64,000 nt of DNA, taken from IMG/VR virus record IMGVR_UViG_3300032893_000009, positions 54,882 to 118,881 of that record; one strand, 5' to 3'. A program made the position numbers and the translations under genes. Every line of letters starts with the position of its first letter. The first letter of the stretch is position 1. Below the pieces are notes generated by a model, which searched no databases, was not told the origin of the DNA, and was given only the letters and a program-made list of their open reading frames with translations. This DNA comes from a virus. Below, piece by piece: positions 1-64,000 of this stretch.

Positions 1-759
1 GACAAGATGACCGGGCCATTTCTGTTCACCCCGGCCAAGACTGTCGCCGACCAGCTGCTGGCCTCGATCTTCGGCGCGAAGAAGAAGAGCTACACCGACC
101 CCGTGCGCGGCTACAACATTTCTGTCTCCCGTACTGGTACCGGCAAGAACGATACCAAGTACGGCATGATCACTGCGGACGAGGACCCCACCCCGGTTCC
201 CAAGGCGCTGCTGGACAAGCTGAAGCCGTTTGCGGAACTGAAGGAGGTTCCGATCTACTCGCAGGCCAAGCAGCAGGCTGCTTATAGTGGCAAGTCTGTG
301 GACGAGGTTGAGCCTGAGCAGGAAGAGGAGCAGCCGCGCAGTCGCCGCAGGGCTGTTGCCGAGGAAGTGGAAGAGCCTGTGGAGGACATCGATACCGAGG
401 CCGAGGCGGTGGATGAGGACGACCCTGACTTGGATGCCGATGAGCCAGTGGATGGCGAGGACCTGCCTGCAGAGGACGAGGAGCTGGTGGAAGAGCCTCC
501 CGCGCCCCGTGCCAAGCCGAAGGCCAAGCCTGTTGCCGTGCGCCGTCCAGCTCCGGTAGAGGAAGTCGCGGATGAGCCCCTTGAGGACGACATCCCCGAC
601 GACATCGATCTGGATGCAATCGATGATGAGGGCGACGACGCCCCCGACCCGGAGCCTGTGCGGAGGCCTGCTGCCAAGCCGGGTCCACGGCCCGTGGCTG
701 CCAAACCAGCTGCGCGGCCCGCGTCGAGGGTCTCGGCCCCCAATCCGAAGCGCCGGTAA
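1..759 (+). CDS. single-stranded DNA-binding protein, T4 gp32-like (5'-truncated by the window edge)
   Basis: Frame is open from base 1. YTDPVRGYNISVSRTGTGKNDTKYG resembles the C-terminal part of gp32-like SSBs, followed by a long Asp/Glu/Pro-rich tail. Lies directly upstream of the RecA-like gene. Confidence 0.55.
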   Translation, partial: DKMTGPFLFTPAKTVADQLLASIFGAKKKSYTDPVRGYNISVSRTGTGKNDTKYGMITADEDPTPVPKALLDKLKPFAELKEVPIYSQAKQQAAYSGKSVDEVEPEQEEEQPRSRRRAVAEEVEEPVEDIDTEAEAVDEDDPDLDADEPVDGEDLPAEDEELVEEPPAPRAKPKAKPVAVRRPAPVEEVADEPLEDDIPDDIDLDAIDDEGDDAPDPEPVRRPAAKPGPRPVAAKPAARPASRVSAPNPKRR

Positions 760-773
760 TCCGAGCAGCTAAC

Positions 774-803
774 TGAGGCCCGGAGCATCGGGCCTCATTC
801 TTT
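774..803 (+). terminator. probable intrinsic terminator or processing hairpin
   Basis: TGAGGCCCG-GAGCAT-CGGGCCTCA followed by TTCTTT, just after the stop codon. Confidence 0.55.
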
Positions 804-816
804 CTGGAGATGCGAC

Positions 817-1797
817 GTGATTCCCAAGCCCAAAGCGAAGCGTGCCGAACCTGCTGCGCCAGCCAGCGTGGCGGCACCCGTGAAGTCTGCGGTTCTGGAC
901 ATCGATGGCAATGCCATTCAGACGCAGGTCCACAAGATGCTGGACACCCCGATCTTCGCGGTGAAGGAGCGCTACTGGCTGGATACCAAGTCACCGGAGC
1001 TGAATGCTACTTTCGGCTCACGGGAGAGGGGCATTCCTTACGGCAAGGTCTTTGAGATTTCTGGTTTGGAGCACAGTGGCAAGACTCTGATCGCCAACCT
1101 GCTTATGGGCATGGCTCAGGACGACGGCGCGGCTGCCGGGTACATCGATCTGGAGGATAGCCGCGACGGGGCGTGGGCTACCAAGCTGGGTGTGCATTGG
1201 AATGCTGTGACACAGTTCTACCCACAACTGGTTAGGCAGGAGAAAGGTCCACCGAAGCTGCTCGGTGTTGAAGAGATTTGCGACCGGGCAGAGAAGGCCA
1301 TGTATCTGCTACACAAGAGGGCCGGAGCCAAGAAGCAGTTTTGGTTCCTCGACTCCGTGGCCATGATGGTGACCGGCAAGCAGGTGGATGCTGGCCTGAC
1401 AGAAATCACTATGAATTCCAAGCTGGACCGCGCCGCATTTCTGGCTACCATGCTGCCGCGCTGGACGGGACTGGCTGCGAACTACAACGCCATGATCCTT
1501 GTCTCCAACCATCTGCACAACAAGGTGGGCAAGTTCTTCGGCGATCCCTACGAGACTCCCGGGGGCCGTGCCCTGCGCCACGTCTGTGCGGTGCGGGTGC
1601 GTGGGGCGCGCGCCAAGAACGGGCGGCTGATGCAGGGCAAGCGGGTGATTGGGCTGGCCAGCATTTTCCGCAATCTGAAGAACAAGAGCGGAGACGGTTC
1701 CGTGGAAGGCTGCGAAGTGGGTTTCAAGGTGCGCTGGGACAAGCCCCTCGCAGTGGTGCAGTTTATGAACGCCAACGAACTCAGAGGAGATGAGTAA
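817..1797 (+). CDS. recA: RecA/UvsX-like recombinase
   Basis: GIPYGKVFEISGLEHSGKT (Walker A), YIDLE, FLDSVA (Walker B), GDPYETPGGRALRH and KNK motifs. Confidence 0.9.
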   Translation: MIPKPKAKRAEPAAPASVAAPVKSAVLDIDGNAIQTQVHKMLDTPIFAVKERYWLDTKSPELNATFGSRERGIPYGKVFEISGLEHSGKTLIANLLMGMAQDDGAAAGYIDLEDSRDGAWATKLGVHWNAVTQFYPQLVRQEKGPPKLLGVEEICDRAEKAMYLLHKRAGAKKQFWFLDSVAMMVTGKQVDAGLTEITMNSKLDRAAFLATMLPRWTGLAANYNAMILVSNHLHNKVGKFFGDPYETPGGRALRHVCAVRVRGARAKNGRLMQGKRVIGLASIFRNLKNKSGDGSVEGCEVGFKVRWDKPLAVVQFMNANELRGDE

Positions 1798-2209
1798 CAT
1801 GGCAACGAAAAAGACAAGCGAGGCCCCCGAGGGTACAGGGGAGCAGACCGGGGCGCTGAGCCGCGAAGCTGAATTGACTGCTGCGTTGAATGAGGTGAAG
1901 ACGCAGCTTGCTAACCAAGAATCTTTGTACCAGCACGAAGTTGGACGGCTGAAGGGCATCATCGAGCGGCTGCAGCACGAGTCCAAGAGCGTGCATCCCG
2001 ACGCCACTCCACAGGGCGCGCTGTCCTATATCATCACCTATCTCGAAGCTGTGGCGGTTGGTGGAAGCGCCGGTTATCTGCGCAGCGCTGTGCATGTAGC
2101 TGCTGGCCGTTTGAACACCGATGATCGCATGAAGCTGCGCGAGTACGTGCAGCGTTTGGCCTCTGCTACTGACGCCGTGGTGCAGGAATCCGCAACATTC
2201 TTCGTGTAA
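1790..2209 (+). CDS. hypothetical protein (coiled coil)
   Basis: Overlaps the recA stop, has an RBS (GAGGAG), phage-like codon usage. Confidence 0.6.
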   Translation: MSNMATKKTSEAPEGTGEQTGALSREAELTAALNEVKTQLANQESLYQHEVGRLKGIIERLQHESKSVHPDATPQGALSYIITYLEAVAVGGSAGYLRSAVHVAAGRLNTDDRMKLREYVQRLASATDAVVQESATFFV

Positions 2210-2219
2210 GGGGGCCGTT

Positions 2220-2543
2220 GTGCAGTTTGTTTGCGGAGTTGTGGACAAGCAGGGGGTGCGCCGCATCCTTACCGCCGAGAGTACGCCGACACTGGAGAAC
2301 ATCGACGACGCGGCGCGGCGCATGACTGCTCTGCCTGTGGACTGGGGGCCGGAGGCCGATCAGGAAGCCAGCCGGTGGGCTGCGTGGATCATTCTTGATA
2401 CTGTGACGGGCGCGGTTATAGCAGATCGATATTGCGAGCAATATGCTGCTGAGGTGGTCAGGAAGCTGAGCACGGATCGCATGTGGCTCCTACCTGTGGG
2501 CGAGGTCGAGGAATGGCTGAGAACCAAGCAGAAAGTAAACTGA
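2220..2543 (+). CDS. hypothetical protein
   Basis: Fills the gap in the operon; GTG start after GGGGG. Confidence 0.5.
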   Translation: MQFVCGVVDKQGVRRILTAESTPTLENIDDAARRMTALPVDWGPEADQEASRWAAWIILDTVTGAVIADRYCEQYAAEVVRKLSTDRMWLLPVGEVEEWLRTKQKVN

Positions 2544-3571
2544 CGCAGCAGCTGTCTCTCGCGGCACGGCCCAGAACACTGGATGGCCTGATCGGACAGG
2601 GAAGAATGGTGAGCCGCATTCGTGGCCACATCGATACAGGCCGCTACCCCAAGGCGTGGTTGTTCTACGGACCCAAGGGGGTGGGCAAAACAACCACTGC
2701 GCGTATTCTGGCTCTCTCTTACCAGTGCTCTCATCAGGAGCTGTTCGGACGGCCATGCAAGGCCTGCCGCGCGCTGTGCCCGGAGGGGGTCTCTGCGGGC
2801 ATCTGGAGCAACTTTCCCGTGCTGGAGATTTCCGGTGCGGCCATCTCGACGAAGGAAGAAATGGGCTATGCGCTGTCAGCGGCGCATGCGGGCATCATGG
2901 GCGTGGGGCGCTACCGGGTGTACATCATCAACGAGGTGCAGCGCTGCAGCAGCGCCTGCCTGAGCCTGTTTCTGGATCGCATGGAAGACACTCCCCGGAG
3001 CACGGTATTCATCTTCACCACCACCGAGGCCTCGCGCCTGAGCGACCCGTTCCGGTCCCGCTGCCAGTGCTACGAGCTGAGAGAGCTGGACGCCGATGGT
3101 GTGGGATTGATGGTGGGACGTCTTCTGAAGCGCATCGGAAGCGCGTTGCCTGCCGACCGGCTGGTGGAAGCGCTGCTTGACAGCAAGGTATTCTCACCCC
3201 GGCTGGTGGCGCAGGCTGTCGAGAAGTACACCGCCGGGTGCGACCCGGATGAGGCGGCGCTGGTGAGCGGCACGCCGGACGTGGACATCATGGCGCTGTC
3301 CAAGGCTATTACCCATGGAGACTGGCCGAGCGCCGCACAGTATTTGCAGGGAGCGCAGCGCAGCGATGCCCGTTCTTTGCGGGTACTGCTGATGAAGTAC
3401 CTGCGCGACCAGCTGCTGGAGTCGTCGGAGATCGGGCCGAGGGCAACCACGGTAGCCAAGGCCATCGATCTCATGTCAAGTGTGACTAATGCCGAGGATG
3501 AGGTGGTATTTGCAGCCATCTGCTCATCTGCTTATTCTCTGACGAAGCTGTTCAGCCAGTATACGGTGTGA
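2513..3571 (+). CDS. clamp-loader AAA+ ATPase (DNA polymerase III gamma/tau-like)
   Basis: RPRTLDGLIGQ, GPKGVGKTTTAR (Walker A), C..C..C zinc module, variant Walker B IINEV, and SRC motif. Confidence 0.88.
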   Translation: MAENQAESKLTQQLSLAARPRTLDGLIGQGRMVSRIRGHIDTGRYPKAWLFYGPKGVGKTTTARILALSYQCSHQELFGRPCKACRALCPEGVSAGIWSNFPVLEISGAAISTKEEMGYALSAAHAGIMGVGRYRVYIINEVQRCSSACLSLFLDRMEDTPRSTVFIFTTTEASRLSDPFRSRCQCYELRELDADGVGLMVGRLLKRIGSALPADRLVEALLDSKVFSPRLVAQAVEKYTAGCDPDEAALVSGTPDVDIMALSKAITHGDWPSAAQYLQGAQRSDARSLRVLLMKYLRDQLLESSEIGPRATTVAKAIDLMSSVTNAEDEVVFAAICSSAYSLTKLFSQYTV

Positions 3572-6390
3572 GGACGTTTATGAGACTGCTGTTCACGAGT
3601 GATTGGCAGGTTCATTTCAGTAACATGCTGGAGTGTGAACTTTCGCTGGAGGAATTGCTGGCCGCCGCCGACAAGTACAAGCCTGCGGTGATCATCCACG
3701 GCGGCGACATGAAAGAGGACTACTCGCCTGTGGACGTGGAGGTGGTGAAGTTTGCCGTCCGGGCAGTGCGCCGCATTCGGGAGGCCGGGCACCGGTTCAT
3801 CATCAATCTGGGCAACCACGACCGCATCAGCCAGTCGAGCGAGTCCAAGGACTGGCTGGATGTGCTGGCCGCCGCCGGGGCTGAGGTGGTCACCAAGCCT
3901 GCCATCAAGAAAATCGGGAATTTGGCCCTGTGCTGCCTTCCGTTCACGGCGGACAGGGAAATGCTCATCAAGGGGGCAAAAGCCCTGCTACGGGCTTCTG
4001 CGGGCCACCACGGGCCTAAAATCCTGCTCTTCCATACCGAGATTGCCGGTGCGGTGCTGAATTCTGCTGGAAGGCTGGGCCACGGCCCCACCCCAGAGGA
4101 GCTGGGCTTCGATCAGTACGACGCCTGTTTCGGCGGCCATATTCACAACCACCAGAGGATCAGCGAGAACAGCTGGTATATCGGAGCCCCGTTTGCGCAG
4201 GACTGGGGCGACGCCAATTCCAGCCGGGGTCATCTGCTAGTAGATGTAGTACAGACGGTGGGGGTGAAGCAGCTGCGCACTGATATTCCTCACTGGTACG
4301 ACGTGGGCTATCTGGAGGAGAACAAGATCACCCCCGAGGCCGGAGCCTACATCCGGTCCAAGGTGCCGGTGACCAGTCGCCGCATCACCGATCAGCTGCG
4401 CGAGGAAGAGGAGCGTATTCGTGCGAAGTACGGCGAGGTGCGGGTTCACACCGTTCCGGTGCTGGTGGACGAGACCCCTGATCAGATGGTGCTCAAGGGT
4501 GCCACCGACCGGGAGAAGATCGAGCAGTACGTGGCAGCGACCATCACCGAGCAGCACCGCTTCGAGCCCGCGCAGGCGGTCAGCTACATGGAGTCCAAGC
4601 TGCAGGGTCTGAAGGAGGGCGCGCAGGGCGGCGATCTGCATTTCGTGGGCGTGGAGGCGCATAACGTTCTGGTGTTCGAGGACGTGAAGATGCGGCTGGA
4701 GAAGCTGGGACTGGTGCTGGTGCGCGGGGAAAGCGAGGACTGGCCCGGGCGCTCCAACGGCACCGGCAAGAGCAGCCTGCTGAGTCTGGTTCCGATTGCC
4801 ATGTTCGGGGTGGTGCCCAACAAGAAGCAGAAGGCCGATGCGTGGGCTTACGAGCGCGACGAGGCTCCGGCTACGGTGCGCTTGTTGTTGCAAGACGCAG
4901 CCAAGCGCAAGATCGAGATCATCCGGGGCCGCAGGCCGCACCTGATTCAACTGCGCATCGACGGTGAGGACAAGTCTTCAGGCATCCGAGGCACTGGCAA
5001 GAACGAGACACAGGGCCTCATCGAGCAGGTGACCGGCTACGATATGCAGATGCTGATGAACGCCGTGTACATCGATCAGGCGGTGGCCAACAGCTTCGTA
5101 TTCGGCACCCCCAGCGGACGCATGGACCTGATTGCCCGCTTCCAGAACCTCGAACGCTTCGACAAGGCTCTTGCGGCGGTGGGCGCGGATTACAAGCGCT
5201 GGGAAGGAGCCGTACCACCGTTGACCGCCCAGATTGAATTATGGGAGCAGGAGATTGATGGGCTGAAGGACGAGCTGCATGCAATCGAACAGGAGCAGAA
5301 GTCGAACTGGGGCGAGCAGCTGAAGGAGGAGCAGGCCAAGCTGGGCAACCTCGTGGAACAGCATGCGGCGCTGTCCGGTGTGGCTGCCACCTATGCGGAG
5401 ATGCAGCGTGAGCTGGACGATCTGCTTGCCGACCGTCATAGGGAGCTTGCAGATGTGGAGAAGCTGGACCGGCAGGTGCATGTGGCCAAGGACCGGGCGG
5501 AGCGCGGACGCGAGCTGGTGAGGGCTGGGCAGTGCCCCACCTGCGCGCAGCCCACCAAGAATCTGGGCGACACGCTGGTGAAGAGCTTCGAGAACAAGGC
5601 CAAGGAGATCGAGAGCATAGCACTGCGGCACCGGGACGCGGTAGACGGGTTGGACCGGAAGGTGGCCGATATTTCCACGAAGCTGGGCAAATTCCAACTG
5701 CAGATGACAGGATTGGAAGGCGAACTGAGCGTCAGCCGTGGCCGGGTGCGCGATCTGCAGAAGGTTGCTGACGAAGAGGCTGAGCGCAACCAGACCCGGG
5801 CGGCCAAGATCGAGCGCATGTCTTTCGAGCTGGCTTTGAAGAAGCGCTACCGCAGGGCGGCGGTCGCAGCGCGGCAGGAACTGATCGTCGGGCTGGAGAT
5901 GCTGGAGTATGCAAAGAAGGCCTTTCACCGCAGCGGCATTCCGCTCTACCTTTCCGTGGGGCTGTGCCCGCTGCTCAATCAGGCTGCCGATGAGTACAGC
6001 GAGATTTTTACGGATGGCAAGCTCAAGGTGACCTTCCGCGTCGAGGACGGGGAGTTTGTGGTGGACGTGGTCAACCCGGTGGGCTCGGGGACCACCGAGG
6101 GCCAGTCTGCCGGTGAGTCGGCGATGGCTGGTCTCATCGCGGCATTTTCCGTGCGCGAGGCCGCGCCCAAGACCAATCTGTTGATCTTGGATGAGCCGGG
6201 CACGCATCTGGACCCCGAGGGGTGCCGCCAGTTTGCACGGGGAATTCTGAAGCTGAAGGACCGCTTCGAGACCATCATGCTGGTCACGCATAATGCTTAT
6301 ATTGCGTCACTTCTCTCTGGTGAAACGGTCTACACTGTACGGAAGCGGAGCGGACGAAGCAAGCTCTATCTATCATCAAGGAGAGGGTAA
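3568..6390 (+). CDS. fused SbcD (Mre11-like phosphoesterase) and SbcC (Rad50-like SMC ATPase)
   Basis: N-terminal SDWQ, GGD, GNHD, FH and GHIH motifs; then SNGTGKSS (Walker A), coiled coil with CPTC zinc hook, SAGE signature, LLILDEP and VTH. Confidence 0.9.
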
Positions 6391-6617
6391 TGAAGAACGA
6401 GGGCAAGCGTGAGCAGGGCAGCGTGAAGTGGTTCAATGCTGCCAAGGGGTTCGGGTTCATCGGGCGCAGTGAGGGTGATGATGTGTTTGTGCATTACTCC
6501 GGCGTGCGCGGAGACGGCTTCAGGAAGCTGGATGAGGGTGACCTAGTAGAGTTCTCTCTACAGGCATCCAAGACCAAACCGGGGAAGTTTGAGGCCATTG
6601 ACGTAGTGAAGGTGTAA
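6390..6617 (+). CDS. cold-shock domain protein
   Basis: [15 protein letters not shown] and DVFVHYS (RNP1/RNP2 motifs). Confidence 0.95.
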
Positions 6618-6621
6618 GCCT

Positions 6622-7065
6622 ATGAGGATCGCAGTGGTGGGAGCTAAGGAAAGGGATACGGAGGAGGATCGTCTGCTGGTTGAGAAGCTGGTGGAGCAGA
6701 TTTCCTCCGAAGCCCCGCACACCGTGTTCGTCGGAATGATGACGCACATCGGGGTGGGGCGGTTTCTCAAGGACAAAATTCTGCGGCGCGACGGCAACGG
6801 CAGTTTCTCCTTCTCCATGATCGAGTGCTCGGTGCGGGTCTTCGCCCGGGGCATGTCCAAGAGCGATCTGGTGCAGATTTATCTGGCGCGCAACGCCACG
6901 CCGTTTGAGATCAGTGACATGCTGATTTACCTCGCTTCAGAGGACCGGCGCGGCACCTGCGAAGAGCTGCTGGAGCGCTTTCATCATGCGGGCAGGCCGG
7001 TGCTGGTGCTGATGCCGGGTGACCCGTTGCCGGAGCGTATTCTGGAAAGCGCGGAGGTAGCATGA
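6622..7065 (+). CDS. hypothetical protein (possibly SLOG/Rossmann-like)
   Basis: MRIAVVG start and RGT...GRPVLV ending; operon position. Confidence 0.5.
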   Translation: MRIAVVGAKERDTEEDRLLVEKLVEQISSEAPHTVFVGMMTHIGVGRFLKDKILRRDGNGSFSFSMIECSVRVFARGMSKSDLVQIYLARNATPFEISDMLIYLASEDRRGTCEELLERFHHAGRPVLVLMPGDPLPERILESAEVA

Positions 7066-7274
7066 CCTACCATTCGCTGAGCGACAGCGGGATGACGCCG
7101 GAGGAGCGCCGTCAAGAGGCCAATGTCATCATTGCCATATTCAATGACTGCGACGCGCTGGGTAGGCTGAGCCGCAACGAGTATGAATTCGTAGAGAAGA
7201 TGGCGAAGGGCTTTCCGGTTTCGACGAGCCAGCTCTTCTGGCTCAGGGATTTGAAAAGCAAGTATTGCGAGTGA
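7062..7274 (+). CDS. hypothetical protein
   Basis: ATGA overlap and GGAGG RBS. Confidence 0.6.
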   Translation: MTYHSLSDSGMTPEERRQEANVIIAIFNDCDALGRLSRNEYEFVEKMAKGFPVSTSQLFWLRDLKSKYCE

Positions 7275-7281
7275 GGAGCGT

Positions 7282-7563
7282 ATGAGCAAAGAAGACGTAG
7301 CACGGTACAGGGCGGCTGCCCATGCAATGCAGACTGCGGTGGCTATGAGCATGGAGGTCGATCCGGGCGATTGCACCCCCAAGCATCTTCGAGTGGGTGT
7401 CAATTCAGCTCTGTGTGATAGCGGAGCCATGGCCGCGCTGCTTATTGCCAAGGGTCTGATCACCCGGGATGAATACGAGAAGGCGGTTGCGGACATGATG
7501 GAAGCTGAGGTGCAGCGCTACCGCGAGGAGTTGGGTCTGCCGGACAACGTGATATTTTGGTGA
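7282..7563 (+). CDS. hypothetical protein
   Basis: GAGGAG RBS; operon position. Confidence 0.65.
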   Translation: MSKEDVARYRAAAHAMQTAVAMSMEVDPGDCTPKHLRVGVNSALCDSGAMAALLIAKGLITRDEYEKAVADMMEAEVQRYREELGLPDNVIFW

Positions 7564-7572
7564 GGTAAGCGT

Positions 7573-8349
7573 ATGACAGTTGCTGTGTGTACCATGGGCT
7601 GCGACCGCAAGGCTGCAGAGGGCCAGCCATCTTGGCCTTATCTGTTCGATCTGGACGGCGATTACACCCTTTACATCAACTACGAGTCCACGCATGAAGA
7701 CAGCGGGGCAAAGTGTGACGCCATTGCCGAGGTTGAGGCGCTTGCGCAAAAGTTTCCTCAACGGGTCTGGTCCTTTGACGAGTGGGTCTGGAACACACCT
7801 CACGGCACACTCTGGCGTCACCGTCCCCAGTACGATCAGGATCAGAACCGGCTGGCCAGCATCGTGACGGCACGGAATATGTGCGTGGAATATGCCATGC
7901 AGACCAATGCCAGCCACCTATTGTTCTGCGACGCTGACATCATTCCGCCCCGCGACGTGATTCCCAAGCTGCTGGAGCTTAACCGCGATGCGACTTGTGG
8001 GCTGGTGCATGGCCGTGGTGTCCACTCCTCCTGCCAGTATCTGTTTGGCGAGAAGCGGCGCTGGCGGCAGGGTGACCCATCCTACGAGGTCGTGGAGTGC
8101 GAGCACGGCAACATCGGCTTCACCATGATCTCGCGCAAGCTGTTCGAGGCGGTGCGCTTCCGTTACGGCATGTCGATGTATGCCGACGGGCGTAATTGCT
8201 TCACCAGCGACGATCCGGCCTTCCATGCCGACTGCCATCTCAAGTTCGGTACATGGCCTTGGCTCAGGATGGACGTTGAAGGAAAGCATGTGGGCGACCT
8301 CAAGGCCGAAGACGTGGCTGGCTGGGGCGCAGCGGAACCTGCGAGGTAA
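7573..8349 (+). CDS. GT-A fold (family 2-like) glycosyltransferase
   Basis: ARN...HLLFCDADII (DxD motif), GFTMISR and SDDPAF. Confidence 0.75.
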   Translation: MTVAVCTMGCDRKAAEGQPSWPYLFDLDGDYTLYINYESTHEDSGAKCDAIAEVEALAQKFPQRVWSFDEWVWNTPHGTLWRHRPQYDQDQNRLASIVTARNMCVEYAMQTNASHLLFCDADIIPPRDVIPKLLELNRDATCGLVHGRGVHSSCQYLFGEKRRWRQGDPSYEVVECEHGNIGFTMISRKLFEAVRFRYGMSMYADGRNCFTSDDPAFHADCHLKFGTWPWLRMDVEGKHVGDLKAEDVAGWGAAEPAR

Positions 8350-8351
8350 TC

Positions 8352-9044
8352 ATGCCCGTTTTGAATGCTACTGTGCGCGACTTCAACGTCTTCAAAACCA
8401 GTTGGCAGGGGCCTAGCTATTCACAGCTTGGCCAAGACGTGTGGGTGATTTTTCAATTGGGCAGGAAGGCCAACGGCTATTTTGTGGAGATCGGCGCTGG
8501 CGATGGTGTGATCAATAGCAACACCTGCATGTTGGAAAGAAAGTTCAATTGGCAAGGGGTACTGGTTGAACCACGTCGTTCTGCGATCCCTTCATTGCTT
8601 GCCAACCGTCCCCTCAGCGTGAAAATGGGGTACTGTGTGATTGGGAATAAGGCTTGGCCTCCGGGGCAAGAACACAGTGTTCCTTTTACTGAAATGCAGT
8701 GGGGAGATTTATCAGTGCAGGAGGGGTATGGGCAAGACCACATGGCCCTGCACCGCCAGCCGCTTGACACGTACCCTGTCTATGCTTACACGCTGGATGA
8801 GATTCTGCATTATGCTCAGGCACCAAAGCAGATTGACTACATGAGCATTGATACCGAGGGAAGCGAGTACGATATTCTGGCGGCATTCGATTTTAGCCGC
8901 TACGACATTCAGCTTTTGACTGTGGAGCACAACTTCACCGAGAACCGGGCAAAGACCCGTGCGCTGCTTGAGGCCAACGGCTACTTCTGTGTGGACTGGC
9001 CGGAGGTCACGGCTTTTGACGATTGGTTTATCAAGGAGAGGTGA
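8352..9044 (+). CDS. FkbM-family methyltransferase
   Basis: SQLGQD, FVEIGAGDG..SNT, GVLVEP and IDYMSIDTEGSE. Confidence 0.9.
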   Translation: MPVLNATVRDFNVFKTSWQGPSYSQLGQDVWVIFQLGRKANGYFVEIGAGDGVINSNTCMLERKFNWQGVLVEPRRSAIPSLLANRPLSVKMGYCVIGNKAWPPGQEHSVPFTEMQWGDLSVQEGYGQDHMALHRQPLDTYPVYAYTLDEILHYAQAPKQIDYMSIDTEGSEYDILAAFDFSRYDIQLLTVEHNFTENRAKTRALLEANGYFCVDWPEVTAFDDWFIKER

Positions 9045-9892
9045 TGAAGGCGCTTGTAATTGGAGATCATGGTTTTGTTGGACGGCATCTCTGCCCCATG
9101 CTGCACAAGGCGGGGTACGAGGTATATGGCACCGAGGATTTCGTGCGGAACTTTTTGCCCGACTATCACTCCCGTATTCATTACGACGTAATCGTGCATC
9201 TGGGAGCCAACATCGTGAACGTCGATGACCGGATGAAGCTGGGCATGCACGGCTACGACGACATCCTGCTCGACTACGAGGTGTGCCGGTATGTGGAGCT
9301 GTTTCCGCCGACCAAGGCCTTCATCGCCATGTCCAGTTGCGCGGTGGATTACCCCGACGATCCCTACTGCATCGTGAAGCGCACGCTGGAGGCCTTCGCT
9401 CATACCCTGTTCAAGAAGGGCGTGCCGGTGGTGACCCTGCGCCCCTTCTCCGGCTACGGCCCTGATCAGTCCACCGAGTATCCATTCCGGGCCATCTTCG
9501 AGCGTGCCATGCGCCACGAAGAGCCGTTGACGGTGTGGGGTGGCACTCAGGTTCGGGACTGGCTGTGGATCGACGACCTGTGTGATGGCATCATGTGCGC
9601 CATCGAGTATTTCCCGCGTGGCGGCGTGTATGAGATGGGCACCGGCATCGGGACGTCGTTGCTGGAGCTGGGGGAGAGGATTGCGCGGGGCGTGGGCTAC
9701 TATCCTCTGGTAATCGGAGATACAAGACGCTGCTCTTCCTCCAATTTCCGTGTAGCGTCTCAGCGGGGGCAGCACCAGTACGGGTGGATGCCCCGGGTAT
9801 CGCTGGCTGACGGCATCGAAAAGTCCGTGGCCTACTTCCGCGCGGCGGGCAGAATTCCTGCCGTACTTGAAGACGCAAAGAAAATTGTCTAG
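9044..9892 (+). CDS. NAD-dependent epimerase/dehydratase
   Basis: GDHGFVG, SS, YCIVK (YxxxK), RPFSGYGP and QVRDWLWIDD. Confidence 0.88.
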   Translation: MKALVIGDHGFVGRHLCPMLHKAGYEVYGTEDFVRNFLPDYHSRIHYDVIVHLGANIVNVDDRMKLGMHGYDDILLDYEVCRYVELFPPTKAFIAMSSCAVDYPDDPYCIVKRTLEAFAHTLFKKGVPVVTLRPFSGYGPDQSTEYPFRAIFERAMRHEEPLTVWGGTQVRDWLWIDDLCDGIMCAIEYFPRGGVYEMGTGIGTSLLELGERIARGVGYYPLVIGDTRRCSSSNFRVASQRGQHQYGWMPRVSLADGIEKSVAYFRAAGRIPAVLEDAKKIV

Positions 9893-9898
9893 TATAGT
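9872..9898 (+). promoter_or_regulatory. putative promoter of the Y RNA-Ro60 operon (GACGCA-N12-TANNNT class)
   Basis: GACGCA at 9872, 12-nt spacer, TAGTAT at 9890 with an overlapping TATAGT; first Y-RNA unit begins at 9902. Confidence 0.55.
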
Positions 9899-9901
9899 AG
9901 T

Positions 9902-9966
9902 GCGTGAGCCGAATGGCCTCTGTTCTCTGCTTAAGAAAACTCGGAGGCCTGACAACTTGCCCACGT
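9902..9966 (+). ncRNA. Y RNA-like unit 1 (minimal, Ro-binding stem only)
   Basis: GCGTG-AGCCGA...ACAACTTGCC-CACGT: complementary ends plus a bulged-C GCCGA/TTGC helix like the Ro60-binding helix of Y RNAs. Confidence 0.75.
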
Positions 9967-9975
9967 CAAAAGTTT

Positions 9976-10118
9976 TGCGAGAGCCGATGTGATTCTGTTC
10001 TCTGGGGGCTGCGCCCGCAAGGGCATCTAGGTTCAAGTCCTAGTTCCCCGACGTGTCGGGGAATGGTGAAATGGTAGACACACAGCTTTTGATCGGAGTC
10101 CGACAACTTGCCCTCGCA
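9976..10118 (+). ncRNA. YrlA-like Y RNA unit 2 with permuted tRNA-like domain
   Basis: TGCGAG-AGCCGA...ACAACTTGCC-CTCGCA enclosing a T arm (CTAGG TTCAAGT CCTAG), a loop-closed acceptor stem (TTCCCCGAC/GTCGGGGAA) and a D arm (GTGAAATGGTAGACAC). Confidence 0.85.
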
Positions 10119-10125
10119 TGAAGTT

Positions 10126-10214
10126 CGGTATGAGCCGGATGAATTGGGTTATCCAACTTGACAATGGATGAGACTCCAATCTCATTTATCCAGTTCAACA
10201 ACTTGCCCATACCG
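10126..10214 (+). ncRNA. Y RNA-like unit 3
   Basis: CGGTATG-AGCCGG...ACAACTTGCC-CATACCG; internal hairpins including a degenerate T-arm-like ATGAG-ACTCCAAT-CTCAT. Confidence 0.75.
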
Positions 10215-10222
10215 GAAGGAAA

Positions 10223-10366
10223 GGCACGAGCCGACAGAGGTTGGTTATCTGCCAAACTGCAGGTCGCGGGTTCAAATCCCGCCTTCCGGGCAACCGGATG
10301 TAGCTCAGCTGGCTAGAGCAGCAGAGGCCGAAAGGCCATACCCGACTTCAACAACTTGCCCGTGCT
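10223..10366 (+). ncRNA. YrlA-like Y RNA unit 4 with permuted tRNA-like domain
   Basis: GGCACG-AGCCGA...ACAACTTGCC-CGTGCT enclosing a T arm (GCGGG TTCAAAT CCCGC), a closed acceptor stem (TCCGG GCAA CCGGA) and a D arm (TAGCTCAGCTGGCTAGAGCA). Confidence 0.88.
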
Positions 10367-10374
10367 GAAAGTAC

Positions 10375-10467
10375 GATGGGAGCCGACTGAGCTTCGTTAT
10401 CTGGATAACGTGAGTTCGAGTCTCACCAGCCGCAAGGCTGTTCGGAGTTCAACAACTTGCCCCCATC
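10375..10467 (+). ncRNA. Y RNA-like unit 5 (T arm plus short stem, no D arm)
   Basis: GATGGG-AGCCGA...ACAACTTGCC-CCCATC enclosing GTGAG TTCGAGT CTCAC and CAGCC GCAA GGCTG. Confidence 0.8.
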
Positions 10468-10518
10468 CTAACCCGACGGAAAGCTGCAGGCCGGTTTGCT
10501 TGCAGCGTAGGAGAAACG

Positions 10519-12216
10519 GTGACACATAGCTATCTGAAGACCGCAACCAACCGCAAGGTTACCCCTCAGTCCCAGCCCATCCCCGGCAGCGTGCAGGTGG
10601 AGAACAACGCTGGCGGCTTCGTGTTTGAGATCGATGACTGGAAGCGCATGGAGCGCTTTCTGATCCTCGGTTCCGAGGGCAATACCTACTACTGCGACGA
10701 GCGCAAGATGACCGCGGATAACGTGACCTGCCTTGGCCGGTGCCTGAAGGCCGACGGCCATCGTTATCTGAAGCTGGTCGAGGACATCAGCGTTGCGGGC
10801 CGCGCCCCCAAGAACGATCCGGCGCTGCTGGCGCTGGCCTATGCCTTTGCTCAGGGCGATGTGGAGACGCGGCGTGAGGCCGCGCTGGTGCTGCCCAAGG
10901 TGGCGCGCATCGGCACCCATCTGTTCCACTTTGCCGACTTCGTGGACGGCATGCGTGGCTGGGGTCCGGTTCTGTGCCGCGCCGTGGCCGACTGGTATCT
11001 GGGCAAGAAGGCCGGTGATCTGGCCAGCCAGCTGCTCAAGTATCAGGCGCGCGACGGCTGGAGCCATCGTGACCTGCTGCGCCTGTCTCATCCCAAGAGC
11101 GATGAGCCGGTGATCAACGCCCTGTTTGGCTATGCGGTCAAGGGCGCTGAGGCGTTGTCCTATGGTGAGGACGAGCCCTTGCGCTTCGTCGGCGCGGTGG
11201 AAGAGCTGAAGCGGCTTCCCAAGCCTCCCGAGGCATCGAAGTCGGACGAGCACCGGGTGGTGCAGCTGATCACCGACTATCGCCTGCCCCGGGAGTGCGT
11301 GCCCACCGAGTGGCTGAATTCCAAGGCGGTGTGGGAGGCTCTGCTGCGTGGCATGCCCATGACGGCCATGATCCGCAACTTGGGCAAGATGTCGAGCATT
11401 GGATTGCTGGCTCCGTTGAGCAGCACTGCCCGCGACGTGGCGGCCCGTCTTTGCGATGAGGCAGAGCTGCGCAAGGCCCGGGTGCATCCGATTCAGGTGC
11501 TCATGGCGCTGGCTACCTACAAGCAGGGCCACGGCATGAAGGGCAGCCTGAACTGGACTCCAGTGCAGGCAGTGGTGGCTTCATTGGATGCCGCCTTCTA
11601 CAAGGCCTTCCTCAATGTCGAGCCGACCGGCAAGCGTTTCTATATCGCGCTGGACGTGTCCGGTTCAATGGGCGACGGCAACGTGGCAGGGACTCCGCTG
11701 ACTCCGCGCGAGGCCTCGGCGGCGCTGGTCATGGTGACCATGCGCACCGAGGAGCAGTATCACATCGTCGGGTTCACTAACGGTCAGTACCGCTCGATGT
11801 GGTCCAATGTCACCGGCCACGGTTCCGGCGTGACCGACCTGCCGCTGAATCCGAGCATGGACCTCACCACGGCAGTGCAGACGGTGAGCGGTCTGAACTT
11901 CGGCGGCACCGACTGCGCATTGCCCATGATCGATGCCAAGGCGCGGAAGATCGAGGCGGACGTGTTCTACGTGCTGACCGACAACGAGACGTGGGCCGGT
12001 CGCATCCATCCCTGTCAGGCGCTGCGCGATTACCGGCAGAGCACGGGCATCCCGGCCAAACTGATTGTGGCCGGGCTGACAGCCACTCAGTTCAGCATCG
12101 CTGACCCCAGCGATCCGGGCTCTCTGAATGTGGTGGGCTTCGATGCCAGCGTACCGGCGCTGATCGCCGACTTCGTGACAGACGGCAAGCAGGCCGTTCA
12201 GAACATCGAGGCCTGA
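10519..12216 (+). CDS. rsr: Ro60/Rsr RNA-binding protein (TROVE plus vWA domains)
   Basis: NNAGGFVF, RFLILGSEG, KYQARDGWSHRDLLRLSHP, MTAMIRNLGKM, DVSGSM (MIDAS), GGTDCALPM, TDNETW and GFD. Confidence 0.96.
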   Translation: MTHSYLKTATNRKVTPQSQPIPGSVQVENNAGGFVFEIDDWKRMERFLILGSEGNTYYCDERKMTADNVTCLGRCLKADGHRYLKLVEDISVAGRAPKNDPALLALAYAFAQGDVETRREAALVLPKVARIGTHLFHFADFVDGMRGWGPVLCRAVADWYLGKKAGDLASQLLKYQARDGWSHRDLLRLSHPKSDEPVINALFGYAVKGAEALSYGEDEPLRFVGAVEELKRLPKPPEASKSDEHRVVQLITDYRLPRECVPTEWLNSKAVWEALLRGMPMTAMIRNLGKMSSIGLLAPLSSTARDVAARLCDEAELRKARVHPIQVLMALATYKQGHGMKGSLNWTPVQAVVASLDAAFYKAFLNVEPTGKRFYIALDVSGSMGDGNVAGTPLTPREASAALVMVTMRTEEQYHIVGFTNGQYRSMWSNVTGHGSGVTDLPLNPSMDLTTAVQTVSGLNFGGTDCALPMIDAKARKIEADVFYVLTDNETWAGRIHPCQALRDYRQSTGIPAKLIVAGLTATQFSIADPSDPGSLNVVGFDASVPALIADFVTDGKQAVQNIEA

Positions 12217-12234
12217 AACCCTCTTGCACTTCTC

Positions 12235-12272
12235 TGCCGACACTCTATCATTGGGGTGTCGGCATCTTTTTG
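12235..12272 (+). terminator. intrinsic terminator after Ro60
   Basis: TGCCGACACTC...GGGTGTCGGCA followed by TCTTTTT. Confidence 0.7.
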
Positions 12273-12284
12273 TTCGGAGTCTTT

Positions 12285-12503
12285 ATGGCCAAGGCTCATG
12301 TCGTTGCTAAATACCTGCTGATGGGCGACACGGTGCCCCCTGCTGGCCCCACGGCCTTCGAGATGGAGGTGCGCAGGCTCAATCTGCAGCCGGATGAGTA
12401 CAAGGCCTCGCTGGCCCTGAAGAAGTGGGTCAGCATCAACAGGCACCGGGTGTACGTGCCGGAAAAGCTGCTGGGCGAGTGGGGCTTCTTCGTAGACGCA
12501 TAA
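12285..12503 (+). CDS. hypothetical protein
   Basis: ATG after GGAG; phage-like codon usage. Confidence 0.6.
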   Translation: MAKAHVVAKYLLMGDTVPPAGPTAFEMEVRRLNLQPDEYKASLALKKWVSINRHRVYVPEKLLGEWGFFVDA

Positions 12504-12533
12504 GCGATTCTCTACCATGAAAGCGGAGGGAGT

Positions 12534-12971
12534 ATGCACGCGGATTGGAAAGTGTGGGTGTTGCGTGGGGCTCTGCTAGCGGCGCTGGTGGTGTCTGCTT
12601 TCAGTCAGGACCGCCCCGGGTCTGTAATCCTGTCCAAGCCGGGCGAAGATGTGAAGCTGGAGCACGCGGTGGACTCAACCAAGGTGCAGGTAGCCTATGA
12701 GAAGGAAAAGAGTCTGCAGCTTCAGTTCCAGCTGGCTCAGCTGCAGCTTCAGTTAGACCTTAGCCAGCTGCAGTTGCAACATCTCCAACAGCAGCGTCTG
12801 CAACAGCAGCAGGGGGCCTTACAGGACCAGTATCAGGTGCTGGAGAAGGGGATCGCCGACTGGATCGAGAAGGTGAAGAAGGAAAATCATCTGGGCGACG
12901 ACGTGAGCTACGACCGGGAGCACGACAAATGGGTGCGGATTCCCAAGCCAGCACCTGCGGCTAAGAAGTAA
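12534..12971 (+). CDS. exported Gln-rich coiled-coil protein
   Basis: Signal-peptide-like N-terminus (LRGALLAALVVSAFSQ) and Q/L heptad stretch; GGAGG RBS. Confidence 0.65.
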   Translation: MHADWKVWVLRGALLAALVVSAFSQDRPGSVILSKPGEDVKLEHAVDSTKVQVAYEKEKSLQLQFQLAQLQLQLDLSQLQLQHLQQQRLQQQQGALQDQYQVLEKGIADWIEKVKKENHLGDDVSYDREHDKWVRIPKPAPAAKK

Positions 12972-13045
12972 CCGGCACCGCGACTTTGGAGGAACGATGG
13001 ATAAAAGAGAGGTGACCCATGCCGACTAACTAGAAAGGAGTCGTC

Positions 13046-13288
13046 ATGGGCAATGCACATGCGTGGAGGCACCGCCATGGACGGGGCAAACCCTGTCCCA
13101 GCGGTTGCAAATTCTGCGCGGCGCGTCCCTCGGTTGGAGACTATGCCAATTCGACGGGACACCGGCACAACCTCGCAGCCAAGAAGGGCGGGAAACGCAA
13201 CCAGACCGTGATCGTGGCGGGCGGCGCAGGCCGCAGCAAAACGATGTGGGTCAAGAGACCGAAGCCGCAGCGCGGACTCGGCTCTTAA
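13046..13288 (+). CDS. small basic hypothetical protein
   Basis: AAGGAG RBS; CxxxCxxC motif. Confidence 0.45.
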   Translation: MGNAHAWRHRHGRGKPCPSGCKFCAARPSVGDYANSTGHRHNLAAKKGGKRNQTVIVAGGAGRSKTMWVKRPKPQRGLGS

Positions 13289-13391
13289 CAATCTGGGCGC
13301 TGTACAAAACTGGACGAGGGTGAGAAGGGGTATCACACCCGCGTTCAGGCCTGCGAGACCAGCGCCCAGAACTTCCGAAAAGGAGAAGCGT

Positions 13392-13613
13392 ATGGCAAAA
13401 GGGAATCTGTATGAGTATGTGGTCCTTCATCATCCCAAGGCGAAGAAGGACCTAGCGGGCAACGAGGAGCAGGTGAAATCCTCCATCATCACCGACGTAA
13501 CGCATGTTCTGGCAGCCTCCCCGGAGGAGGTTTCCATTCTCGCCGCGCGGTCCATTCCGACGGAATATCTGGACAAGCTGGAGCAGATCGAGATCAAGGT
13601 CCGCCCTTTCTAG
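13392..13613 (+). CDS. hypothetical protein
   Basis: AGGAG RBS and strong codon bias. Confidence 0.7.
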   Translation: MAKGNLYEYVVLHHPKAKKDLAGNEEQVKSSIITDVTHVLAASPEEVSILAARSIPTEYLDKLEQIEIKVRPF

Positions 13614-13922
13614 CCCAGCTGGATCGTAAGCGTGCAGCTGGGCAGTTAGCGGACGAGCGCAACCGGGAGTTCGTCAGGCAAAGGAAGGGCATCAGAAGCG
13701 AGGCGATGCCGGTGACGTTCGAGCAGCCAGAATTCCTCGGTGGTCAGCAGATGTTCAATGTGAGCGATGCGGTTGCCGGTGCGTGCCTCACGGCTTGCAC
13801 ATTTACTACCACCTGCGCCTCTCCTTCGCGCAGCTATTCGGCGAACCTCGTTGTGGATCGGTAGGCTTGCGGGCATCCGGCTCAACTGGGTGCCCCAACC
13901 CTCTCAAAACACTACAAATAAA

Positions 13923-13964
13923 GACGCAAAATAAATGCTCACGTTTCTGTAATTGTGCTATATT
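13923..13964 (+). promoter_or_regulatory. putative promoter with degenerate CACGTTT-N4-AAACGTG operator
   Basis: GACGCAAAA-N8-CACGTTT-CTGT-AATTGTG-C-TATATT, same layout as 50683-50724. Confidence 0.55.
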
Positions 13965-14015
13965 GGTGATGGCACAGTAGGGAGCTGGACTCCCACGGTT
14001 GCCGGAGGAAAGTAT

Positions 14016-15110
14016 ATGGAGTTGTTCAAGGCACACAACCAGTGGGCGATTCGTCCTGCTGATGAAACCTTCTCAAATGTGAAAACCGCTTTTGAGGCTG
14101 CCCGGGAATATGCCCGTACCGCCGCCGAGAAGCCTGACGTGCCTCTCACCTCGATTCGTGCAGAGGCCGACGGAGGCGAGGTATGCCTGACCGGCAAGGG
14201 CGGAGTCCCTGCCCGGGTAGGCAACTGGGCCTTTGGCCAGCTGGCCCGCATTGCCGAGGCCCCGGCTGGTTACCTGCGCACCCTGCCTGCAACGCTTGCA
14301 GTTCAGAACCTCAACTATGGTTTGAAGACCGCCAGCGAGTTGCACGCCGATGCCAAGGTCAACATCTTCGCCCACAAGAACGGCGATCTGCTGGTCCGGG
14401 CACTGACGTCCGACAAGTACCGCCGCATCTGGAACTATGAAGTGCTGGGCCGGATGCTGCCGCTGGAGGCCGAGGGCTGGAGCTGCCCGACGCCGTTCCG
14501 GGTGAGGGCCGAGCAGGTTGCTAAGCCTGATCCCACGGTCTATGTCTCCGACCACGATATGTTCGCCTTTCTGGTTTCCGAGAACCATAGGATTATGGAA
14601 CCCGGCAACCCGGACGGTTTGGCTCGTGGATTCTTTGTGGAGAACTCCGAAGTGGGCGCGAGCGCGCTGCGTGTCACCACGTTCCTCTACCGCTATATGT
14701 GCTCGAACCACATTGTGTGGGGCGCTAAGGACGTGAGCGAGATCGCAGTCCGGCACGTGGGAGGCGCACGGGGCAAGCTGCAGACCATGTTCATCGGCCT
14801 GACTGAGTACCTGAACGAGTCCGCTTCTGAAGTGGAAGGCAAGATCAAGCTGGCCAAGAACCGCCTGATCGATGCCGACCCGGACAAGGTGCTGGATGCG
14901 ATCTTTGCCAAGCTGCGCGGACAGATTTCCCGCGACGCCTTGCAGAAGTCCTTCCTGCTGGCCTCCGAGAACGCTGCAACGGACGGCGATCCGCGCAGCT
15001 TCTGGGGTCTTGCACAGGGCGTGACCCGCTACAGTCAGACCCTCGCCTTCGCCGACCAGCGCGTGCAGGTGGACGCGGCTGCGGCCAAGGTGATCGATCT
15101 GGCCTTCTAA
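14016..15110 (+). CDS. DUF932-like phage/plasmid protein
   Basis: QWAIRPADETF, RALTSDKYRRIWN, YVSDHDMFAFLV, RGFFVENSEVG and RYMCSNHIVWG. Confidence 0.7.
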   Translation: MELFKAHNQWAIRPADETFSNVKTAFEAAREYARTAAEKPDVPLTSIRAEADGGEVCLTGKGGVPARVGNWAFGQLARIAEAPAGYLRTLPATLAVQNLNYGLKTASELHADAKVNIFAHKNGDLLVRALTSDKYRRIWNYEVLGRMLPLEAEGWSCPTPFRVRAEQVAKPDPTVYVSDHDMFAFLVSENHRIMEPGNPDGLARGFFVENSEVGASALRVTTFLYRYMCSNHIVWGAKDVSEIAVRHVGGARGKLQTMFIGLTEYLNESASEVEGKIKLAKNRLIDADPDKVLDAIFAKLRGQISRDALQKSFLLASENAATDGDPRSFWGLAQGVTRYSQTLAFADQRVQVDAAAAKVIDLAF

Positions 15111-15112
15111 GG

Positions 15113-15224
15113 TGTTGTTAGAGAAAGCGGACAAAGCGAACAAAACCGCCGCTTTCGCTACTTGCGGGTAGTGAGGGGCATCGGGACCTGCTCACCATGG
15201 TCGGCAGCAATCTCGACTACAACA
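15113..15224 (+). ncRNA. candidate multi-stem structured RNA
   Basis: TGTTGT(T)AG/CTACAACA outer pairing encloses GAAAGCGG/CCGCTTTC, CTACTT/GGGTAG and GTGAG/CTCAC hairpins. Confidence 0.35.
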
Positions 15225-15256
15225 AAAGCCCGGGGAGCAATCTCCGGGCTTTCTTG
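15225..15256 (+). terminator. intrinsic terminator
   Basis: AAAGCCCGGGGA-GCAA-TCTCCGGGCTTT followed by CTT. Confidence 0.75.
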
Positions 15257-15316
15257 TATCTGCTAGAATTTGCGGTGTGCTATGCTGATTCTCGGAACAG
15301 TGCAGCAGGAGGAACC

Positions 15317-15472
15317 ATGCCGACGAAAAACATGAGCGGGAAATTGGGCACGTCGCCCAGTCCCGTGGCCAACCGCGTGATTTCTAACAACAAGAACGTG
15401 CAGCAACCCTGTGGCAGCGTGCAGTCGGCGCTGGCCGGTAAGTTCACCCGCAAGCCGGTGAAAGTGGGATGA
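15317..15472 (+). CDS. small hypothetical protein
   Basis: AGGAGG RBS. Confidence 0.5.
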   Translation: MPTKNMSGKLGTSPSPVANRVISNNKNVQQPCGSVQSALAGKFTRKPVKVG

Positions 15473-15687
15473 CACCCACCTTTCTAAATCGGGAGATTGC
15501 GTCCCGGGCCGGACGCACCAAGATAGAGAACATGACGGCTGGTGAGCTGGCGGCCTTTGCAACTGCTGGCGGTAATGCTCTGCTACGCATGTACGGCGTG
15601 CAGTATTACTCAGCATTGGGAAGGAAGTCAGCGGAGAAGCGCAGCAAGAGGCCGACGGTATGCGAAGAGCCAAGCGCGGGCCGGTAG
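15469..15687 (+). CDS. hypothetical protein
   Basis: ATGA overlap; AGG/GRKS motifs reminiscent of KGG-type stress proteins. Confidence 0.45.
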   Translation: MTPTFLNREIASRAGRTKIENMTAGELAAFATAGGNALLRMYGVQYYSALGRKSAEKRSKRPTVCEEPSAGR

Positions 15688-16478
15688 CGAAGCAGCAACC
15701 CAAGAACCGCACGCTTGACGATATGCAGCGCTTCTATCGAACGCTGGACCTCGCCGGTTTGTGGGAGGAATTCTACGCCTCCATAGGTTCATCTGGACGT
15801 CCCCTGTACAACACCGTCAGGCAGTTCGCCAAAGCCAAGGCGGTCAATGAAAAACAACTGGAGTTTCTGCTTTGGCTGTTTGGCCCGGAGGGGGCCGATC
15901 CGCAGGCTGACCTGTTGTACCCCTTTGCCAAGCCTCTGGACTTCGAGAAGAAGCGCGCGAGCGGCGGCTGGTTCACGGACGAGGCGCTGAAGGCCCACAG
16001 CCGGGAGATCGCCCGGGAGATCAGTGCTCTGGATGCGCTGCGCATGGCGGGCAACGGCATCACCATCAACTCACTGGTCCGCATGGAGAATCTGGCCCGG
16101 CGGCTGGATGAGGATTTTGGGGGCCGCTTCTTCGTAGAGGGCCTGAGCATGAAGCAGAATCTGGAACGGGCTTCGGAGTATGTCAGTCTGCATGCCCGGC
16201 TGCTGAACATGATCGCGCAGGCGCAGGACATCTACGCCAAGAGCCACGGCATCAACTTCGCCGACATGAGCGGCTTCGAGCGGTTGCTGGCGGCGCAGGC
16301 CATGACACTGGCGGCCAGCAGCAATGCCCGCGAGTCGAGGGCTTTTCAGGCTATTCACGATATCACAGAGATGACTCTGGAGAAGGCTGCCAAGCACGGC
16401 TTTGAATTGCCTTCTGAGATTACCAACAAGATTGTTACGATAGAGGGTAAGAAACCGCCCAAGTCCAATGTGATGTAA
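15660..16478 (+). CDS. hypothetical helical protein (terminase small subunit is possible but unsupported)
   Basis: Long ORF with phage-like codon usage; no diagnostic motif. Confidence 0.6.
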   Translation: MRRAKRGPVAKQQPKNRTLDDMQRFYRTLDLAGLWEEFYASIGSSGRPLYNTVRQFAKAKAVNEKQLEFLLWLFGPEGADPQADLLYPFAKPLDFEKKRASGGWFTDEALKAHSREIAREISALDALRMAGNGITINSLVRMENLARRLDEDFGGRFFVEGLSMKQNLERASEYVSLHARLLNMIAQAQDIYAKSHGINFADMSGFERLLAAQAMTLAASSNARESRAFQAIHDITEMTLEKAAKHGFELPSEITNKIVTIEGKKPPKSNVM

Positions 16479-16538
16479 GTCTATTCCGGTTGTCAGTCGT
16501 TCTCGTGCGACGTATGGCTTTGCGAAGGAGAGGCTGAC

Positions 16539-17315
16539 ATGAGGAAATGGCTGCTGTGGATCGGCCTGATTGTGCTGGCCCGTGTGCTGTCTGCGCAGAC
16601 AGTGACGGTATCCGGCAGCGTGGTGAATCCCGACGGCTCACCTTTCAAAGGAACCTTCATCATCACGCTGGCCAAGAGCACCGTGGTGAACATCTGCACC
16701 ACTCCGAATCTTGTGGTGCCCTCCTACATGAGCATCCCCGTGAACGGGACTTTTCCCTCCACGGCGATTTATGCCACGCCCTGCCTGTCTCCGAGGCTGC
16801 CCTACTTCGTCCGCGTGGTGGATCAGTTCAACCAGTCCGTCTACAGCGACAACTGGTACATCCCGCTGACCCTAAGCGGCACCGTGAATGTCGGGTCACT
16901 GGGCGACGTAAAACTGGCTTCAGGCATCACAGTGGCCGTGCCGCTGGCCATCATCTCCAACCCCAGCGGGAACCAAGTGATTACGCAGCCCCCGGGCACG
17001 TCGCTTACCATTAACAATCTGATTGTGGGCGGAACGTCACCCATTGTGCAGAGCGTGATCGCCTGCGGCACGACGACGACCTGTGCGAATACCGGTCAGA
17101 CCCTCCCACGTATTGTGTGGGGCACGGTTACGCTTTCCGGCGGCACTGCCTTGGTGGGAAGCATGCCAGCGTGGACCTCTACAGCATCTTTTGCCTGCAC
17201 TCCAAATGACCTGACCACGGCGGGCGCAGCAAAGATCACCAACACCTCCGCGACCAGCATAACGGTTACCGGTGGCACCTCTGACGTAGTGAACTACGTC
17301 TGCGTTGGAAACTGA
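16539..17315 (+). CDS. signal-peptide-bearing beta-rich structural/adhesin-like protein
   Basis: MRKWLLWIGLIVLARVLSAQ signal; Thr/Ser/Gly-rich; C-terminal VNYVCVG tail-fibre-like end. Confidence 0.7.
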   Translation: MRKWLLWIGLIVLARVLSAQTVTVSGSVVNPDGSPFKGTFIITLAKSTVVNICTTPNLVVPSYMSIPVNGTFPSTAIYATPCLSPRLPYFVRVVDQFNQSVYSDNWYIPLTLSGTVNVGSLGDVKLASGITVAVPLAIISNPSGNQVITQPPGTSLTINNLIVGGTSPIVQSVIACGTTTTCANTGQTLPRIVWGTVTLSGGTALVGSMPAWTSTASFACTPNDLTTAGAAKITNTSATSITVTGGTSDVVNYVCVGN

Positions 17316-17328
17316 ACGGAGAAGAGCC

Positions 17329-19398
17329 ATGTTCAAAAAGGCTTGCCAACTTCTGCTCGGGACGGCGATGCTGCTAGGTTGCATTACAGCGCGGGCGCAG
17401 ACCCAGCTGACCGGCACCGTCAATCTTCCCAATGGTCAGGGCTTCAGTGGGGTGCTGCGTTTTTCATTGGCTCAGGACGCTTCTGTGAGCAGTGCCAGTC
17501 CGTGTCCCGGGCCGGAGCTGGTGGTGCCAACTGAGGTGGTGAACGTCACCGTTACCAATGGGACGATGGTGAGCCCTCCCATACTGGTCAGCTCTTACTG
17601 TACGATTCCGCTGGGCGTCCCTTATTACGTGGTGGCCATCGATACCTATGGCACCGCGGTGTTCACTGATCAGTGGCTTATCAGCGGCTCAGTATTCGAC
17701 GTGGGTACTGCTGTGTCTTCTAACTCTTCCCCATCTGGTGGTGGTTCTGGTGGCACCGACGTTTGTACGTTTGGTCCCGGTGACACAAGCAGTGTGTATT
17801 GCGGCGCTGGTAACACGATACCGACGGCCAATCCTGCTAACACAAATGTTCTGGGGTATGACAGTCTGAACAACGGCAGCGCTATATCGGGGCAGGTGGT
17901 GGCGATAGGCTCCACGCCGATTTCCATGGCAACCGTCGGGATGATCACCACCGATGTGGTTGCTATAGGCAACAATCCTTTTAACAATATCAGCCCCGAA
18001 GAAGTTGGGTCTTCTGACTTGGTGGGGATTGGCGATAACGTCGGTGCCAATGCGACGACGTTGTATCATGCTGTGTTGGTAGGTGACGCAGAAGGAAGCA
18101 ACAGCGACTTGGACAATATAGTTGCCGTGGGTTTTGAAGATGCGGAAGGCATACAAGCTGATAGGGTAGTCGCCATTGGCTACAGCAACTTGAGTCCTGT
18201 AGGAAACTGCTCAGTGGAAACAACCTATGCCATAGGCACATTCAACGGTGTAGGTTGTGATACTGGAAGCATCTACGAGACTGTCATGCTGGGCGATTAT
18301 AATCTCAATGGTGAGGAGCACAACACCGTAGCAGTTTCTGAATCAGTTCACATCGGGGATAGCGCCTCTTTCATTGAATCCTATTCTTCAGGTACAATGC
18401 AGGAGATAGTTGTACTCGGCGACCATAGTAACTACAATTCAGCCTGCATCGCGTGCGAGGCAGTTAGCGAGGCTGATGTAATTGCTATCGGCGATCACAC
18501 AGCTACAGGCACTGCTATGCAGAGTGCTACTAATCTTGTTGCCATAGGCAATCATGCTGTCAATACAAGCTCCAGCAGCATAAGTAACATGATAGCTATA
18601 GGCAACAGTCCCGCAGACAGCTCCTCCGGGTCAAATCATGTTGCCTTGGGAAATAGCAGCGACACGGCAGTATCTGGTAACGACGTCATAGCGATAGGTG
18701 ACAGCGCGTTGCTAAGTGGTACGTCCTTAACGAATATCATTGCTATCGGTAACAGTCCAGCGACCACGGTGTCAAGCGATACAAACTTCGTAGCTATAGG
18801 CACTTCGACAGGATCGGGCAGTTCCGGCATTTCAAGCGCACTACTAGCAGGACAAGATGCTGGTGAGTCTTTGACCACCGTGACCGACATTGTGGCTATC
18901 GGTGACAACGCTGCGTCAGGCACCAACGCCACTAACGACGTGGTTGCTATCGGCGACAACCCGGCTCTGAGTTCCACAGTCAATGAGCTTGTTGCTATAG
19001 GTGATTCGGTAGACCAGAATTCGGCTGGCTCCGATCACGTTGTCATAGGTGACAATGCGGGGCCGTGTACAACCCCTTCTACCCTGACAGACATTATTGT
19101 GATTGGCGATCACGCCTGCGCGGACGGCTCTAACGAGGCAGTATTGGGGTCGGCCTCCCACACCACGCTGACCAAGCTGTATGGCGAAGTGGACATCGAG
19201 GGCACCGGCACCACCGTGACGACCTACACGCCGGGGCTCTTCTCCACACTGCCTACCTGCAACAGCGGCGAGGAGGGATCGGAAGCAGCGGTCACCGACT
19301 CAACCACCAATACTTGGGGCGCAACAATCACCGGCAGCGGTGGCGATCACGTCAAGGCCTACTGCGATGGAACTAACTGGACGGTGGAGGCGAAATGA
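17329..19398 (+). CDS. signal-peptide-bearing fibre/adhesin with YadA-head-like xxAIG repeats
   Basis: Signal peptide; N-terminal domain similar to 16539-17315; many VVAIG/IAIG repeats; C-terminal KAYCDGTNWTV. Confidence 0.75.
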   Translation: MFKKACQLLLGTAMLLGCITARAQTQLTGTVNLPNGQGFSGVLRFSLAQDASVSSASPCPGPELVVPTEVVNVTVTNGTMVSPPILVSSYCTIPLGVPYYVVAIDTYGTAVFTDQWLISGSVFDVGTAVSSNSSPSGGGSGGTDVCTFGPGDTSSVYCGAGNTIPTANPANTNVLGYDSLNNGSAISGQVVAIGSTPISMATVGMITTDVVAIGNNPFNNISPEEVGSSDLVGIGDNVGANATTLYHAVLVGDAEGSNSDLDNIVAVGFEDAEGIQADRVVAIGYSNLSPVGNCSVETTYAIGTFNGVGCDTGSIYETVMLGDYNLNGEEHNTVAVSESVHIGDSASFIESYSSGTMQEIVVLGDHSNYNSACIACEAVSEADVIAIGDHTATGTAMQSATNLVAIGNHAVNTSSSSISNMIAIGNSPADSSSGSNHVALGNSSDTAVSGNDVIAIGDSALLSGTSLTNIIAIGNSPATTVSSDTNFVAIGTSTGSGSSGISSALLAGQDAGESLTTVTDIVAIGDNAASGTNATNDVVAIGDNPALSSTVNELVAIGDSVDQNSAGSDHVVIGDNAGPCTTPSTLTDIIVIGDHACADGSNEAVLGSASHTTLTKLYGEVDIEGTGTTVTTYTPGLFSTLPTCNSGEEGSEAAVTDSTTNTWGATITGSGGDHVKAYCDGTNWTVEAK

Positions 19399-22136
19399 AG
19401 CGCTGTCTATTAGGCTTACTCTTTACGTTGCTGCTGGCACTGCCAGCATCGGCCAGCTTGACGAACGTGTACATTGCCCAGTCGTCTGCTGGTAGCGCAG
19501 ATGGCACTTCATGTGCCAATGCTTACGCTGTGACGTTCTTCAATACTTCAGGCAACTGGGGAAGTGGCTCAAGTCAGATAGGCCCCGGTACTACGGTGCA
19601 TTTGTGTGGCACGTTCACTTTCTCTGCAGGAGCTACCGCCCTGACGTTCAACGGTAGCGGCACGAGTGGCAATCCCATTACGCTGTTGTGGGAATCCGGT
19701 GCTGTGCTGCAGGCCCCATACTTTTCTGCCGCGACCTTCGGCATCAACGGCAACGGGGCATCCTATGTCGTGATCAACGGCGGGACGAATGGTGTCATTC
19801 AGAACACCGCCAACGGCACGAGCCTCACCTACCAGCAGCAGAGCACGTACATCGGCGGCTTCGGCAGCAACTTTCAGGTCGAGAATCTATCCATGCCCAA
19901 CGTCTATGTTCACACCGCCAACGATGACGGGGGCGGGGGATCATGGGGCATCGAGATTCAGGGCCAGAGCAATGTGACCATCGGTCCGGGGAACAGCTTC
20001 TCCCAGTGCGACGTGTGCATTTTTGATGACTGGACCAACGCGAACAACTCCAACCTGACGATCTATAACAATAATTTCAGCCATGCCAATCAAGATATGG
20101 AGTTCGGCTTCTACCCTGCTGGCACATTTACCAACGTCTACATCTACGGCAACACGGCGGACACTTGGAACAACTGGGACACGGCGGACGACGCATTCCA
20201 TCACAACTTCGTTCACCTGTTCACGAACCTGTCCGGCGCGAGCATCACGGGCGACATCTGGATATACAACAACGTGGCCGTGGGCAATATCGGAGCCAAC
20301 GCCACCTCGATTGTCTATCTGGAGAACAACAACGGCGGGGCGGGCGGCAGCATCGGAACAAGCTACATCTTCAATAACGTATTCTCCAAGACGAACGCGA
20401 ATGTGCCCACCTCCACCGGCATCGTCTCCATGCTGGGCTTCAACGGCGGGTATATCCTGAACAACACCATCATCGACGCGGGCGGAACGGGCTCTAATGC
20501 ATACAACTGCATAAACATTTATCAGAACGGCTGGACGGTGAAGAACAACATCGAGCTGGGATGCGGCACCTACATATGGCAGCAGGGATCGGGCATCACG
20601 GCCTCGAACAACGACTACTACGGCGCATCGGTTCCGCAGTGGATTTACATCTCCTCCTACTACAGCGCGCTCAATTCATGGCAGTCCGGCTGCGGCTGCG
20701 ACGCATCATCGATTTCATCCAATCCCAATCTGAATGGAAGCTACGTGCCGGGATCAGGCTCGCCGGTTATCGGAGCTGGTGTAAACCTGTCGAGTCTGGG
20801 CATCACCCCGCTGGACAGCGACGCAGCGGGTAACGCGCGAGGGTCCGGCGCGTGGACCATGGGAGCGTACAACAGCAGTGGCGGTGGTCCCACCTACACC
20901 TTGACGGTGACCAACACCAACGGCAGCGTCTCCGGCACTAATTGTTCGACGGGCACATATGCTTCCGGCACCGGCATAGGAGCCTGCACTGCATCCCCGA
21001 ATTCCGGGTACACCTTCAGTGGCTGGAGTGGAACGGGATCGTGTTCCGGCGCATCTGGTACAGGCACGGCAAGCTGTACGCTGACCAGCAACTCGACTCT
21101 CACTGCGACGTTCGCACCGGTCGGTTCCTATAGCCTCACGGTCACGCACACCAACGGCACAGTCAGCGGCTCCAACTGCTCGACGGGCTCATACAGCTCA
21201 GGCACCAGCATCGGCGCGTGCTCTGCGTCGCCGAATAGCGGCTATACCTTTACGGGCTGGAGTGGAACGGGGTCATGTTCAGGCACATCGGGTACGGGAA
21301 CAGCATCGTGTACCTTGAACAGTAACTCGACGCTGACCGCGACGTTCACTGCCATCGGTTCCTACAGCCTCACGGTTACGAACGCCCACGGCAGCGTGAG
21401 CGGTACAGATTGCGCGACGGGAAGCTACAGTGCCGGGTCGGCCATCGGTGCCTGTACAGCATCACCAAACACCGGCTACACCTTCACGGGCTGGAGCGGT
21501 ACAGGCTCCTGCTCCGGTGCCTCGGGGACAGGCACGGCCTCGTGTACCTTAAACAGCAACTCGACGCTGACCGCGACATTTACGATCAACACCTACACTC
21601 TGACGGTGACCGCACTCGGTGGCAGTGTGAGCGGCACCAACTGCGCGACGGGGACATACAACTACTACACGGGCATCGGGCCTTGCACAGCCACGCCGGG
21701 CGGTGGCTACACCTTTACCGGCTGGAGTGGCACGGGCTCCTGCTCTGGCGCTTCAGGAACAGGCACCGCATCCTGTACGCTGACAGCGAACTCTACTCTG
21801 GTGGCGACGTTCAGTGGCGCTGCAGCGACACCCACATTCTCGCCCGGAGGAGGCAATTACTCCAGCACCCAGACCGTGACGATCTCGGATGCTACTCCCA
21901 GCTCCACGATCTACTACACCACGGACGGCAGCACGCCGACCACGGGCTCTTTTGTATATTCCACGCCCCTCAGTATCAGTGTCACTACGACAGTGAAGGC
22001 GATTGCCACGGCCAGCGGTTACTCGAACAGTGCCGTGGGCAGCGCGACGTACAACATTGGTCCTGCTCCGCCAACGAACTTCCGCGTGGTCGGGGCTATG
22101 AAGATCAAGGGGGGATTCAAGGTGGCTCCCCACTAG
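19395..22136 (+). CDS. exported beta-helix protein with four tandem ~78-aa repeats and a C-terminal Fn3-associated/chitobiase-C-like domain
   Basis: Signal peptide LALPASA; Asn-rich parallel beta-helix region; YTLTVT...GYTFSGWSG repeats; ATPTFSP...IYYTTDGSTPT...VKAIA. Confidence 0.8.
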   Translation: MKRCLLGLLFTLLLALPASASLTNVYIAQSSAGSADGTSCANAYAVTFFNTSGNWGSGSSQIGPGTTVHLCGTFTFSAGATALTFNGSGTSGNPITLLWESGAVLQAPYFSAATFGINGNGASYVVINGGTNGVIQNTANGTSLTYQQQSTYIGGFGSNFQVENLSMPNVYVHTANDDGGGGSWGIEIQGQSNVTIGPGNSFSQCDVCIFDDWTNANNSNLTIYNNNFSHANQDMEFGFYPAGTFTNVYIYGNTADTWNNWDTADDAFHHNFVHLFTNLSGASITGDIWIYNNVAVGNIGANATSIVYLENNNGGAGGSIGTSYIFNNVFSKTNANVPTSTGIVSMLGFNGGYILNNTIIDAGGTGSNAYNCINIYQNGWTVKNNIELGCGTYIWQQGSGITASNNDYYGASVPQWIYISSYYSALNSWQSGCGCDASSISSNPNLNGSYVPGSGSPVIGAGVNLSSLGITPLDSDAAGNARGSGAWTMGAYNSSGGGPTYTLTVTNTNGSVSGTNCSTGTYASGTGIGACTASPNSGYTFSGWSGTGSCSGASGTGTASCTLTSNSTLTATFAPVGSYSLTVTHTNGTVSGSNCSTGSYSSGTSIGACSASPNSGYTFTGWSGTGSCSGTSGTGTASCTLNSNSTLTATFTAIGSYSLTVTNAHGSVSGTDCATGSYSAGSAIGACTASPNTGYTFTGWSGTGSCSGASGTGTASCTLNSNSTLTATFTINTYTLTVTALGGSVSGTNCATGTYNYYTGIGPCTATPGGGYTFTGWSGTGSCSGASGTGTASCTLTANSTLVATFSGAAATPTFSPGGGNYSSTQTVTISDATPSSTIYYTTDGSTPTTGSFVYSTPLSISVTTTVKAIATASGYSNSAVGSATYNIGPAPPTNFRVVGAMKIKGGFKVAPH
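20895..21813 (+). repeat. four tandem 231-234-bp coding repeats (InlB B-repeat-like)
   Basis: Units start at 20895, 21129, 21363 and 21594; a fifth copy lies in the next gene near 23409-23630. Confidence 0.9.
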
Positions 22137-22145
22137 GAGGTTTTT

Positions 22146-23999
22146 GTGAAGCGCATTTTCTCTACGTTCCTTACCGTTTTCCTGCCTGCTTTGCTGCTGT
22201 TAGGTCAGAGCAGTGTGACGTTGAACTGGACCGCGAGCGCCAACAGCACCCCGGGCGACCCCGGCACGGTGAACGTGTACCGTGGTGGGTCGTGCAATAG
22301 TTTCGCAAAGATAGCATCCGGGGTGGCTGCGGGTGGTCCCTATGTCGATACGACGGTGGCGGCACCGGGCTCCTATTGCTACTACGCAACCGCACTGATT
22401 GACGGCTTGGAAAGCGTGCCCTCGAATTCTGCGGCGGCGACACTCGTAGCGGGCAGCACGGTCTGCCCTTCAGTTACGGTGGGATCGCAGGTACGCGAGT
22501 TCTGCACATCCTCGGTCAGCTGGCATGCGGCGACGAGCGGTGCCAACATCGTCGTGGAGGCCATCGGTGGCGGCGGGAGCGGCAACTACGGCTACGCGGC
22601 ATATGGCTCAGGCGGCGGTGGCGGGGCATATGCGAAAGCCTCAGTGGCTTACACGTCCGGCGCTTCTGTCGCGGTGACGGTGGGAGCCGGGGGCGCAGCC
22701 AGCAGCACAGCTACAGGCAATGCGGGTGGTGCCTCGTCCTTCGGTTCGCTGGTGGTGGCCAACGGCGGGCAGGGAGCCACGAACACGGCCACAGCGGCGC
22801 TGGGAGGCTCTGGAGGCACTGGCACTACGCTCTACAATGGGGGCGCAGCGGGCACGCCAGCCCCGTACACCGCGTTTGGCGGTGGGGGTGGGGCGGCAGG
22901 CCCTAACGGCGCAGGCGCGGCTGGCGGGGCTGGAAATGCCGCTACGCAGCAGCCGGGAGCAGGCGGTGGCGGCGCATCGGGTGCCGGTGCAGCAGGCAAC
23001 GGGCCGCCCAGCAATGCGACGACCGGCGGTGCTGGCGGGGCTAATCATCTGGCATCGATAGCCGGAGGTCTGGGAGGCACGGGCACTTCTGCGGCAACCC
23101 CGGGCAGCGGCGACGTGAATGGCGCTTCGGGAGGCGGGGGTGGAGCAAATTTCACCACCAGTCCCAACGGCGGCAACGGCGGTGCCGGGCTGGAATGGGG
23201 AGGCTATGGCTCGGGTGGCGGAGGCGGTGGAGGTGGTGGCATGGGCTCCGGCTCGACGAGCAATGCCGGGAATGGGGGAACGGGTGGACTTTATGGCGGT
23301 GGCGGGGGCAGTGGCGGATACACGCCCGGTGGGACGCAGGGTAACGGCGGAGCAGGTGCGCCGGGCATCGTGGTCATCACCTACACGCCCAGCAGCGGGG
23401 GCAACAACTACACTCTGACGGTGACAGCCACCAATGGCAGCGTGAGCGGCACAAATTGTGCGACGGGAACCAGCAAATCGGGGACCAGCATAGGCCCATG
23501 CACGGCGACGCCGAACAGCGGCTACAGCTTCACCGGCTGGAGCGGCACAGGATCGTGCGCCAGCGTTTCAGGAACAGGCACCGCATCCTGCACATTGACC
23601 GGCAATTCAACTCTCACTGCGACGTTCACCCTGATCCCGGTGACAACCCTTCCCGGTGCGAGCACATGCACTGGCGGGACGCTCAGCTCGGTGACCATTC
23701 CCATCAGCGACACCAGCTGCACTTCGAGCACCTGCGGGTTCTCCATCTACCGCAATACCGGCGTATGTCCGGCGACGCTGGCCGGTTCCACAGGCTGGAC
23801 GCTGCTGGCTACTCTGCCGGGCACCTCGACCAGTTATGTGGACAGCACGGTGGTGGCCGGAAACACCTACGCCTACGATGTGGAGGCTACATCCACGACG
23901 ACGCCGACCACGTACAGCGGCCCGTCCAACTGTGTGAATGTGACTGCCGTGGCCTGCCGACCGCAGCCGCCAGTGGCGGGAATGCCGTTAGTACACTAG
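22146..23999 (+). CDS. exported protein with Fn3-like, glycine-rich and B-repeat-like domains
   Basis: Signal peptide; VTLNWTAS...YCYYATA...ESVPSN (Fn3-like); long GGxG region typical of phage tail proteins. Confidence 0.75.
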   Translation: MKRIFSTFLTVFLPALLLLGQSSVTLNWTASANSTPGDPGTVNVYRGGSCNSFAKIASGVAAGGPYVDTTVAAPGSYCYYATALIDGLESVPSNSAAATLVAGSTVCPSVTVGSQVREFCTSSVSWHAATSGANIVVEAIGGGGSGNYGYAAYGSGGGGGAYAKASVAYTSGASVAVTVGAGGAASSTATGNAGGASSFGSLVVANGGQGATNTATAALGGSGGTGTTLYNGGAAGTPAPYTAFGGGGGAAGPNGAGAAGGAGNAATQQPGAGGGGASGAGAAGNGPPSNATTGGAGGANHLASIAGGLGGTGTSAATPGSGDVNGASGGGGGANFTTSPNGGNGGAGLEWGGYGSGGGGGGGGGMGSGSTSNAGNGGTGGLYGGGGGSGGYTPGGTQGNGGAGAPGIVVITYTPSSGGNNYTLTVTATNGSVSGTNCATGTSKSGTSIGPCTATPNSGYSFTGWSGTGSCASVSGTGTASCTLTGNSTLTATFTLIPVTTLPGASTCTGGTLSSVTIPISDTSCTSSTCGFSIYRNTGVCPATLAGSTGWTLLATLPGTSTSYVDSTVVAGNTYAYDVEATSTTTPTTYSGPSNCVNVTAVACRPQPPVAGMPLVH

Positions 24000-24084
24000 G
24001 AGGAGCAAGCGATAATGCAGCAGAGGCACGAACAGATCAACTTGGAGAAGGCCCGCTAGAGCGGCGTAATGCAGGAGGTGGCCC

Positions 24085-24495
24085 TTGGATCCCAAGACAA
24101 CTGAGGAGCGCTTGACCGCAGTGGAGATCAAACAGCAGCAGATAGCCAACGTGGTGATACCCGCTGTCGGTCAGGCGCTGACGGAGAGATTGGCGCGTAT
24201 CGAGAACCGCTCCGAACCCAACTTTTTCGAGAAGCAGCTGTTGGACGGACAGAAGGAGATACGTCAGGAACTGAGCACCATGCGCACCGTGCTGACCGAG
24301 GTGAAGGCCGCCTGTCACTTGAACTGCGGCGACGGGGGACGGGTGGACAGGGTGATCAGCGATGTGGATGCACTGAACGCCAAGGTGGACGACATATCCG
24401 CCGACAACAACAAGGCCAAGGGCATAGGGGTCGCTGTTTTATTCATCGGCGGCCTGCTTCAGGGAGTCGTGGACTGGGTTTTGATGAGGCACTAA
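24085..24495 (+). CDS. coiled-coil protein with C-terminal transmembrane helix (holin-like)
   Basis: GGAGGT RBS; KAKGIGVAVLFIGGLLQGVVDWVL C-terminus. Confidence 0.55.
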   Translation: MDPKTTEERLTAVEIKQQQIANVVIPAVGQALTERLARIENRSEPNFFEKQLLDGQKEIRQELSTMRTVLTEVKAACHLNCGDGGRVDRVISDVDALNAKVDDISADNNKAKGIGVAVLFIGGLLQGVVDWVLMRH

Positions 24496-25187
24496 TGCAC
24501 CGACACATCCATGCCGATGACGCAGATGAACAAAGAAGACGCAGGTTGAAGAGGCGTGCGCTGGCAACCATCCTGCTCATGTCCCCGTGGAAGAGCCTGC
24601 GCCTGCACATCGGCATGGCGACGCACGATCTCAACGATTACTTCGATTCCATCGATTCGGTGCTTGATTACAAGGTGATGAAGGACGCCATGAGCCTGCC
24701 CGGATTGAAGCAGAAACTGAACAACTCCATCAGCAAGCTGGTGCAGGCGGCATTGATCAGGGGCTACGACGACGGAGGATCATTGGTGGGAAGGAAGGCG
24801 GGCAGCTTCTACATCGCCGACGCCAAGGCCCGGGCATCATATCGAGCGCAGGAGATCAGCGACCAGATGAACCTGACGACCAAGAAGTGGCTGGCCGCTG
24901 ATCCCCACAACGAATTCGCACTGAGCGGACAGAGAGCGGAAAGGGCGGCAAGGTACGAGGCCGCAAGGGGCTACTATCAGGGAATGATGGACGCCACCAT
25001 GGGCGAGGGACTGCTGAAGAGCTGGGTGTGTCTGGGCGACGATCCTTGCGAGGATTGCCTAGCCAACGAGGAGGACAGCCCGATTGCCATGGAAGAGGTG
25101 TTCCAGAGCGGAGACTATGCGCCGCTGGCCCACTTGAGCTGCAACTGCGTGATCGATCTGTCACGCCCCGAGGAGGACGCACTGTGA
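24495..25187 (+). CDS. head morphogenesis protein (Mu gpF / SPP1 gp7-like)
   Basis: RAERAARYE, KSW...DDPCEDC..NE and PLAHLSCNC C-terminal motifs. Confidence 0.8.
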   Translation: MHRHIHADDADEQRRRRLKRRALATILLMSPWKSLRLHIGMATHDLNDYFDSIDSVLDYKVMKDAMSLPGLKQKLNNSISKLVQAALIRGYDDGGSLVGRKAGSFYIADAKARASYRAQEISDQMNLTTKKWLAADPHNEFALSGQRAERAARYEAARGYYQGMMDATMGEGLLKSWVCLGDDPCEDCLANEEDSPIAMEEVFQSGDYAPLAHLSCNCVIDLSRPEEDAL

Positions 25188-25792
25188 ACATCAGAGAGCT
25201 TATTGCTGCAGGCACCAGCGAAGGCGCGAAGAAGGGCTGGGATACACGAGGACGTGGCCGGGCCGATGACCAGATGCAGCACATCAAGGACCTCTACCGC
25301 GAGGGACAGGGTGCCAACTACCCGGTGGACCCGCGCTACAAGCAGCGCTACCGCGACGAAGGTGACAAGGGCAGGACCGAGCAGAAGGCCATGAACAAGG
25401 CGCTGGCTATTGCAGGCTGGCGCGAGGCCACAGTGAAGGACATGGGCAATCCCCTCTACTCGAAGTTCATGCAGGACGCCACGGAACGCAATGCCGATCC
25501 CGGGCAGGCACTGGAATACGGCCTCAGCCCCCATGAGGTGGTGTTCGTGAACGATGCCCGGCCCAATGAGCTTATTACGACGGACAGAAGCGGCACCGGA
25601 GCGGGCAACGAGAACTGGAATCACTTCCGGGTGTATCAGCAGGGCGAAGCAGCGAATCCCAACATGCAGCACACCCCGATTTATCAGGTGAAGAGCGGCA
25701 GCGGCGTGCACCAGCTGGCCGAGCATCTGCGTGGAGGAGCGCCGCCCCCGGCGATGCGTTTTTCGGCGGACGTAAACAGGAGGAAGAAATGA
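25184..25792 (+). CDS. hypothetical protein (possible internal head protein)
   Basis: GTGA overlap and GAGGAGG RBS; N-terminus NIRELIAAGTSEGAKKGW. Confidence 0.65.
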   Translation: MNIRELIAAGTSEGAKKGWDTRGRGRADDQMQHIKDLYREGQGANYPVDPRYKQRYRDEGDKGRTEQKAMNKALAIAGWREATVKDMGNPLYSKFMQDATERNADPGQALEYGLSPHEVVFVNDARPNELITTDRSGTGAGNENWNHFRVYQQGEAANPNMQHTPIYQVKSGSGVHQLAEHLRGGAPPPAMRFSADVNRRKK

Positions 25793-26259
25793 GAATCAGG
25801 GACCTGATCGAGATCAACGCCTACGGAACCAAGGCGGGATACAAGGCGGCGCAGAAGACCAAGACCGACGGGCCTACTGACCACATGGCCGAGTATCACC
25901 GCCTGATGCAGGAATCGGCTGCCCATCAGCGCGCCGCCGACGCCTTGAACCAGAGCCATGAGGACGCGGATTACCCGCTTTACAAGCAGCATGCCAAGAA
26001 GGCGTGGAAGCTGGGCAATCAGGCCATGGAGCACTTCGGCAAGCTGACCAAGGAACAGCGCTCCATGATGGAAGACCAGCACTGGCAGCAGTCAGGCCAG
26101 CAGGTGCAGCAGCAACAGCAGCAGGGATTCGGACGTCAGCGCCAGCAGGGTTTTGGCAGGCAGCAGCAACAGGGCGGGAACAAGCAGTACATCCAGTCCA
26201 TCGCCGCCTATGCCACCACCCGGGGCATCGAGGCGGCGTGGTCCAAAGCCAAGAGGTGA
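25789..26259 (+). CDS. hypothetical Gln-rich protein (possible internal head protein)
   Basis: AGGAGG RBS; N-terminus RIRDLIEINAYGTKAG. Confidence 0.65.
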   Translation: MRIRDLIEINAYGTKAGYKAAQKTKTDGPTDHMAEYHRLMQESAAHQRAADALNQSHEDADYPLYKQHAKKAWKLGNQAMEHFGKLTKEQRSMMEDQHWQQSGQQVQQQQQQGFGRQRQQGFGRQQQQGGNKQYIQSIAAYATTRGIEAAWSKAKR

Positions 26260-26262
26260 GCT

Positions 26263-26814
26263 GTGGCAAACTTCGACGTGGCATTCAATTGGATGATGGA
26301 CAACGAGGACCAGCCGCGCAGCTACGCCCTCGTGCCCGATCCGGTGCCGGTGCGGCCCAGTGATTCTGCGGACGTGGCTGCCGCCAAGCGTGCGGCCTAC
26401 GCCGTCAGCGGCATCAACTCGTTCTGGCACACGAATCAGTACATGGCCATCAGCCGGTTGCCGCAGGAGCAGCGTGGCCCGGCGGTCGAGTCCGCCTACC
26501 AGACAGACTTCTGGAATCAGTGGATGGCGGGCTGTGATTCTGACGAGGTGGTCAAGCGGGTGCTCGATTGCGAGGTCAACAACGGACCCGGTACCGGCGT
26601 GAAGCTGCTGCAGGAATCCATCAACGCCATCACCGGAATCGACATGACTGTGGACGGGGCATGGGGTCCGAACACCATGGCCGCCACCAACAACTGCAAC
26701 GAGGCGATGCTGGTGTCCCAGTTCAAGCGTCAGCGCGCCGCACTGTATCAGGGCATTTACAAGGAAGACCCCAGCGTTCCGATCAAAGCGTGGCTGGCCA
26801 GAGCAGCGAAGTGA
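26263..26814 (+). CDS. putative endolysin (glycoside hydrolase 108-like with peptidoglycan-binding region)
   Basis: ANFDVAFNWMMDNED, SGINS, Y...FW, D..VNNGPG..VKLLQ, VDGAWGPNT and WLARA. Confidence 0.75.
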   Translation: MANFDVAFNWMMDNEDQPRSYALVPDPVPVRPSDSADVAAAKRAAYAVSGINSFWHTNQYMAISRLPQEQRGPAVESAYQTDFWNQWMAGCDSDEVVKRVLDCEVNNGPGTGVKLLQESINAITGIDMTVDGAWGPNTMAATNNCNEAMLVSQFKRQRAALYQGIYKEDPSVPIKAWLARAAK

Positions 26815-26821
26815 GGTGGAG

Positions 26822-27055
26822 ATGAAGCCGCAGATGATCAACGGGTTTCCGCGACGTGCAATGATCGAGAAGATGACCCCCATGGAGCGCCGCCTGCGTG
26901 ATGACATGATCATGGTGGAAGCGCTGGGCGCACATCCCCGGCTGACCGACGCGGTGGTGCTGCTGGAGTCGGCCCGCGAGGCGGTGGCGGACTGGGTGGA
27001 GGAAAGCGGCTACACGGAAAGAGTGGGCGTGGGAAGAAAAGTTGAATTACTATGA
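26822..27055 (+). CDS. hypothetical protein
   Basis: GAGGTGG RBS; VEALGAHPRLTDAVVLL. Confidence 0.6.
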   Translation: MKPQMINGFPRRAMIEKMTPMERRLRDDMIMVEALGAHPRLTDAVVLLESAREAVADWVEESGYTERVGVGRKVELL

Positions 27056-27132
27056 CAAGGCGATGATTGAAGCCGTATGCTGAGTTGGGAAACAACCGGA
27101 ATGCCCGGGACAGAAACTTTGAGGAGTGCATC

Positions 27133-28341
27133 ATGCGAATTTCCCTGTTAGGAGAGGACCTTGCCAAGCTGGTGGCCGCTGGAGACGGCTCCATGGGGCG
27201 TTTCAAGACCGGGCGTAGATATGATCTGGTGTGCGTTCATCTGCTGCGCGTGGGTTGCCCCCGTGAGCTGACTGCGGCCAAGGAAAACAAGCTCAACATG
27301 CCGGTGGTGGTCGAGAAGAACCGACGTCATCTGGGTGAGCTTGCGGCCACGAAATACTACCCCGAGGCGGTGGTGGTGTGCGGGGAATATCGCCGCGCGC
27401 AGCTGCTGGCTCAAGGCATTCTCGACGAGTACGGCTGGGTGGAGCGGGGAGCGCTGGAGGTGCAGGATGCCGACGTGATCAGTGCGGGAGAGCTGACCGG
27501 CACGCTGCAGCGCCTGATACAGGAACGTCACTGCGGCCCGCGCGTGATGATGGGCCAAGCCTACCCCATCCTCACCGAAGTCCATCCCTATCACAACGCC
27601 TGCACCTATGAGCTGGGCGGCAGGAAGTTCCGCCAGAACTACTCGCTCAACGGCGACGTGAGCCTGAGCGGAATGCCGCTGAAGATCAACGCCAGTTGCC
27701 CGGGCATGGACCGCCCCCAGACCGGCGGCCACTTCACGAGCAGGCCGATGCCGCTGGCCAGCAATCAGGTATCGCAGTTCCCGGCAGCCAGCGCCGATCT
27801 GGTGCGCATGATGATCCGTGACGTGTCCAGCGAGACCAACGTGGTGGACAAGATGCTGAGCGCCATGCGGACGGGATTGTACAAGCCTCTCAAGCCCGAC
27901 TTCGCGCCGGTCAACCTGTCCGACGACGGCAAGATTCTCGGGCCGCTGGTTTCAGCAGGCATAGCCCCGGCGGACTTTGTGGTGTGGGCGGACAAGTACA
28001 TGGAGAGCCGCGAATTCTCCGATACGCGACGCAAGAAGCTGGCCAAGAGCGGAGCAGCGATGCCCCACGGCGGATTCCCCATCGTCAACCGTGAGGATTT
28101 GTCCAACGCCAAGCGTGCCATCGGACGCGCCAAGAACCGCGCCGCCACCATCGCCCACATCAACAAGCGGGCCAAGGCGCTGGGCGCGCCGGGATTCGGT
28201 GCAGAGGCGGACATGGGCTCGATGCCTTCCGAGGACGAGGTGAAGGCGCTGGGCATCGGCTTCCATCACAAGATGGGGCACAGATCGATGACCAAGATGC
28301 ACGACGTGGGCGGGCCTAAGAAAGTGCATTTCAAGGTGTGA
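27133..28341 (+). CDS. hypothetical head-associated protein
   Basis: GAGGAG RBS; contains RKKLAKSGAAMPHGGFPIVNREDLSNAKRAIGRA, a module recurrent in phage head/protease proteins. Confidence 0.6.
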   Translation: MRISLLGEDLAKLVAAGDGSMGRFKTGRRYDLVCVHLLRVGCPRELTAAKENKLNMPVVVEKNRRHLGELAATKYYPEAVVVCGEYRRAQLLAQGILDEYGWVERGALEVQDADVISAGELTGTLQRLIQERHCGPRVMMGQAYPILTEVHPYHNACTYELGGRKFRQNYSLNGDVSLSGMPLKINASCPGMDRPQTGGHFTSRPMPLASNQVSQFPAASADLVRMMIRDVSSETNVVDKMLSAMRTGLYKPLKPDFAPVNLSDDGKILGPLVSAGIAPADFVVWADKYMESREFSDTRRKKLAKSGAAMPHGGFPIVNREDLSNAKRAIGRAKNRAATIAHINKRAKALGAPGFGAEADMGSMPSEDEVKALGIGFHHKMGHRSMTKMHDVGGPKKVHFKV

Positions 28342-28763
28342 TCATGGACTGGCGATTGTGGGCTGGATTGTTCGGAGTCGGTTTGCAGGTTTTCGCAGTG
28401 GTGCTCTGGTCACAGGCGCTGATCATCCCTCCTGCACACACTTTTGTGTGGATTGCGGGCCAGCGTTACGACGTGAGAATCAGCGACCAGCTGGAAGGCC
28501 CGGTGTCCAAGGGCGGCATTCTCAACCTCGAACTGATCGACGGCTACTCCAGATGTTCGGTGGCGGGCACCCCCGGGGCTATCGGCGTGAACAGCACAGT
28601 CATGCCGGTAACGCAGGCCAAGGTGCTGATCCACGAAGTGATTCACATCGCGCAGAGCTGCGACAAGCGCAACCTGCCACTGGATGAGAAGATCGCCGAG
28701 GACGTGAGCGATCTGTTCAACAGCCCGCTGGGACCGTTCGTGATCAAGGAGCTTACGCCATGA
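28338..28763 (+). CDS. membrane-anchored HExxH metallopeptidase-like protein
   Basis: N-terminal hydrophobic helix; LIHEVIH..., downstream E. Confidence 0.6.
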   Translation: MIMDWRLWAGLFGVGLQVFAVVLWSQALIIPPAHTFVWIAGQRYDVRISDQLEGPVSKGGILNLELIDGYSRCSVAGTPGAIGVNSTVMPVTQAKVLIHEVIHIAQSCDKRNLPLDEKIAEDVSDLFNSPLGPFVIKELTP

Positions 28764-28975
28764 AGCTACGGGATGCGATAACCGTGATGGAGCTGATTGA
28801 GACGCTGGAAAAGTATCCTCCTGAGATGCCTGTGACAGTGGACATACTTACACCTGTGCGCGGGGGATACCACGGCGAGCGTGCCCGTTTTCTCCTCTAT
28901 GATCTGCAACCGACCCCGGACGGGCCGCCGGGCCGTATTGTCTTCGGTGTGGGCGTGGGCCTGCAGGACATCTGA
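28760..28975 (+). CDS. hypothetical protein
   Basis: ATGA overlap; TVMELIETLEKYPPEMPV. Confidence 0.6.
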   Translation: MKLRDAITVMELIETLEKYPPEMPVTVDILTPVRGGYHGERARFLLYDLQPTPDGPPGRIVFGVGVGLQDI

Positions 28976-28978
28976 AAT

Positions 28979-29299
28979 GTGAGGATTGCTGTGAACATCC
29001 GCGACTACATCGAGATCATGGCCGACTACAGCAGCGAGCACTACGAGACGTTTCAGGCTCCTACGCCCATTCCCCACACGCACCCGCCGTACTTGAAGAA
29101 CCCCCAGAAAACCAAGCTGCAGGACACGATGCAGGACGGCTGGCGCAGGAAGGACTCGAAGCGCAAGAAGAAGCAGGCGCGGCGGGACATGAAGCAGACG
29201 CTGCGCAAGACCCTCAATCAGGGCAGGCCAACGATGGTGCGCCATGCCCATGGCGGCGATCCCAATCTCTGGGCACCGTCTCAAATAGCGGATTTATGA
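28979..29299 (+). CDS. basic hypothetical protein
   Basis: NIRDYIEIMA N-terminal motif shared with 25184 and 25789. Confidence 0.55.
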   Translation: MRIAVNIRDYIEIMADYSSEHYETFQAPTPIPHTHPPYLKNPQKTKLQDTMQDGWRRKDSKRKKKQARRDMKQTLRKTLNQGRPTMVRHAHGGDPNLWAPSQIADL

Positions 29300-29916
29300 G
29301 GAAAGTTGATGTGAGCAAATTTGCCGTGGTATTTTCTGGCTGCCTTGTCATAGGCTTTGGCTGCTTTGATTTTCTGTGAAAAAGGGAAGCGCCCGATGTG
29401 CTTGAACTTTCCATTTACGGTAATGCCGACGCACCACTTTTTGCTGGCTCTATCCAAGCTGACGCCTTTGTACCCGCTTGTGTTTGTGGTGGGCTTTTTC
29501 ATGTTCTTCTGGTTTTGGCTGTGTGTGCATGGGGTGAGATTACTTTCACGATTATTCATTGGGTCATTATCGTGGTGGTCGCACTCTTTTTCTGGTGGGC
29601 AATCTATCACGACTTTGTGCAGCCACTCCCACTTTCCGTTACGGATGCGTGCTGCATATCCTTTGACGTACTGCCAGCGTCCTGCAACCTTGGGCCAGTT
29701 CTTGGCGTCGATGATTGCCTCATGGCCATCGCTTAGGGGTATTGCGTATGTTTCGCTGTCAACTACTCGGTACATGGGGCGTTGCTTTACTGCACCATGT
29801 CCCTTGACGAATTTCATGGGCTGGCCCTTTATCCAACCCTTCGACGCCCGGTTGCGTGGAGCGAGTTTTGTTTCCTCTCCGCAGCCGCATTGGCATAGGC
29901 CGTTGGGAATTGACAT
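29281..29916 (-). CDS. HNH homing endonuclease with C-terminal AP2 domain
   Basis: CQCGCG, LHKVV...CDHHDNDPMNNRESNL, NTSGYKGVS...AAKAYDKAA...GKFAHINF; lower GC; opposite strand to all neighbours. Confidence 0.92.
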   Translation of the reverse strand: MSIPNGLCQCGCGEETKLAPRNRASKGWIKGQPMKFVKGHGAVKQRPMYRVVDSETYAIPLSDGHEAIIDAKNWPKVAGRWQYVKGYAARIRNGKWEWLHKVVIDCPPEKECDHHDNDPMNNRESNLTPCTHSQNQKNMKKPTTNTSGYKGVSLDRASKKWCVGITVNGKFKHIGRFPFSQKIKAAKAYDKAARKYHGKFAHINFPHKSAI

Positions 29917-29989
29917 TTGCTACCTCACCATACTCAGTTCTACTGTACCCTAAATTGGGTACAGATCGCCGATCTGTAAAGGAGACGAC

Positions 29990-30301
29990 ATGCACTCTCT
30001 CATGTTTCTGCTGGTGCTGGTAACCATCACCGTTCCGCCTGCCGCCAAGGTGCTGGCCATCGTGGCGGTGGTCTATGCGGTGATACAGGGCCTGAAGCAG
30101 GCCCCGTGGTTCGCCCCCTATCTGAACGGCTGGGTGGCGGTTCTAGTCAACGTGCTGCTGAGCGCCGGGGGCGTGCTGGTCATCACCTCGCCGGACCAGC
30201 TCTATACCTTGGCCACTCTGCAAAACCTGCTTTTGGCCATTTTGGGGTCTGCGGGCGTTCACGGCACCATTTCCAAGGTGATGATGGGCGGGAAGGGCTA
30301 G
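29990..30301 (+). CDS. holin-like membrane protein
   Basis: Three to four hydrophobic helices in 103 aa; AAGGAG RBS. Confidence 0.6.
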   Translation: MHSLMFLLVLVTITVPPAAKVLAIVAVVYAVIQGLKQAPWFAPYLNGWVAVLVNVLLSAGGVLVITSPDQLYTLATLQNLLLAILGSAGVHGTISKVMMGGKG

Positions 30302-30358
30302 GAAACGCGCCTTGGGGCCTTGGCGCTCGATTGCGGGGCATTCTGGAAGGGGGCGAAC

Positions 30359-30700
30359 ATGAGTTTTCTGATGCAGAGCTTTCATCATGTCTCCCGGTCG
30401 CAGTATGGGGCACTGTGCGTGCGCGTCAGGGAGCACCTTGGGGTGAAGGTCACGGCCTACGACAACCGGGGCTCATGGACCGGGGCGGCCCTCACCGGTT
30501 TCTACACCATCGATTGGGCCTATGCGCCCAAGAGTTGCGTGCTGATGGTGCGCTGTGTCAGGAAGCCTCCCCTCGTTCCGGGCTTTCTGGTGCGACGCAG
30601 GATCGAGCAATTCGTGATGCAGGGTTTGCGAGCAGCCCCTGTCGAGGCAGAGGCGGAGAAGGAGAAGGGTAAACATGGAAAATCTGGCGTTGAATCGTAG
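30359..30700 (+). CDS. hypothetical protein
   Basis: Fills operon gap; purine-rich RBS. Confidence 0.45.
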   Translation: MSFLMQSFHHVSRSQYGALCVRVREHLGVKVTAYDNRGSWTGAALTGFYTIDWAYAPKSCVLMVRCVRKPPLVPGFLVRRRIEQFVMQGLRAAPVEAEAEKEKGKHGKSGVES

Positions 30701-31304
30701 GACGTTCCTGAAGCTCTCCAGCGCGGGCGCGGCAGTGGCGGTGGTCACGGTGCCAAGTTCCGTACTGCTGGAGGGGTGTAGCACCAGCTGGATTACGACG
30801 GTGGAGAAAGACCTGCCGGTAATCGTCAACATTGTGCAAAGCATCATAGCCATCATTGCCGAGGCCACTGGCAATGGGACGCTGGCAGCCAGCGCGGCGG
30901 CGCTCATGGCCAACGCCTCCAATGTGCTCAACGCTGCACTGAATGCGCTGAGTCAGGCGGTGACGGCCTACAACGCGGCCAAGACTCAGGGCAATCTGGA
31001 CGCAGTGATCGCGGCCCTGCAGTCGGCGCAGTCGGCGGCCAGCGGTGTCATCACAGCCCTGCAGACAGCCGGTGTGCCGGTAAGCAGCTCGATTGCCACG
31101 GTGGTCACGGCGGGCATCGGGACGGCCATCGTCATCCTGTCGTCGATTCAGGTGCTCATCCCCGGCGCGGCTCCGGCCTCGGTGGTGATGAAGGCGCAGG
31201 TCAAGGCAGGTCTGGGCAAGGTTGCAGTACCCGGCACCGATACCCTGAAGTACGGCTACAACTCGGTGCTCTGGCTGCATGGCCTCAGCACGCACGCTGT
31301 CTAA
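30675..31304 (+). CDS. Tat-signal, lipoprotein-like Ala-rich protein
   Basis: NRRTFLK twin-arginine motif, hydrophobic stretch and lipobox-like LEGC. Confidence 0.7.
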   Translation: MENLALNRRTFLKLSSAGAAVAVVTVPSSVLLEGCSTSWITTVEKDLPVIVNIVQSIIAIIAEATGNGTLAASAAALMANASNVLNAALNALSQAVTAYNAAKTQGNLDAVIAALQSAQSAASGVITALQTAGVPVSSSIATVVTAGIGTAIVILSSIQVLIPGAAPASVVMKAQVKAGLGKVAVPGTDTLKYGYNSVLWLHGLSTHAV

Positions 31305-31310
31305 CCCCGA

Positions 31311-31337
31311 CGGGGGCGGTGAGCAGCCGCCCCTTTC
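31311..31337 (+). terminator. probable intrinsic terminator
   Basis: GGGGCGGT-GAGC-AGCCGCCCC followed by TTT. Confidence 0.55.
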
Positions 31338-31352
31338 GCTCTAGGAGACACC

Positions 31353-32231
31353 ATGAGCTTTCTGCCTGTATCAGCCGGGGGCCGCCGCTATGGCCGGTTC
31401 CGTGATAATCCCAATCACCCGGCGCGCACCCTGCGCCTGTTCCAAGCCGATCCGGCGGTGGTGCTGCCGTCCAAGGCCGACGTGTGGCGCTTCAAAGGCC
31501 CGACCCGCGATCAGGGGCAGGAAGGATCGTGTACCGGCCAGATGGGAGCTGAACTGCGCGACGCGCTCTATCGCCAGTTCTTCACCTCCGAGGTCAACCA
31601 GAGCGTGCCTGCCGACCGGTTCGAGGCCAGCGCGGAATTCATCTACCTGTGCAACCTGATTGCCGACGGCAATCTGGGCGCGGATGCGGGTTCGAGCATC
31701 CACCAGACCTTCATCAGCCTCAACCAGAAGGGTGCGTGCCTGAATTCGCAGATGCCCTATTCCGACAGCCAGTATTCGACGCCGCCCACTGCCGAGCAGT
31801 TTGCCGACGGGCTGGTGTACAAGGGCGGCGCATACCACTACATCCCCGATCTCGCCACCATGAAGAGCGTGATCGCCTCCGGCTACAGCTTCGGTTTCGG
31901 CATCAGCGTGTACCAGAGCTTCGAGAGCGACTGGGCGCAGCCGGGTATGATGCCGGTGCCGGACATCACCACCGAGCAGCTGCTGGGCGGCCACGCGCAG
32001 CATGTCATGGCCTACGACGACACGCTGGTGTTTCCCGACAGCAGCGTGGGCGGACTGGGCGTGCAGAACAGCTGGGGTTCGGGCTGGGGCATCAGCGCCC
32101 CGGGCCACTCGGACGGCGGCTGCTACTGGATGTCCTACAAGTTCGTGGAGCTGAACGATCCCAACAACGGCCCTGCGGTCAGCGATGCGTGGGTTATGCA
32201 CCTCGGTGCCCCGTGGGTTCCCAAGCAGTAG
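31353..32231 (+). CDS. papain-like (C1) cysteine peptidase
   Basis: DQGQEGSC (Gln and catalytic Cys), GGHA (His) and QNSWG (Asn). Confidence 0.92.
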   Translation: MSFLPVSAGGRRYGRFRDNPNHPARTLRLFQADPAVVLPSKADVWRFKGPTRDQGQEGSCTGQMGAELRDALYRQFFTSEVNQSVPADRFEASAEFIYLCNLIADGNLGADAGSSIHQTFISLNQKGACLNSQMPYSDSQYSTPPTAEQFADGLVYKGGAYHYIPDLATMKSVIASGYSFGFGISVYQSFESDWAQPGMMPVPDITTEQLLGGHAQHVMAYDDTLVFPDSSVGGLGVQNSWGSGWGISAPGHSDGGCYWMSYKFVELNDPNNGPAVSDAWVMHLGAPWVPKQ

Positions 32232-32250
32232 CAAGACCGTGGAGAGTGGA

Positions 32251-32286
32251 GAAGCCCTGCTGGACGTAGCAGGGCTTTTCTATTAT
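32251..32286 (+). promoter_or_regulatory. terminator hairpin overlapping a GACGTA-N12-TATTAT promoter-like motif
   Basis: GAAGCCCTGCT-GGACGT-AGCAGGGCTTTT hairpin; GACGTA at 32263 and TATTAT at 32281. Confidence 0.5.
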
Positions 32287-32450
32287 GGAGTGGAGGAACA
32301 ACGTATGAGTCTGGTTTTGAAGTCGGTCGAAGAGGAAGCAGCTGCTTGCCGTGAGCGGTGTGCCGGGATGAAGGTCGGGGACGTGATCGTGCTCTGTCAT
32401 CACGACACCTTATTCACGACGCCGACATGGGAGCGCGGTAAGGAGGGACT

Positions 32451-33041
32451 ATGCCTGAGATAGCGGAAGATTTGCGGGGATTGTACGACGAAGCTATGAT
32501 GCGATCCGAGCAACAGATCGTAGCGATGCGTCCATCTTTGGTTCAAGAACTCATCGAGCGTACCAGCACGGCGGAAGCGCGGGTGAAGGAGCTGGAGGAC
32601 GCACTCAAGGCATCGAATGATGGCCCGGTCCCAGTCGGCCAGAAGTGGAGTGATTACGCAGCAAGCCCCGAAGGTCAGCTTGAGTATGCAATGGCCGAAA
32701 TCGCCCGCCTCAAGGCACCGGTAAGAGATGGGCAGACTGTGTGGTTCCACGGTACCTCACAAGAAAATGCAAAAAGTATAGCGTTGAAGGGCTTTCGAGA
32801 AGGCACGTGGTTTGCGCGGAACATGGAAACTGCGGTGGCCTATGGCGGCCCTTACGTGTTCTCAGTCCGCGTGTCATTCGACGTCGAACTGGAACGCTGG
32901 CAGGTGTGCTGTGCAAATGCCCTTGCCCCGTGCCAGATTGAAAAGCTGACGATTGTCGGTGAGGAGAAAACCCTAGCACAGTTAGAGGCCGAAGTGATAG
33001 CTCGCGCACAGAAGGGAGATGCGAATGACCCATCCGAATAA
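32451..33041 (+). CDS. hypothetical protein with ADP-ribosyltransferase-like HGT motif
   Basis: WFHGTSQENAKSIALKGF...WFARNMETAVAYG...VFSV. Confidence 0.5.
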   Translation: MPEIAEDLRGLYDEAMMRSEQQIVAMRPSLVQELIERTSTAEARVKELEDALKASNDGPVPVGQKWSDYAASPEGQLEYAMAEIARLKAPVRDGQTVWFHGTSQENAKSIALKGFREGTWFARNMETAVAYGGPYVFSVRVSFDVELERWQVCCANALAPCQIEKLTIVGEEKTLAQLEAEVIARAQKGDANDPSE

Positions 33042-33477
33042 AAGCCATTTCATCGGAGTTCTGACCAAAGTGGACGAGCCGAGCAATAAAGCGCCCTCTG
33101 GTGCGCGGGGGCACACTGTGGTGCTGACCAAGCAGGCCGCAATGGACGCGATCCCCAGCCTGCTGGGCATGGGAGTTTGCTTTCACGCCGAGAGCAAGCA
33201 TGTGGTGGGAGCCAAAATCGGAGTTATCGATACTGCTGAGTTGCACGGCAATGAACTTGTGATCACTGGCTACCTGTTTGCGCGGGACGTGCCGCAGATC
33301 GTAAGCCAGATAAGGGCCAGCGCCGAGTACGGCATGAGTTATGAGCTGGCCGATGCGCACGTGGAAGACATGCGTGCAGCAGTGTGGTACTTGACCAAGG
33401 TGACCTTCACCGGGGCCGCCATCCTCCCCCGCTGCAAGGCGGCCTACAGGACTACGGACTTTGTGCTGGTGGACTAA
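33025..33477 (+). CDS. putative prohead protease (herpes/HK97-type fold)
   Basis: SLLGMGV..H, KIGVID.A, VITGYLF, GMSYE and FTGAAIL...AAY pattern. Confidence 0.6.
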   Translation: MTHPNKSHFIGVLTKVDEPSNKAPSGARGHTVVLTKQAAMDAIPSLLGMGVCFHAESKHVVGAKIGVIDTAELHGNELVITGYLFARDVPQIVSQIRASAEYGMSYELADAHVEDMRAAVWYLTKVTFTGAAILPRCKAAYRTTDFVLVD

Positions 33478-33510
33478 AAAATTCTTACACGTTGAACCGG
33501 AGGCCCACCA

Positions 33511-33861
33511 ATGATCGATGAAGCGAGACTGAAAGATATATGCAGCAGGCCACCAGATTCTTACTCACCGGGAAAAGTCCTGACGCCATGCATTATCGCA
33601 GACGACGAAGAAATTGATGCGGCGTTTGACGAACTCCTCGCAGCGCGTGAGGAACTGGAGCGGCTGCGCTGGCGGAGGATCACGCCGGAGAGCCTGCCGA
33701 ATGCCAACGAAGAAGTGTTGGTGTGGGATGGGGATTCTGTTCACTTGGCGCTCTATCGGCCCGATTCGGAAACATACCGGTTCGACTGCGACACTTATGG
33801 CTTGGAAGAAAAAGAAGTTGTGATGTGGATGCCCATCGCTCCACCCAAGGAGGAAGCATGA
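33511..33861 (+). CDS. DUF551-like phage protein
   Basis: WRRI...SLP...EVLVW...VMWMPIAPP. Confidence 0.6.
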   Translation: MIDEARLKDICSRPPDSYSPGKVLTPCIIADDEEIDAAFDELLAAREELERLRWRRITPESLPNANEEVLVWDGDSVHLALYRPDSETYRFDCDTYGLEEKEVVMWMPIAPPKEEA

Positions 33862-34097
33862 TCGAAAAGCTGGAACGTTACGCTCAGGATGGCACGCCAG
33901 AGCCCGAGGGCTGGATGTGCTATTACCGTGTTGCCCGCGCCAGGGAGGATGCGCTGCTGGAGGCGCTGAAATCTGTGGGGGATGAGTTGCCTCAAGGCGG
34001 TTGGTGCTTCTGTCCAGCTTCGCATGCCGGTGCCAAACACACATTCGATTGCGCGGAAGCAAACCAGCTGATACGGGAGATCGAGAGGACGCGATGA
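33858..34097 (+). CDS. hypothetical protein
   Basis: ATGA overlap, AGGAGG RBS; CFC...H..DC. Confidence 0.55.
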   Translation: MIEKLERYAQDGTPEPEGWMCYYRVARAREDALLEALKSVGDELPQGGWCFCPASHAGAKHTFDCAEANQLIREIERTR

Positions 34098-34257
34098 GGC
34101 GCTTCTGGGTGTTGTTCCAGGCCTTCTGGTATGGCGTATTCCATCCTTTCCTGACAGATGCGCAGCGCGAGGCCTACGCGCGCCGCGAGGCCGCCCGGTA
34201 TATGGCACGTTTGACAGAACGTGATATACTGGACGAGATGAGGAAGAGGAGACTGAT

Positions 34258-34692
34258 ATGAAACGAATTGTCAAACTGGGATTGCTGTTTGGGCTGGGCC
34301 TGCTGGTAGGAGCAGCTTTCGCACAGGGTAATGCCATGGTGCGGGTGGGCAGTGGGGTGATGATCAGCGCAGCAAAGGATGCGCCCCCGGCGTCCAGCGT
34401 GGTGGATAAGGTCAAGTACCCCGAGCAGTTCTATGTGGGCACTTCGCAGACGGTAGGCGGCTGGGTTGTCATGTGGCTGGGCAATGCTAGGACGAACACG
34501 GCTTACGGCGTGGTGGGCAATGCTTGGAGCGCTGTCTTCTACCCCAATCAGTTTGTCGCGGGCCGCTTCGAGCGTGGTGGTTCGGCCATTGAGCTGGCTT
34601 ACGACGACAAGGGCAGGCAGAAGACCAGCACATATCTTGTCAAGCAGACGGCTCTGCTGCCGCCTCAGCCTCCGACTCCGGGTGCAAAATGA
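34258..34692 (+). CDS. exported hypothetical protein
   Basis: Signal peptide ending AFA. Confidence 0.6.
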   Translation: MKRIVKLGLLFGLGLLVGAAFAQGNAMVRVGSGVMISAAKDAPPASSVVDKVKYPEQFYVGTSQTVGGWVVMWLGNARTNTAYGVVGNAWSAVFYPNQFVAGRFERGGSAIELAYDDKGRQKTSTYLVKQTALLPPQPPTPGAK

Positions 34693-34842
34693 TGGAAAAC
34701 AAAATCTATCAGGTGACGTTTGACTACTATCGGGGTGAGTGGGTGGCCAAGGTGTTCCTCGGGGGCGTGCTGGTGGCCGAGGGTCGTGCTTACAATATGG
34801 TTAGCGCTGTGGGCGACGCTTTTGAAAAGCTAGGGGAGCGCG

Positions 34843-35664
34843 ATGATTGTCATTCGGAACGTCAATCTGCTGGGTGACACGCTGTACACCCTGCGCCCCA
34901 TAGCCGAGCTGCACATGCAGAAGCCCTTGGAGCAGATCGTGATCGGCGTGGGACAGGACTTGGCGGGTGAGATGGTGCGCCGCCAGTTCCCCATGCTGTC
35001 AGTGCGCGACGCAGGGACGCTCTCTCCGGTGGAGAACGCCCAAGCCATCGACCTGACTGCAGGACGTGCCGCGCAGCTGGCCGTTGTACAGCTATACCAG
35101 TATCATCGCCGGGTGCATATCTCGCAGTGCTTCGCATGGTTGCTGGGAGTGAACACCGATCACTGGGTTGGGGTGCCCGCGCCCCTGACTGGATGGGCAA
35201 ACATCCATCCGAGAAACACCGACGTTCACTACGCGCTCATCGCTCCGTTCTCGCGTTCCTGTTCGAGGCACGTGGGCATGCGTCCCAACAAGACCCCGGA
35301 CCACGAGCGCTGGATGCAGGTGATCGAGTGGCTGCGTGATGAACGTGGTTTGCAGCCCACCATTCTGGCTGGGCCGAATGATAACTGGACTGGTTTCCAG
35401 TGTGCCAAGACAACCGCCAGCGACCTTGACGACATGACCAATCTGCTGCGTCATGCTGATTTGATTCTGACGGTGGATAACGGCATCGGCCATCTGGCCA
35501 GCGCTCTTGGCTGTAAGACGCTGATCCTCTGGCCGCCCATGTCCGGCGTGGATTTCATCGGGCCTCTCTATAATAAATCGACACGGCTGTTGTTCATGCA
35601 CCCCGAGCGGGTGCGCGGCGATCAGCTGCTGGAGATCATCAAGCGCGAGGAGAAACTGGTATGA
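34843..35664 (+). CDS. glycosyltransferase family 9-like protein
   Basis: LGDTLY..., IAPFS and ILTVDNGIGHLASALGCKTLILW. Confidence 0.75.
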   Translation: MIVIRNVNLLGDTLYTLRPIAELHMQKPLEQIVIGVGQDLAGEMVRRQFPMLSVRDAGTLSPVENAQAIDLTAGRAAQLAVVQLYQYHRRVHISQCFAWLLGVNTDHWVGVPAPLTGWANIHPRNTDVHYALIAPFSRSCSRHVGMRPNKTPDHERWMQVIEWLRDERGLQPTILAGPNDNWTGFQCAKTTASDLDDMTNLLRHADLILTVDNGIGHLASALGCKTLILWPPMSGVDFIGPLYNKSTRLLFMHPERVRGDQLLEIIKREEKLV

Positions 35665-35903
35665 GCCCCAATATGCCGGATGAATCAGAGCAGGTTGATA
35701 TTGACAAGCGCCAACGTGAGGCTGAGCGACAGGCCGAGGAAAGGCTGGCCAGCAGGATTGTGATGTCCATTCTAGGAGACGTAACTGATCGCCGGGGATG
35801 GAGGCAGGAGTGGGAGCAGTTCGATTCCGATGTGCGGGCGGAAGTAAAGCGTGAGTGGAAGCGGCTTATCCTGCGCGAGCTGCGTAGAAAGGAGAAAGAG
35901 TAA
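35661..35903 (+). CDS. hypothetical protein
   Basis: ATGA overlap; DVTDRRGWRQEWE. Confidence 0.6.
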   Translation: MSPNMPDESEQVDIDKRQREAERQAEERLASRIVMSILGDVTDRRGWRQEWEQFDSDVRAEVKREWKRLILRELRRKEKE

Positions 35904-36310
35904 TGAGCAAGACGTTAGACAATACCAAGAAGTGGGAGGTCATCTCTCCCGAGGGCTATGTTCTCGGCATGGTGGCGTGGCATGCGCCTTGGCGGCGCTA
36001 CCGCTTCTGGTCGCTGAGCGGCACAGTGATGAGAAACATCGATGGCAAGTTCAGTACAGACGGGTGTGAGATATTCAATACCGTGTCCGGTGCGGAGATA
36101 CCGCAGGACGAGCCCTTGTTTCTGCTCCGCGCCCGTGATCGGAATGCTGTGGCCACTCTTGAGGCCTATCGCGTGCTTTGCAAGGAATCCGGCTGCAACA
36201 ACCTGCACATAAAGGGCGTGGAACAGACCATCCGCAAATTTCAGGACTTTGCGGACGCACACCCGACAGCTATGAAACAGCCCGGCGTGACCCGCGATCT
36301 GAAGCTGTGA
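35903..36310 (+). CDS. hypothetical protein
   Basis: IPQDEPLFLLRARDRNA, a motif recurrent in phage proteins. Confidence 0.6.
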   Translation: MSKTLDNTKKWEVISPEGYVLGMVAWHAPWRRYRFWSLSGTVMRNIDGKFSTDGCEIFNTVSGAEIPQDEPLFLLRARDRNAVATLEAYRVLCKESGCNNLHIKGVEQTIRKFQDFADAHPTAMKQPGVTRDLKL

Positions 36311-36322
36311 AGGAGGCAGGCG

Positions 36323-36790
36323 GTGCCCATTCGCATGACCAAAGCTGAGCTGCTGGCCGTTCGTGTTGAGGAGCGGGCCAAGATGCGCGTGAAGCAGAAG
36401 CAATCAGCCTTCATGCGCCGCACCCTTTCCATCTACAACGGGCAGAACAAGCGTATAGAGGCTGCCAACGCCGGGGCGCTGCCCTACACCCTTGCTGAGT
36501 TCCGCAGCGCAGCCCAGCGGGCTCTGGACACTGGCTGCTGCTTCTATTGCGGCACCAAGCTGACAGTGCGCAATCTGACTCCTGACCACAAGGTGGCGCT
36601 GGCGGCCTGTGGCAGCTGGAATCTGGACAACCTCGCGTGGTGCTGCCAGAGCTGCAACTGGGAAAAGGGACGGCTCAGCGCGACCGAGTTTCAGGAGCTG
36701 CTGCTGTTCCTCGACGAGCACCTGAGCCCGGCATCATCCGCCGACGTGAAGCGGCGCTTGAGCATCGGTGGCAAGTGGAGCTGGAAATGA
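36323..36790 (+). CDS. HNH endonuclease
   Basis: CFYCG...DHKVAL...G...NL..CCQSCNWEKG. Confidence 0.85.
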   Translation: MPIRMTKAELLAVRVEERAKMRVKQKQSAFMRRTLSIYNGQNKRIEAANAGALPYTLAEFRSAAQRALDTGCCFYCGTKLTVRNLTPDHKVALAACGSWNLDNLAWCCQSCNWEKGRLSATEFQELLLFLDEHLSPASSADVKRRLSIGGKWSWK

Positions 36791-36884
36791 AGCTCAGGAT
36801 GGACTCGGACGACTTGTTGAAGGCGGCGCTGGTTTTGATCTGGCCTGTGACAGGATTGCTTATCTGGTTTTTAGGGGTGGGCAA

Positions 36885-37280
36885 ATGAACCCCGGCTACG
36901 TGAGGACGGCGCTGATCTTCGCCATGCTGCTTATCGCCATCGTGCTGGGCGTGACAGTGTGCCACAGGCACGTTCGCCCACGTCCCCAGCTTCCGCCTGC
37001 CCTGACTTCTTCAAACAGCGTGCTCATCGTGCATGATGCAGAGGGCCGTACCATAGCGATATGTGACCACTACGACGACACAACCTATGTGGCCAGCAAA
37101 TGCACTGTTGTATCGGTGGACGGACTATTGTCGGCGATGGCTCTGATGGAGCACCAGCGCAGCAACAAGGAGCAGTCACAGCGTTACGTGATTGATTACC
37201 TGCTGGGCAAGATCAGGGAGTTGCAGGAGCAGCTGGGCGTTCCCCACGCCCCGACTGGCATACTGGAGAGGGACCTGTGA
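36885..37280 (+). CDS. membrane-anchored hypothetical protein
   Basis: N-terminal transmembrane helix. Confidence 0.55.
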   Translation: MNPGYVRTALIFAMLLIAIVLGVTVCHRHVRPRPQLPPALTSSNSVLIVHDAEGRTIAICDHYDDTTYVASKCTVVSVDGLLSAMALMEHQRSNKEQSQRYVIDYLLGKIRELQEQLGVPHAPTGILERDL

Positions 37281-37594
37281 TAACCGATTCGACGTGGTAT
37301 GAGGTGGAGTGGCGCATCGCAACCCACCCCGCTAATCCGTGGCACCGTTACTGCGACGATCCTCTGAGCTATGACAATGCTCTGGTTTTCAAAAAGGACC
37401 ATGAAGCGAGCGGTCCTTACGAGTGTCGCATTGTGCGCGTCACGATGACTCGTGAGGTGATTGACGAAGCTGCTTGGAAGGGATTCTGACATGAAGACCA
37501 AGCCTCTGCCGCCGAAATTGAAGGCACACTACGAGCGCAGGAACAAAATTTGGAAGGAGGCTGCTATGCCCCTTGGATCGGAGGTGCAACGCGC

Positions 37595-39650
37595 ATGCTG
37601 ACACGCCAAAATTCCGTATGTTTTCTAGGAGCTTGGTTGGACGCATGCGCGTGACCATGCTCTTTGGCGCTTCTACTACCCGCACCAGAACATCCCCGGG
37701 TCGAGCTTCTACTGCTTCGCCAACGCCCCTAACTTCGACGTGATCGCGGGCTGCGACGTGGTGGTGGTGCAGCGCTGCTGTTCCCTGCCCCAGTTCAACT
37801 TCATCAACACCTGCCGGAGTCTGGGCGCGAAGATCATCTACGATCTGGACGACGATGTGTGGGACCTGCCGGAGTACAACCCCGCGCACCAGCCGCTCAA
37901 GCAGATGCGCGAGGGTTTCATCCAGTGCATCCGGGTGACCGATCTGGTGACCTGTTCCACCAAGACGCTGGCCAAGCGCATCAAGGCCAACGTGAAGCAC
38001 ATGATCAACCCGGCCACGCGCCGGGAGATTCCCATCGTGGTGTGCGAGAACTGGATGGAGGAGCGGTTGTACGCGACGCCGATGCCGCGCCCCGAGTTCA
38101 TTGTCGGCTGGAGTGGTTCGAGTTCCCACGTGGGCGATCTGGAGCTGGTCTACGATGCCCTTAAAGGGGCTGTAGAGGCCCGCCCTGATGCCGTGGTGGA
38201 GTTCCGGGGCTGCGAGCCCAGCGACCGCCTGCGCACCCTGCCTAACTTCCAGCACCGGCCATGGTGTCCGGTGGCCGAATTCTCCGCGCGCATGCCGGTG
38301 TGGGGCTGGAGCGTGGCTCTCGCGCCGCTGACCGACCACGCTTTCAACGAGGCCAAGTGTCTCGCGCCCAGCACATCTATTATCGGCAAGAAATGTGGCC
38401 GCTTAGTGCGCACCAATTTAGCCGACTTTCTCAGTGACGGTGATAATCACATGCTGCCCGGTCCTGATGGACGATGGAGGCGTGTTACGGCATGGGAAAA
38501 ACAGCCTTTTGGGGCAGCATTGTCTGTGCACATGAAGGGCGGTGACATGCTGCATGTGACCCCCAAGCACCGCTTTATTCTTGACGACGGAAAAGAGGTG
38601 TGCGCTAAGGATATTAAGCCCGGGATGATTTTGCGGGAGGCGGACCTGTCTCCGTTAATCGACGATTCTACGGGTCTGCTTGACTTCGAGGCAGGTTGGT
38701 TTGTCGGGCATTTTATCGGTGACGGCAATTGGGGTATGCAATGTGGATCAGGAAAGCGGGGAGGGAATAATCAAGTTGGCTTCGCATGCCATGCGGACCA
38801 GAATGTTTTGCATCACAAGATCAGGAAATTTGCTGAGAAGCATCATGCGGTGGTAACTGAGTCCGTGATCAGTGCGCGTGGTATCCGTCTGGAGGTGAGT
38901 GGAGCGTATGTACATGGTCTGTTGCGCCAGTGTGTGATTGGGTCCACTAGCCAAGACAAGAGGCTGTCTGTGGCTGCGTGGAATGCGGGCAGGCAGTTTT
39001 TACAGGGTGTCCTGATAGGTTGGCTGGAGGCCGGCGGAAGTTATGCCAAGCCAACTTCAGCTGAGAGGTCTGGACGACGCCCCGGTACATGGAACTTCAG
39101 TATAACTCGTAACTGGGGATGGCTACGTGACGTGCAGGCTATGTGCTCAGTTCTGGGCTACAGGATGCGCTATCGACGTGGTTTTGCTTCTTGTAAGGGA
39201 AAGCAGTTCAAAGTGGTGCGCGGGTCGATCAACCTTGCATACGTCCCTTATCAGTCGAACGTCTCTCCATTCGAGGTTGCAAGTGTAGAGCACATTCGCA
39301 CTTCTACTATTGCTGTGGAGGTTGAGGGTGACCATCTCTTCGTCTTGCCCAGCGGTCTCGTCACGCACAACAGTGCCATCAAAATGTTTGAAGCCGCATA
39401 TTGCCGCATTCCATGCCTTGCCAGCTGGTCGAAGCCTTATGACGACTTCACCAGCCACGACCCCGAGCTGCGCTGGTTACTATGCGCTGGTCAAAGCGCT
39501 TGGCAACCCAAACTGCGTGATCTGGTGTGTGATGAGGCGCGACGTATCGATCTGGGAAACCGGATGTACAACGTCCTGCACGAACACTATTCCTTCGACC
39601 GGCCCCACCCCGGGTGGGCCGAGGCGCTGAGGATGGTAAGGGGGCTGTGA
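37595..39650 (+). CDS. GT-B glycosyltransferase-like gene containing an intein; 5' end frameshifted by an apparent 10-nt insertion
   Basis: DVVVVQR, IIYDLDDDVW, VGWSGSSSHVGDL and LAPL...FNEAK|intein|SAIKMFE. ATG at 37595 has a GGAGGT RBS but its frame stops at 37654; the long frame continues (ORF track 37740-39650). Confidence 0.8.
38358..39371 (+). mobile_element. intein (338 aa) with LAGLIDADG-type endonuclease domain
   Basis: Starts CLAPST, block B VTPKHRF, WFVGHFIGDG, ends LVTHN followed by Ser; lower GC than flanks. Confidence 0.92.
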
Positions 39651-39800
39651 TGCGCTGGTTGATGAAGTTCTTCGTGCATCTGATCGATCTGCTGACCGGC
39701 TTGGCCATGCTCATGCTGATGTTCATCGGCGTGGTGGTTGCGTTGCCTTCTGCATTCGTTCACGGCCTGACCGACGAAATCCTCGGAGAGGAGGGGTCCG

Positions 39801-40076
39801 ATGGAGCTGCTAGTCATTAGCCTTGTCTTCTTGGGTCCGCTGGCCGTCTACGTGCTGGTGGTGGCTTTCCGGGCGTGGATCGAAGTGCGCTCGACGCCCA
39901 AGGTCGATTACTTCACCTGTGATAAGCACGGATCGTTCCCCCTGAAGTGGGCCATTGACATGCCCATGGACGACGGAGGTCCGCCGCACAAGGTGTGCTG
40001 CTTCTGCTTTCAGGACGCCTACAAGCGCGCCGATTCAATAGTGCGAGAGCAGGAGCAGAAGGCGACGATCCACTGA
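39801..40076 (+). CDS. membrane protein with Cys/His motif
   Basis: TM helix; CDKH...CCFC. Confidence 0.55.
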   Translation: MELLVISLVFLGPLAVYVLVVAFRAWIEVRSTPKVDYFTCDKHGSFPLKWAIDMPMDDGGPPHKVCCFCFQDAYKRADSIVREQEQKATIH

Positions 40077-40102
40077 TTCCCTATAGTGAAGTGAGGTGTT
40101 CC

Positions 40103-40345
40103 ATGGAGCATGACCTTACAACTTTCGAGTTCGAGGTGAACAGCGACACGGCCATGATTGCCATGGTCGTCGGTGACAATGCCACGGTGGAGCTTGTGAC
40201 CGGGGACGAGTCTGTGGAGCTTAGCGGCAGGAAGGATGCGCTGCTGCGCCTCCTTTGGAAGTGTGTCGAGGCCCTGAACGGTGAGCCGTTGCCTTGCGTT
40301 ACCACCTCGGTATTGGAGCAGCTGAATGAGCCCCCGCAACGATGA
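40103..40345 (+). CDS. hypothetical protein
   Basis: GAGGT RBS, downstream of TATAGT. Confidence 0.55.
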   Translation: MEHDLTTFEFEVNSDTAMIAMVVGDNATVELVTGDESVELSGRKDALLRLLWKCVEALNGEPLPCVTTSVLEQLNEPPQR

Positions 40346-40530
40346 TTACGAGGCCAGCCTTTCCAAACGGGCCGCAGACCGGGCAATCGATGCTTTGCAG
40401 GGTTGCACACTTACCAAAGAGGACGCACTGAGGATTGCTGAAGCAGTGCTGCAGTGTGTGCGGCCTGATCCTGTCGCAGAGCTGCCGGAATTCAGAGAAC
40501 CATGGGGATGGAATGTGGGGGAGCTTACTG

Positions 40531-41424
40531 ATGGTGGCCACTGAGGACATCCTGTTCATCATGCCCAAGGACCGCGAGCTGCAGTTCCCGGCCATGGCCG
40601 CGCTGCAGTCCTACGTGAACAACTACCAGATGAAGATGGAATCCAACTGCGTGACGACGGTCATGCCTGAGTACCGCTTCCGCTACCAGACCACCATGAG
40701 CCCGGAGGACTGGGAGCTGTTCGCCAAGCTGGGCATCGCTCTTGTCCAGCAGCCGGAGCAGATCAGCTTCCCCGACTCGGTGATCGAGATGAGCGACGCG
40801 AAGATTCTGAGCTTCTACAACTCCGAGAAGCATGCCGCGCAGGTGTGCGCCGCGCTCAGCGGGGTGGAGGCTCCGCCCTATCCCAAGGTGAAGCAGCCAA
40901 CGCCGGGGCTGGCGAGCGGGGTGCTGTGCATCACCGACTACCCGGTGCCCCACACCCTGTTGGAGAAGGTTTTGCAGTGGAGAGGCGAATATAGTGTGCA
41001 GCTGATGATCTCTGAAGATTGGACGCGCCTGCTGGACACGACCACGGATGCTGCGCCCACTCCGGTTTACGTGGGCACGCAGAGCTGGCAGACCTATGCT
41101 CTGTCGGCCATGAATCTGCCGGTGATCGAAATCCTGCCCAAGGGGCGCGGCCTGAACTGGCTATCGAAGTGGAAGAATTCGTTGTATCGTTTAGTTGAGG
41201 AAGATCAGCTGGCGCGCGTGCCCGACGCGCTGCGCAACATCGAAGCCACGCTAAAGTTTCTGGAGGAGAAGCGATGCCGTTCTGGTCAGGATCAAGCCGC
41301 CAAGGAGGCTATCGCAACCCCGACGGAAGCTACCGCATCATCTGCGAGAGCTGCCGCCAGTATATCTGCGACTCCCAGATTCGGATTGGAAAGGTCACAT
41401 GCGCCCTCTGTCAGGCAACCCTGA
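40531..41424 (+). CDS. hypothetical protein (possibly divergent GT9-like)
   Basis: Long ORF; VYVGTQSWQTYALSAMNLPVIEI resembles the GT9 C-terminal motif. Confidence 0.55.
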   Translation: MVATEDILFIMPKDRELQFPAMAALQSYVNNYQMKMESNCVTTVMPEYRFRYQTTMSPEDWELFAKLGIALVQQPEQISFPDSVIEMSDAKILSFYNSEKHAAQVCAALSGVEAPPYPKVKQPTPGLASGVLCITDYPVPHTLLEKVLQWRGEYSVQLMISEDWTRLLDTTTDAAPTPVYVGTQSWQTYALSAMNLPVIEILPKGRGLNWLSKWKNSLYRLVEEDQLARVPDALRNIEATLKFLEEKRCRSGQDQAAKEAIATPTEATASSARAAASISATPRFGLERSHAPSVRQP

Positions 41425-41750
41425 ACGGACAGATCATGCCTGCCGACGCCATCGAGGCCTACAAGCTGGGCACCTTGGGCCACCGGGACAGGCAGGTGAC
41501 CGGCGTCAATGTGAGCGACGAGGTGACAGCCGGTGGCGAGAAGTTCACCCTGCGCTCACTGGGCGGTTTCGTGGCCCATGCGCTGGGCTTTGCGAAGACC
41601 GAGGAGAAGCCGCTGGAGAGCGTGCGGGTGGCCAAGATCAAGAAGCGCGGACGGCTGCTTGAGTCCGTGGACTTGGAGAAGATGGAAGGCGGTCTGGGCA
41701 GTATGCAGGAACTGGACGCAGCCTTGAACAAGGCAAAGGAAACCAGATGA
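41274..41750 (+). CDS. zinc-finger hypothetical protein
   Basis: CESC...CALC; GGAGGAG RBS. Confidence 0.6.
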   Translation: MPFWSGSSRQGGYRNPDGSYRIICESCRQYICDSQIRIGKVTCALCQATLNGQIMPADAIEAYKLGTLGHRDRQVTGVNVSDEVTAGGEKFTLRSLGGFVAHALGFAKTEEKPLESVRVAKIKKRGRLLESVDLEKMEGGLGSMQELDAALNKAKETR

Positions 41751-42540
41751 TTGAATTGTATGTGCATCAGTACACGCTGCCGGATGGAAGGGCGCTTACC
41801 GAGCTTCGCGGCGACGACCTTAGTCCCGATATTTTTGGTCTCATGTGGGTAGACGCACTGCGCCACGCTGCTGTCATGTTCAAGGTGCCCGAAGAGAGAA
41901 TTTGGGAGATGGTGGACAAGGAGCGCGCATGCCCCACCACGACGCTTTCTGAAGTCAAGCCGAATTGAGGTCTTTGATGCTTGTCAAATGCTTGGGTTGT
42001 GGCGGCACCTTCGACATCCCTGATCTGGCTCCGGCGCAGATCATCAACATGCCCGAGGTCACTCTGATTGTGGCCATTCACACCCAGCGGACACAGTGCC
42101 CGCAGTGCAACACGGACACGCTGCCGGTGGTGATGGAGGTGAGCATGGCGGTGGCTGCGGCTCAGGCTCCGCCGCCGACGAAAGAGCAATCCCGTATCAT
42201 TGCACCGGGTGGTTTTCACATTCAGTGAGGTGGGTATGGAAATGTTTCTGTTGTTCTTAATCGCCGCATTTCTGCTCGTGCTGGTGTGGCGGAGTCTGGG
42301 GCCAGAGGAGAAGCAGGTGGTGGAATCTAGGAGTCCTGAAGTGCTCAGGATGTGTGTGGACGACACGTTGATCCTGTGGTGGGAGAAGCCGCAGGCACCA
42401 AGCACCATCGCAGTGGTCAAGAGCACCTTGGAGAAGCACTGTTCGGTGGTGATACTGAACGGCGTCGCCGCCCCCGAAAATGTACTCGTGGTCGGGGACG
42501 GGACCGATTACGAGCCTGATAAGAAGGCAGGGAGCTAGGC

Positions 42541-43149
42541 ATGGCGGACATGGATATTCGCGTAGTCAGTGTGGAAGAGAAGCTGGAAGAGATCGACCGC
42601 CTGAGTCAGGAGCTGTTTCAGGAGAACCGGGTGTTCACCCCGCTCTACCCTTGGGTCTTCGTGCTGGTATGCACCAAGGCGCAGCAGGTGGGTCATATCA
42701 TTCTGCCCGACAAGCAGAACAAGACGGTGTGGGAGGGCATCGTGCTCACTACTTGGAACAGCAGACTGGTGGAGCGCGGCTACACCACCAAGGACGGAGT
42801 ACGCATGATGCGTACCGTTAGGGAGTGCAGTGAGCTGGCTCCCGGCCACCGGGTAGTGTTCCCGCACTGGGCGGGCGCGCCGGTACCGGGCTACGATCCC
42901 GAGCGCTTCCGGGTGGTCAAGGAGATTGGGCGCGACAAGGACGACGGAATCATCTATGGGCGGATTGACACCTATGAGCGGAGTACCAAGGCGGTGACCG
43001 ATCTGCTGGAGCTGGTGAAGCAGGTGCATACCGGGGAACCGTGGCCTGCGCTGACCCCGGAAGAGGCAAGGCTGCTGGTAGAGAAAATCGAGGACCAATA
43101 CGTTGTCGTGGACCGCGAGACCAACTCGGTCACCCTGTCAGGCCGATGA
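42541..43149 (+). CDS. GroES-like co-chaperonin with extensions
   Basis: FTPLYPWVFV, GHIILPD, EGIVL, PGHRVVFPHWAG, FRVVKE..DGIIYG follow the GroES pattern. Confidence 0.65.
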   Translation: MADMDIRVVSVEEKLEEIDRLSQELFQENRVFTPLYPWVFVLVCTKAQQVGHIILPDKQNKTVWEGIVLTTWNSRLVERGYTTKDGVRMMRTVRECSELAPGHRVVFPHWAGAPVPGYDPERFRVVKEIGRDKDDGIIYGRIDTYERSTKAVTDLLELVKQVHTGEPWPALTPEEARLLVEKIEDQYVVVDRETNSVTLSGR

Positions 43150-43209
43150 AAGCTCACCGAACGCGCCTTGGGGCCTTTACGTGCGATCCCGGGGCATTCT
43201 GGAGCCGAC

Positions 43210-43647
43210 ATGGAGCAGCGATTTGGCACACACGCCCCTGTAACGATCTGTCAGGCCCACGATGACCTGCTGAAGGCCAAACTGGGCGAGGCCGGGCTGC
43301 TGTCCTACACATCCGCCAGCGGGGAAGAAGCGGTGGACCGGATGTGGCTGTGGAGCGCAGGAGACCGGTGCATTGCCAACTACGACCCATTCCTGCTGGC
43401 CTATACCGACATCGTGGACAGCATGATCCGGGTATTCGGTCCACGTGCATACGAGCCCGGCGCGCCGGAGTGCATGCTGTGCTACATGAACGAGGCAGCC
43501 CGCAACGGATGCGGCGATCCGCTTTGCGAGAAGAAGCATGATTCCGGCGACGACTGGGTGCAGTACGCCGTGGACGACCAGCTCCGGCTGGCCGAGCAGC
43601 TGGGACTGATGGGCGTCCCCGAGGCTGTTCTGGAGGAAGACCGATGA
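43210..43647 (+). CDS. hypothetical protein
   Basis: GGAG RBS; several Cys/His pairs. Confidence 0.55.
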   Translation: MEQRFGTHAPVTICQAHDDLLKAKLGEAGLLSYTSASGEEAVDRMWLWSAGDRCIANYDPFLLAYTDIVDSMIRVFGPRAYEPGAPECMLCYMNEAARNGCGDPLCEKKHDSGDDWVQYAVDDQLRLAEQLGLMGVPEAVLEEDR

Positions 43648-43840
43648 CCCAGTACAAGGTTGAATACCTGACGCTGAGCGGCGGCAAGGTTATCGCCGCG
43701 TACAAGCTGGTTTGCCCCGATTGCCACAAGCTCGATCTGGAGAGCGAGATCGACACAGAGACTACGCCTTGGACGGCGTGGTGCAGGCAGGGCCACGAAT
43801 TTCGCGTTGACCCGACGCCTGATGCATAGCGGAGGTTCCG

Positions 43841-44155
43841 ATGTTCGGCAACCGTCAAGTTGTGAAACTTCTAACCAACATCCTTGAGGAGATGAAACAA
43901 ATGAGCACCCAACCCGGATTGACTGCACTGACCCAAGCCGTGACCGATCTGACTACGGCGGTAACCAACATGAGCACGCAGGTGACTGCTGCCACCACCG
44001 AGATCGCGGCGCTGACCGCCCAGCTGGCACAGAGCGAAGACCCCGCAGTACAGGCTGCAGCGGCCTCTATCGAGACGCAGGTGGGCAACATCAACACCGC
44101 TGCTTCGGCGCTGCAGGCGGCTGTCGCTCCGCCCGCTCCAGCCCCGGCACCGTAA
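43841..44155 (+). CDS. Ala/Thr-rich coiled-coil protein
   Basis: GGAGGT RBS; heptad pattern. Confidence 0.6.
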   Translation: MFGNRQVVKLLTNILEEMKQMSTQPGLTALTQAVTDLTTAVTNMSTQVTAATTEIAALTAQLAQSEDPAVQAAAASIETQVGNINTAASALQAAVAPPAPAPAP

Positions 44156-44225
44156 GTTCGCTCTTGTACGACGTCGTTCCGGTAAGACGCTAAACAACCG
44201 GAAAATCCCAACTGAGAGGTGTTCC

Positions 44226-44579
44226 ATGGAAATCGAGAATGTAAATCAGGTGCAGGTCCAGTCCACCGCTACCGAGGCCACCGACGATCTGCCTGATGAG
44301 GTCCATGCTGTCCTCAAGGACGAGCCTGAGTACAGGATGTGCTTCAACTACAGCATGCTGCGCTACGATGCCGAGCGCCTGCTGGGTGACATCTTCGTCA
44401 TCCTCGACGCATCCATTGTCAACAAGGACCAGAATCGATCTGTGAAGCGATTGATTCAGGAGAAGGTGAGCGATGTGGTCGATGTGTGGCAGAAGAACGC
44501 TTACTGCTACAACGGGGACGTAGCACAGTCGGCTCCTTCGCTGGTCGTTCCGGTGCCCCCGCATCCCATTTACCGGTAG
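44226..44579 (+). CDS. hypothetical protein
   Basis: GAGGT RBS. Confidence 0.6.
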   Translation: MEIENVNQVQVQSTATEATDDLPDEVHAVLKDEPEYRMCFNYSMLRYDAERLLGDIFVILDASIVNKDQNRSVKRLIQEKVSDVVDVWQKNAYCYNGDVAQSAPSLVVPVPPHPIYR

Positions 44580-44597
44580 TTTGCTGTTCATCGGGCC

Positions 44598-45539
44598 ATG
44601 CTTTGGATGTATTGTCCGGGCATGGCCAACCAGCCCGACAAGTCCCTCTGCCACGATCAACTGGAAGCATTGCAGGCCATGCGCAAGGCTTGGGGCTCCT
44701 ACCTGTTTCTGGCCGCCATGTTCTGGATTCTCCAGAAGGTGGACGACATCAAGACAGCGGTCGAGCGCCCCACCCGGCTGGTGCCCTTCATTCTCAATCC
44801 CATTCAATTGCACATGCTGAGCAATCTGGAGCGCCACAACCTGCTGCTCAAGGCGCGCCAGATCGGCGGCACGACGTTCTTCCTGCTGGTGCGTGGATTG
44901 CTGGAGGTCATCACCAACGAGGGCACCAACGCGCTGCTCATCTCGCAGAGCCGGGAGTATGCCGAGCTGCACTTTATGATCGCGGCCAGGGCCTACCGCT
45001 ACTTTGGAATGAGGAACCCGCATGACGACCGGGAGAACCAGATCAACATCTCCTACCGCCAGAATCTGCTGCACACCAAGTACACCAATCGCCGTGAGCT
45101 GTATTTTGATCAGATTGAATCGCGGCTGGCTGTGGCTACGGCGGAGGTCGAGGAGTCTGGTCAGGGCGCGACGTTACACCACCTGATCTGCAGCGAGTAC
45201 GCACGCTGGCCCAAGAATCCGGCGGCGACGCTGGCCAACGTGCGCGGCGCTCTGGCACCCCGGGGAACGGTGGACATCGAGTGTACCGCCAACGGCGCGG
45301 CGGGCAGCTTCTTCGAGAAGTTCCAACTGGCCCAGCTCAATCCTCTTGCATCCGACGCCAAGAGCCACTACTACAGCTGGTACTTCGCTGAGGACTTGGA
45401 CATGCAGATCGATGACAAGCAGAAGGAGGAGATGGAGAAGGACATCTCCGAGGACGAGCTTAGGCTGATCGCCCAGATGCACCGCGAGCTGACCGACGTG
45501 GCGTGGACTGGGGTGCAGGCCAACAGGGTCTTTGTATGA
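44598..45539 (+). CDS. terL: terminase large subunit, N-terminal ATPase part
   Basis: PFILNPIQ, LLLKARQIGGTT (Walker A), LICSEYARW (Walker B) and IECTANG (coupling motif). Confidence 0.88.
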   Translation: MLWMYCPGMANQPDKSLCHDQLEALQAMRKAWGSYLFLAAMFWILQKVDDIKTAVERPTRLVPFILNPIQLHMLSNLERHNLLLKARQIGGTTFFLLVRGLLEVITNEGTNALLISQSREYAELHFMIAARAYRYFGMRNPHDDRENQINISYRQNLLHTKYTNRRELYFDQIESRLAVATAEVEESGQGATLHHLICSEYARWPKNPAATLANVRGALAPRGTVDIECTANGAAGSFFEKFQLAQLNPLASDAKSHYYSWYFAEDLDMQIDDKQKEEMEKDISEDELRLIAQMHRELTDVAWTGVQANRVFV

Positions 45540-45724
45540 GATACGGATGCGCCAAGGCGGATGCGACGTGCATGTTCTGCTCCCGGCGTGCATGGATCAA
45601 TTTCTGCGACAGCACCGGCACTCGGTATCGCTCCTGTGCTGTCTGCTACCATCTGTTGACAGACCCGAGGTGGAGCAACCGTAATCCGTGGCCCCGCGAC
45701 GGGCAGAGAGCTTGCAGGGGATGA
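45536..45724 (+). CDS. small Cys-rich protein between the two terminase halves
   Basis: CMFC and CAVC; ATGA overlaps at both ends. Confidence 0.55.
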   Translation: MRYGCAKADATCMFCSRRAWINFCDSTGTRYRSCAVCYHLLTDPRWSNRNPWPRDGQRACRG

Positions 45725-46608
45725 ACCTGAACGAACCCACTGCCGAAGAACAGAAGCTGATCGACGAGCTGGGCATCACTCCGGAGATCGTGCGGCTGTA
45801 CTTGGGGCGGATCGCGTGGCGCAGGCAGGCCAAGCTGGACTTCCCCGGCGTGGAGTTCGACGAGAAGTTTCCCGAGAGCTGGATTACTGCCTTCGTGGTG
45901 TCCGGCAAGAGCTACTTCGACCGCGACATCCTGACCGCGCGACGCCGCGAGCTGATGGGCTTCCAGCCCTACAAGACCTTTCAGGGCGGGCAGGCCAAGT
46001 TCCTCAAGAAGCGGCTGCCCGGACGGCGCTATGTCATCGGGGCCGATACCGCGCAGGGCGAGTCCATCTCCGAGCAGGAAACCGACAACTGCGCGGCGCA
46101 GGTGCTTGATCTCGAAACCGGTGAGCAGGTGGGCAGCTACTGCGCCTGCGTGCGCCCCGAGGACTTCGCGTGGGATTTGTCCGACATCGGCAAATACTAT
46201 AACGACGCACCCATCATGGTGGAGCGCAACGGGCAGGGCGGCACCACCATTCTGACGCTGGCGGGAGAATGCCGCTACGCGGGTGTGATGAAGTCCAAGG
46301 AATGGCTGAAGCGCGAGCGCAAGCTGGTAGAGTTTGACGGATTCCAGACCAATGTGCGCACCCGGCCTGTGGCTCTGAACTTCGTCAACCGCTGGGTGAA
46401 GGACAGTCCCGAGCTGATCAACGACCTGAGCTTCATCGACGAGGCTCTGGTCTTCGTGCGCAATGAAAAAGGCATCCCCAAGGCCACCCCGGGCGCACAC
46501 GACGACCGGGTGATGGCCATGGCCATGGCACAGGCCGCCCGGGCCATGCTGATGGCCTACTGGCCCTCGCAGGGCCGTGAAGGCTACATCGACGCAACCC
46601 GCCTCTAA
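45721..46608 (+). CDS. terL: terminase large subunit, C-terminal RNase H-like nuclease part
   Basis: WRR...FDEKFPE...AF..SG, YVIGADTAQG, VERNGQG and GAHDDRVMA. Confidence 0.88.
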   Translation: MNLNEPTAEEQKLIDELGITPEIVRLYLGRIAWRRQAKLDFPGVEFDEKFPESWITAFVVSGKSYFDRDILTARRRELMGFQPYKTFQGGQAKFLKKRLPGRRYVIGADTAQGESISEQETDNCAAQVLDLETGEQVGSYCACVRPEDFAWDLSDIGKYYNDAPIMVERNGQGGTTILTLAGECRYAGVMKSKEWLKRERKLVEFDGFQTNVRTRPVALNFVNRWVKDSPELINDLSFIDEALVFVRNEKGIPKATPGAHDDRVMAMAMAQAARAMLMAYWPSQGREGYIDATRL

Positions 46609-46632
46609 GACGCAACACGTTTTCACTATAGT
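46609..46632 (+). promoter_or_regulatory. GACGCA-N12-TATAGT promoter-like motif
   Basis: Intergenic; exact 12-nt spacing; followed by a GAGGT RBS. Confidence 0.6.
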
Positions 46633-46648
46633 GGGGTAGAGGTGTGCG

Positions 46649-46837
46649 ATGGCGGAAGCGAGAAAAATAAACGTACCTGCTGGTGCTGTGGTGACGCTGA
46701 AATCAGGCGGTCCCAGAATGACCGTGCGGGAGCGTGTAGCATGTGCCGCTGGTGAGGTGTACCGGTGCGTGTGGTTCGATCAAAATGAGATGGTTCACGA
46801 GGCGGTATTCGACATCAACATGCTCTTCTGCGTTTGA
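46649..46837 (+). CDS. YodC/DUF2158-family protein
   Basis: VVTLKSGGPRMTV...CVWFD. Confidence 0.85.
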   Translation: MAEARKINVPAGAVVTLKSGGPRMTVRERVACAAGEVYRCVWFDQNEMVHEAVFDINMLFCV

Positions 46838-46862
46838 CACGTTTATTGAAACGTGCTACACT
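46834..46862 (+). promoter_or_regulatory. sigma70-type promoter with palindromic operator
   Basis: TTGACA-17 nt-TACACT with CACGTTT-ATTG-AAACGTG overlapping the spacer. Confidence 0.75.
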
Positions 46863-46889
46863 GGTGCTGTTTGGAGACGGAGAAGGAAC

Positions 46890-47294
46890 ATGATCAACTT
46901 GGATGAAAACATCGTAGGTATCTGGTATGTGCAGCTGAGCGCGACGTCGGACTGGATGTGCGGAGTCAGCAAACTGCCCGATGGCAAATGCGCCGTCACC
47001 TACCGGTTCCGTTACTACGACGGTGACCAGAGCAAGGACACCTTTGAGGACGGCGATACCGAGCACTGGTATGCTGGCACAGCCACCAGCCGGGAGGTGG
47101 GCATCGAGATCGCCCGGGCTGCAAGTGCCTATCTCAAGGGCAAGGGGGCCGTGGGCGACGTCTATGAGTGCCTGAACGATAAGGGCATCAAGGACTTCAC
47201 GGAGCGCTTCACTAAGATGCCGTTTGTGCATATCAAGACAGTCACCGCCGAAGAGGCTGCGAAGTACGCGCCCGATCAGGTGAGCACGAACTAG
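46890..47294 (+). CDS. hypothetical protein
   Basis: AAGGA RBS downstream of the promoter. Confidence 0.65.
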   Translation: MINLDENIVGIWYVQLSATSDWMCGVSKLPDGKCAVTYRFRYYDGDQSKDTFEDGDTEHWYAGTATSREVGIEIARAASAYLKGKGAVGDVYECLNDKGIKDFTERFTKMPFVHIKTVTAEEAAKYAPDQVSTN

Positions 47295-47521
47295 GACACA
47301 GCACATTTTCACTAAGGTGGATGTATGAAGACTGGCGAGGAGTTGATCGGATTGCTGCCTGAGTGGATCGTGCGCCGGGTTGCCGGACGGCGCAGCCGTT
47401 CGATGCTGGGACAGGCGCTGATGATCGCCTACCTTCAGGGCATGCGCGACGTGATGCAGGAAGATCGCGCAGCCCTCAGCCGGGAGCTTGGCGCGGATGG
47501 AAAACCGAAGGGGTGAATTGT

Positions 47522-47890
47522 ATGGCAACCAAGGAAATCAAGCTGGAGCCGCTGAAAGAGGGTGCGCTGAAGAAGGCCATTCTCGATCTGCAGGACCTGA
47601 GCGAGCAGTACGAGGAGCTGGACAAGAAGTGGGACGCGCTGGCAGAGAAGATTCTGGCCACCATGCCACCCCGCGACGTGCGCCAGTATGGCGAGCTGCG
47701 CTGCACCATCGTGCAGGCTTGGCAGCGCCGCGTGGACTGGAAGCGGGAATGCCTCAAGCTGGCCCGCGAGCTGTTTCCCACGGCCTCGGCTTTCAAGGCC
47801 TTCCTGTACAGGCTGGTAAAGGCCTACAGGAAGAAAGCCAACAAGCCCAGCATCAAGCTGTCGATCATCAAGGGTGGGGGTGAGCAATGA
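47522..47890 (+). CDS. hypothetical protein
   Basis: Strong codon bias; coiled coil plus basic C-terminus. Confidence 0.6.
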   Translation: MATKEIKLEPLKEGALKKAILDLQDLSEQYEELDKKWDALAEKILATMPPRDVRQYGELRCTIVQAWQRRVDWKRECLKLARELFPTASAFKAFLYRLVKAYRKKANKPSIKLSIIKGGGEQ

Positions 47891-48216
47891 CCCCGGACGA
47901 GTATCTGAAGATCAGGGACTGGCTGACGCGGGAGGAGACCGAGGCCAAGATTGCGCGTGCGAGGATGCGCCTGCCCAAGGCCACTGAAGCGCTGTTTCAG
48001 TTGGAGAGGGCGCTGAAGGCCGAGGCCACTGCACGGGTTCTGCGCAGAGTTCTCAAGATGCTGGACGCTTTACCAGAGTCGATGCGCGAGGACGAGTCTG
48101 CTGATCCCGAGTCCGAGAACTACATCGGGCACAACCGGGCGAAGGCTCTGGGCGTTGCCAAGTGTTTATGCCATGGCGGGAAGAGGGACATCATGTGCCC
48201 GTTCCACGGGAGATGA
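47887..48216 (+). CDS. hypothetical protein
   Basis: ATGA overlap; C-terminal CLC...CPFHG. Confidence 0.55.
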   Translation: MTPDEYLKIRDWLTREETEAKIARARMRLPKATEALFQLERALKAEATARVLRRVLKMLDALPESMREDESADPESENYIGHNRAKALGVAKCLCHGGKRDIMCPFHGR

Positions 48217-48566
48217 CGATGAAAGAAGTGTTGTTCAAGGACGGCAGGGTGGTGAAGGTCGATGCGGACATGCTGTTGTGCCCGGAGGGCGAGGTGGCTC
48301 TGTACAAGCGCAACGGCAATGGCAACCAGCACGTGGTCAGCTATCCCGCTGAGACTGTCAAGGACGTGCGCGACTATCAGGATCATCCGCTCAAGATTCT
48401 GGCAGTGAAGCTGCTGCAGGCTATGAGCAAGACCGAAGCGCACGGCAGCCAGAAGCTGTGTGAGCTGGCCGGGGTTAAGTATTCCGACGCAGTGATCCCG
48501 GTTCTGAAGAAACTGCGCGAGGCAGGCAAGGTCAGATTTGAAGCTGGAAAGTGGCTGAGGGTGTGA
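48213..48566 (+). CDS. hypothetical protein with C-terminal winged-helix-like region
   Basis: KLCELAGV...LKKLREAGKVRFEAGKW. Confidence 0.55.
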   Translation: MTMKEVLFKDGRVVKVDADMLLCPEGEVALYKRNGNGNQHVVSYPAETVKDVRDYQDHPLKILAVKLLQAMSKTEAHGSQKLCELAGVKYSDAVIPVLKKLREAGKVRFEAGKWLRV

Positions 48567-48579
48567 GGGGGAACAACGT

Positions 48580-49080
48580 ATGACGACGGTAGCGGAAGCA
48601 AAGAAGTGGGGATACTGGCGGGGCTGGACCGAGGAGCAGCAGAAGAACGTTCGTGAACTGCTGATGGACCGGGACCTGCCTTACGCGGAGATCGCGCGGG
48701 CGTTCCCTGTGGAGGGCGGTGTTGCCGCGATCAAGACCTATGCCGGGCACGTGGGTGCGCCGGAGCGGGCCAAGCGCGCTTACACGAAGAGGGGCGATGC
48801 TCCTCTGGCAATGCCCAAGAACCTTAGCGCGGTGGAGACGCAGATCGAGATCGTGCGCCGCAAGCAGGCTGAGCTGGAAGCCGAGCTGAAGCACTTGCAG
48901 GACGTGAAGCAGGAGATGTCCATCCGTTTCGAGCGCGACGGAGGTGATGTGTTGGTCTATGGCGTGGCCCCCCAGCCGCTGCGGGCCAGTATCGAGCAGT
49001 GGGTCACCTTCCTGAACAAGGAGGGCGCGCGCAAGCTGCGCGATTACATCGTTGCCACTACCAAGAGCACGGTTGTGTGA
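48580..49080 (+). CDS. putative DNA-binding protein (N-terminal HTH-like)
   Basis: WTEEQQKNVRELL...LPYAEIARAF followed by a coiled coil. Confidence 0.55.
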   Translation: MTTVAEAKKWGYWRGWTEEQQKNVRELLMDRDLPYAEIARAFPVEGGVAAIKTYAGHVGAPERAKRAYTKRGDAPLAMPKNLSAVETQIEIVRRKQAELEAELKHLQDVKQEMSIRFERDGGDVLVYGVAPQPLRASIEQWVTFLNKEGARKLRDYIVATTKSTVV

Positions 49081-49564
49081 GGGCGCTATGTGGACGAAAT
49101 TGCCGAAGTGCGACGTGTGTGGCAAGACCAAGGGCGTGGGCAACAGGTGGCTGCTGGCGGTGCGCCATACCTCCATCAAGGAGTTTGGCCGCTGCCGTCT
49201 CGCGGTGTTCGACTGGAGCGACGCGCTGGCGGCCAAGCCGGGCGTGCTGCACATCTGCGGAGAGGGCTGCCTGTCCACTCTTTTCAGCCGTGCCATGGAG
49301 AACAGGACGAGCCCCAAGATTGTAGAGGTTAAAAATGTCTAAGATGAGTTTGAAAGAGGCACTGCAGCGACGTGCCCATTTGGTGGCCACATACGTGGAC
49401 CTGCAGCACACGCTGCTGAACGTGCGCCTCGCGCTGCGGGAGCTGCCCTTTGTGGGACACCTTCGTCCACAGGTGGTGATTGAGCTGTGCCGCCGCTGCG
49501 GCCAGCCTTTCAGCGCCCGGGATATTCGCAAGCACGAACCGCATTGCAAGGGGAAGCTAGTCAA

Positions 49565-50302
49565 ATGATTCTCGGTATACCCAGCGACGCAGCCTTGTGG
49601 GAAGTGGTGGGTGCGATACAGGTGTGCCAGTCAGCGGGCATCGCCGACGTGGAATACAACGGGGGTGACGAGAGCAGCCAGTTTCTGGAGCTGACCGGGC
49701 TGAAGCAGGCGGAATCGGGTACGGCTGAAAAGTGGCTCGATCTGGGCAGCGCCATGCGCCAGCTGGAGAAGGCCAAGGTGACCTACCCCGATCTGCTGGC
49801 CGATACCGTGGGTTTGAAGATTGGCGGGGGCAAGGCACCCCTGTTTCCCGGGCTGGAAACGGCCCAAGGCGAGGCCGGTGGCATCGTGGTGAGCCCTTAC
49901 CATGTCCACGACTCTTTCCGCCTCCCTTGGCAGATTTGGCGGGGTCTGATCAAGCACCTGCGCACCTACGGGCTCCCGGTACACCTGCTGGGCATGACCG
50001 GCGAGCGCGCCGACTATGCCAACTTCACCGAGGGCACCGTGCTGAGCAGCCTGCCGGTGGCCGACAAGCTGCGGGCGCTGGCGCAGGCCAAGCTGGTGGT
50101 GGGGGTGCCCAATGCTTGGACGTGGGCGGCTGCGGGCTACGGCAAGAAGGTGATCGTGCTCCATCCCGATGGCATCCCCCATGAGAGGTGGTTCGGCTTC
50201 GAGGTTCAGCCCCGTACTCTGGGGCGGCTGCTCTACGACGCGCAGCAGCTCCAGCCTGCCGTGATTCTGGCCGGGATGCGCAAGCTGATCTCGATTATGT
50301 GA
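49565..50302 (+). CDS. glycosyltransferase family 9-like protein
   Basis: VVSPY, LPWQIWRGLI and LAQAKLVVGVPNAWTWAAAGYGKKVIVL. Confidence 0.6.
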   Translation: MILGIPSDAALWEVVGAIQVCQSAGIADVEYNGGDESSQFLELTGLKQAESGTAEKWLDLGSAMRQLEKAKVTYPDLLADTVGLKIGGGKAPLFPGLETAQGEAGGIVVSPYHVHDSFRLPWQIWRGLIKHLRTYGLPVHLLGMTGERADYANFTEGTVLSSLPVADKLRALAQAKLVVGVPNAWTWAAAGYGKKVIVLHPDGIPHERWFGFEVQPRTLGRLLYDAQQLQPAVILAGMRKLISIM

Positions 50303-50314
50303 CGGAGGACTGCA

Positions 50315-50668
50315 ATGAGCTATAACATTTCTCTTCTTGATCCGGTTACCAAGGACACATTGATGCTGGACGAGCCACACCAGTTTATCGGCGACCTCTA
50401 TATTGCAGCTGGGTGTGTGCTGTGGCTGAACGTCACTTGGAACTACGCATCGCACTTTTACCGGCTGCTCGGAGAAAAGGGTATCCGCGTCATTTACGGA
50501 ATGACCGGCGCAGAGTCCATCCCGGTTTTGCAAAAGGCAGCCGACCAGCTACAGGACGACGTGGATCGTGACTACTGGCAGGCGACTGAGGGTAATGCTA
50601 AGCGGGCGCTTCTCAACCTGATCGAGATGGCGAAACTGCGCCCGGATGGCATCTGGAGTGGTAATTAA
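50315..50668 (+). CDS. conserved phage hypothetical protein
   Basis: GGAGG RBS; LNVTWNY...YGMTGAES...YWQATEGNAKRAL...RPDGIW. Confidence 0.7.
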   Translation: MSYNISLLDPVTKDTLMLDEPHQFIGDLYIAAGCVLWLNVTWNYASHFYRLLGEKGIRVIYGMTGAESIPVLQKAADQLQDDVDRDYWQATEGNAKRALLNLIEMAKLRPDGIWSGN

Positions 50669-50682
50669 CCCGCTGAAAACAC

Positions 50683-50724
50683 GACGCAAAAAGGTGTTGC
50701 ACGTTTGTTGAAACGTGCTATACT
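50683..50724 (+). promoter_or_regulatory. sigma70-type promoter with palindromic operator
   Basis: GACGCAAAA...TTGCAC-16 nt-TATACT with CACGTTT-GTTG-AAACGTG. Confidence 0.7.
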
Positions 50725-50813
50725 GTAATTGCACTCAGGGCATCCAAGAGAAGCGGAGATGCCGGGGCCTCCGGTGGGTACCGGGGTCGGATAGGTTAAC
50801 TCCGACACCAATT

Positions 50814-50944
50814 CGGGGCATAGAACCGCTGGACCTGCTGAACGCTGTGAACCTTACCAGAGGCGACCAGCTAATAGGCACATCCATTCGGGCCGGTTTC
50901 ATAAGGCTGGTACCTTCGGGTTCGACTCCCGTATGCCCCAGCCA
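50814..50944 (+). tRNA. atypical tRNA-like gene (CAT anticodon, encoded CCA) with a large D-loop insertion
   Basis: (C)GGGGCA/TGCCCC(A) acceptor stem, T arm CGGG TTCGACT CCCG, anticodon arm CCGGT TTCATAAG GCTGG, 3' GCCA; about 55 extra nt in the D region. Confidence 0.6.
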
Positions 50945-50959
50945 AGTTTGGGAGTGACT

Positions 50960-51274
50960 ATGCAGGATCGTAAACAGTATCGTGAGGAACTGGAGCAGAC
51001 GCGCAAGCTGCGCGCCGAGTTCGACGGGCACATAGAGAATGCCATCGTCGAGTTGCAGGCGGCTCTGAAGGCTGCTGGTGACGACTGCCTGCGTGAGTAC
51101 AAGGCGCTGCGTCTGGGAGCCAGCTCTGTGAACGAGCGCTGGCTGGATACGGAGTTCAGTCAGGTCATGGCCAAGATCGACTGGCTGAAGACCGTCAAGC
51201 AGAAGATCAGCGATCTGGACGAGAAGATCAGGGACATGGTGGTTACGCTGGCTGATGAAGAGGTATGGAAATGA
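50960..51274 (+). CDS. hypothetical coiled-coil protein
   Basis: GGAG RBS. Confidence 0.6.
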   Translation: MQDRKQYREELEQTRKLRAEFDGHIENAIVELQAALKAAGDDCLREYKALRLGASSVNERWLDTEFSQVMAKIDWLKTVKQKISDLDEKIRDMVVTLADEEVWK

Positions 51275-51455
51275 GAAGCGAGATCGAGTGCCGGGAGTGC
51301 GGCAAGGTGATCGGCGAGCATGTGACGTACCCGTTGACCTGCAACGGACAGGACCCGCCGGAGGACATCTACTTCCATGAGGAAGCGGTGGTGTTCGACG
51401 AGGCGGGCAATCCGTTTTGCAGCCCCGAGTGTCAGATTGAGTATTGGATTAGAAG

Positions 51456-51839
51456 ATGAGACAGGGAGAGAACCGTATGACGAATGAAGAGAGGCTGGCA
51501 GAACAGGTAAGGGTGATGCGCAAGGCTCTGATCGAGATTGAACGTTGCAATGCTTGGAACCCCGCTGACGGGTCCCTGAAACGCTGCGAGAACATGGCCC
51601 GTATAGCGAGGGAGGCTTTTGACAAAGTGCATGTGTTGGACAGATACGGAGAAAACTGTATGACCCCGGAACAGAAAGCTGAAATCGACGCGATGAGCCA
51701 GTATGACCTCTGCCGCATGTGGCGGTTTGCCCCGGTAGGGGAGCCGCTTTTGCGGGGTGATACCGGTGATTATTTCGCCAAGCGCTTGGAGGAGCTGGGC
51801 GGCTTTACGCCGGAGATCAGCAAGCGTCTGGGCTGGTAA
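51456..51839 (+). CDS. hypothetical protein
   Basis: WRFAPVGEPLL...GGFTPEISKRLGW. Confidence 0.6.
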   Translation: MRQGENRMTNEERLAEQVRVMRKALIEIERCNAWNPADGSLKRCENMARIAREAFDKVHVLDRYGENCMTPEQKAEIDAMSQYDLCRMWRFAPVGEPLLRGDTGDYFAKRLEELGGFTPEISKRLGW

Positions 51840-51843
51840 GCAA

Positions 51844-51867
51844 GACGCAGGGCATTTTGACTACAAT
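51844..51867 (+). promoter_or_regulatory. putative promoter of the Tas-TIGR operon (GACGCA-N12-TACAAT)
   Basis: Intergenic; followed by a GAGGAGG RBS and the ATG at 51894. Confidence 0.6.
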
Positions 51868-51893
51868 GCAATTGAGGTGAGGAGGAACATCGT

Positions 51894-52823
51894 ATGAGCA
51901 CCACGCAGAATCTAGAGGCTCTTCTGGAGCCAGTGAAGCGCATGAGCAAGGACTTGGCCGAGGGTGCCAAGACCCTGACCGTGCGCGAGGCGCGCTACTT
52001 GGTAGACGCTTATTACATCATGCAGGAAAACCGCATCCGTTCGGCAGCGCAGGTTCGCACCCTGCGGGAGAACGGCGAACCGCACGCCGTGATCGAGTAT
52101 CTGGCAGCGCAGGACGAGTTGCTGGAGCAGCAGATCAAGCGAGCGTTGGACAAGTGGACGGACGGATCGCACATGGGACGCTGGCTGAAGGCCATTACAG
52201 GCATCGGCCCGGTGATCGCTGCTGGTCTGCTGGCCCATATCGACATGCAGCCGTGGACCTGCGGGCTTCATGCCGTGGACCGGAAGGTCAAGTCCTGCAC
52301 CGAGAAGGAGCCGCATCCGGGTCCGCAGTGCGGGCACAAGCGCATCGAGACGGTGGGCCATATCTGGAGCTTCGCCGGTCTGGACCCCTCGATCACCTGG
52401 GGCAAGGGTGAGCGCCGCCCCTACAATGCGCAGCTCAAGACCATCTGCGCCTTCAAGCTGGGCGAGTGCTTTGTGAAGACGCAGAATCTGGACACCGGCT
52501 ACTACGGCAAAATCTACGCCACGCGCAAGGCCGAGTATCAGGCGCGCAACGAGCGTGGGGAATATGCCGAGGTCGCCAAGAGGGCGCTGGAGAGCAAGAA
52601 CTACAGCAAGGACACGGACGCCTACAAGGCCTACTCCGCTGGCAAGCTGCCGCCCGCGCACATCCATGCCATGGCCCGGCGCTTCGCGGTGAAGATTTTC
52701 CTCTCCGCGTTCCACGCCGAATACTACCGGACGCTGTTCCACGAGGAACCGCCCAAGCCTTATGCGCTGGCCATTCTGGGTCACGCGCATGACCTCAACA
52801 TGCCCGGGATCGATGTAGAATGA
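51894..52823 (+). CDS. tasA: IS110/Nop-domain RNA-binding protein without a nuclease domain (TasA-like)
   Basis: N-terminal coiled coil, WLKAITGIGPVIAAGLLAHID, IWSFAGLDP, YNAQLK and HIHAMARRFAVKIFL resemble the IS110 C-terminal/Nop domain; no DEDD RuvC or HNH domain; abuts a 36-nt dual-repeat array. Confidence 0.82.
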   Translation: MSTTQNLEALLEPVKRMSKDLAEGAKTLTVREARYLVDAYYIMQENRIRSAAQVRTLRENGEPHAVIEYLAAQDELLEQQIKRALDKWTDGSHMGRWLKAITGIGPVIAAGLLAHIDMQPWTCGLHAVDRKVKSCTEKEPHPGPQCGHKRIETVGHIWSFAGLDPSITWGKGERRPYNAQLKTICAFKLGECFVKTQNLDTGYYGKIYATRKAEYQARNERGEYAEVAKRALESKNYSKDTDAYKAYSAGKLPPAHIHAMARRFAVKIFLSAFHAEYYRTLFHEEPPKPYALAILGHAHDLNMPGIDVE

Positions 52824-52837
52824 TCCCGGGTACCACC

Positions 52838-53700
52838 CATCACCGTTCCAGACAGCATCATGGAAGCTGAGTGAGCCAAAAGTACGACAGCATCAAGCAC
52901 GCGCAGTGAGTCAAACATCGCGTTAGCATCACGTGATCCGAGCGAATCACTGGGGACGACGGCAACCAAGCAGCCGCGTGAGTCAGGAGGACCGACAGTA
53001 TCACTGTATGAGAGCGAGTCAAATGAAGGGACAGCAGCATGAATCGAGAGCGAGCCATCGATCTTGACGGGGCCATTAATTGGGAGCGAGCCAACTAGAG
53101 GGAAAGCAGCATCTATTGGGAGCGAGCCAAGTTGCTTGCTAGTATCAGGCCAAACGAGCGAGCCACTGAACGCGACGACATCAGGGACTAAGAGTGAGTC
53201 AAGGCAAAAGACGGAAACGGTGGTGGGAGCGAACCACGAGTGCCGACTGTTTCAAAAGGCGAGAGTGAGCCACGAGGGAAGACAGAAGCAAGCTACCTGT
53301 GCGAACCACGAGGTACGAGGGTGCCATTGGGTGCGAGTGAACCACGTGAAGTGACAGGACCGAGGAGTTCGTGTGAACCATGCAAGACGACCGGAGCACA
53401 GAACTTGAGTGAGCCAAGGAAAAGGACAGGGGCAAGTGACTAGTGCGAGCCAAGGTGTTCGACAGGGAACATACGCGGAGAGCGAGTCAAGATGGGCGAC
53501 AGGATCAGCGAAACAGAGCGAGCCATGACGAGCGACGGGATCAAACAATGAGAGTGCGCCATGGAGTGTGATGGGATCAGGTGAACGGGGCGAGCCATAA
53601 GGATTGACAGCATCAGCGGAGATGAGCGAACCAGTTGAGGGGAAGGCTTCAACGATTCTGTGTGAGCCATGTAATGAGACGGCATCAAGATACCAGAGCG
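52838..53700 (+). ncRNA. TIGR-like tandem interspaced guide RNA array, 24 units of 36 nt
   Basis: Alternating GAGYGARYCA (edge) and GACRGNANCA (loop) repeats separated by unique ~8-nt segments; 863 nt for 24 units; begins and ends with half edge repeats. Confidence 0.9.
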
Positions 53701-53701
53701 C

Positions 53702-53736
53702 AACGCCGTGGGCCTCGGTTCACGGCGTTCCTGTTT
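53702..53736 (+). terminator. terminator hairpin closing the array
   Basis: AACGCCGTGGGCC-TC-GGTTCACGGCGTT followed by CCTGTTT. Confidence 0.65.
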
Positions 53737-53786
53737 CCGGCCAGTTTGCTGTTGTTGCAGGCCTGTGTGCTGCCTACGATTGAGGC

Positions 53787-56700
53787 ATGCTCGCCTTACT
53801 GCGCAGGCTACATCTCGCGTTTCAGGCTTGGACCATCAATCGCCTTCGCATCCGGCAGGCGGTGAAGGCTTATTTATCGCTGCATGCGCAGGAGTTGTCC
53901 GTCACCCCGCTGCAGAATCTGCCGCTGGTCCGGGCTCAGCAAGCAGCGGAAATTCGCTTGGTCAAGGCAGGCAAGCTGGACTCCATTGTGGACCGCAAGA
54001 GCTGGGCATTCCCCTATCTCCCTAGCTCGGTACAGCGTCTCAGCATGCCGGTGGCCAAGTCCACCCCCTACAACCTCCGGCGCTTCTCCCGCACCCCGGT
54101 GGCGAGACGGGCCATCAACCTGATCAAGAACTCGGTCACCGCGCAGGCGTGGGACGTGCGCCCTATAGAGGGCGTGCCGGTTGAGGATGAGGAAGAGCAG
54201 AAGGCGCGCATCAAGGTGGCCAAGAAGATTTTCACCCATCCCAACAATGTGGACTCCAACCAGAGCTGGGTGGAGATGGGCGTCGAGGATATGTGCATCA
54301 TGGGAGTGTTCGCCTCCGAGATCAAGCTGACGCTCGATCCCGAGCGCCCGGTGAAGCTCTGGGCCATGGACGCGAGCACGGTGCGCATCTTCGTGAGCTG
54401 GAGTGAATCGACCACCGACCTGCCCCACTACGCGCAGATGACCGGCCTGCAGGGCGAGCGCGGCGCGATCCTCTTCTACGACGACGAGATCATGTACATC
54501 AAGGACAACCCCGCCACCGACAACCCGTTCGGACTGGGCAAGCTGGAGGTGGCCTTTCAGCAGCTCAACGACCTGCTGGGCGTGCAGCGCATGGCGGGCA
54601 TGGCGGGAGCCGATCAGGTTCATAAGTGCTTCCCCGGCGACACCGAGGTGCTGACGCGGCGCGGTTGGATTCCTTGGCGGGATGTGGGGGATGCCGAGGA
54701 GTTCGCCACGCGCAGTTCGGACGGCAAATTGCAGTGGCAGCGCGCCCTTGGTTTTGTGCGGGAGCAGCACGACGGGGACTTGATCCGGTTCCGCAACCGG
54801 GAGCTGACCATCACCGTGACCCCCAATCACCGGATGTACGGGCAGCGTTTCACTAAGGACTGGAGGACCGGGAAGCAGATAGCGGGGCCAGCTGGATTTG
54901 TCGAAGCCCGCGAGCTGCTCGATGAGGTAGCCCGTCGGCCCGGTAAGGGCTGGCGCGGGCGTGCGAAGCACGCACCGTCGCTTTACGACTTCAGGATTCC
55001 CACGCGGACCGAGTGGACGGACGGTGTTCTGCCCGCCCCGGTTTGCCGTATTGGGGCGAGAACCTTTGCTTGGGAGGACTGGGCGGCATTCCTCGGGATA
55101 TGGTTTGCCGAGGGATCGTGCATGAGGTCAAACGGCGCGGATAAGCCGCGTCACGGGGAGTACCGTGTACAGATTGCGCAGTCGCTGAAGACTAACCCCG
55201 CGAAGTATGCCAAAATCAAGCGTCTGCTCAAGCGCATGGGCTTCTCTTATGTTGCGAAACCCGACCGCTTCCTTTTCAGCGATCGCGACGTGTGGGCGTA
55301 TCTGGTTGGGTTGGGCGACAGCCTTACCAAGTCCGTGCCGCAGTGGCTCAAGGATGCACCGACGCCGGTTATCCGTGCATTTTTCGACTGGGCGATGCTG
55401 GGCGACGGCACTGTTCGCGGGCGCAAAAGAACTTACTACACGGCTAGCAAGCGCCTTGCCGACGACATGCAGGAGCTGTTTCAGAAGATCGGCTCCAGCG
55501 CCGCTGTACAGCCCTACATCGACGGTAAGAGCCAGATGTATGCCGTTGAGGAGATGCTGCGGTCTGACATCAGCATCATTCCGGCTGGTTGCCGTGGGAA
55601 GGAGCGCATGCCACAGCGGATTCCGTACAGCGGTATGGTGTACTGCGCGACGGTTCCCAACGGCACGTTGTATTGCCGTGAAAATGGCTATGCGTTCTGG
55701 TCGGGCAACACGTGGCTGTGGTGGGAGCAGCCGCAGTGCTTCTCTGACGACACCGACGTTCTCACCAAGCGTGGCTGGATCAAATGGGAGGATGCCCGCG
55801 AGGATGATCTGTTCGCCACGCGCAACGCGCACGGAGTTTTTGAGTGGCAGCGTGCCTCTCGTTTGTATCGTAAGCGCTATGTCGGCGATATGATCGAGTT
55901 CAACAACCGGAATCTTAGCGTCTGCGTTACGCCCAATCATCGGATGTACGGACGCTTTGCTTATCAATACAGACAGGGTGGCAAGTATCAGTTGGACTTC
56001 ACGCCGGAGGGGCTGGTGCAGGCTGACGATATTTGTGCCCGTGTCGTGGCACGCCCCGGTAAGGGTCGGCGCAAGGGTGATTCGACTAAGGCTCCGTCTC
56101 GCACGCCGTTCGACTTCCGTATTCCCGTCCGTTCCGAGTGGGTTGGTTCATTGCCATCCGCGACGTTTAATTTGGGGGCACACCAATTCGACTGGCACGA
56201 CTGGGCGGCCTTCCTTGGCATCTGGGTGGCCGAGGGATGGTCTAGCGGGTCTACTGTAGAACCCGCAGGGCGTGTGTATTGTCGCGTCGGCATTGCCCAG
56301 TCGAAGAGTGCCCATCCTGATGTTTACCGGGACATCGAAGGGCTCTTGCAGAAAATGGGGCTGCGTTTCGCAAAGACTGATCGCGGCTTTACTATCGATG
56401 ATGAGGATTTGTGGACGCACCTTTCTCCTTTGGGGAACAAGTATTCCAAGTATGTGCCGGGCTACATGAAGAATGCTCCGGTGTCTGTCATCCGCACGTT
56501 CATCGATTGGGCTGTTAAGGGTGACGGCTGGAGCACCCATGGGGAGGGACGGCGGCGCGGCTACTTCACGGTAAGCAGGCGTCTTGCCGACGACATGCAG
56601 GAGCTGTTTCAGAAGTCTGGTACTGCGGCCTCGATTTACGAACGGCCAGCCGGGTATATGAAGCTCCCCGGTGGCAGGTGCAGCCTGTGTGAGCGGGGCT

Positions 56701-58040
56701 ACACTCTGCAGGAATTGGACGACGCTGAAGTGAGTCTCATCCCCGGCATAACACGTCCGGGGCGTAACAACGGCATCCCGCGTCATGTTGCTTACGATGG
56801 CGTGGTCTACTGTGCCACAGTTCCTAACCACACTCTGTATTGCCGCAGGAACGGCAGGCCATTCTGGAGCGGTAATTCAGACGCGGCCTACCAGATTGTC
56901 CGGCGGCACATTCAGAACGAGCTGGAGGGACAGGCCAAGGTATCGATCATCGGCGGCATGAAGAAGCCCGAGGTGATCGAGGTGAATCCGGTGATGGAGG
57001 CCGACCTGCTTCTGAACTGGCAGGAGATGCTGATCCGTATGGTGGCCAACGCCTTCGACATGACGGCCATGGCACTGGGTGTCGAGCACGACGTGAACCG
57101 CGCCGTGGGCGAAGTGCTCAAGGATCAGGATTTCCGTTCCGCCGTGGTGCCTATGGCCAAGCGGCTGCAGGAGGGATTTACCCGCAAGATTCTCCACGAG
57201 GCGCTGGGCTGGGTCGATCTGGAATTCGCCTACCTGCAGCTGGACGATCCCGATCTTGAAACCAAGACGGACATGAATGCCAAGATGTATTCGGCCAACG
57301 CCCTCACTCCCAACGAGTGGCGCAAGAGCGTGGGCAAGCAGCCGCTGAAGACCCCGTTTGCCGACATGACCCAGTTCGAGGCCATGATGCTCAACCAAGA
57401 GCTGATGGCGCAGCTGCAGAACCGGGCACAGGAGCAGCAGCAGGCCCAGCAGCAGCCCGCCATGCCTGCCGCGCCCGGTATGCCGCCCGCGATGCCCGGA
57501 GGGCCGGGAAGGGGCGCTGGCGGGGCCAGCAGCTATGCTCCACGCATCTCGCAGGGCCAGATTTCCCGGGGCGGACAGATCATGTCGCCGAAGCCCATGG
57601 CGCTGCCCAAGTTCCCCATTGCCGGGTCGAAGTGGAACGCCCGGGAGATCGCCAAGATGCCGGTCAACGATCTGGCCGACCGTATTGACGGCGGACAGCT
57701 GCCGGAGCCGCAGAAGCTGCTGCCGCAGATGGAGCAGCAGGAGCCCAATATCCTCGATCAGATGAACGACGAGGTGAAGGAGTATTTCAAGCATGTGCTG
57801 CAGGAGGACGAGGATGAAAAGAACGAGGCCACGCCTGATGAATATCTGCAGATGTGGCTGAAAAAGCTGCGCAAGCGGGCGAAGAAGCGTGATGCGCGTT
57901 CCGATGATATGACAGAATATCTGCAGAACGTGAATCAGAAGTGGCGCATGGCGCAGCCCTCGAAGCCCGGTGCCAAGACCTATCGCGCGGTGAAGAATCC
58001 CGGCAAACCCGGCACCCCACCGGCAGCAAGGAGTTTGTGA
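53787..58040 (+). CDS. phage portal protein with two inteins (676 aa after splicing)
   Basis: LRRFSRTP, HPNN, LWAMDASTVR, DEIMYIKDNP...FGLGKLE, ANAFDM...LG and LTPNEWRKSVGKQPL portal motifs. Confidence 0.88.
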   Translation: MLALLRRLHLAFQAWTINRLRIRQAVKAYLSLHAQELSVTPLQNLPLVRAQQAAEIRLVKAGKLDSIVDRKSWAFPYLPSSVQRLSMPVAKSTPYNLRRFSRTPVARRAINLIKNSVTAQAWDVRPIEGVPVEDEEEQKARIKVAKKIFTHPNNVDSNQSWVEMGVEDMCIMGVFASEIKLTLDPERPVKLWAMDASTVRIFVSWSESTTDLPHYAQMTGLQGERGAILFYDDEIMYIKDNPATDNPFGLGKLEVAFQQLNDLLGVQRMAGMAGADQVHKCFPGDTEVLTRRGWIPWRDVGDAEEFATRSSDGKLQWQRALGFVREQHDGDLIRFRNRELTITVTPNHRMYGQRFTKDWRTGKQIAGPAGFVEARELLDEVARRPGKGWRGRAKHAPSLYDFRIPTRTEWTDGVLPAPVCRIGARTFAWEDWAAFLGIWFAEGSCMRSNGADKPRHGEYRVQIAQSLKTNPAKYAKIKRLLKRMGFSYVAKPDRFLFSDRDVWAYLVGLGDSLTKSVPQWLKDAPTPVIRAFFDWAMLGDGTVRGRKRTYYTASKRLADDMQELFQKIGSSAAVQPYIDGKSQMYAVEEMLRSDISIIPAGCRGKERMPQRIPYSGMVYCATVPNGTLYCRENGYAFWSGNTWLWWEQPQCFSDDTDVLTKRGWIKWEDAREDDLFATRNAHGVFEWQRASRLYRKRYVGDMIEFNNRNLSVCVTPNHRMYGRFAYQYRQGGKYQLDFTPEGLVQADDICARVVARPGKGRRKGDSTKAPSRTPFDFRIPVRSEWVGSLPSATFNLGAHQFDWHDWAAFLGIWVAEGWSSGSTVEPAGRVYCRVGIAQSKSAHPDVYRDIEGLLQKMGLRFAKTDRGFTIDDEDLWTHLSPLGNKYSKYVPGYMKNAPVSVIRTFIDWAVKGDGWSTHGEGRRRGYFTVSRRLADDMQELFQKSGTAASIYERPAGYMKLPGGRCSLCERGYTLQELDDAEVSLIPGITRPGRNNGIPRHVAYDGVVYCATVPNHTLYCRRNGRPFWSGNSDAAYQIVRRHIQNELEGQAKVSIIGGMKKPEVIEVNPVMEADLLLNWQEMLIRMVANAFDMTAMALGVEHDVNRAVGEVLKDQDFRSAVVPMAKRLQEGFTRKILHEALGWVDLEFAYLQLDDPDLETKTDMNAKMYSANALTPNEWRKSVGKQPLKTPFADMTQFEAMMLNQELMAQLQNRAQEQQQAQQQPAMPAAPGMPPAMPGGPGRGAGGASSYAPRISQGQISRGGQIMSPKPMALPKFPIAGSKWNAREIAKMPVNDLADRIDGGQLPEPQKLLPQMEQQEPNILDQMNDEVKEYFKHVLQEDEDEKNEATPDEYLQMWLKKLRKRAKKRDARSDDMTEYLQNVNQKWRMAQPSKPGAKTYRAVKNPGKPGTPPAARSL
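54627..55709 (+). mobile_element. portal intein 1 (361 aa) with LAGLIDADG-type endonuclease
   Basis: CFPGDTEVLT, VTPNHRM, FLGIWFAEG, AMLGDG, VYCATVPNG...WSGN followed by Thr. Confidence 0.92.
55737..56876 (+). mobile_element. portal intein 2 (380 aa) with LAGLIDADG-type endonuclease
   Basis: CFSDDTDVLT, VTPNHRM, FLGIWVAEG, AVKGDG, VYCATVPNH...WSGN followed by Ser. Confidence 0.92.
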
Positions 58041-58426
58041 TGGAACTCAAGGATATTTCAGGCAACACTGTCGAGATTCTTCCCGACTCTCGCGCCCGTG
58101 AAGCCAAGGACGTAAAGCAGATGTCCGTCCCCAACATCGGGATGGTTCACTGGGTTCCCATTTTCTGTGCGAACTGTGGTACAGCCGGGGGGCGCGTGCC
58201 GGAAGAGAATTGCACATTCGCCTTTTACTTATGCAACAATTGTGTGGAGAAGTGGGGGGCGGTGGCAGGTACATACGCCGTTCCCGACGATGTATTCTGG
58301 GCAAACGTGCGTCGAGAACAGCAGGAGAAATATGGACGGCAGCTTCTTCCTTTAGAGCTTGAGGAAGTGCTGAAGCACGAGAACAACAGCCTGACCAAGC
58401 TAGTGCAAGAGCGGGTCACCGCGTAA
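58040..58426 (+). CDS. zinc-binding hypothetical protein
   Basis: AAGGAG RBS; CANC...CNNC. Confidence 0.65.
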   Translation: MELKDISGNTVEILPDSRAREAKDVKQMSVPNIGMVHWVPIFCANCGTAGGRVPEENCTFAFYLCNNCVEKWGAVAGTYAVPDDVFWANVRREQQEKYGRQLLPLELEEVLKHENNSLTKLVQERVTA

Positions 58427-58437
58427 AGGAGAAACCC

Positions 58438-58938
58438 ATGTTTGTTTACTCAGACGTCCCGGCAGCGACAGAATCGCTGACGACCAACACGTTCATGTAC
58501 ACCACGAGCAGCACAGCCGGAAACCTGACTGACTGCATGCGGTTCCTGACCGGCGCATCGCGCCAAGCGGGCATTCAGTCGCTTTACCTGACTGGCCGTG
58601 GCGCAGGCCTCACGTCGATCTCGGGAATCAGCGCAAGAATCATCCGTCTCCAGACCGCCTCGACGGTGGGAACGGCAGCAACACCGAGGCCGCGCGATCT
58701 GACAGCTCCGGCATCGACCATCACCATCTCCAGTGCTCCCACCATTGGTTCGGGCACCGTCTCGGTGCAGGTTGCAGTGGGCTGCGGCGCGGCTGGCCCC
58801 GGCGGCTGGGTTGCTCCCAACCCGGACTCTGCCATCATGCTCTCGGCCAACGGTGGCATCAACGGCAACGCTGATCTCATCATTGGTTCCAACACCGTGT
58901 CACTCAACTGTGACGTCGATGTGGAGCACTTCGAGTAA
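58438..58938 (+). CDS. putative virion structural protein
   Basis: AAGGAG RBS; Thr/Ser/Gly-rich beta-type composition; followed by a terminator. Confidence 0.6.
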   Translation: MFVYSDVPAATESLTTNTFMYTTSSTAGNLTDCMRFLTGASRQAGIQSLYLTGRGAGLTSISGISARIIRLQTASTVGTAATPRPRDLTAPASTITISSAPTIGSGTVSVQVAVGCGAAGPGGWVAPNPDSAIMLSANGGINGNADLIIGSNTVSLNCDVDVEHFE

Positions 58939-58969
58939 GAGCAGGTTACTCGGACGTCGCGGATGACCC

Positions 58970-59007
58970 AAGAGTGGCGAGGTCGCGGGATGATCTCGCC
59001 ACTTTTA
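58970..59007 (+). terminator. intrinsic terminator
   Basis: AGTGGCGAGGTC...GATCTCGCCACT followed by TTT. Confidence 0.65.
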
Positions 59008-59023
59008 TGCTGCGGGTGGTGCC

Positions 59024-59566
59024 ATGCCTGAGAGCAAAGCGCATAGCATTGAATGGGCGCTTAAAGTTGCTGGTTGGATGAGCGAACAGGAGCTGTCCTA
59101 TCTCGCCGACGCGGCCAGCAGGAGCATGCTGATTGCCGAGATCGGCAGCTGGAAGGGACGGAGCACCTGTGCTCTGGCTGCCAACACCGAGGGTCTGGTG
59201 GTTGCAGTGGATACTTTTCAGGGGTCGCCGGAGCACCAGTGGGAGCTGGGTCAGCACGAGCCTCAATGGCTTATCGGCGAGTTCATGCGCAACACGTACG
59301 GCCTTCCGGTCGTGTCTGTGGTTGCAACTTCTGTTGCGGCAGCGTGGATGTTTCAGTGCCACCGGTTCGACATGATCTTCATCGACGCCGGGCATGAGCC
59401 ACAGGAGGTGGAGCAGGACATCAGATCATGGGGGCCGCTTCTGAAGACGGGTGGCATCCTGTGCGGCCATGACTACCGGAATGAGTACCCCGGAATCATG
59501 GAGGTTGTAAAACGTCTGGTACCACAATTCAGAGTCGTTGATTCTATCTGGACTACCGAGGTATAA
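59024..59566 (+). CDS. class I SAM-dependent methyltransferase (Methyltransf_24-like)
   Basis: AEIGSWKGRST, AVDTF, FDMIFIDAGH and GGILCGHDY. Confidence 0.88.
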   Translation: MPESKAHSIEWALKVAGWMSEQELSYLADAASRSMLIAEIGSWKGRSTCALAANTEGLVVAVDTFQGSPEHQWELGQHEPQWLIGEFMRNTYGLPVVSVVATSVAAAWMFQCHRFDMIFIDAGHEPQEVEQDIRSWGPLLKTGGILCGHDYRNEYPGIMEVVKRLVPQFRVVDSIWTTEV

Positions 59567-59569
59567 GAC

Positions 59570-60436
59570 ATGGAAAAGCACGGAACACGTCTCGCTAAAG
59601 ATCAGTGGCCTGCTATGCGAATCGACCTTGCGCCGATCCGTGAAAATCGCAGCCTGATGATAGCCATGCCCGCCTACGGCGGCAATGTGCATGTCAACAC
59701 CGCTCTCTCGCTGTGGGGTCTGGAAACCCTGCTGATGCAGGCAGGCATCCAGCACAACCACATCGTCACCTACAACGATCCTTATGTCAGCTTCGCGCGC
59801 AACCGGCTGACCGCGTTGTTTCTGCAGAGCGACTACACCGACATGCTGTTTGTGGATGCCGACGTGGAGTTCAATCCTGCAGACGCGCTCGGGCTGCTGC
59901 ACTTCGACAAGGACATCATCGGCGGCACGTATCCCCGGAAAGAGATCGACTGGGAGGCTGTGAAGCGCATCGCGCAGGAGAACCCGGGCATCGAACCGGA
60001 GAACCTTGGAGTGGCAGCGGGCGTATTCACCACCGGCTCGGTATGCGATACGATGCACCCCTTCGTTCCCACCAAGACGACGGAACTGGCGACGGGTTTC
60101 ATGTGCATCAAGCGGTCGGCGCTGGAGCGCATCGAACCATTCTGCCGGAAGTACCGGGTGGGGCCGATGGACCGGCCCAAGCAGCAGAGCGCGGAAGTCA
60201 TCATCAGGGGTGACTGGATCACCGACTTCTTCCCCTCCGGCGTCATCGGAGAGCAGTGGGTGGGAGACGACTTCCAGTTCTGCCGCAAGGCGACCGAGGC
60301 GGGCGTGGACCTGCATGTGTGCAGCTGGATGGAGATTGCTCATCATGGAACGCACCGGTTCCCCGGCAACATGCACATGGCGTGGCAATATAAGTACAAG
60401 AGGGAAATCGAGGCGGCCCAAGAGTCTGCCGTTTAG
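59570..60436 (+). CDS. GT-A fold glycosyltransferase-like phage protein
   Basis: IAMPAYGG, ARNRL, MLFVDAD, ATGFMCIKR and GDDFQFCR. Confidence 0.8.
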   Translation: MEKHGTRLAKDQWPAMRIDLAPIRENRSLMIAMPAYGGNVHVNTALSLWGLETLLMQAGIQHNHIVTYNDPYVSFARNRLTALFLQSDYTDMLFVDADVEFNPADALGLLHFDKDIIGGTYPRKEIDWEAVKRIAQENPGIEPENLGVAAGVFTTGSVCDTMHPFVPTKTTELATGFMCIKRSALERIEPFCRKYRVGPMDRPKQQSAEVIIRGDWITDFFPSGVIGEQWVGDDFQFCRKATEAGVDLHVCSWMEIAHHGTHRFPGNMHMAWQYKYKREIEAAQESAV

Positions 60437-60565
60437 ATCACCCCTTGCATAGCTCAGTGGGCGGTGGGGGATGGTGATTGCCTTCAGCAACGGCGCATGC
60501 TCGACAGGCAGTTTAATAACCCTCGCCCACTTTTCGGGCCACCCTGCTCCCTGCGAGGTGGTCTG

Positions 60566-63500
60566 ATGGCGATCACCCTAGTCCAGTCCAGCGCCACCGG
60601 CACCATCAGCTCTACAGGTGCCGGGCACCTGCTTGTCGTCACGCTGGTTCACGGTGCCGCCGCAGTCGTTCCGGCGCTGACGGACAACATGGGGTCGTCC
60701 TACGACTTCATTACGAAATCCACTACGTCCGAGTTAACCGTCTCCATTGCTTATCTTCTGGCCACTCCTTCGGGCATCACCTCCCTGTCGTCTTCCAACT
60801 GCACGATTACGAATGTGTGCGAATACTCGGGAGGAGCATTCACCCTCGATAAGTCTGCAAGCAACAGCGGCTCCGGTACAGGAACATCAGCAACCGCCGC
60901 CCTGTCCAGTTCCCTGACGCCGAGCGCGGCCAACGAACTGGTGGTGGCTGCTGTGGGAGCCTATGCGGGCACCCATACCGTCTCTTCTTTCTCCACCCCC
61001 ACCAACTTCACAGCCAGAAACTCCAATGGCACCACGACCGCCACGGCAGCCGAGGAATTCGACTGGATTCAGACCACGGCAACGGCCACGACGGCCTCCT
61101 CCACCGTCACCTACAACACCAGCAGCGGCACCAAGTATTGGGCTATAGTGGTGGCGGCTTTCACTGCCGCCGCCACTGCTGTTGTAGAAGAGATCAGCGA
61201 CAGCTGGTGGGGTGGTGTGCGCCAGTGCGCTGCCGGGGTGGCTCTCGCTGCGGTTGTCGCCGCCGGGTCGCTTGCTGTTCTTGCCGAGTCCACTGTTGAC
61301 GGCCTTCCTGATGAGCTGCCCTCCTCCGGTTCGGGCAGCTACACGCTGCAGGACTCATTCACAGGTACGGATTCTTTTGACGTAATTGTTGGTTACACCA
61401 CCTCCTTCGTCTACACTGCGCAGAACTTCACCGCGACCAAAAACTACACTCTCTCCCGAGTTGATCTTCTTTTAAAAATTGCGGCGGGCAGCCCTGTCTT
61501 CAGCATGACTGCCAGCATCTACTCCGATTCCGGCAGCACGTCGCCCGGAACGAAAATAGGGACGGCCTCCTTACCGGTTTCTGCCTCCACCGTGCTTGCC
61601 AACCCCGGCAGCATGATCCCCTTCGAGGGAATGAGCGTTCCGATTGTCGCCGGAACAACCTATTGGGTGGTCATCGAAACCAGTTCATACGACAGCTCCA
61701 ACTATGTGGGCTGGGGCTCCTATAACACCAGTTTATCCACGAATGCCGCCGACTCTGCCCCTGATGGCGTTACGTGGTCGCAGGTCAACAGCTACGCGCA
61801 GGGCATCCTTAACACCTACAGCAGCTCGGGTGCAGCTGTTGTCGATGAAGACTTCTGGATCAACCCGGTTGCTCCGGTGCAGGCAGCATTCAACTGCCCC
61901 CAGCACTGGGCATTTGAGCAGCACGAATCTTACCTGCCGAGTTGGAAGCCGGACGAGGATTACTGGCAGAACGAGGTTGATCCGGTCGTTGCTTCGATGG
62001 GTGCTCTTTACCTGCCTGACCCTGAAGAGATTCCTGCGCATACACTGCGTGGCACCGTCGATGAGGACTTCTGGGATAACCCGGTAGCACCTGTAGCAGC
62101 TTCCCTACTCTGGCCGCAGCCATTCTCCTTCGCTTTCTGTGATGACTGGGTGCAGTATGTCGTGCCGCCCAACTTCCTTGACGAAGATTTCTGGCTCAAC
62201 CCTGTAGCGCCGGTTACCCCGGTCGTGCCGAATCTCAGCAGTGCGGTTGCTAATGGGCAGCAAGACGAACTGTTCAGCGCAACCGGCTACATACTGCAGG
62301 AGTCCTTTTCAGGCACAGATACTTTTGACAACTATATCGGCTACGGCTTCTCGAATCTCTACACAGGTAAGACGTATCGCGCGGGTGTCTCATACACCCT
62401 GAGCAGAATTGACTTGTTCCTGAAGATCGGGGGTGGCAGCCCGTCCTTCAACATGACCGCCAGCATTTACACCAGTGTTGGCACATCACCTGCTATTCAG
62501 CCCGGAGTGCAGGTGGGAACGGGCTCCTCGCCTGTTGCATCTTCGACCGTATCTGCTGGCGGAGGTCTGGTTTCCTTTACAGGGCTGAATGTTCCGATTG
62601 TTGCCGGGACGACATACTGGGTGGTTGTTTCTATCGATGCACTCGGCGGCACAGACTACGTTGATTGGGAATCGTACACCTCCTCCTACGCACCCGATCA
62701 GGCCAAGTATTCTGCCGACGGCTCCACGTGGTCTGCTGTTAACAGCTACGAGCAGGGCATTTTCAACACCTACTCCAGCGGTGTGGCTGCGGTCATTGAT
62801 GAGGACTTCTGGCAGAACGAAGTTGATCCGGTTGTCGCCTCGATGGGTGCTCTTTATCTGCCGGACCCCGAGGAGATTCCTGCCAACAAGCTGTATGGAC
62901 AACCGGACGAAGACTTCTGGGTTAATTCTGTAGCTCCAGTCCCGCTTGCTTTTAGTCCGCTGCCGCTGTGGTCCTATGATCCCAGCGACATTGATTTTCA
63001 GCAGCAGGACGAAGACTTCTGGCAGAATCCAGTTGCTCCAGTTCAGGCTACTCTACTGGCACCCGCGCCATGGTCATTTGAGCAGCACGAGCAGGCCACC
63101 GCCCTGCACGGTCAGCCTGATGAAGACTTCTGGGTCAACTCTGTAGCTCCAGTACAGGCGACGCTGCTGTATCCAGCTCCGTGGCAGTTTGAGCAAAATG
63201 AACAAGCGGTTTTGTATGGTCAGCCTGATGAAGACTTCTGGGTCAACTCTGTAGCTCCAGTACAGGCGACGCTGCAGTATCCATCTCCGTGGCAGTTTGA
63301 TCAGGACGAATCTCCTACGCTGGAGGGACAACCAGACGAGGACTTCTGGATCAATCTCGTAGCTCCGGTACAAGCAACTCTGTCGTGGCCACAACAGTGG
63401 ACGTTTGATCCGAGTGAACAAGGTGCAGGTCTGCATGGTCAACCAGACGAGGACTTCTGGCAGAACCCAGTTGCCCCTGTTCAAGCTACTCTAGGACGTT

Positions 63501-64000
63501 TGTATCTGCCGGACCCCGAAGAGATCAGCGCAGCCACTTTGTACGGTGTGCCTGAAGAGCTGTTCTGGCAGAATCCTGTTGCCCCGGTTCCTGCAACACT
63601 GGGCAAGCTATACCTGCCGGACCCAGAGGAGATTCCTGCTGGCTACTTGTATGGTCAGCCTGATGAAGACCTCTGGCAGAATTCTGTAGCTCCTGTTCAG
63701 GCAACTCTGTTGTGGCCCCAGCCGTGGACGTTTGATCAGGATGAGCAAATTACCGGAGATCATGGTCAGCCTGATGAAGACTTCTGGGTCAATCCTGTAG
63801 CTCCAGTACAGGCGACGTTACTGTACCCGCAGCAAGGTGCCTTCGAGCAGCATGAGCAGGCCGTTCTGTCCGGTCAACCTGATGAAGATTACTGGCAGAA
63901 CCAAGTAGCCCCGGTCCCGGCTACCCTTCAGTATCCGCAGCCGTGGGTATTTGAACAGAACGAGCAGGCTGTTCTGTCTGGACAACCCGATGAGGACTTC
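60566..64000 (+). CDS. large repetitive virion/surface protein, 3'-truncated by the window edge (absent from the ORF track)
   Basis: ATG after GAGGT (MAITLVQS...). The same frame encodes DEDFW at 61844 and DEDF at the window end. Its absence from the ORF track is consistent with no stop before 64000. Confidence 0.8.
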   Translation, partial: MAITLVQSSATGTISSTGAGHLLVVTLVHGAAAVVPALTDNMGSSYDFITKSTTSELTVSIAYLLATPSGITSLSSSNCTITNVCEYSGGAFTLDKSASNSGSGTGTSATAALSSSLTPSAANELVVAAVGAYAGTHTVSSFSTPTNFTARNSNGTTTATAAEEFDWIQTTATATTASSTVTYNTSSGTKYWAIVVAAFTAAATAVVEEISDSWWGGVRQCAAGVALAAVVAAGSLAVLAESTVDGLPDELPSSGSGSYTLQDSFTGTDSFDVIVGYTTSFVYTAQNFTATKNYTLSRVDLLLKIAAGSPVFSMTASIYSDSGSTSPGTKIGTASLPVSASTVLANPGSMIPFEGMSVPIVAGTTYWVVIETSSYDSSNYVGWGSYNTSLSTNAADSAPDGVTWSQVNSYAQGILNTYSSSGAAVVDEDFWINPVAPVQAAFNCPQHWAFEQHESYLPSWKPDEDYWQNEVDPVVASMGALYLPDPEEIPAHTLRGTVDEDFWDNPVAPVAASLLWPQPFSFAFCDDWVQYVVPPNFLDEDFWLNPVAPVTPVVPNLSSAVANGQQDELFSATGYILQESFSGTDTFDNYIGYGFSNLYTGKTYRAGVSYTLSRIDLFLKIGGGSPSFNMTASIYTSVGTSPAIQPGVQVGTGSSPVASSTVSAGGGLVSFTGLNVPIVAGTTYWVVVSIDALGGTDYVDWESYTSSYAPDQAKYSADGSTWSAVNSYEQGIFNTYSSGVAAVIDEDFWQNEVDPVVASMGALYLPDPEEIPANKLYGQPDEDFWVNSVAPVPLAFSPLPLWSYDPSDIDFQQQDEDFWQNPVAPVQATLLAPAPWSFEQHEQATALHGQPDEDFWVNSVAPVQATLLYPAPWQFEQNEQAVLYGQPDEDFWVNSVAPVQATLQYPSPWQFDQDESPTLEGQPDEDFWINLVAPVQATLSWPQQWTFDPSEQGAGLHGQPDEDFWQNPVAPVQATLGRLYLPDPEEISAATLYGVPEELFWQNPVAPVPATLGKLYLPDPEEIPAGYLYGQPDEDLWQNSVAPVQATLLWPQPWTFDQDEQITGDHGQPDEDFWVNPVAPVQATLLYPQQGAFEQHEQAVLSGQPDEDYWQNQVAPVPATLQYPQPWVFEQNEQAVLSGQPDEDF
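61844..64000 (+). repeat. about 16 coding repeats of roughly 34-40 aa (GQPDEDFWxNPVAPVQATL..P..W.FEQ.E)
   Basis: GATGAAGACTTCTGG-like cores recur at about 102-120-nt spacing, in two blocks separated by a duplicated domain. Confidence 0.85.

What the first reader, a model, noticed from the sequence alone, without database searches (positions are those of the whole stretch)
51844..53736. RNA-guided system: nuclease-less Nop/IS110-domain protein plus a 24-unit, 36-nt dual-spacer array (TIGR-Tas, TasA-type)
Seen: 15 nt after the stop of a 309-aa gene, an 863-nt non-coding stretch parses as [edge repeat GAGYG|ARYCA]-[~8 variable nt]-[loop repeat GACRGNANCA]-[~8 variable nt] with a 36-nt period, 24 times (e.g. 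GAGCGAGCCA-TCGATCTT-GACGGGGCCA-TTAATTGG-GAGCGAGCCA-ACTAGAGG-GAAAGCAGCA-TCTATTGG). It starts with a half repeat (CATCA, 52838), ends with the other half (GAGCG, 53700) and is closed by a terminator, with one promoter-like motif upstream of the gene. The protein has the GIGP helix-hairpin and FAGL motifs of the IS110 C-terminal/Nop RNA-binding domain but no RuvC or HNH domain. Established: this matches TIGR-Tas systems, where ~36-nt tigRNAs with two short spacers guide Tas dimers to both strands of a DNA target without a PAM, and the nuclease-less class is TasA. Inference: the phage makes about 24 different guides for programmable DNA binding without cutting, for example repression or interference with competing elements. 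It is not CRISPR (no long repeat, no cas genes) and not an IS (no catalytic domain).
Basis: partly seen in the sequence, partly recalled or inferred. Interest (0 to 1): 0.95.

Follow-up and report, generated by a model that had tools for sequence, protein, structure and literature searches.

The report
Phage TIGR-TasA guide RNA system
A complete 119-kb wetland phage carries a typical TIGR-TasA system: a nuclease-less RNA-guided DNA-binding protein followed by an array for 24 short dual-spacer guide RNAs, a correctly identified new member of a family described in 2025.

Summary

- **Protein.** Gene 51894-52823 (309 aa) passes NCBI's curated TIGR-Tas model (NF052498.1, 180 bits against a cut-off of 100). 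It folds like the solved TasH and TasR proteins (Z 18.4 and 17.3). Only about 30 residues precede the coiled coil, so it has no HNH or RuvC domain and is TasA-type.
- **Array.** It spans 52833-53705 and holds 24 units: 21 of 36 nt, 2 of 35 nt, 1 of 37 nt. Each unit reads edge GAGYGARYCA, 8 nt, loop GACRGNNNCA, 8 nt. The array starts and ends with half edge repeats.
- **Covariation.** The halves of neighbouring edge repeats that would close one 36-nt tigRNA pair in 24 of 24 units (p = 3.5e-4).
- **Relatives.** 70 of 80 related phage loci carry 36-nt arrays with near-identical repeats.
- **Targets.** Natural targets remain unknown. No site with at most 1 mismatch in the published geometry was found in the phage's own genome, in 126 held loci, or in five related phage records.
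- **Small extras.**
  - A Cys3-His insertion that looks zinc-binding, absent from the solved Tas proteins.
  - A phage-specific promoter-like motif upstream of the gene.
  - The module is missing from a closer relative.

Another note of this scan (e1-6147396) covers the same stretch. Verdict: a new member of a known kind, of modest interest.

The parts
51844..51867 (+). Promoter-like motif GACGCA-N12-TACAAT, 27 nt upstream of the tasA start codon
   Evidence: Pattern GACGCA-N12-TANNNT: 4 matches in the window, all on the + strand, expected 0.30, 0 of 100 shuffles reach 4. No sigma-70 consensus site in 51400-54000. The function is inferred.
51880..51885 (+). Ribosome-binding site AGGAGG, 8 nt before the ATG
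   Evidence: Read directly from the sequence.
51894..52823 (+). tasA: 309-aa nuclease-less TIGR-associated Nop-domain protein (coiled coil plus Nop domain)
   Evidence: NCBIfam NF052498.1 TIGR_Tas_endo, E 4.8e-53, 180.3 bits against cut-off 100. AlphaFold2 model pLDDT 89.2. Foldseek top 10 PDB hits are all TasR or TasH. VIA-align Z 18.4 to TasH 9vzx_B and 17.3 to TasR 9mty_B. Pfam gives only a sub-threshold Transposase_20 hit and no HNH or RuvC.
52242..52343 (+). Codons 117-150: Cys-rich insertion (P120-W121, C123, C135, P140-H141, C146), a putative zinc-binding mini-domain after the GIGP helix-hairpin-helix
   Evidence: Present in 19 of 34 aligned homologues, with C135 and C146 invariant among them. 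78 of 207 homologues with both flanking motifs have the long form, and 59 of those 78 fit PW-x-C...C...P-[HC]...C. TaTasR and SpTasH have only a few residues here (alignments). Model pLDDT is 93-96 in this stretch. Zinc binding is inferred.
52761..52784 (+). Codons Y290-H297: candidate tyrosine/histidine dyad for self-processing of the pre-tigRNA, in the flexible C-terminal loop
   Evidence: The Y-x6-H spacing is the same as SpTasH Y289/H296 (PMC13421893, passages read). H297 is kept in 34 of 34 homologues. Y290 is Y in 25 of 34 and F in 9 of 34. The model is low-confidence at 291-300. The equivalence is inferred, not aligned residue by residue.
52833..53705 (+). Dual-repeat TIGR array of 24 units: edge GAGYGARYCA, spacer A (8 nt), loop GACRGNNNCA, spacer B (8 nt). 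It has a 5' half edge at 52838-52842 and a 3' half edge at 53696-53700
   Evidence: All 24 spacer pairs differ. Pairing between neighbouring edge halves is 24 of 24, 24 of 24 and 23 of 24. There is no Rfam family here.
53702..53729 (+). 12-bp GC-rich hairpin closing the array, with a weak U tract (CCUGUUUCC)
   Evidence: Fold (z -2.35; 2 of 200 shuffles fold as well). Not listed by the terminator scan.

Best explanation
This is a dual-repeat TIGR-TasA system carried as an accessory module by a complete 118,881-bp phage with direct terminal repeats. It sits just upstream of the portal gene.

Likely sequence of events; steps 1 to 5 are inferred unless a call is cited:
1. tasA and the array are transcribed together, probably from the phage-type promoter-like motif at 51844, up to the hairpin at 53702-53729.
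2. TasA is a coiled coil plus a Nop domain. It dimerises and binds each unit through the GA (box D-like) and YCA (box C-like) ends that the edge and loop repeats share.
3. The transcript is cut inside each edge repeat, probably by the C-terminal Y290/H297 loop of TasA itself. This yields up to 24 tigRNAs of 36 nt: 5'-ARYCA, spacer A, GACRGNNNCA, spacer B, GAGYG-3'.
4. The two ends of each tigRNA close with a three-pair mini-stem (R7:Y4, Y8:G3, C9:G1). This pairing is shown here by covariation between neighbouring repeats.
5. Each guide directs the dimer to a 16-bp site, where spacer A pairs with one DNA strand and spacer B with the other strand next to it (top strand = A + reverse complement of B). 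With no nuclease domain, the outcome is binding and bending of DNA, most plausibly a block to transcription or replication of a target that is still unknown.
For: Family membership of the protein:
- NCBIfam TIGR_Tas_endo, 180.3 bits against a cut-off of 100.
- Profile of 34 homologues against PDB sequences: TaTasR 9mty_A E 3.1e-16, TasH E 2.7e-6, IS621 E 2.2e-3.
- Foldseek top 10 are all Tas structures, E 1.7e-6 to 1.3e-5.
- VIA-align: TasH 9vzx_B Z 18.4 (225 residues aligned, rmsd 3.5, model 27-308 on chain 65-309); TasR 9mty_B Z 17.3 (193 aligned, rmsd 2.6, model 31-307 on chain 112-322); IS621 Z 12.5.
- The nuclease parts of TasH (before residue 65) and TasR (before residue 112) have no counterpart here.

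Array:
- 24 units with a 36-nt period.
- Half edge repeats at both ends.
- Both repeats start with G and end with CA: loop G1 in 24 of 24 and C9 in 23 of 24; edge G1 in 22 of 23 and C9/A10 in 23 of 23.
- R7 of edge i pairs with Y4 of edge i+1 in 24 of 24 units (7 A:T, 3 G:T, 14 G:C). The same positions within one repeat pair in 19 of 24, and at other offsets in 18 of 22 to 21 of 23. Exact permutation p = 3.5e-4.
- This pairing is the one Faure et al. describe for processed tigRNAs (PMC12045711, section 8 and the Fig. 6G legend, read).

Family association:
- 70 of 80 related viral loci have 36 nt as their best period (at least 0.40 identity), next to the gene.
- Their consensus repeats on the tasA strand are GAGCGAGCCA with GAGAGAACCA-type partners and 8-nt gaps.
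- Variants GATCGAGACA and GAACGAGTCA keep the 3:8 pair through changes on both sides.

Mechanism from the literature (sections read):
- 36-nt tigRNAs bound by TasA, TasR and TasH, and tandem-spacer targeting of both strands (PMC12045711, sections 5-8).
- Self-processing by SpTasH Y289/H296 (PMC13421893, passages).
- TasA acting as an RNA-guided repressor (preprint 10.64898/2026.09.09.750476, section 12).
Against: - There is no RNA evidence for this locus. No listed sequencing run is on record as RNA, so expression and processing are untested.
- The promoter is not a sigma-70 consensus, and the terminator has a weak U tract.
- Four of 24 loop repeats lack the final CA in the 10-nt parse (units 4, 11, 15, 18). 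Two of these can be rescued as 11-nt loops. Some guides may therefore be defective.
- The tyrosine of the proposed processing dyad is phenylalanine in 9 of 34 homologues, so the dyad may not be the general mechanism in this subfamily.
- The repression experiments used stem-loop TasA proteins, not dual-repeat ones.
- No plausible target was found, so the biological role is open.
Confidence: 0.88

Rival explanations
1. It is a genuine TIGR-Tas locus, but TasA is not a stand-alone binder. It would recruit a separate effector in trans (a nuclease, integrase or partition protein) or aid DNA bending for recombination, so the outcome would not be simple repression.
For: - Faure et al. raise these possibilities for TasA: ParB-like partners and help for integrases through the 180-degree bend (PMC12045711, section 10, read).
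- The Cys3-His insertion could be a protein or nucleic-acid contact surface.
Against: - No ParB-like or nuclease gene lies beside tasA. The five upstream ORFs have no significant family hit (only two far-sub-threshold Pfam matches for one of them), and the downstream gene is the portal.
- Other TasA proteins repress on their own in E. coli (Xu et al., section 12).
Confidence: 0.08
2. It is a decaying relic: the gene and array are recognisable but no longer functional.
For: - Loop repeats are degenerate: 4 of 24 lack the terminal CA, and three units are 35 or 37 nt.
- No targets were found.
- The module is absent from the closer relative G002.
Against: - The ORF is intact, and all 38 columns invariant in the 34-sequence family alignment are by definition kept here.
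- The edge-to-edge pairing is maintained in 24 of 24 units despite sequence change, which implies selection on the RNA.
- All 24 spacer pairs are distinct.
Confidence: 0.03
3. It is an IS110-family element remnant: a truncated RNA-guided recombinase with leftover bridge-RNA-like repeats.
For: - Weak Pfam Transposase_20 hit (E 0.012, below cut-off).
- PHROG 4285, labelled 'transposase', at E 3.9e-45.
- IS621 and ISCro4 are the next-best folds (Z 12.2-12.5).
Against: - The NCBIfam IS110 model scores 21.8 bits against a cut-off of 140, while the TIGR-Tas model scores 180.3 against 100.
- The Tas structures score clearly higher (Z 17-18).
- There is no DEDD domain.
- A 24-unit regular array is not an IS110 feature.
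- The same arrangement recurs beside homologues.
Confidence: 0.005
4. The 36-nt repeat (12 codons) is a translated repeat on the minus strand.
For: One minus-strand frame has only 1 stop in 291 codons (longest open stretch 150 codons). The ORF listing gives minus-strand ORFs of up to 98 aa.
Against: - The units of 35, 35 and 37 nt shift the repeat phase within that frame, so no constant peptide repeat results.
- There is no start codon for most of the open stretch.
- Neighbouring genes are all on the + strand.
- The plus strand of the spacers is purine-rich (62%), which lowers the stop frequency on the opposite strand.
- Strand-specific RNA pairing covariation fits the + strand.
Confidence: 0.005

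Closest known systems
FpTIGR-TasA of Flavonifractor plautii, the dual-repeat TasA of Faure et al. 2025 (PMC12045711)
   Same: - A solo Nop-domain protein with a downstream dual-repeat array.
- A 36-nt unit.
- Binds 36-nt tigRNAs that start and end in the middle of edge repeats (sections 4 and 5 read).
   Different: - FpTIGR has 9-nt spacers (18 nt in all); this array has 8-nt spacers (16 nt) and 10-nt repeats.
- I did not compare the sequences, because no FpTasA sequence was available from a tool.
- This protein has a Cys3-His insertion, which the papers' main texts do not mention.
SpTasH of Salicola phage CGphi29 (PDB 9w03, 9w04, 9vzx, 21kl)
   Same: - Best structural match: Z 18.4 over model residues 27-308.
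- Phage-borne, with a dual-repeat array and 8-nt spacers giving 8-bp heteroduplexes (PMC12045711, section 6; preprint 10.64898/2026.08.11.744272, section 5).
- A C-terminal Tyr-x6-His pair, Y289/H296 there and Y290/H297 here.
   Different: - SpTasH has an N-terminal HNH nuclease (before about residue 65) and cuts DNA; this protein has no such domain.
- Sequence identity is only 16-17%.
- SpTasH has no Cys-rich insertion after the helix-hairpin-helix.
TaTasR (PDB 9mty)
   Same: - Closest solved protein by sequence: profile E 3.1e-16, 25% identity over 193 aligned residues, Z 17.3.
- A coiled-coil dimer plus Nop domain.
- Box C/D-like ends on both repeats, with an extra covarying pair in the edge repeat.
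   Different: - TasR has an N-terminal RuvC domain (residues 1 to about 111).
- It uses 9-nt spacers.
- Its boxes are UG/CCA, against GA/YCA here.
- It has W in place of the tyrosine (KPW).
Stem-loop TasA proteins (MbTasA, PlTasA, BlTasA)
   Same: They are nuclease-less Tas proteins. They have been shown to bind target DNA and to repress transcription in an RNA-guided way (Xu et al., section 12; Guan et al., section 5).
   Different: - Their guides are stem-loop tigRNAs of variable length.
- They lack the C-terminal Y/H loop (Xu et al., section 10).
- This locus is the dual-repeat type.
IS110-family bridge-RNA recombinases (IS621, ISCro4) and box C/D snoRNP Nop5
   Same: - They share the Nop-type RNA-binding fold and a two-part guide logic.
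- IS621 scores Z 12.5.
   Different: - IS110 enzymes carry DEDD and Tnp catalytic domains and a single bridge RNA.
- Nop5 recruits fibrillarin and L7Ae.
- Neither has a regular 36-nt array.

Membership tests
TIGR-Tas system | Tas protein with the family's Nop domain (curated sequence model) | tested here: met
   NF052498.1 TIGR_Tas_endo (equivalog), E 4.8e-53, 180.3 bits against cut-off 100, residues 33-276 on profile positions 1-213 of 215.
TIGR-Tas system | Coiled-coil plus Nop fold like the solved Tas proteins | tested here: met
   Model pLDDT 89.2, pTM 0.84. Foldseek top 10 are all Tas. Z 16.8-18.4 to TasH and TasR, against 12.2-12.5 for IS110 enzymes and at most 9.7 for the rest.
TIGR-Tas system | Homodimer through the coiled coil | not testable with these tools
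   The long helices 30-59 and 65-90 align with the coiled coils of TasH and TasR. The oligomeric state itself was not established here.
TIGR-Tas system (dual-repeat type) | Adjacent array of two alternating 8-12-nt repeats separated by short spacers, with a 36-nt unit | tested here: met
   24 units of 10+8+10+8 nt, starting 10 nt after the tasA stop codon.
TIGR-Tas system (dual-repeat type) | [quoted passage not shown] | tested here: met
   CATCA at 52838-52842 and GAGCG at 53696-53700. A hairpin lies at 53702-53729, but its U tract is weak and the scan did not list it.
TIGR-Tas system (dual-repeat type) | Box D-like start and box C-like end shared by edge and loop repeats, with a Watson-Crick pair between them and extra covarying pairs in the edge only | tested here: met
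   Both repeats read GA...CA. G1:C9 pairs in 23 of 24 units for both edge and loop. The edge-only pairs Y8:G3 and R7:Y4 hold in 24 of 24 each. The loop equivalents hold in 6 of 24 and 1 of 24. Permutation p = 3.5e-4.
TIGR-Tas system | The array is processed into 36-nt tigRNAs bound by the Tas protein | not testable with these tools
   No RNA data were available for this locus (one search lists no holder on record as RNA).
TIGR-Tas system | Tandem-spacer recognition of both DNA strands | not testable with these tools
   This needs binding assays. No natural target was found to test it in silico.
TasA class (nuclease-less) | No HNH or RuvC domain fused to the Nop domain | tested here: met
   Only about 26-30 residues precede the part that aligns with TasH residue 65 and TasR residue 112. 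Pfam finds no nuclease domain at E up to 10. The protein is 309 aa.
Dual-repeat Tas self-processing | Conserved Tyr/His dyad on an extended C-terminal loop | tested here: inconclusive
   Y290 and H297 have the same spacing as SpTasH Y289/H296. H297 is kept in 34 of 34 homologues, but the Tyr position is F in 9 of 34. No residue-level alignment to SpTasH reached this loop, and the model is low-confidence there.
IS110-family RNA-guided transposase | Full-length match to the family model, including the DEDD catalytic domain | tested here: not met
   NF033542.1 scores 21.8 bits against a cut-off of 140, and only residues 63-116 match. Pfam Transposase_20 scores 16.4 bits against 21.3.
CRISPR-Cas | A single 25-36-nt repeat with spacers of similar size, and cas genes | tested here: not met
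   The array has two alternating 10-nt repeats and 8-nt spacers. PADLOC finds nothing for the protein. Neighbours have no Cas-like families.

The most novel reading that the evidence does not exclude
Two linked ideas remain open.

1. Dual-repeat TasA proteins that carry the PW-C...C...P-H/C...C insertion may form a distinct zinc-knuckle subclass, in which the insertion takes part in strand separation or target choice.
2. In this lineage the array may be a vertically kept regulator that grows by duplication of whole cut-to-cut units. Its targets would be host genes used for takeover, rather than rival phages.

The second idea would explain why neither the phage itself nor five relatives carry matching sites.
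Probability: 0.15. Interest if true: 0.5.

Novelty: new member of a known kind. Interest (0 to 1): 0.3.

Why it matters
For the scan, this is a clean positive control. A reader without tools recognised a TIGR-TasA system from raw sequence and described its grammar correctly.

For the field the increment is small but usable:
- **Complete genome context.** This is a complete phage genome with direct terminal repeats and a long array of 24 guides. The authors of the family say that natural targets are hard to find because most loci sit on fragments (Xu et al., section 13). Here self-targeting could be tested and was not found.
- **Selection on the RNA.** The neighbour-to-neighbour covariation inside a single array is direct evidence that selection acts on the processed 36-nt RNA.
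- **A variable module.** The module is missing from a relative that shares 65 of 126 ORFs. It is present in the same place, before the portal gene, in a far more distant relative.
- **Zinc-like insertion.** The Cys3-His insertion found in about a third of homologues is a testable structural variant.

Tried and rejected
**Target searches**
- Self-targeting. The 24 guide pairs were searched against the phage's own 118,881 bp with the array masked. Four arrangements and gaps of 0-2 bp were tried. The published geometry A + rc(B) gave 0 sites with at most 1 mismatch. With no gap it gave 2 sites with 2 mismatches and 28 with 3 mismatches; the control arrangements gave 20, 44 and 31 with 3 mismatches. 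There is no enrichment.
- The same search over 126 held loci (868,001 bp) gave 0 sites with at most 1 mismatch and 12 with 2 mismatches, against 15-23 in the controls.
- The same search over five related phage records (G001-G005, 294,792 bp) gave 0 sites with at most 1 mismatch in the right geometry.
- Reverse test. 1,310 candidate guide pairs were parsed from arrays in 99 other loci and searched against this genome. There were 2 exact 16-mers in the X + rc(Y) arrangement, where 0.08 were expected under random re-pairing, and 0 in the three control arrangements. One of the two (from L007/L019) pairs a spacer B with the next unit's spacer A if GATCGAGACA is that array's edge repeat, so it is in the wrong register. 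The other (from L107) comes from a very degenerate array whose register I could not fix. I do not count these as targets.

**Ideas that did not hold**
- Purine-rich spacers as a family trait. Spacers here are 62% purine, against 53% for the genome's + strand. Across 73 arrays the mean is 0.545, against 0.541 for their loci. Rejected.
- Neighbouring spacers being related. Spacer A at lag 1 shares 2.78 identical positions, against 2.26 expected (p 0.02). Spacer B is not significant (p 0.15), and spacer A against spacer B shows no relation. This is weak.
- Coding repeat: see the rivals.

**Searches that gave nothing**
- Related loci by DNA polymerase: 3 pattern matches, none confirmed.
- blastn of the locus against the phage record collection: no match.
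- Rfam at E up to 1: no family.
- PADLOC: nothing.
- Sigma-70 promoter scan: none.
- Tandem Repeats Finder missed the array.
- Complex prediction on two copies of TasA returned 'no answer' (scores 0.04, 0.50, 0.01; controls not run). This is neither for nor against dimerisation.
- The look-up of sequencing runs listed no RNA holder. Three DNA runs of wetland metagenomes hold the stretch, and one may be its source.
- Read laying showed only Logan contigs, with no differences from the window over the parts covered. It says nothing on expression or on array variation.

**Literature limits**
- 'zinc' occurs 0 times in the main texts of Faure 2025, Xu 2026 and PMC13421893.
- A library search for tigRNA + zinc gave 5 papers, of which 4 were listed. 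I saw only their titles and abstract starts, and none is about Tas structure.
I therefore cannot tell whether this contig is among the 20,096 published tas loci, or whether the insertion appears in their supplementary figures.


Full report

Yes. Laying the sequence from 52838 in rows of 36 nt puts the repeats in register by eye. Self-identity of the stretch is 0.506 at lag 36, 0.474 at lag 72 and 0.398 at lag 18, against a mean of 0.27. The flanking coding DNA gives 0.29-0.30 at lag 36.

Anchoring on the repeats gives 24 units between 52833 and 53705: 21 of 36 nt, two of 35 nt and one of 37 nt. Each unit reads edge repeat GAGYGARYCA, 8 variable nt, loop repeat GACRGNNNCA, 8 variable nt. Repeat columns carry 1.0-2.0 bits and spacer columns 0.1-0.5 bits.

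The array opens with the 3' half of an edge repeat (CATCA, 52838-52842) and closes with the 5' half (GAGCG, 53696-53700). All 24 spacer pairs differ. All 19 strict edge-repeat matches in the 118,881-bp genome lie in the array. Tandem Repeats Finder missed it, which fits the published remark that standard repeat tools fail on these arrays.

**2. The protein**

- Pfam sees only a sub-threshold IS110 C-terminal hit on the GIGP helix-hairpin-helix.
- PHROGs places it in family 4285, labelled 'transposase'.
- NCBI's curated model NF052498.1, 'TIGR-Tas system RNA-guided endonuclease', matches residues 33-276 at 180.3 bits against a cut-off of 100. The IS110 model reaches 21.8 bits against 140.
- A profile of 34 homologues finds TaTasR (9mty) at E 3.1e-16 and TasH at 2.7e-6 among PDB sequences.
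- The AlphaFold2 model (pLDDT 89.2) has only Tas structures in its ten best Foldseek matches.
- VIA-align gives Z 18.4 to TasH (model 27-308 on chain 65-309), Z 17.3 to TasR (31-307 on 112-322), Z 12.2-12.5 to IS621 and ISCro4, and at most 9.7 for everything else.

The HNH part of TasH and the RuvC part of TasR have no counterpart here, so the protein is a coiled coil plus Nop domain. That makes it TasA in the nomenclature of Faure et al. 2025 (PMC12045711, section 4 read).

The family is large. 5,050 of 7,308 candidate proteins score E ≤ 0.001 in one search, and 2,166 clusters at 50% identity do so in the other. The nearest relative is 63% identical.

**3. RNA-level evidence inside the array**

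In the published model the transcript is cut in the middle of each edge repeat. A mature tigRNA therefore carries the 3' half of one edge repeat at its 5' end and the 5' half of the next edge repeat at its 3' end, and these halves pair (PMC12045711, section 8 and Fig. 6G legend).

I counted those pairs.
- Position 9 of edge i with position 1 of edge i+1 pairs in 23 of 24 units.
- Position 8 with position 3 pairs in 24 of 24 (17 C:G, 7 U:G).
- Position 7 with position 4 pairs in 24 of 24 (14 G:C, 7 A:U, 3 G:U).

For the last pair, the same two positions within one repeat pair in only 19 of 24 units, and at other offsets in 18 of 22 to 21 of 23. The chance that a random order avoids every A:C clash is 3.5e-4. 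The loop repeat keeps only the G1:C9 pair (23 of 24); its other positions pair in 6 of 24 and 1 of 24.

This is what the tigRNA model predicts, and it argues that the + strand RNA is under selection. Across loci, the edge variants GATCGAGACA and GAACGAGTCA keep the 3:8 pair through changes on both sides. However, only 9 distinct fully resolved repeat pairs could be tabulated, and 7 of them had exactly one repeat with both pairs.

**4. Association in relatives**

Of 80 viral loci encoding relatives (45-60% identity), 70 have 36 nt as their best period between 28 and 49 nt, with at least 0.40 identity, next to the gene. Of the 10 that fail, 8 have another best lag and 2 are below 0.40.

Their consensus repeats, read on the tasA strand, are GAGCGAGCCA alternating with GAGAGAACCA-, GACAG...CA- or GATCGAGACA-type repeats with 8-nt gaps. 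Relatives also occur in 46 loci of bacterial genomes and MAGs. Many of these are Acidobacteriota, but Proteobacteria, Firmicutes, Chloroflexota and others appear too.

**5. Context**

- The window is positions 54882-118881 of a 118,881-bp virus record with direct terminal repeats, rated 100% complete.
- All long ORFs near the locus are on the + strand.
- The five ORFs upstream have no significant family hit; one has only two far-sub-threshold Pfam matches.
- The next gene downstream (53787-58040) is a portal protein interrupted by intein-like insertions.
- No ParB-like gene is present.

Comparison with relatives:
- G002 is 91% complete. 65 of 126 ORFs have hits at a mean identity of 56%. It has no Tas homologue at all. 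It places about 2 kb of other DNA between the homologue of the 271-aa upstream ORF (49487-50302) and the portal.
- G005 is complete with terminal repeats. 33 of 126 ORFs have hits at a mean identity of 39%. It has tasA, an array and the portal in the same order, with TasA 46% and portal 47% identical.

The module is therefore variable. The similar divergence of TasA and portal fits inheritance with loss in the G002 line, but independent insertion at the same spot is not excluded.

**6. Expression signals**

- No sigma-70 consensus promoter was found.
- Following a lead from another note of this scan, I tested GACGCA-N12-TANNNT. There are 4 matches in the window, all on the + strand, against 0.30 expected, and 0 of 100 shuffles reach 4. 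One lies at 51844-51867, 27 nt before the tasA start.
- An AGGAGG sits 8 nt before the ATG.
- A 12-bp hairpin closes the array, but it has a weak U tract.
- The array starts 10 nt after the stop codon, so co-transcription with tasA is the simplest reading. This is inferred.

**7. Targets**

The reported 3' overhangs fix the geometry (PMC12045711, section 7). Working through both possible orders, only 'top strand = spacer A + reverse complement of spacer B' gives 3' overhangs.

With this geometry there is no site with at most 1 mismatch in the phage's own genome, in 868,001 bp of held loci, or in five related phage records. Counts at 2-3 mismatches do not exceed the control arrangements. Sites of 16 nt are too short for open searches of large collections, where tens to hundreds of chance hits per guide are expected. 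The authors of the family say the same (Xu et al., section 13).

The reverse test gave two exact hits against 0.08 expected, but at least one is in the wrong register.

**8. How it most likely works**

*Shown here:*
- family and fold of the protein
- absence of a nuclease domain
- array grammar
- half repeats at both ends
- pairing covariation
- recurrence of the array type beside homologues

*Taken from published work on other members:*
- A dimer binds one 36-nt tigRNA.
- The edge and loop repeats bind the two protomers through box C- and box D-like ends.
- The two spacers pair with opposite strands of adjacent half-sites, and the DNA is unwound and bent.
- SpTasH cuts its own precursor with Y289/H296.
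- TasA proteins repress transcription.

*Inferred for this locus:*
- co-transcription from the 51844 motif
- cutting between positions 5 and 6 of each edge repeat by the Y290/H297 loop
- up to 24 guides, of which about 20 have canonical loop ends
- binding without cleavage to 16-bp sites

H297 is kept in 34 of 34 homologues. Y290 is Y in 25 and F in 9.

**9. What differs from the described members**

- The grammar is 10+8+10+8, as in the SpTasH type, rather than the 9-nt spacers of FpTasA and TaTasR.
- The boxes read GA/YCA rather than UG/CCA.
- The loop repeat is unusually loose.
- A 30-residue insertion follows the helix-hairpin-helix, with PW-x-C123, C135, P-H141 and C146.
  - It is present in 78 of 207 homologues that have both flanking motifs. 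59 of those 78 fit the pattern, and the third ligand switches between H and C.
  - TaTasR and SpTasH have only a few residues at this point.
  - From the order of segments in the Fig. 2 legend of Xu et al., this may be their 'wedge insertion' position. That mapping is my inference.
  - Zinc binding is also inferred.

**10. Verdict**

The locus is a correct call of a known kind: a new member, not a new system. The curated NCBI name 'endonuclease' and the PHROG label 'transposase' would both mislead for this nuclease-less protein.

Noticed in passing
window 52242-52343 (TasA residues 117-150): Cys3-His insertion PW-x-C...C...P-H/C...C after the GIGP helix-hairpin-helix. It occurs in 78 of 207 homologues that have both flanking motifs, and 59 of those 78 fit the pattern. 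It is absent from TaTasR and SpTasH. It is probably a zinc knuckle. The word 'zinc' does not occur in the main texts of three TIGR papers.
   Followed up: partly
window 9872, 12495, 46609, 51844 (+ strand): Motif GACGCA-N12-TANNNT occurs 4 times against 0.30 expected, at or near gene junctions. One copy precedes tasA. Another (9872) precedes the region that a separate note of this scan reads as a Y RNA-like array with a Ro60 gene. It is a possible phage-specific promoter.
   Followed up: partly
window 53787-58040: The portal gene of 1,417 aa matches the Pfam portal model only at residues 1031-1180 (best stretch), with a LAGLIDADG domain at 529-585. Residues of about 281-642 and 644-1031 hit the same regions of relatives, so there appear to be two related intein-like insertions. 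The relatives L131-L134 carry different numbers of them.
   Followed up: partly
G002 (L132, L138-L143) and G005 (L022, L148-L154): G002 is a 91%-complete relative in which 65 of 126 ORFs have hits; it has no Tas homologue. G005 is a far more distant complete relative (33 of 126 ORFs with hits); it has tasA, the array and the portal in the same order. The TIGR module is therefore variable within this phage group.
   Followed up: yes
window 21207-21222 (- strand) and 58288-58303 (+ strand): Exact 16-nt matches to spacer pairs from the arrays of other phages or MAGs: L007/L019 and L107. That is 2 hits against 0.08 expected, and none in the control arrangements. One appears to be in the wrong register, and the other comes from a degenerate array. 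Probably chance.
   Followed up: partly
window 52833-53705: Spacers are 62% purine on the + strand, against 53% for the genome's + strand. One minus-strand frame has a single stop in 291 codons. The purine bias is not shared by 73 related arrays (mean 0.545 against 0.541).
   Followed up: yes
window 53227-53334 and 53012-53119: Neighbouring units share spacer starts: spacer A of units 12-14 reads CGAGTGCC, CGAGGGAA, CGAGGTAC, and spacer B of units 6-8 reads TGAATCGA, TTAATTGG, TCTATTGG. For spacer A at lag 1, similarity is 2.78 against 2.26 (p 0.02). This hints at growth by unit duplication and divergence.
   Followed up: partly
TasA family annotation: PHROG 4285 labels this family 'transposase', and NCBIfam NF052498.1 names it 'RNA-guided endonuclease'. 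Both are misleading for a member without a nuclease domain.
   Followed up: no
whole genome G000: Most large proteins of this phage have no PHROG match: 4 of the 9 largest tested had none. Of the remaining 5, only the DNA polymerase gave a clear functional label. The phage is far from characterised ones, and its host is unknown. The closest bacterial relatives of its TasA are in Acidobacteriota MAGs.
   Followed up: partly
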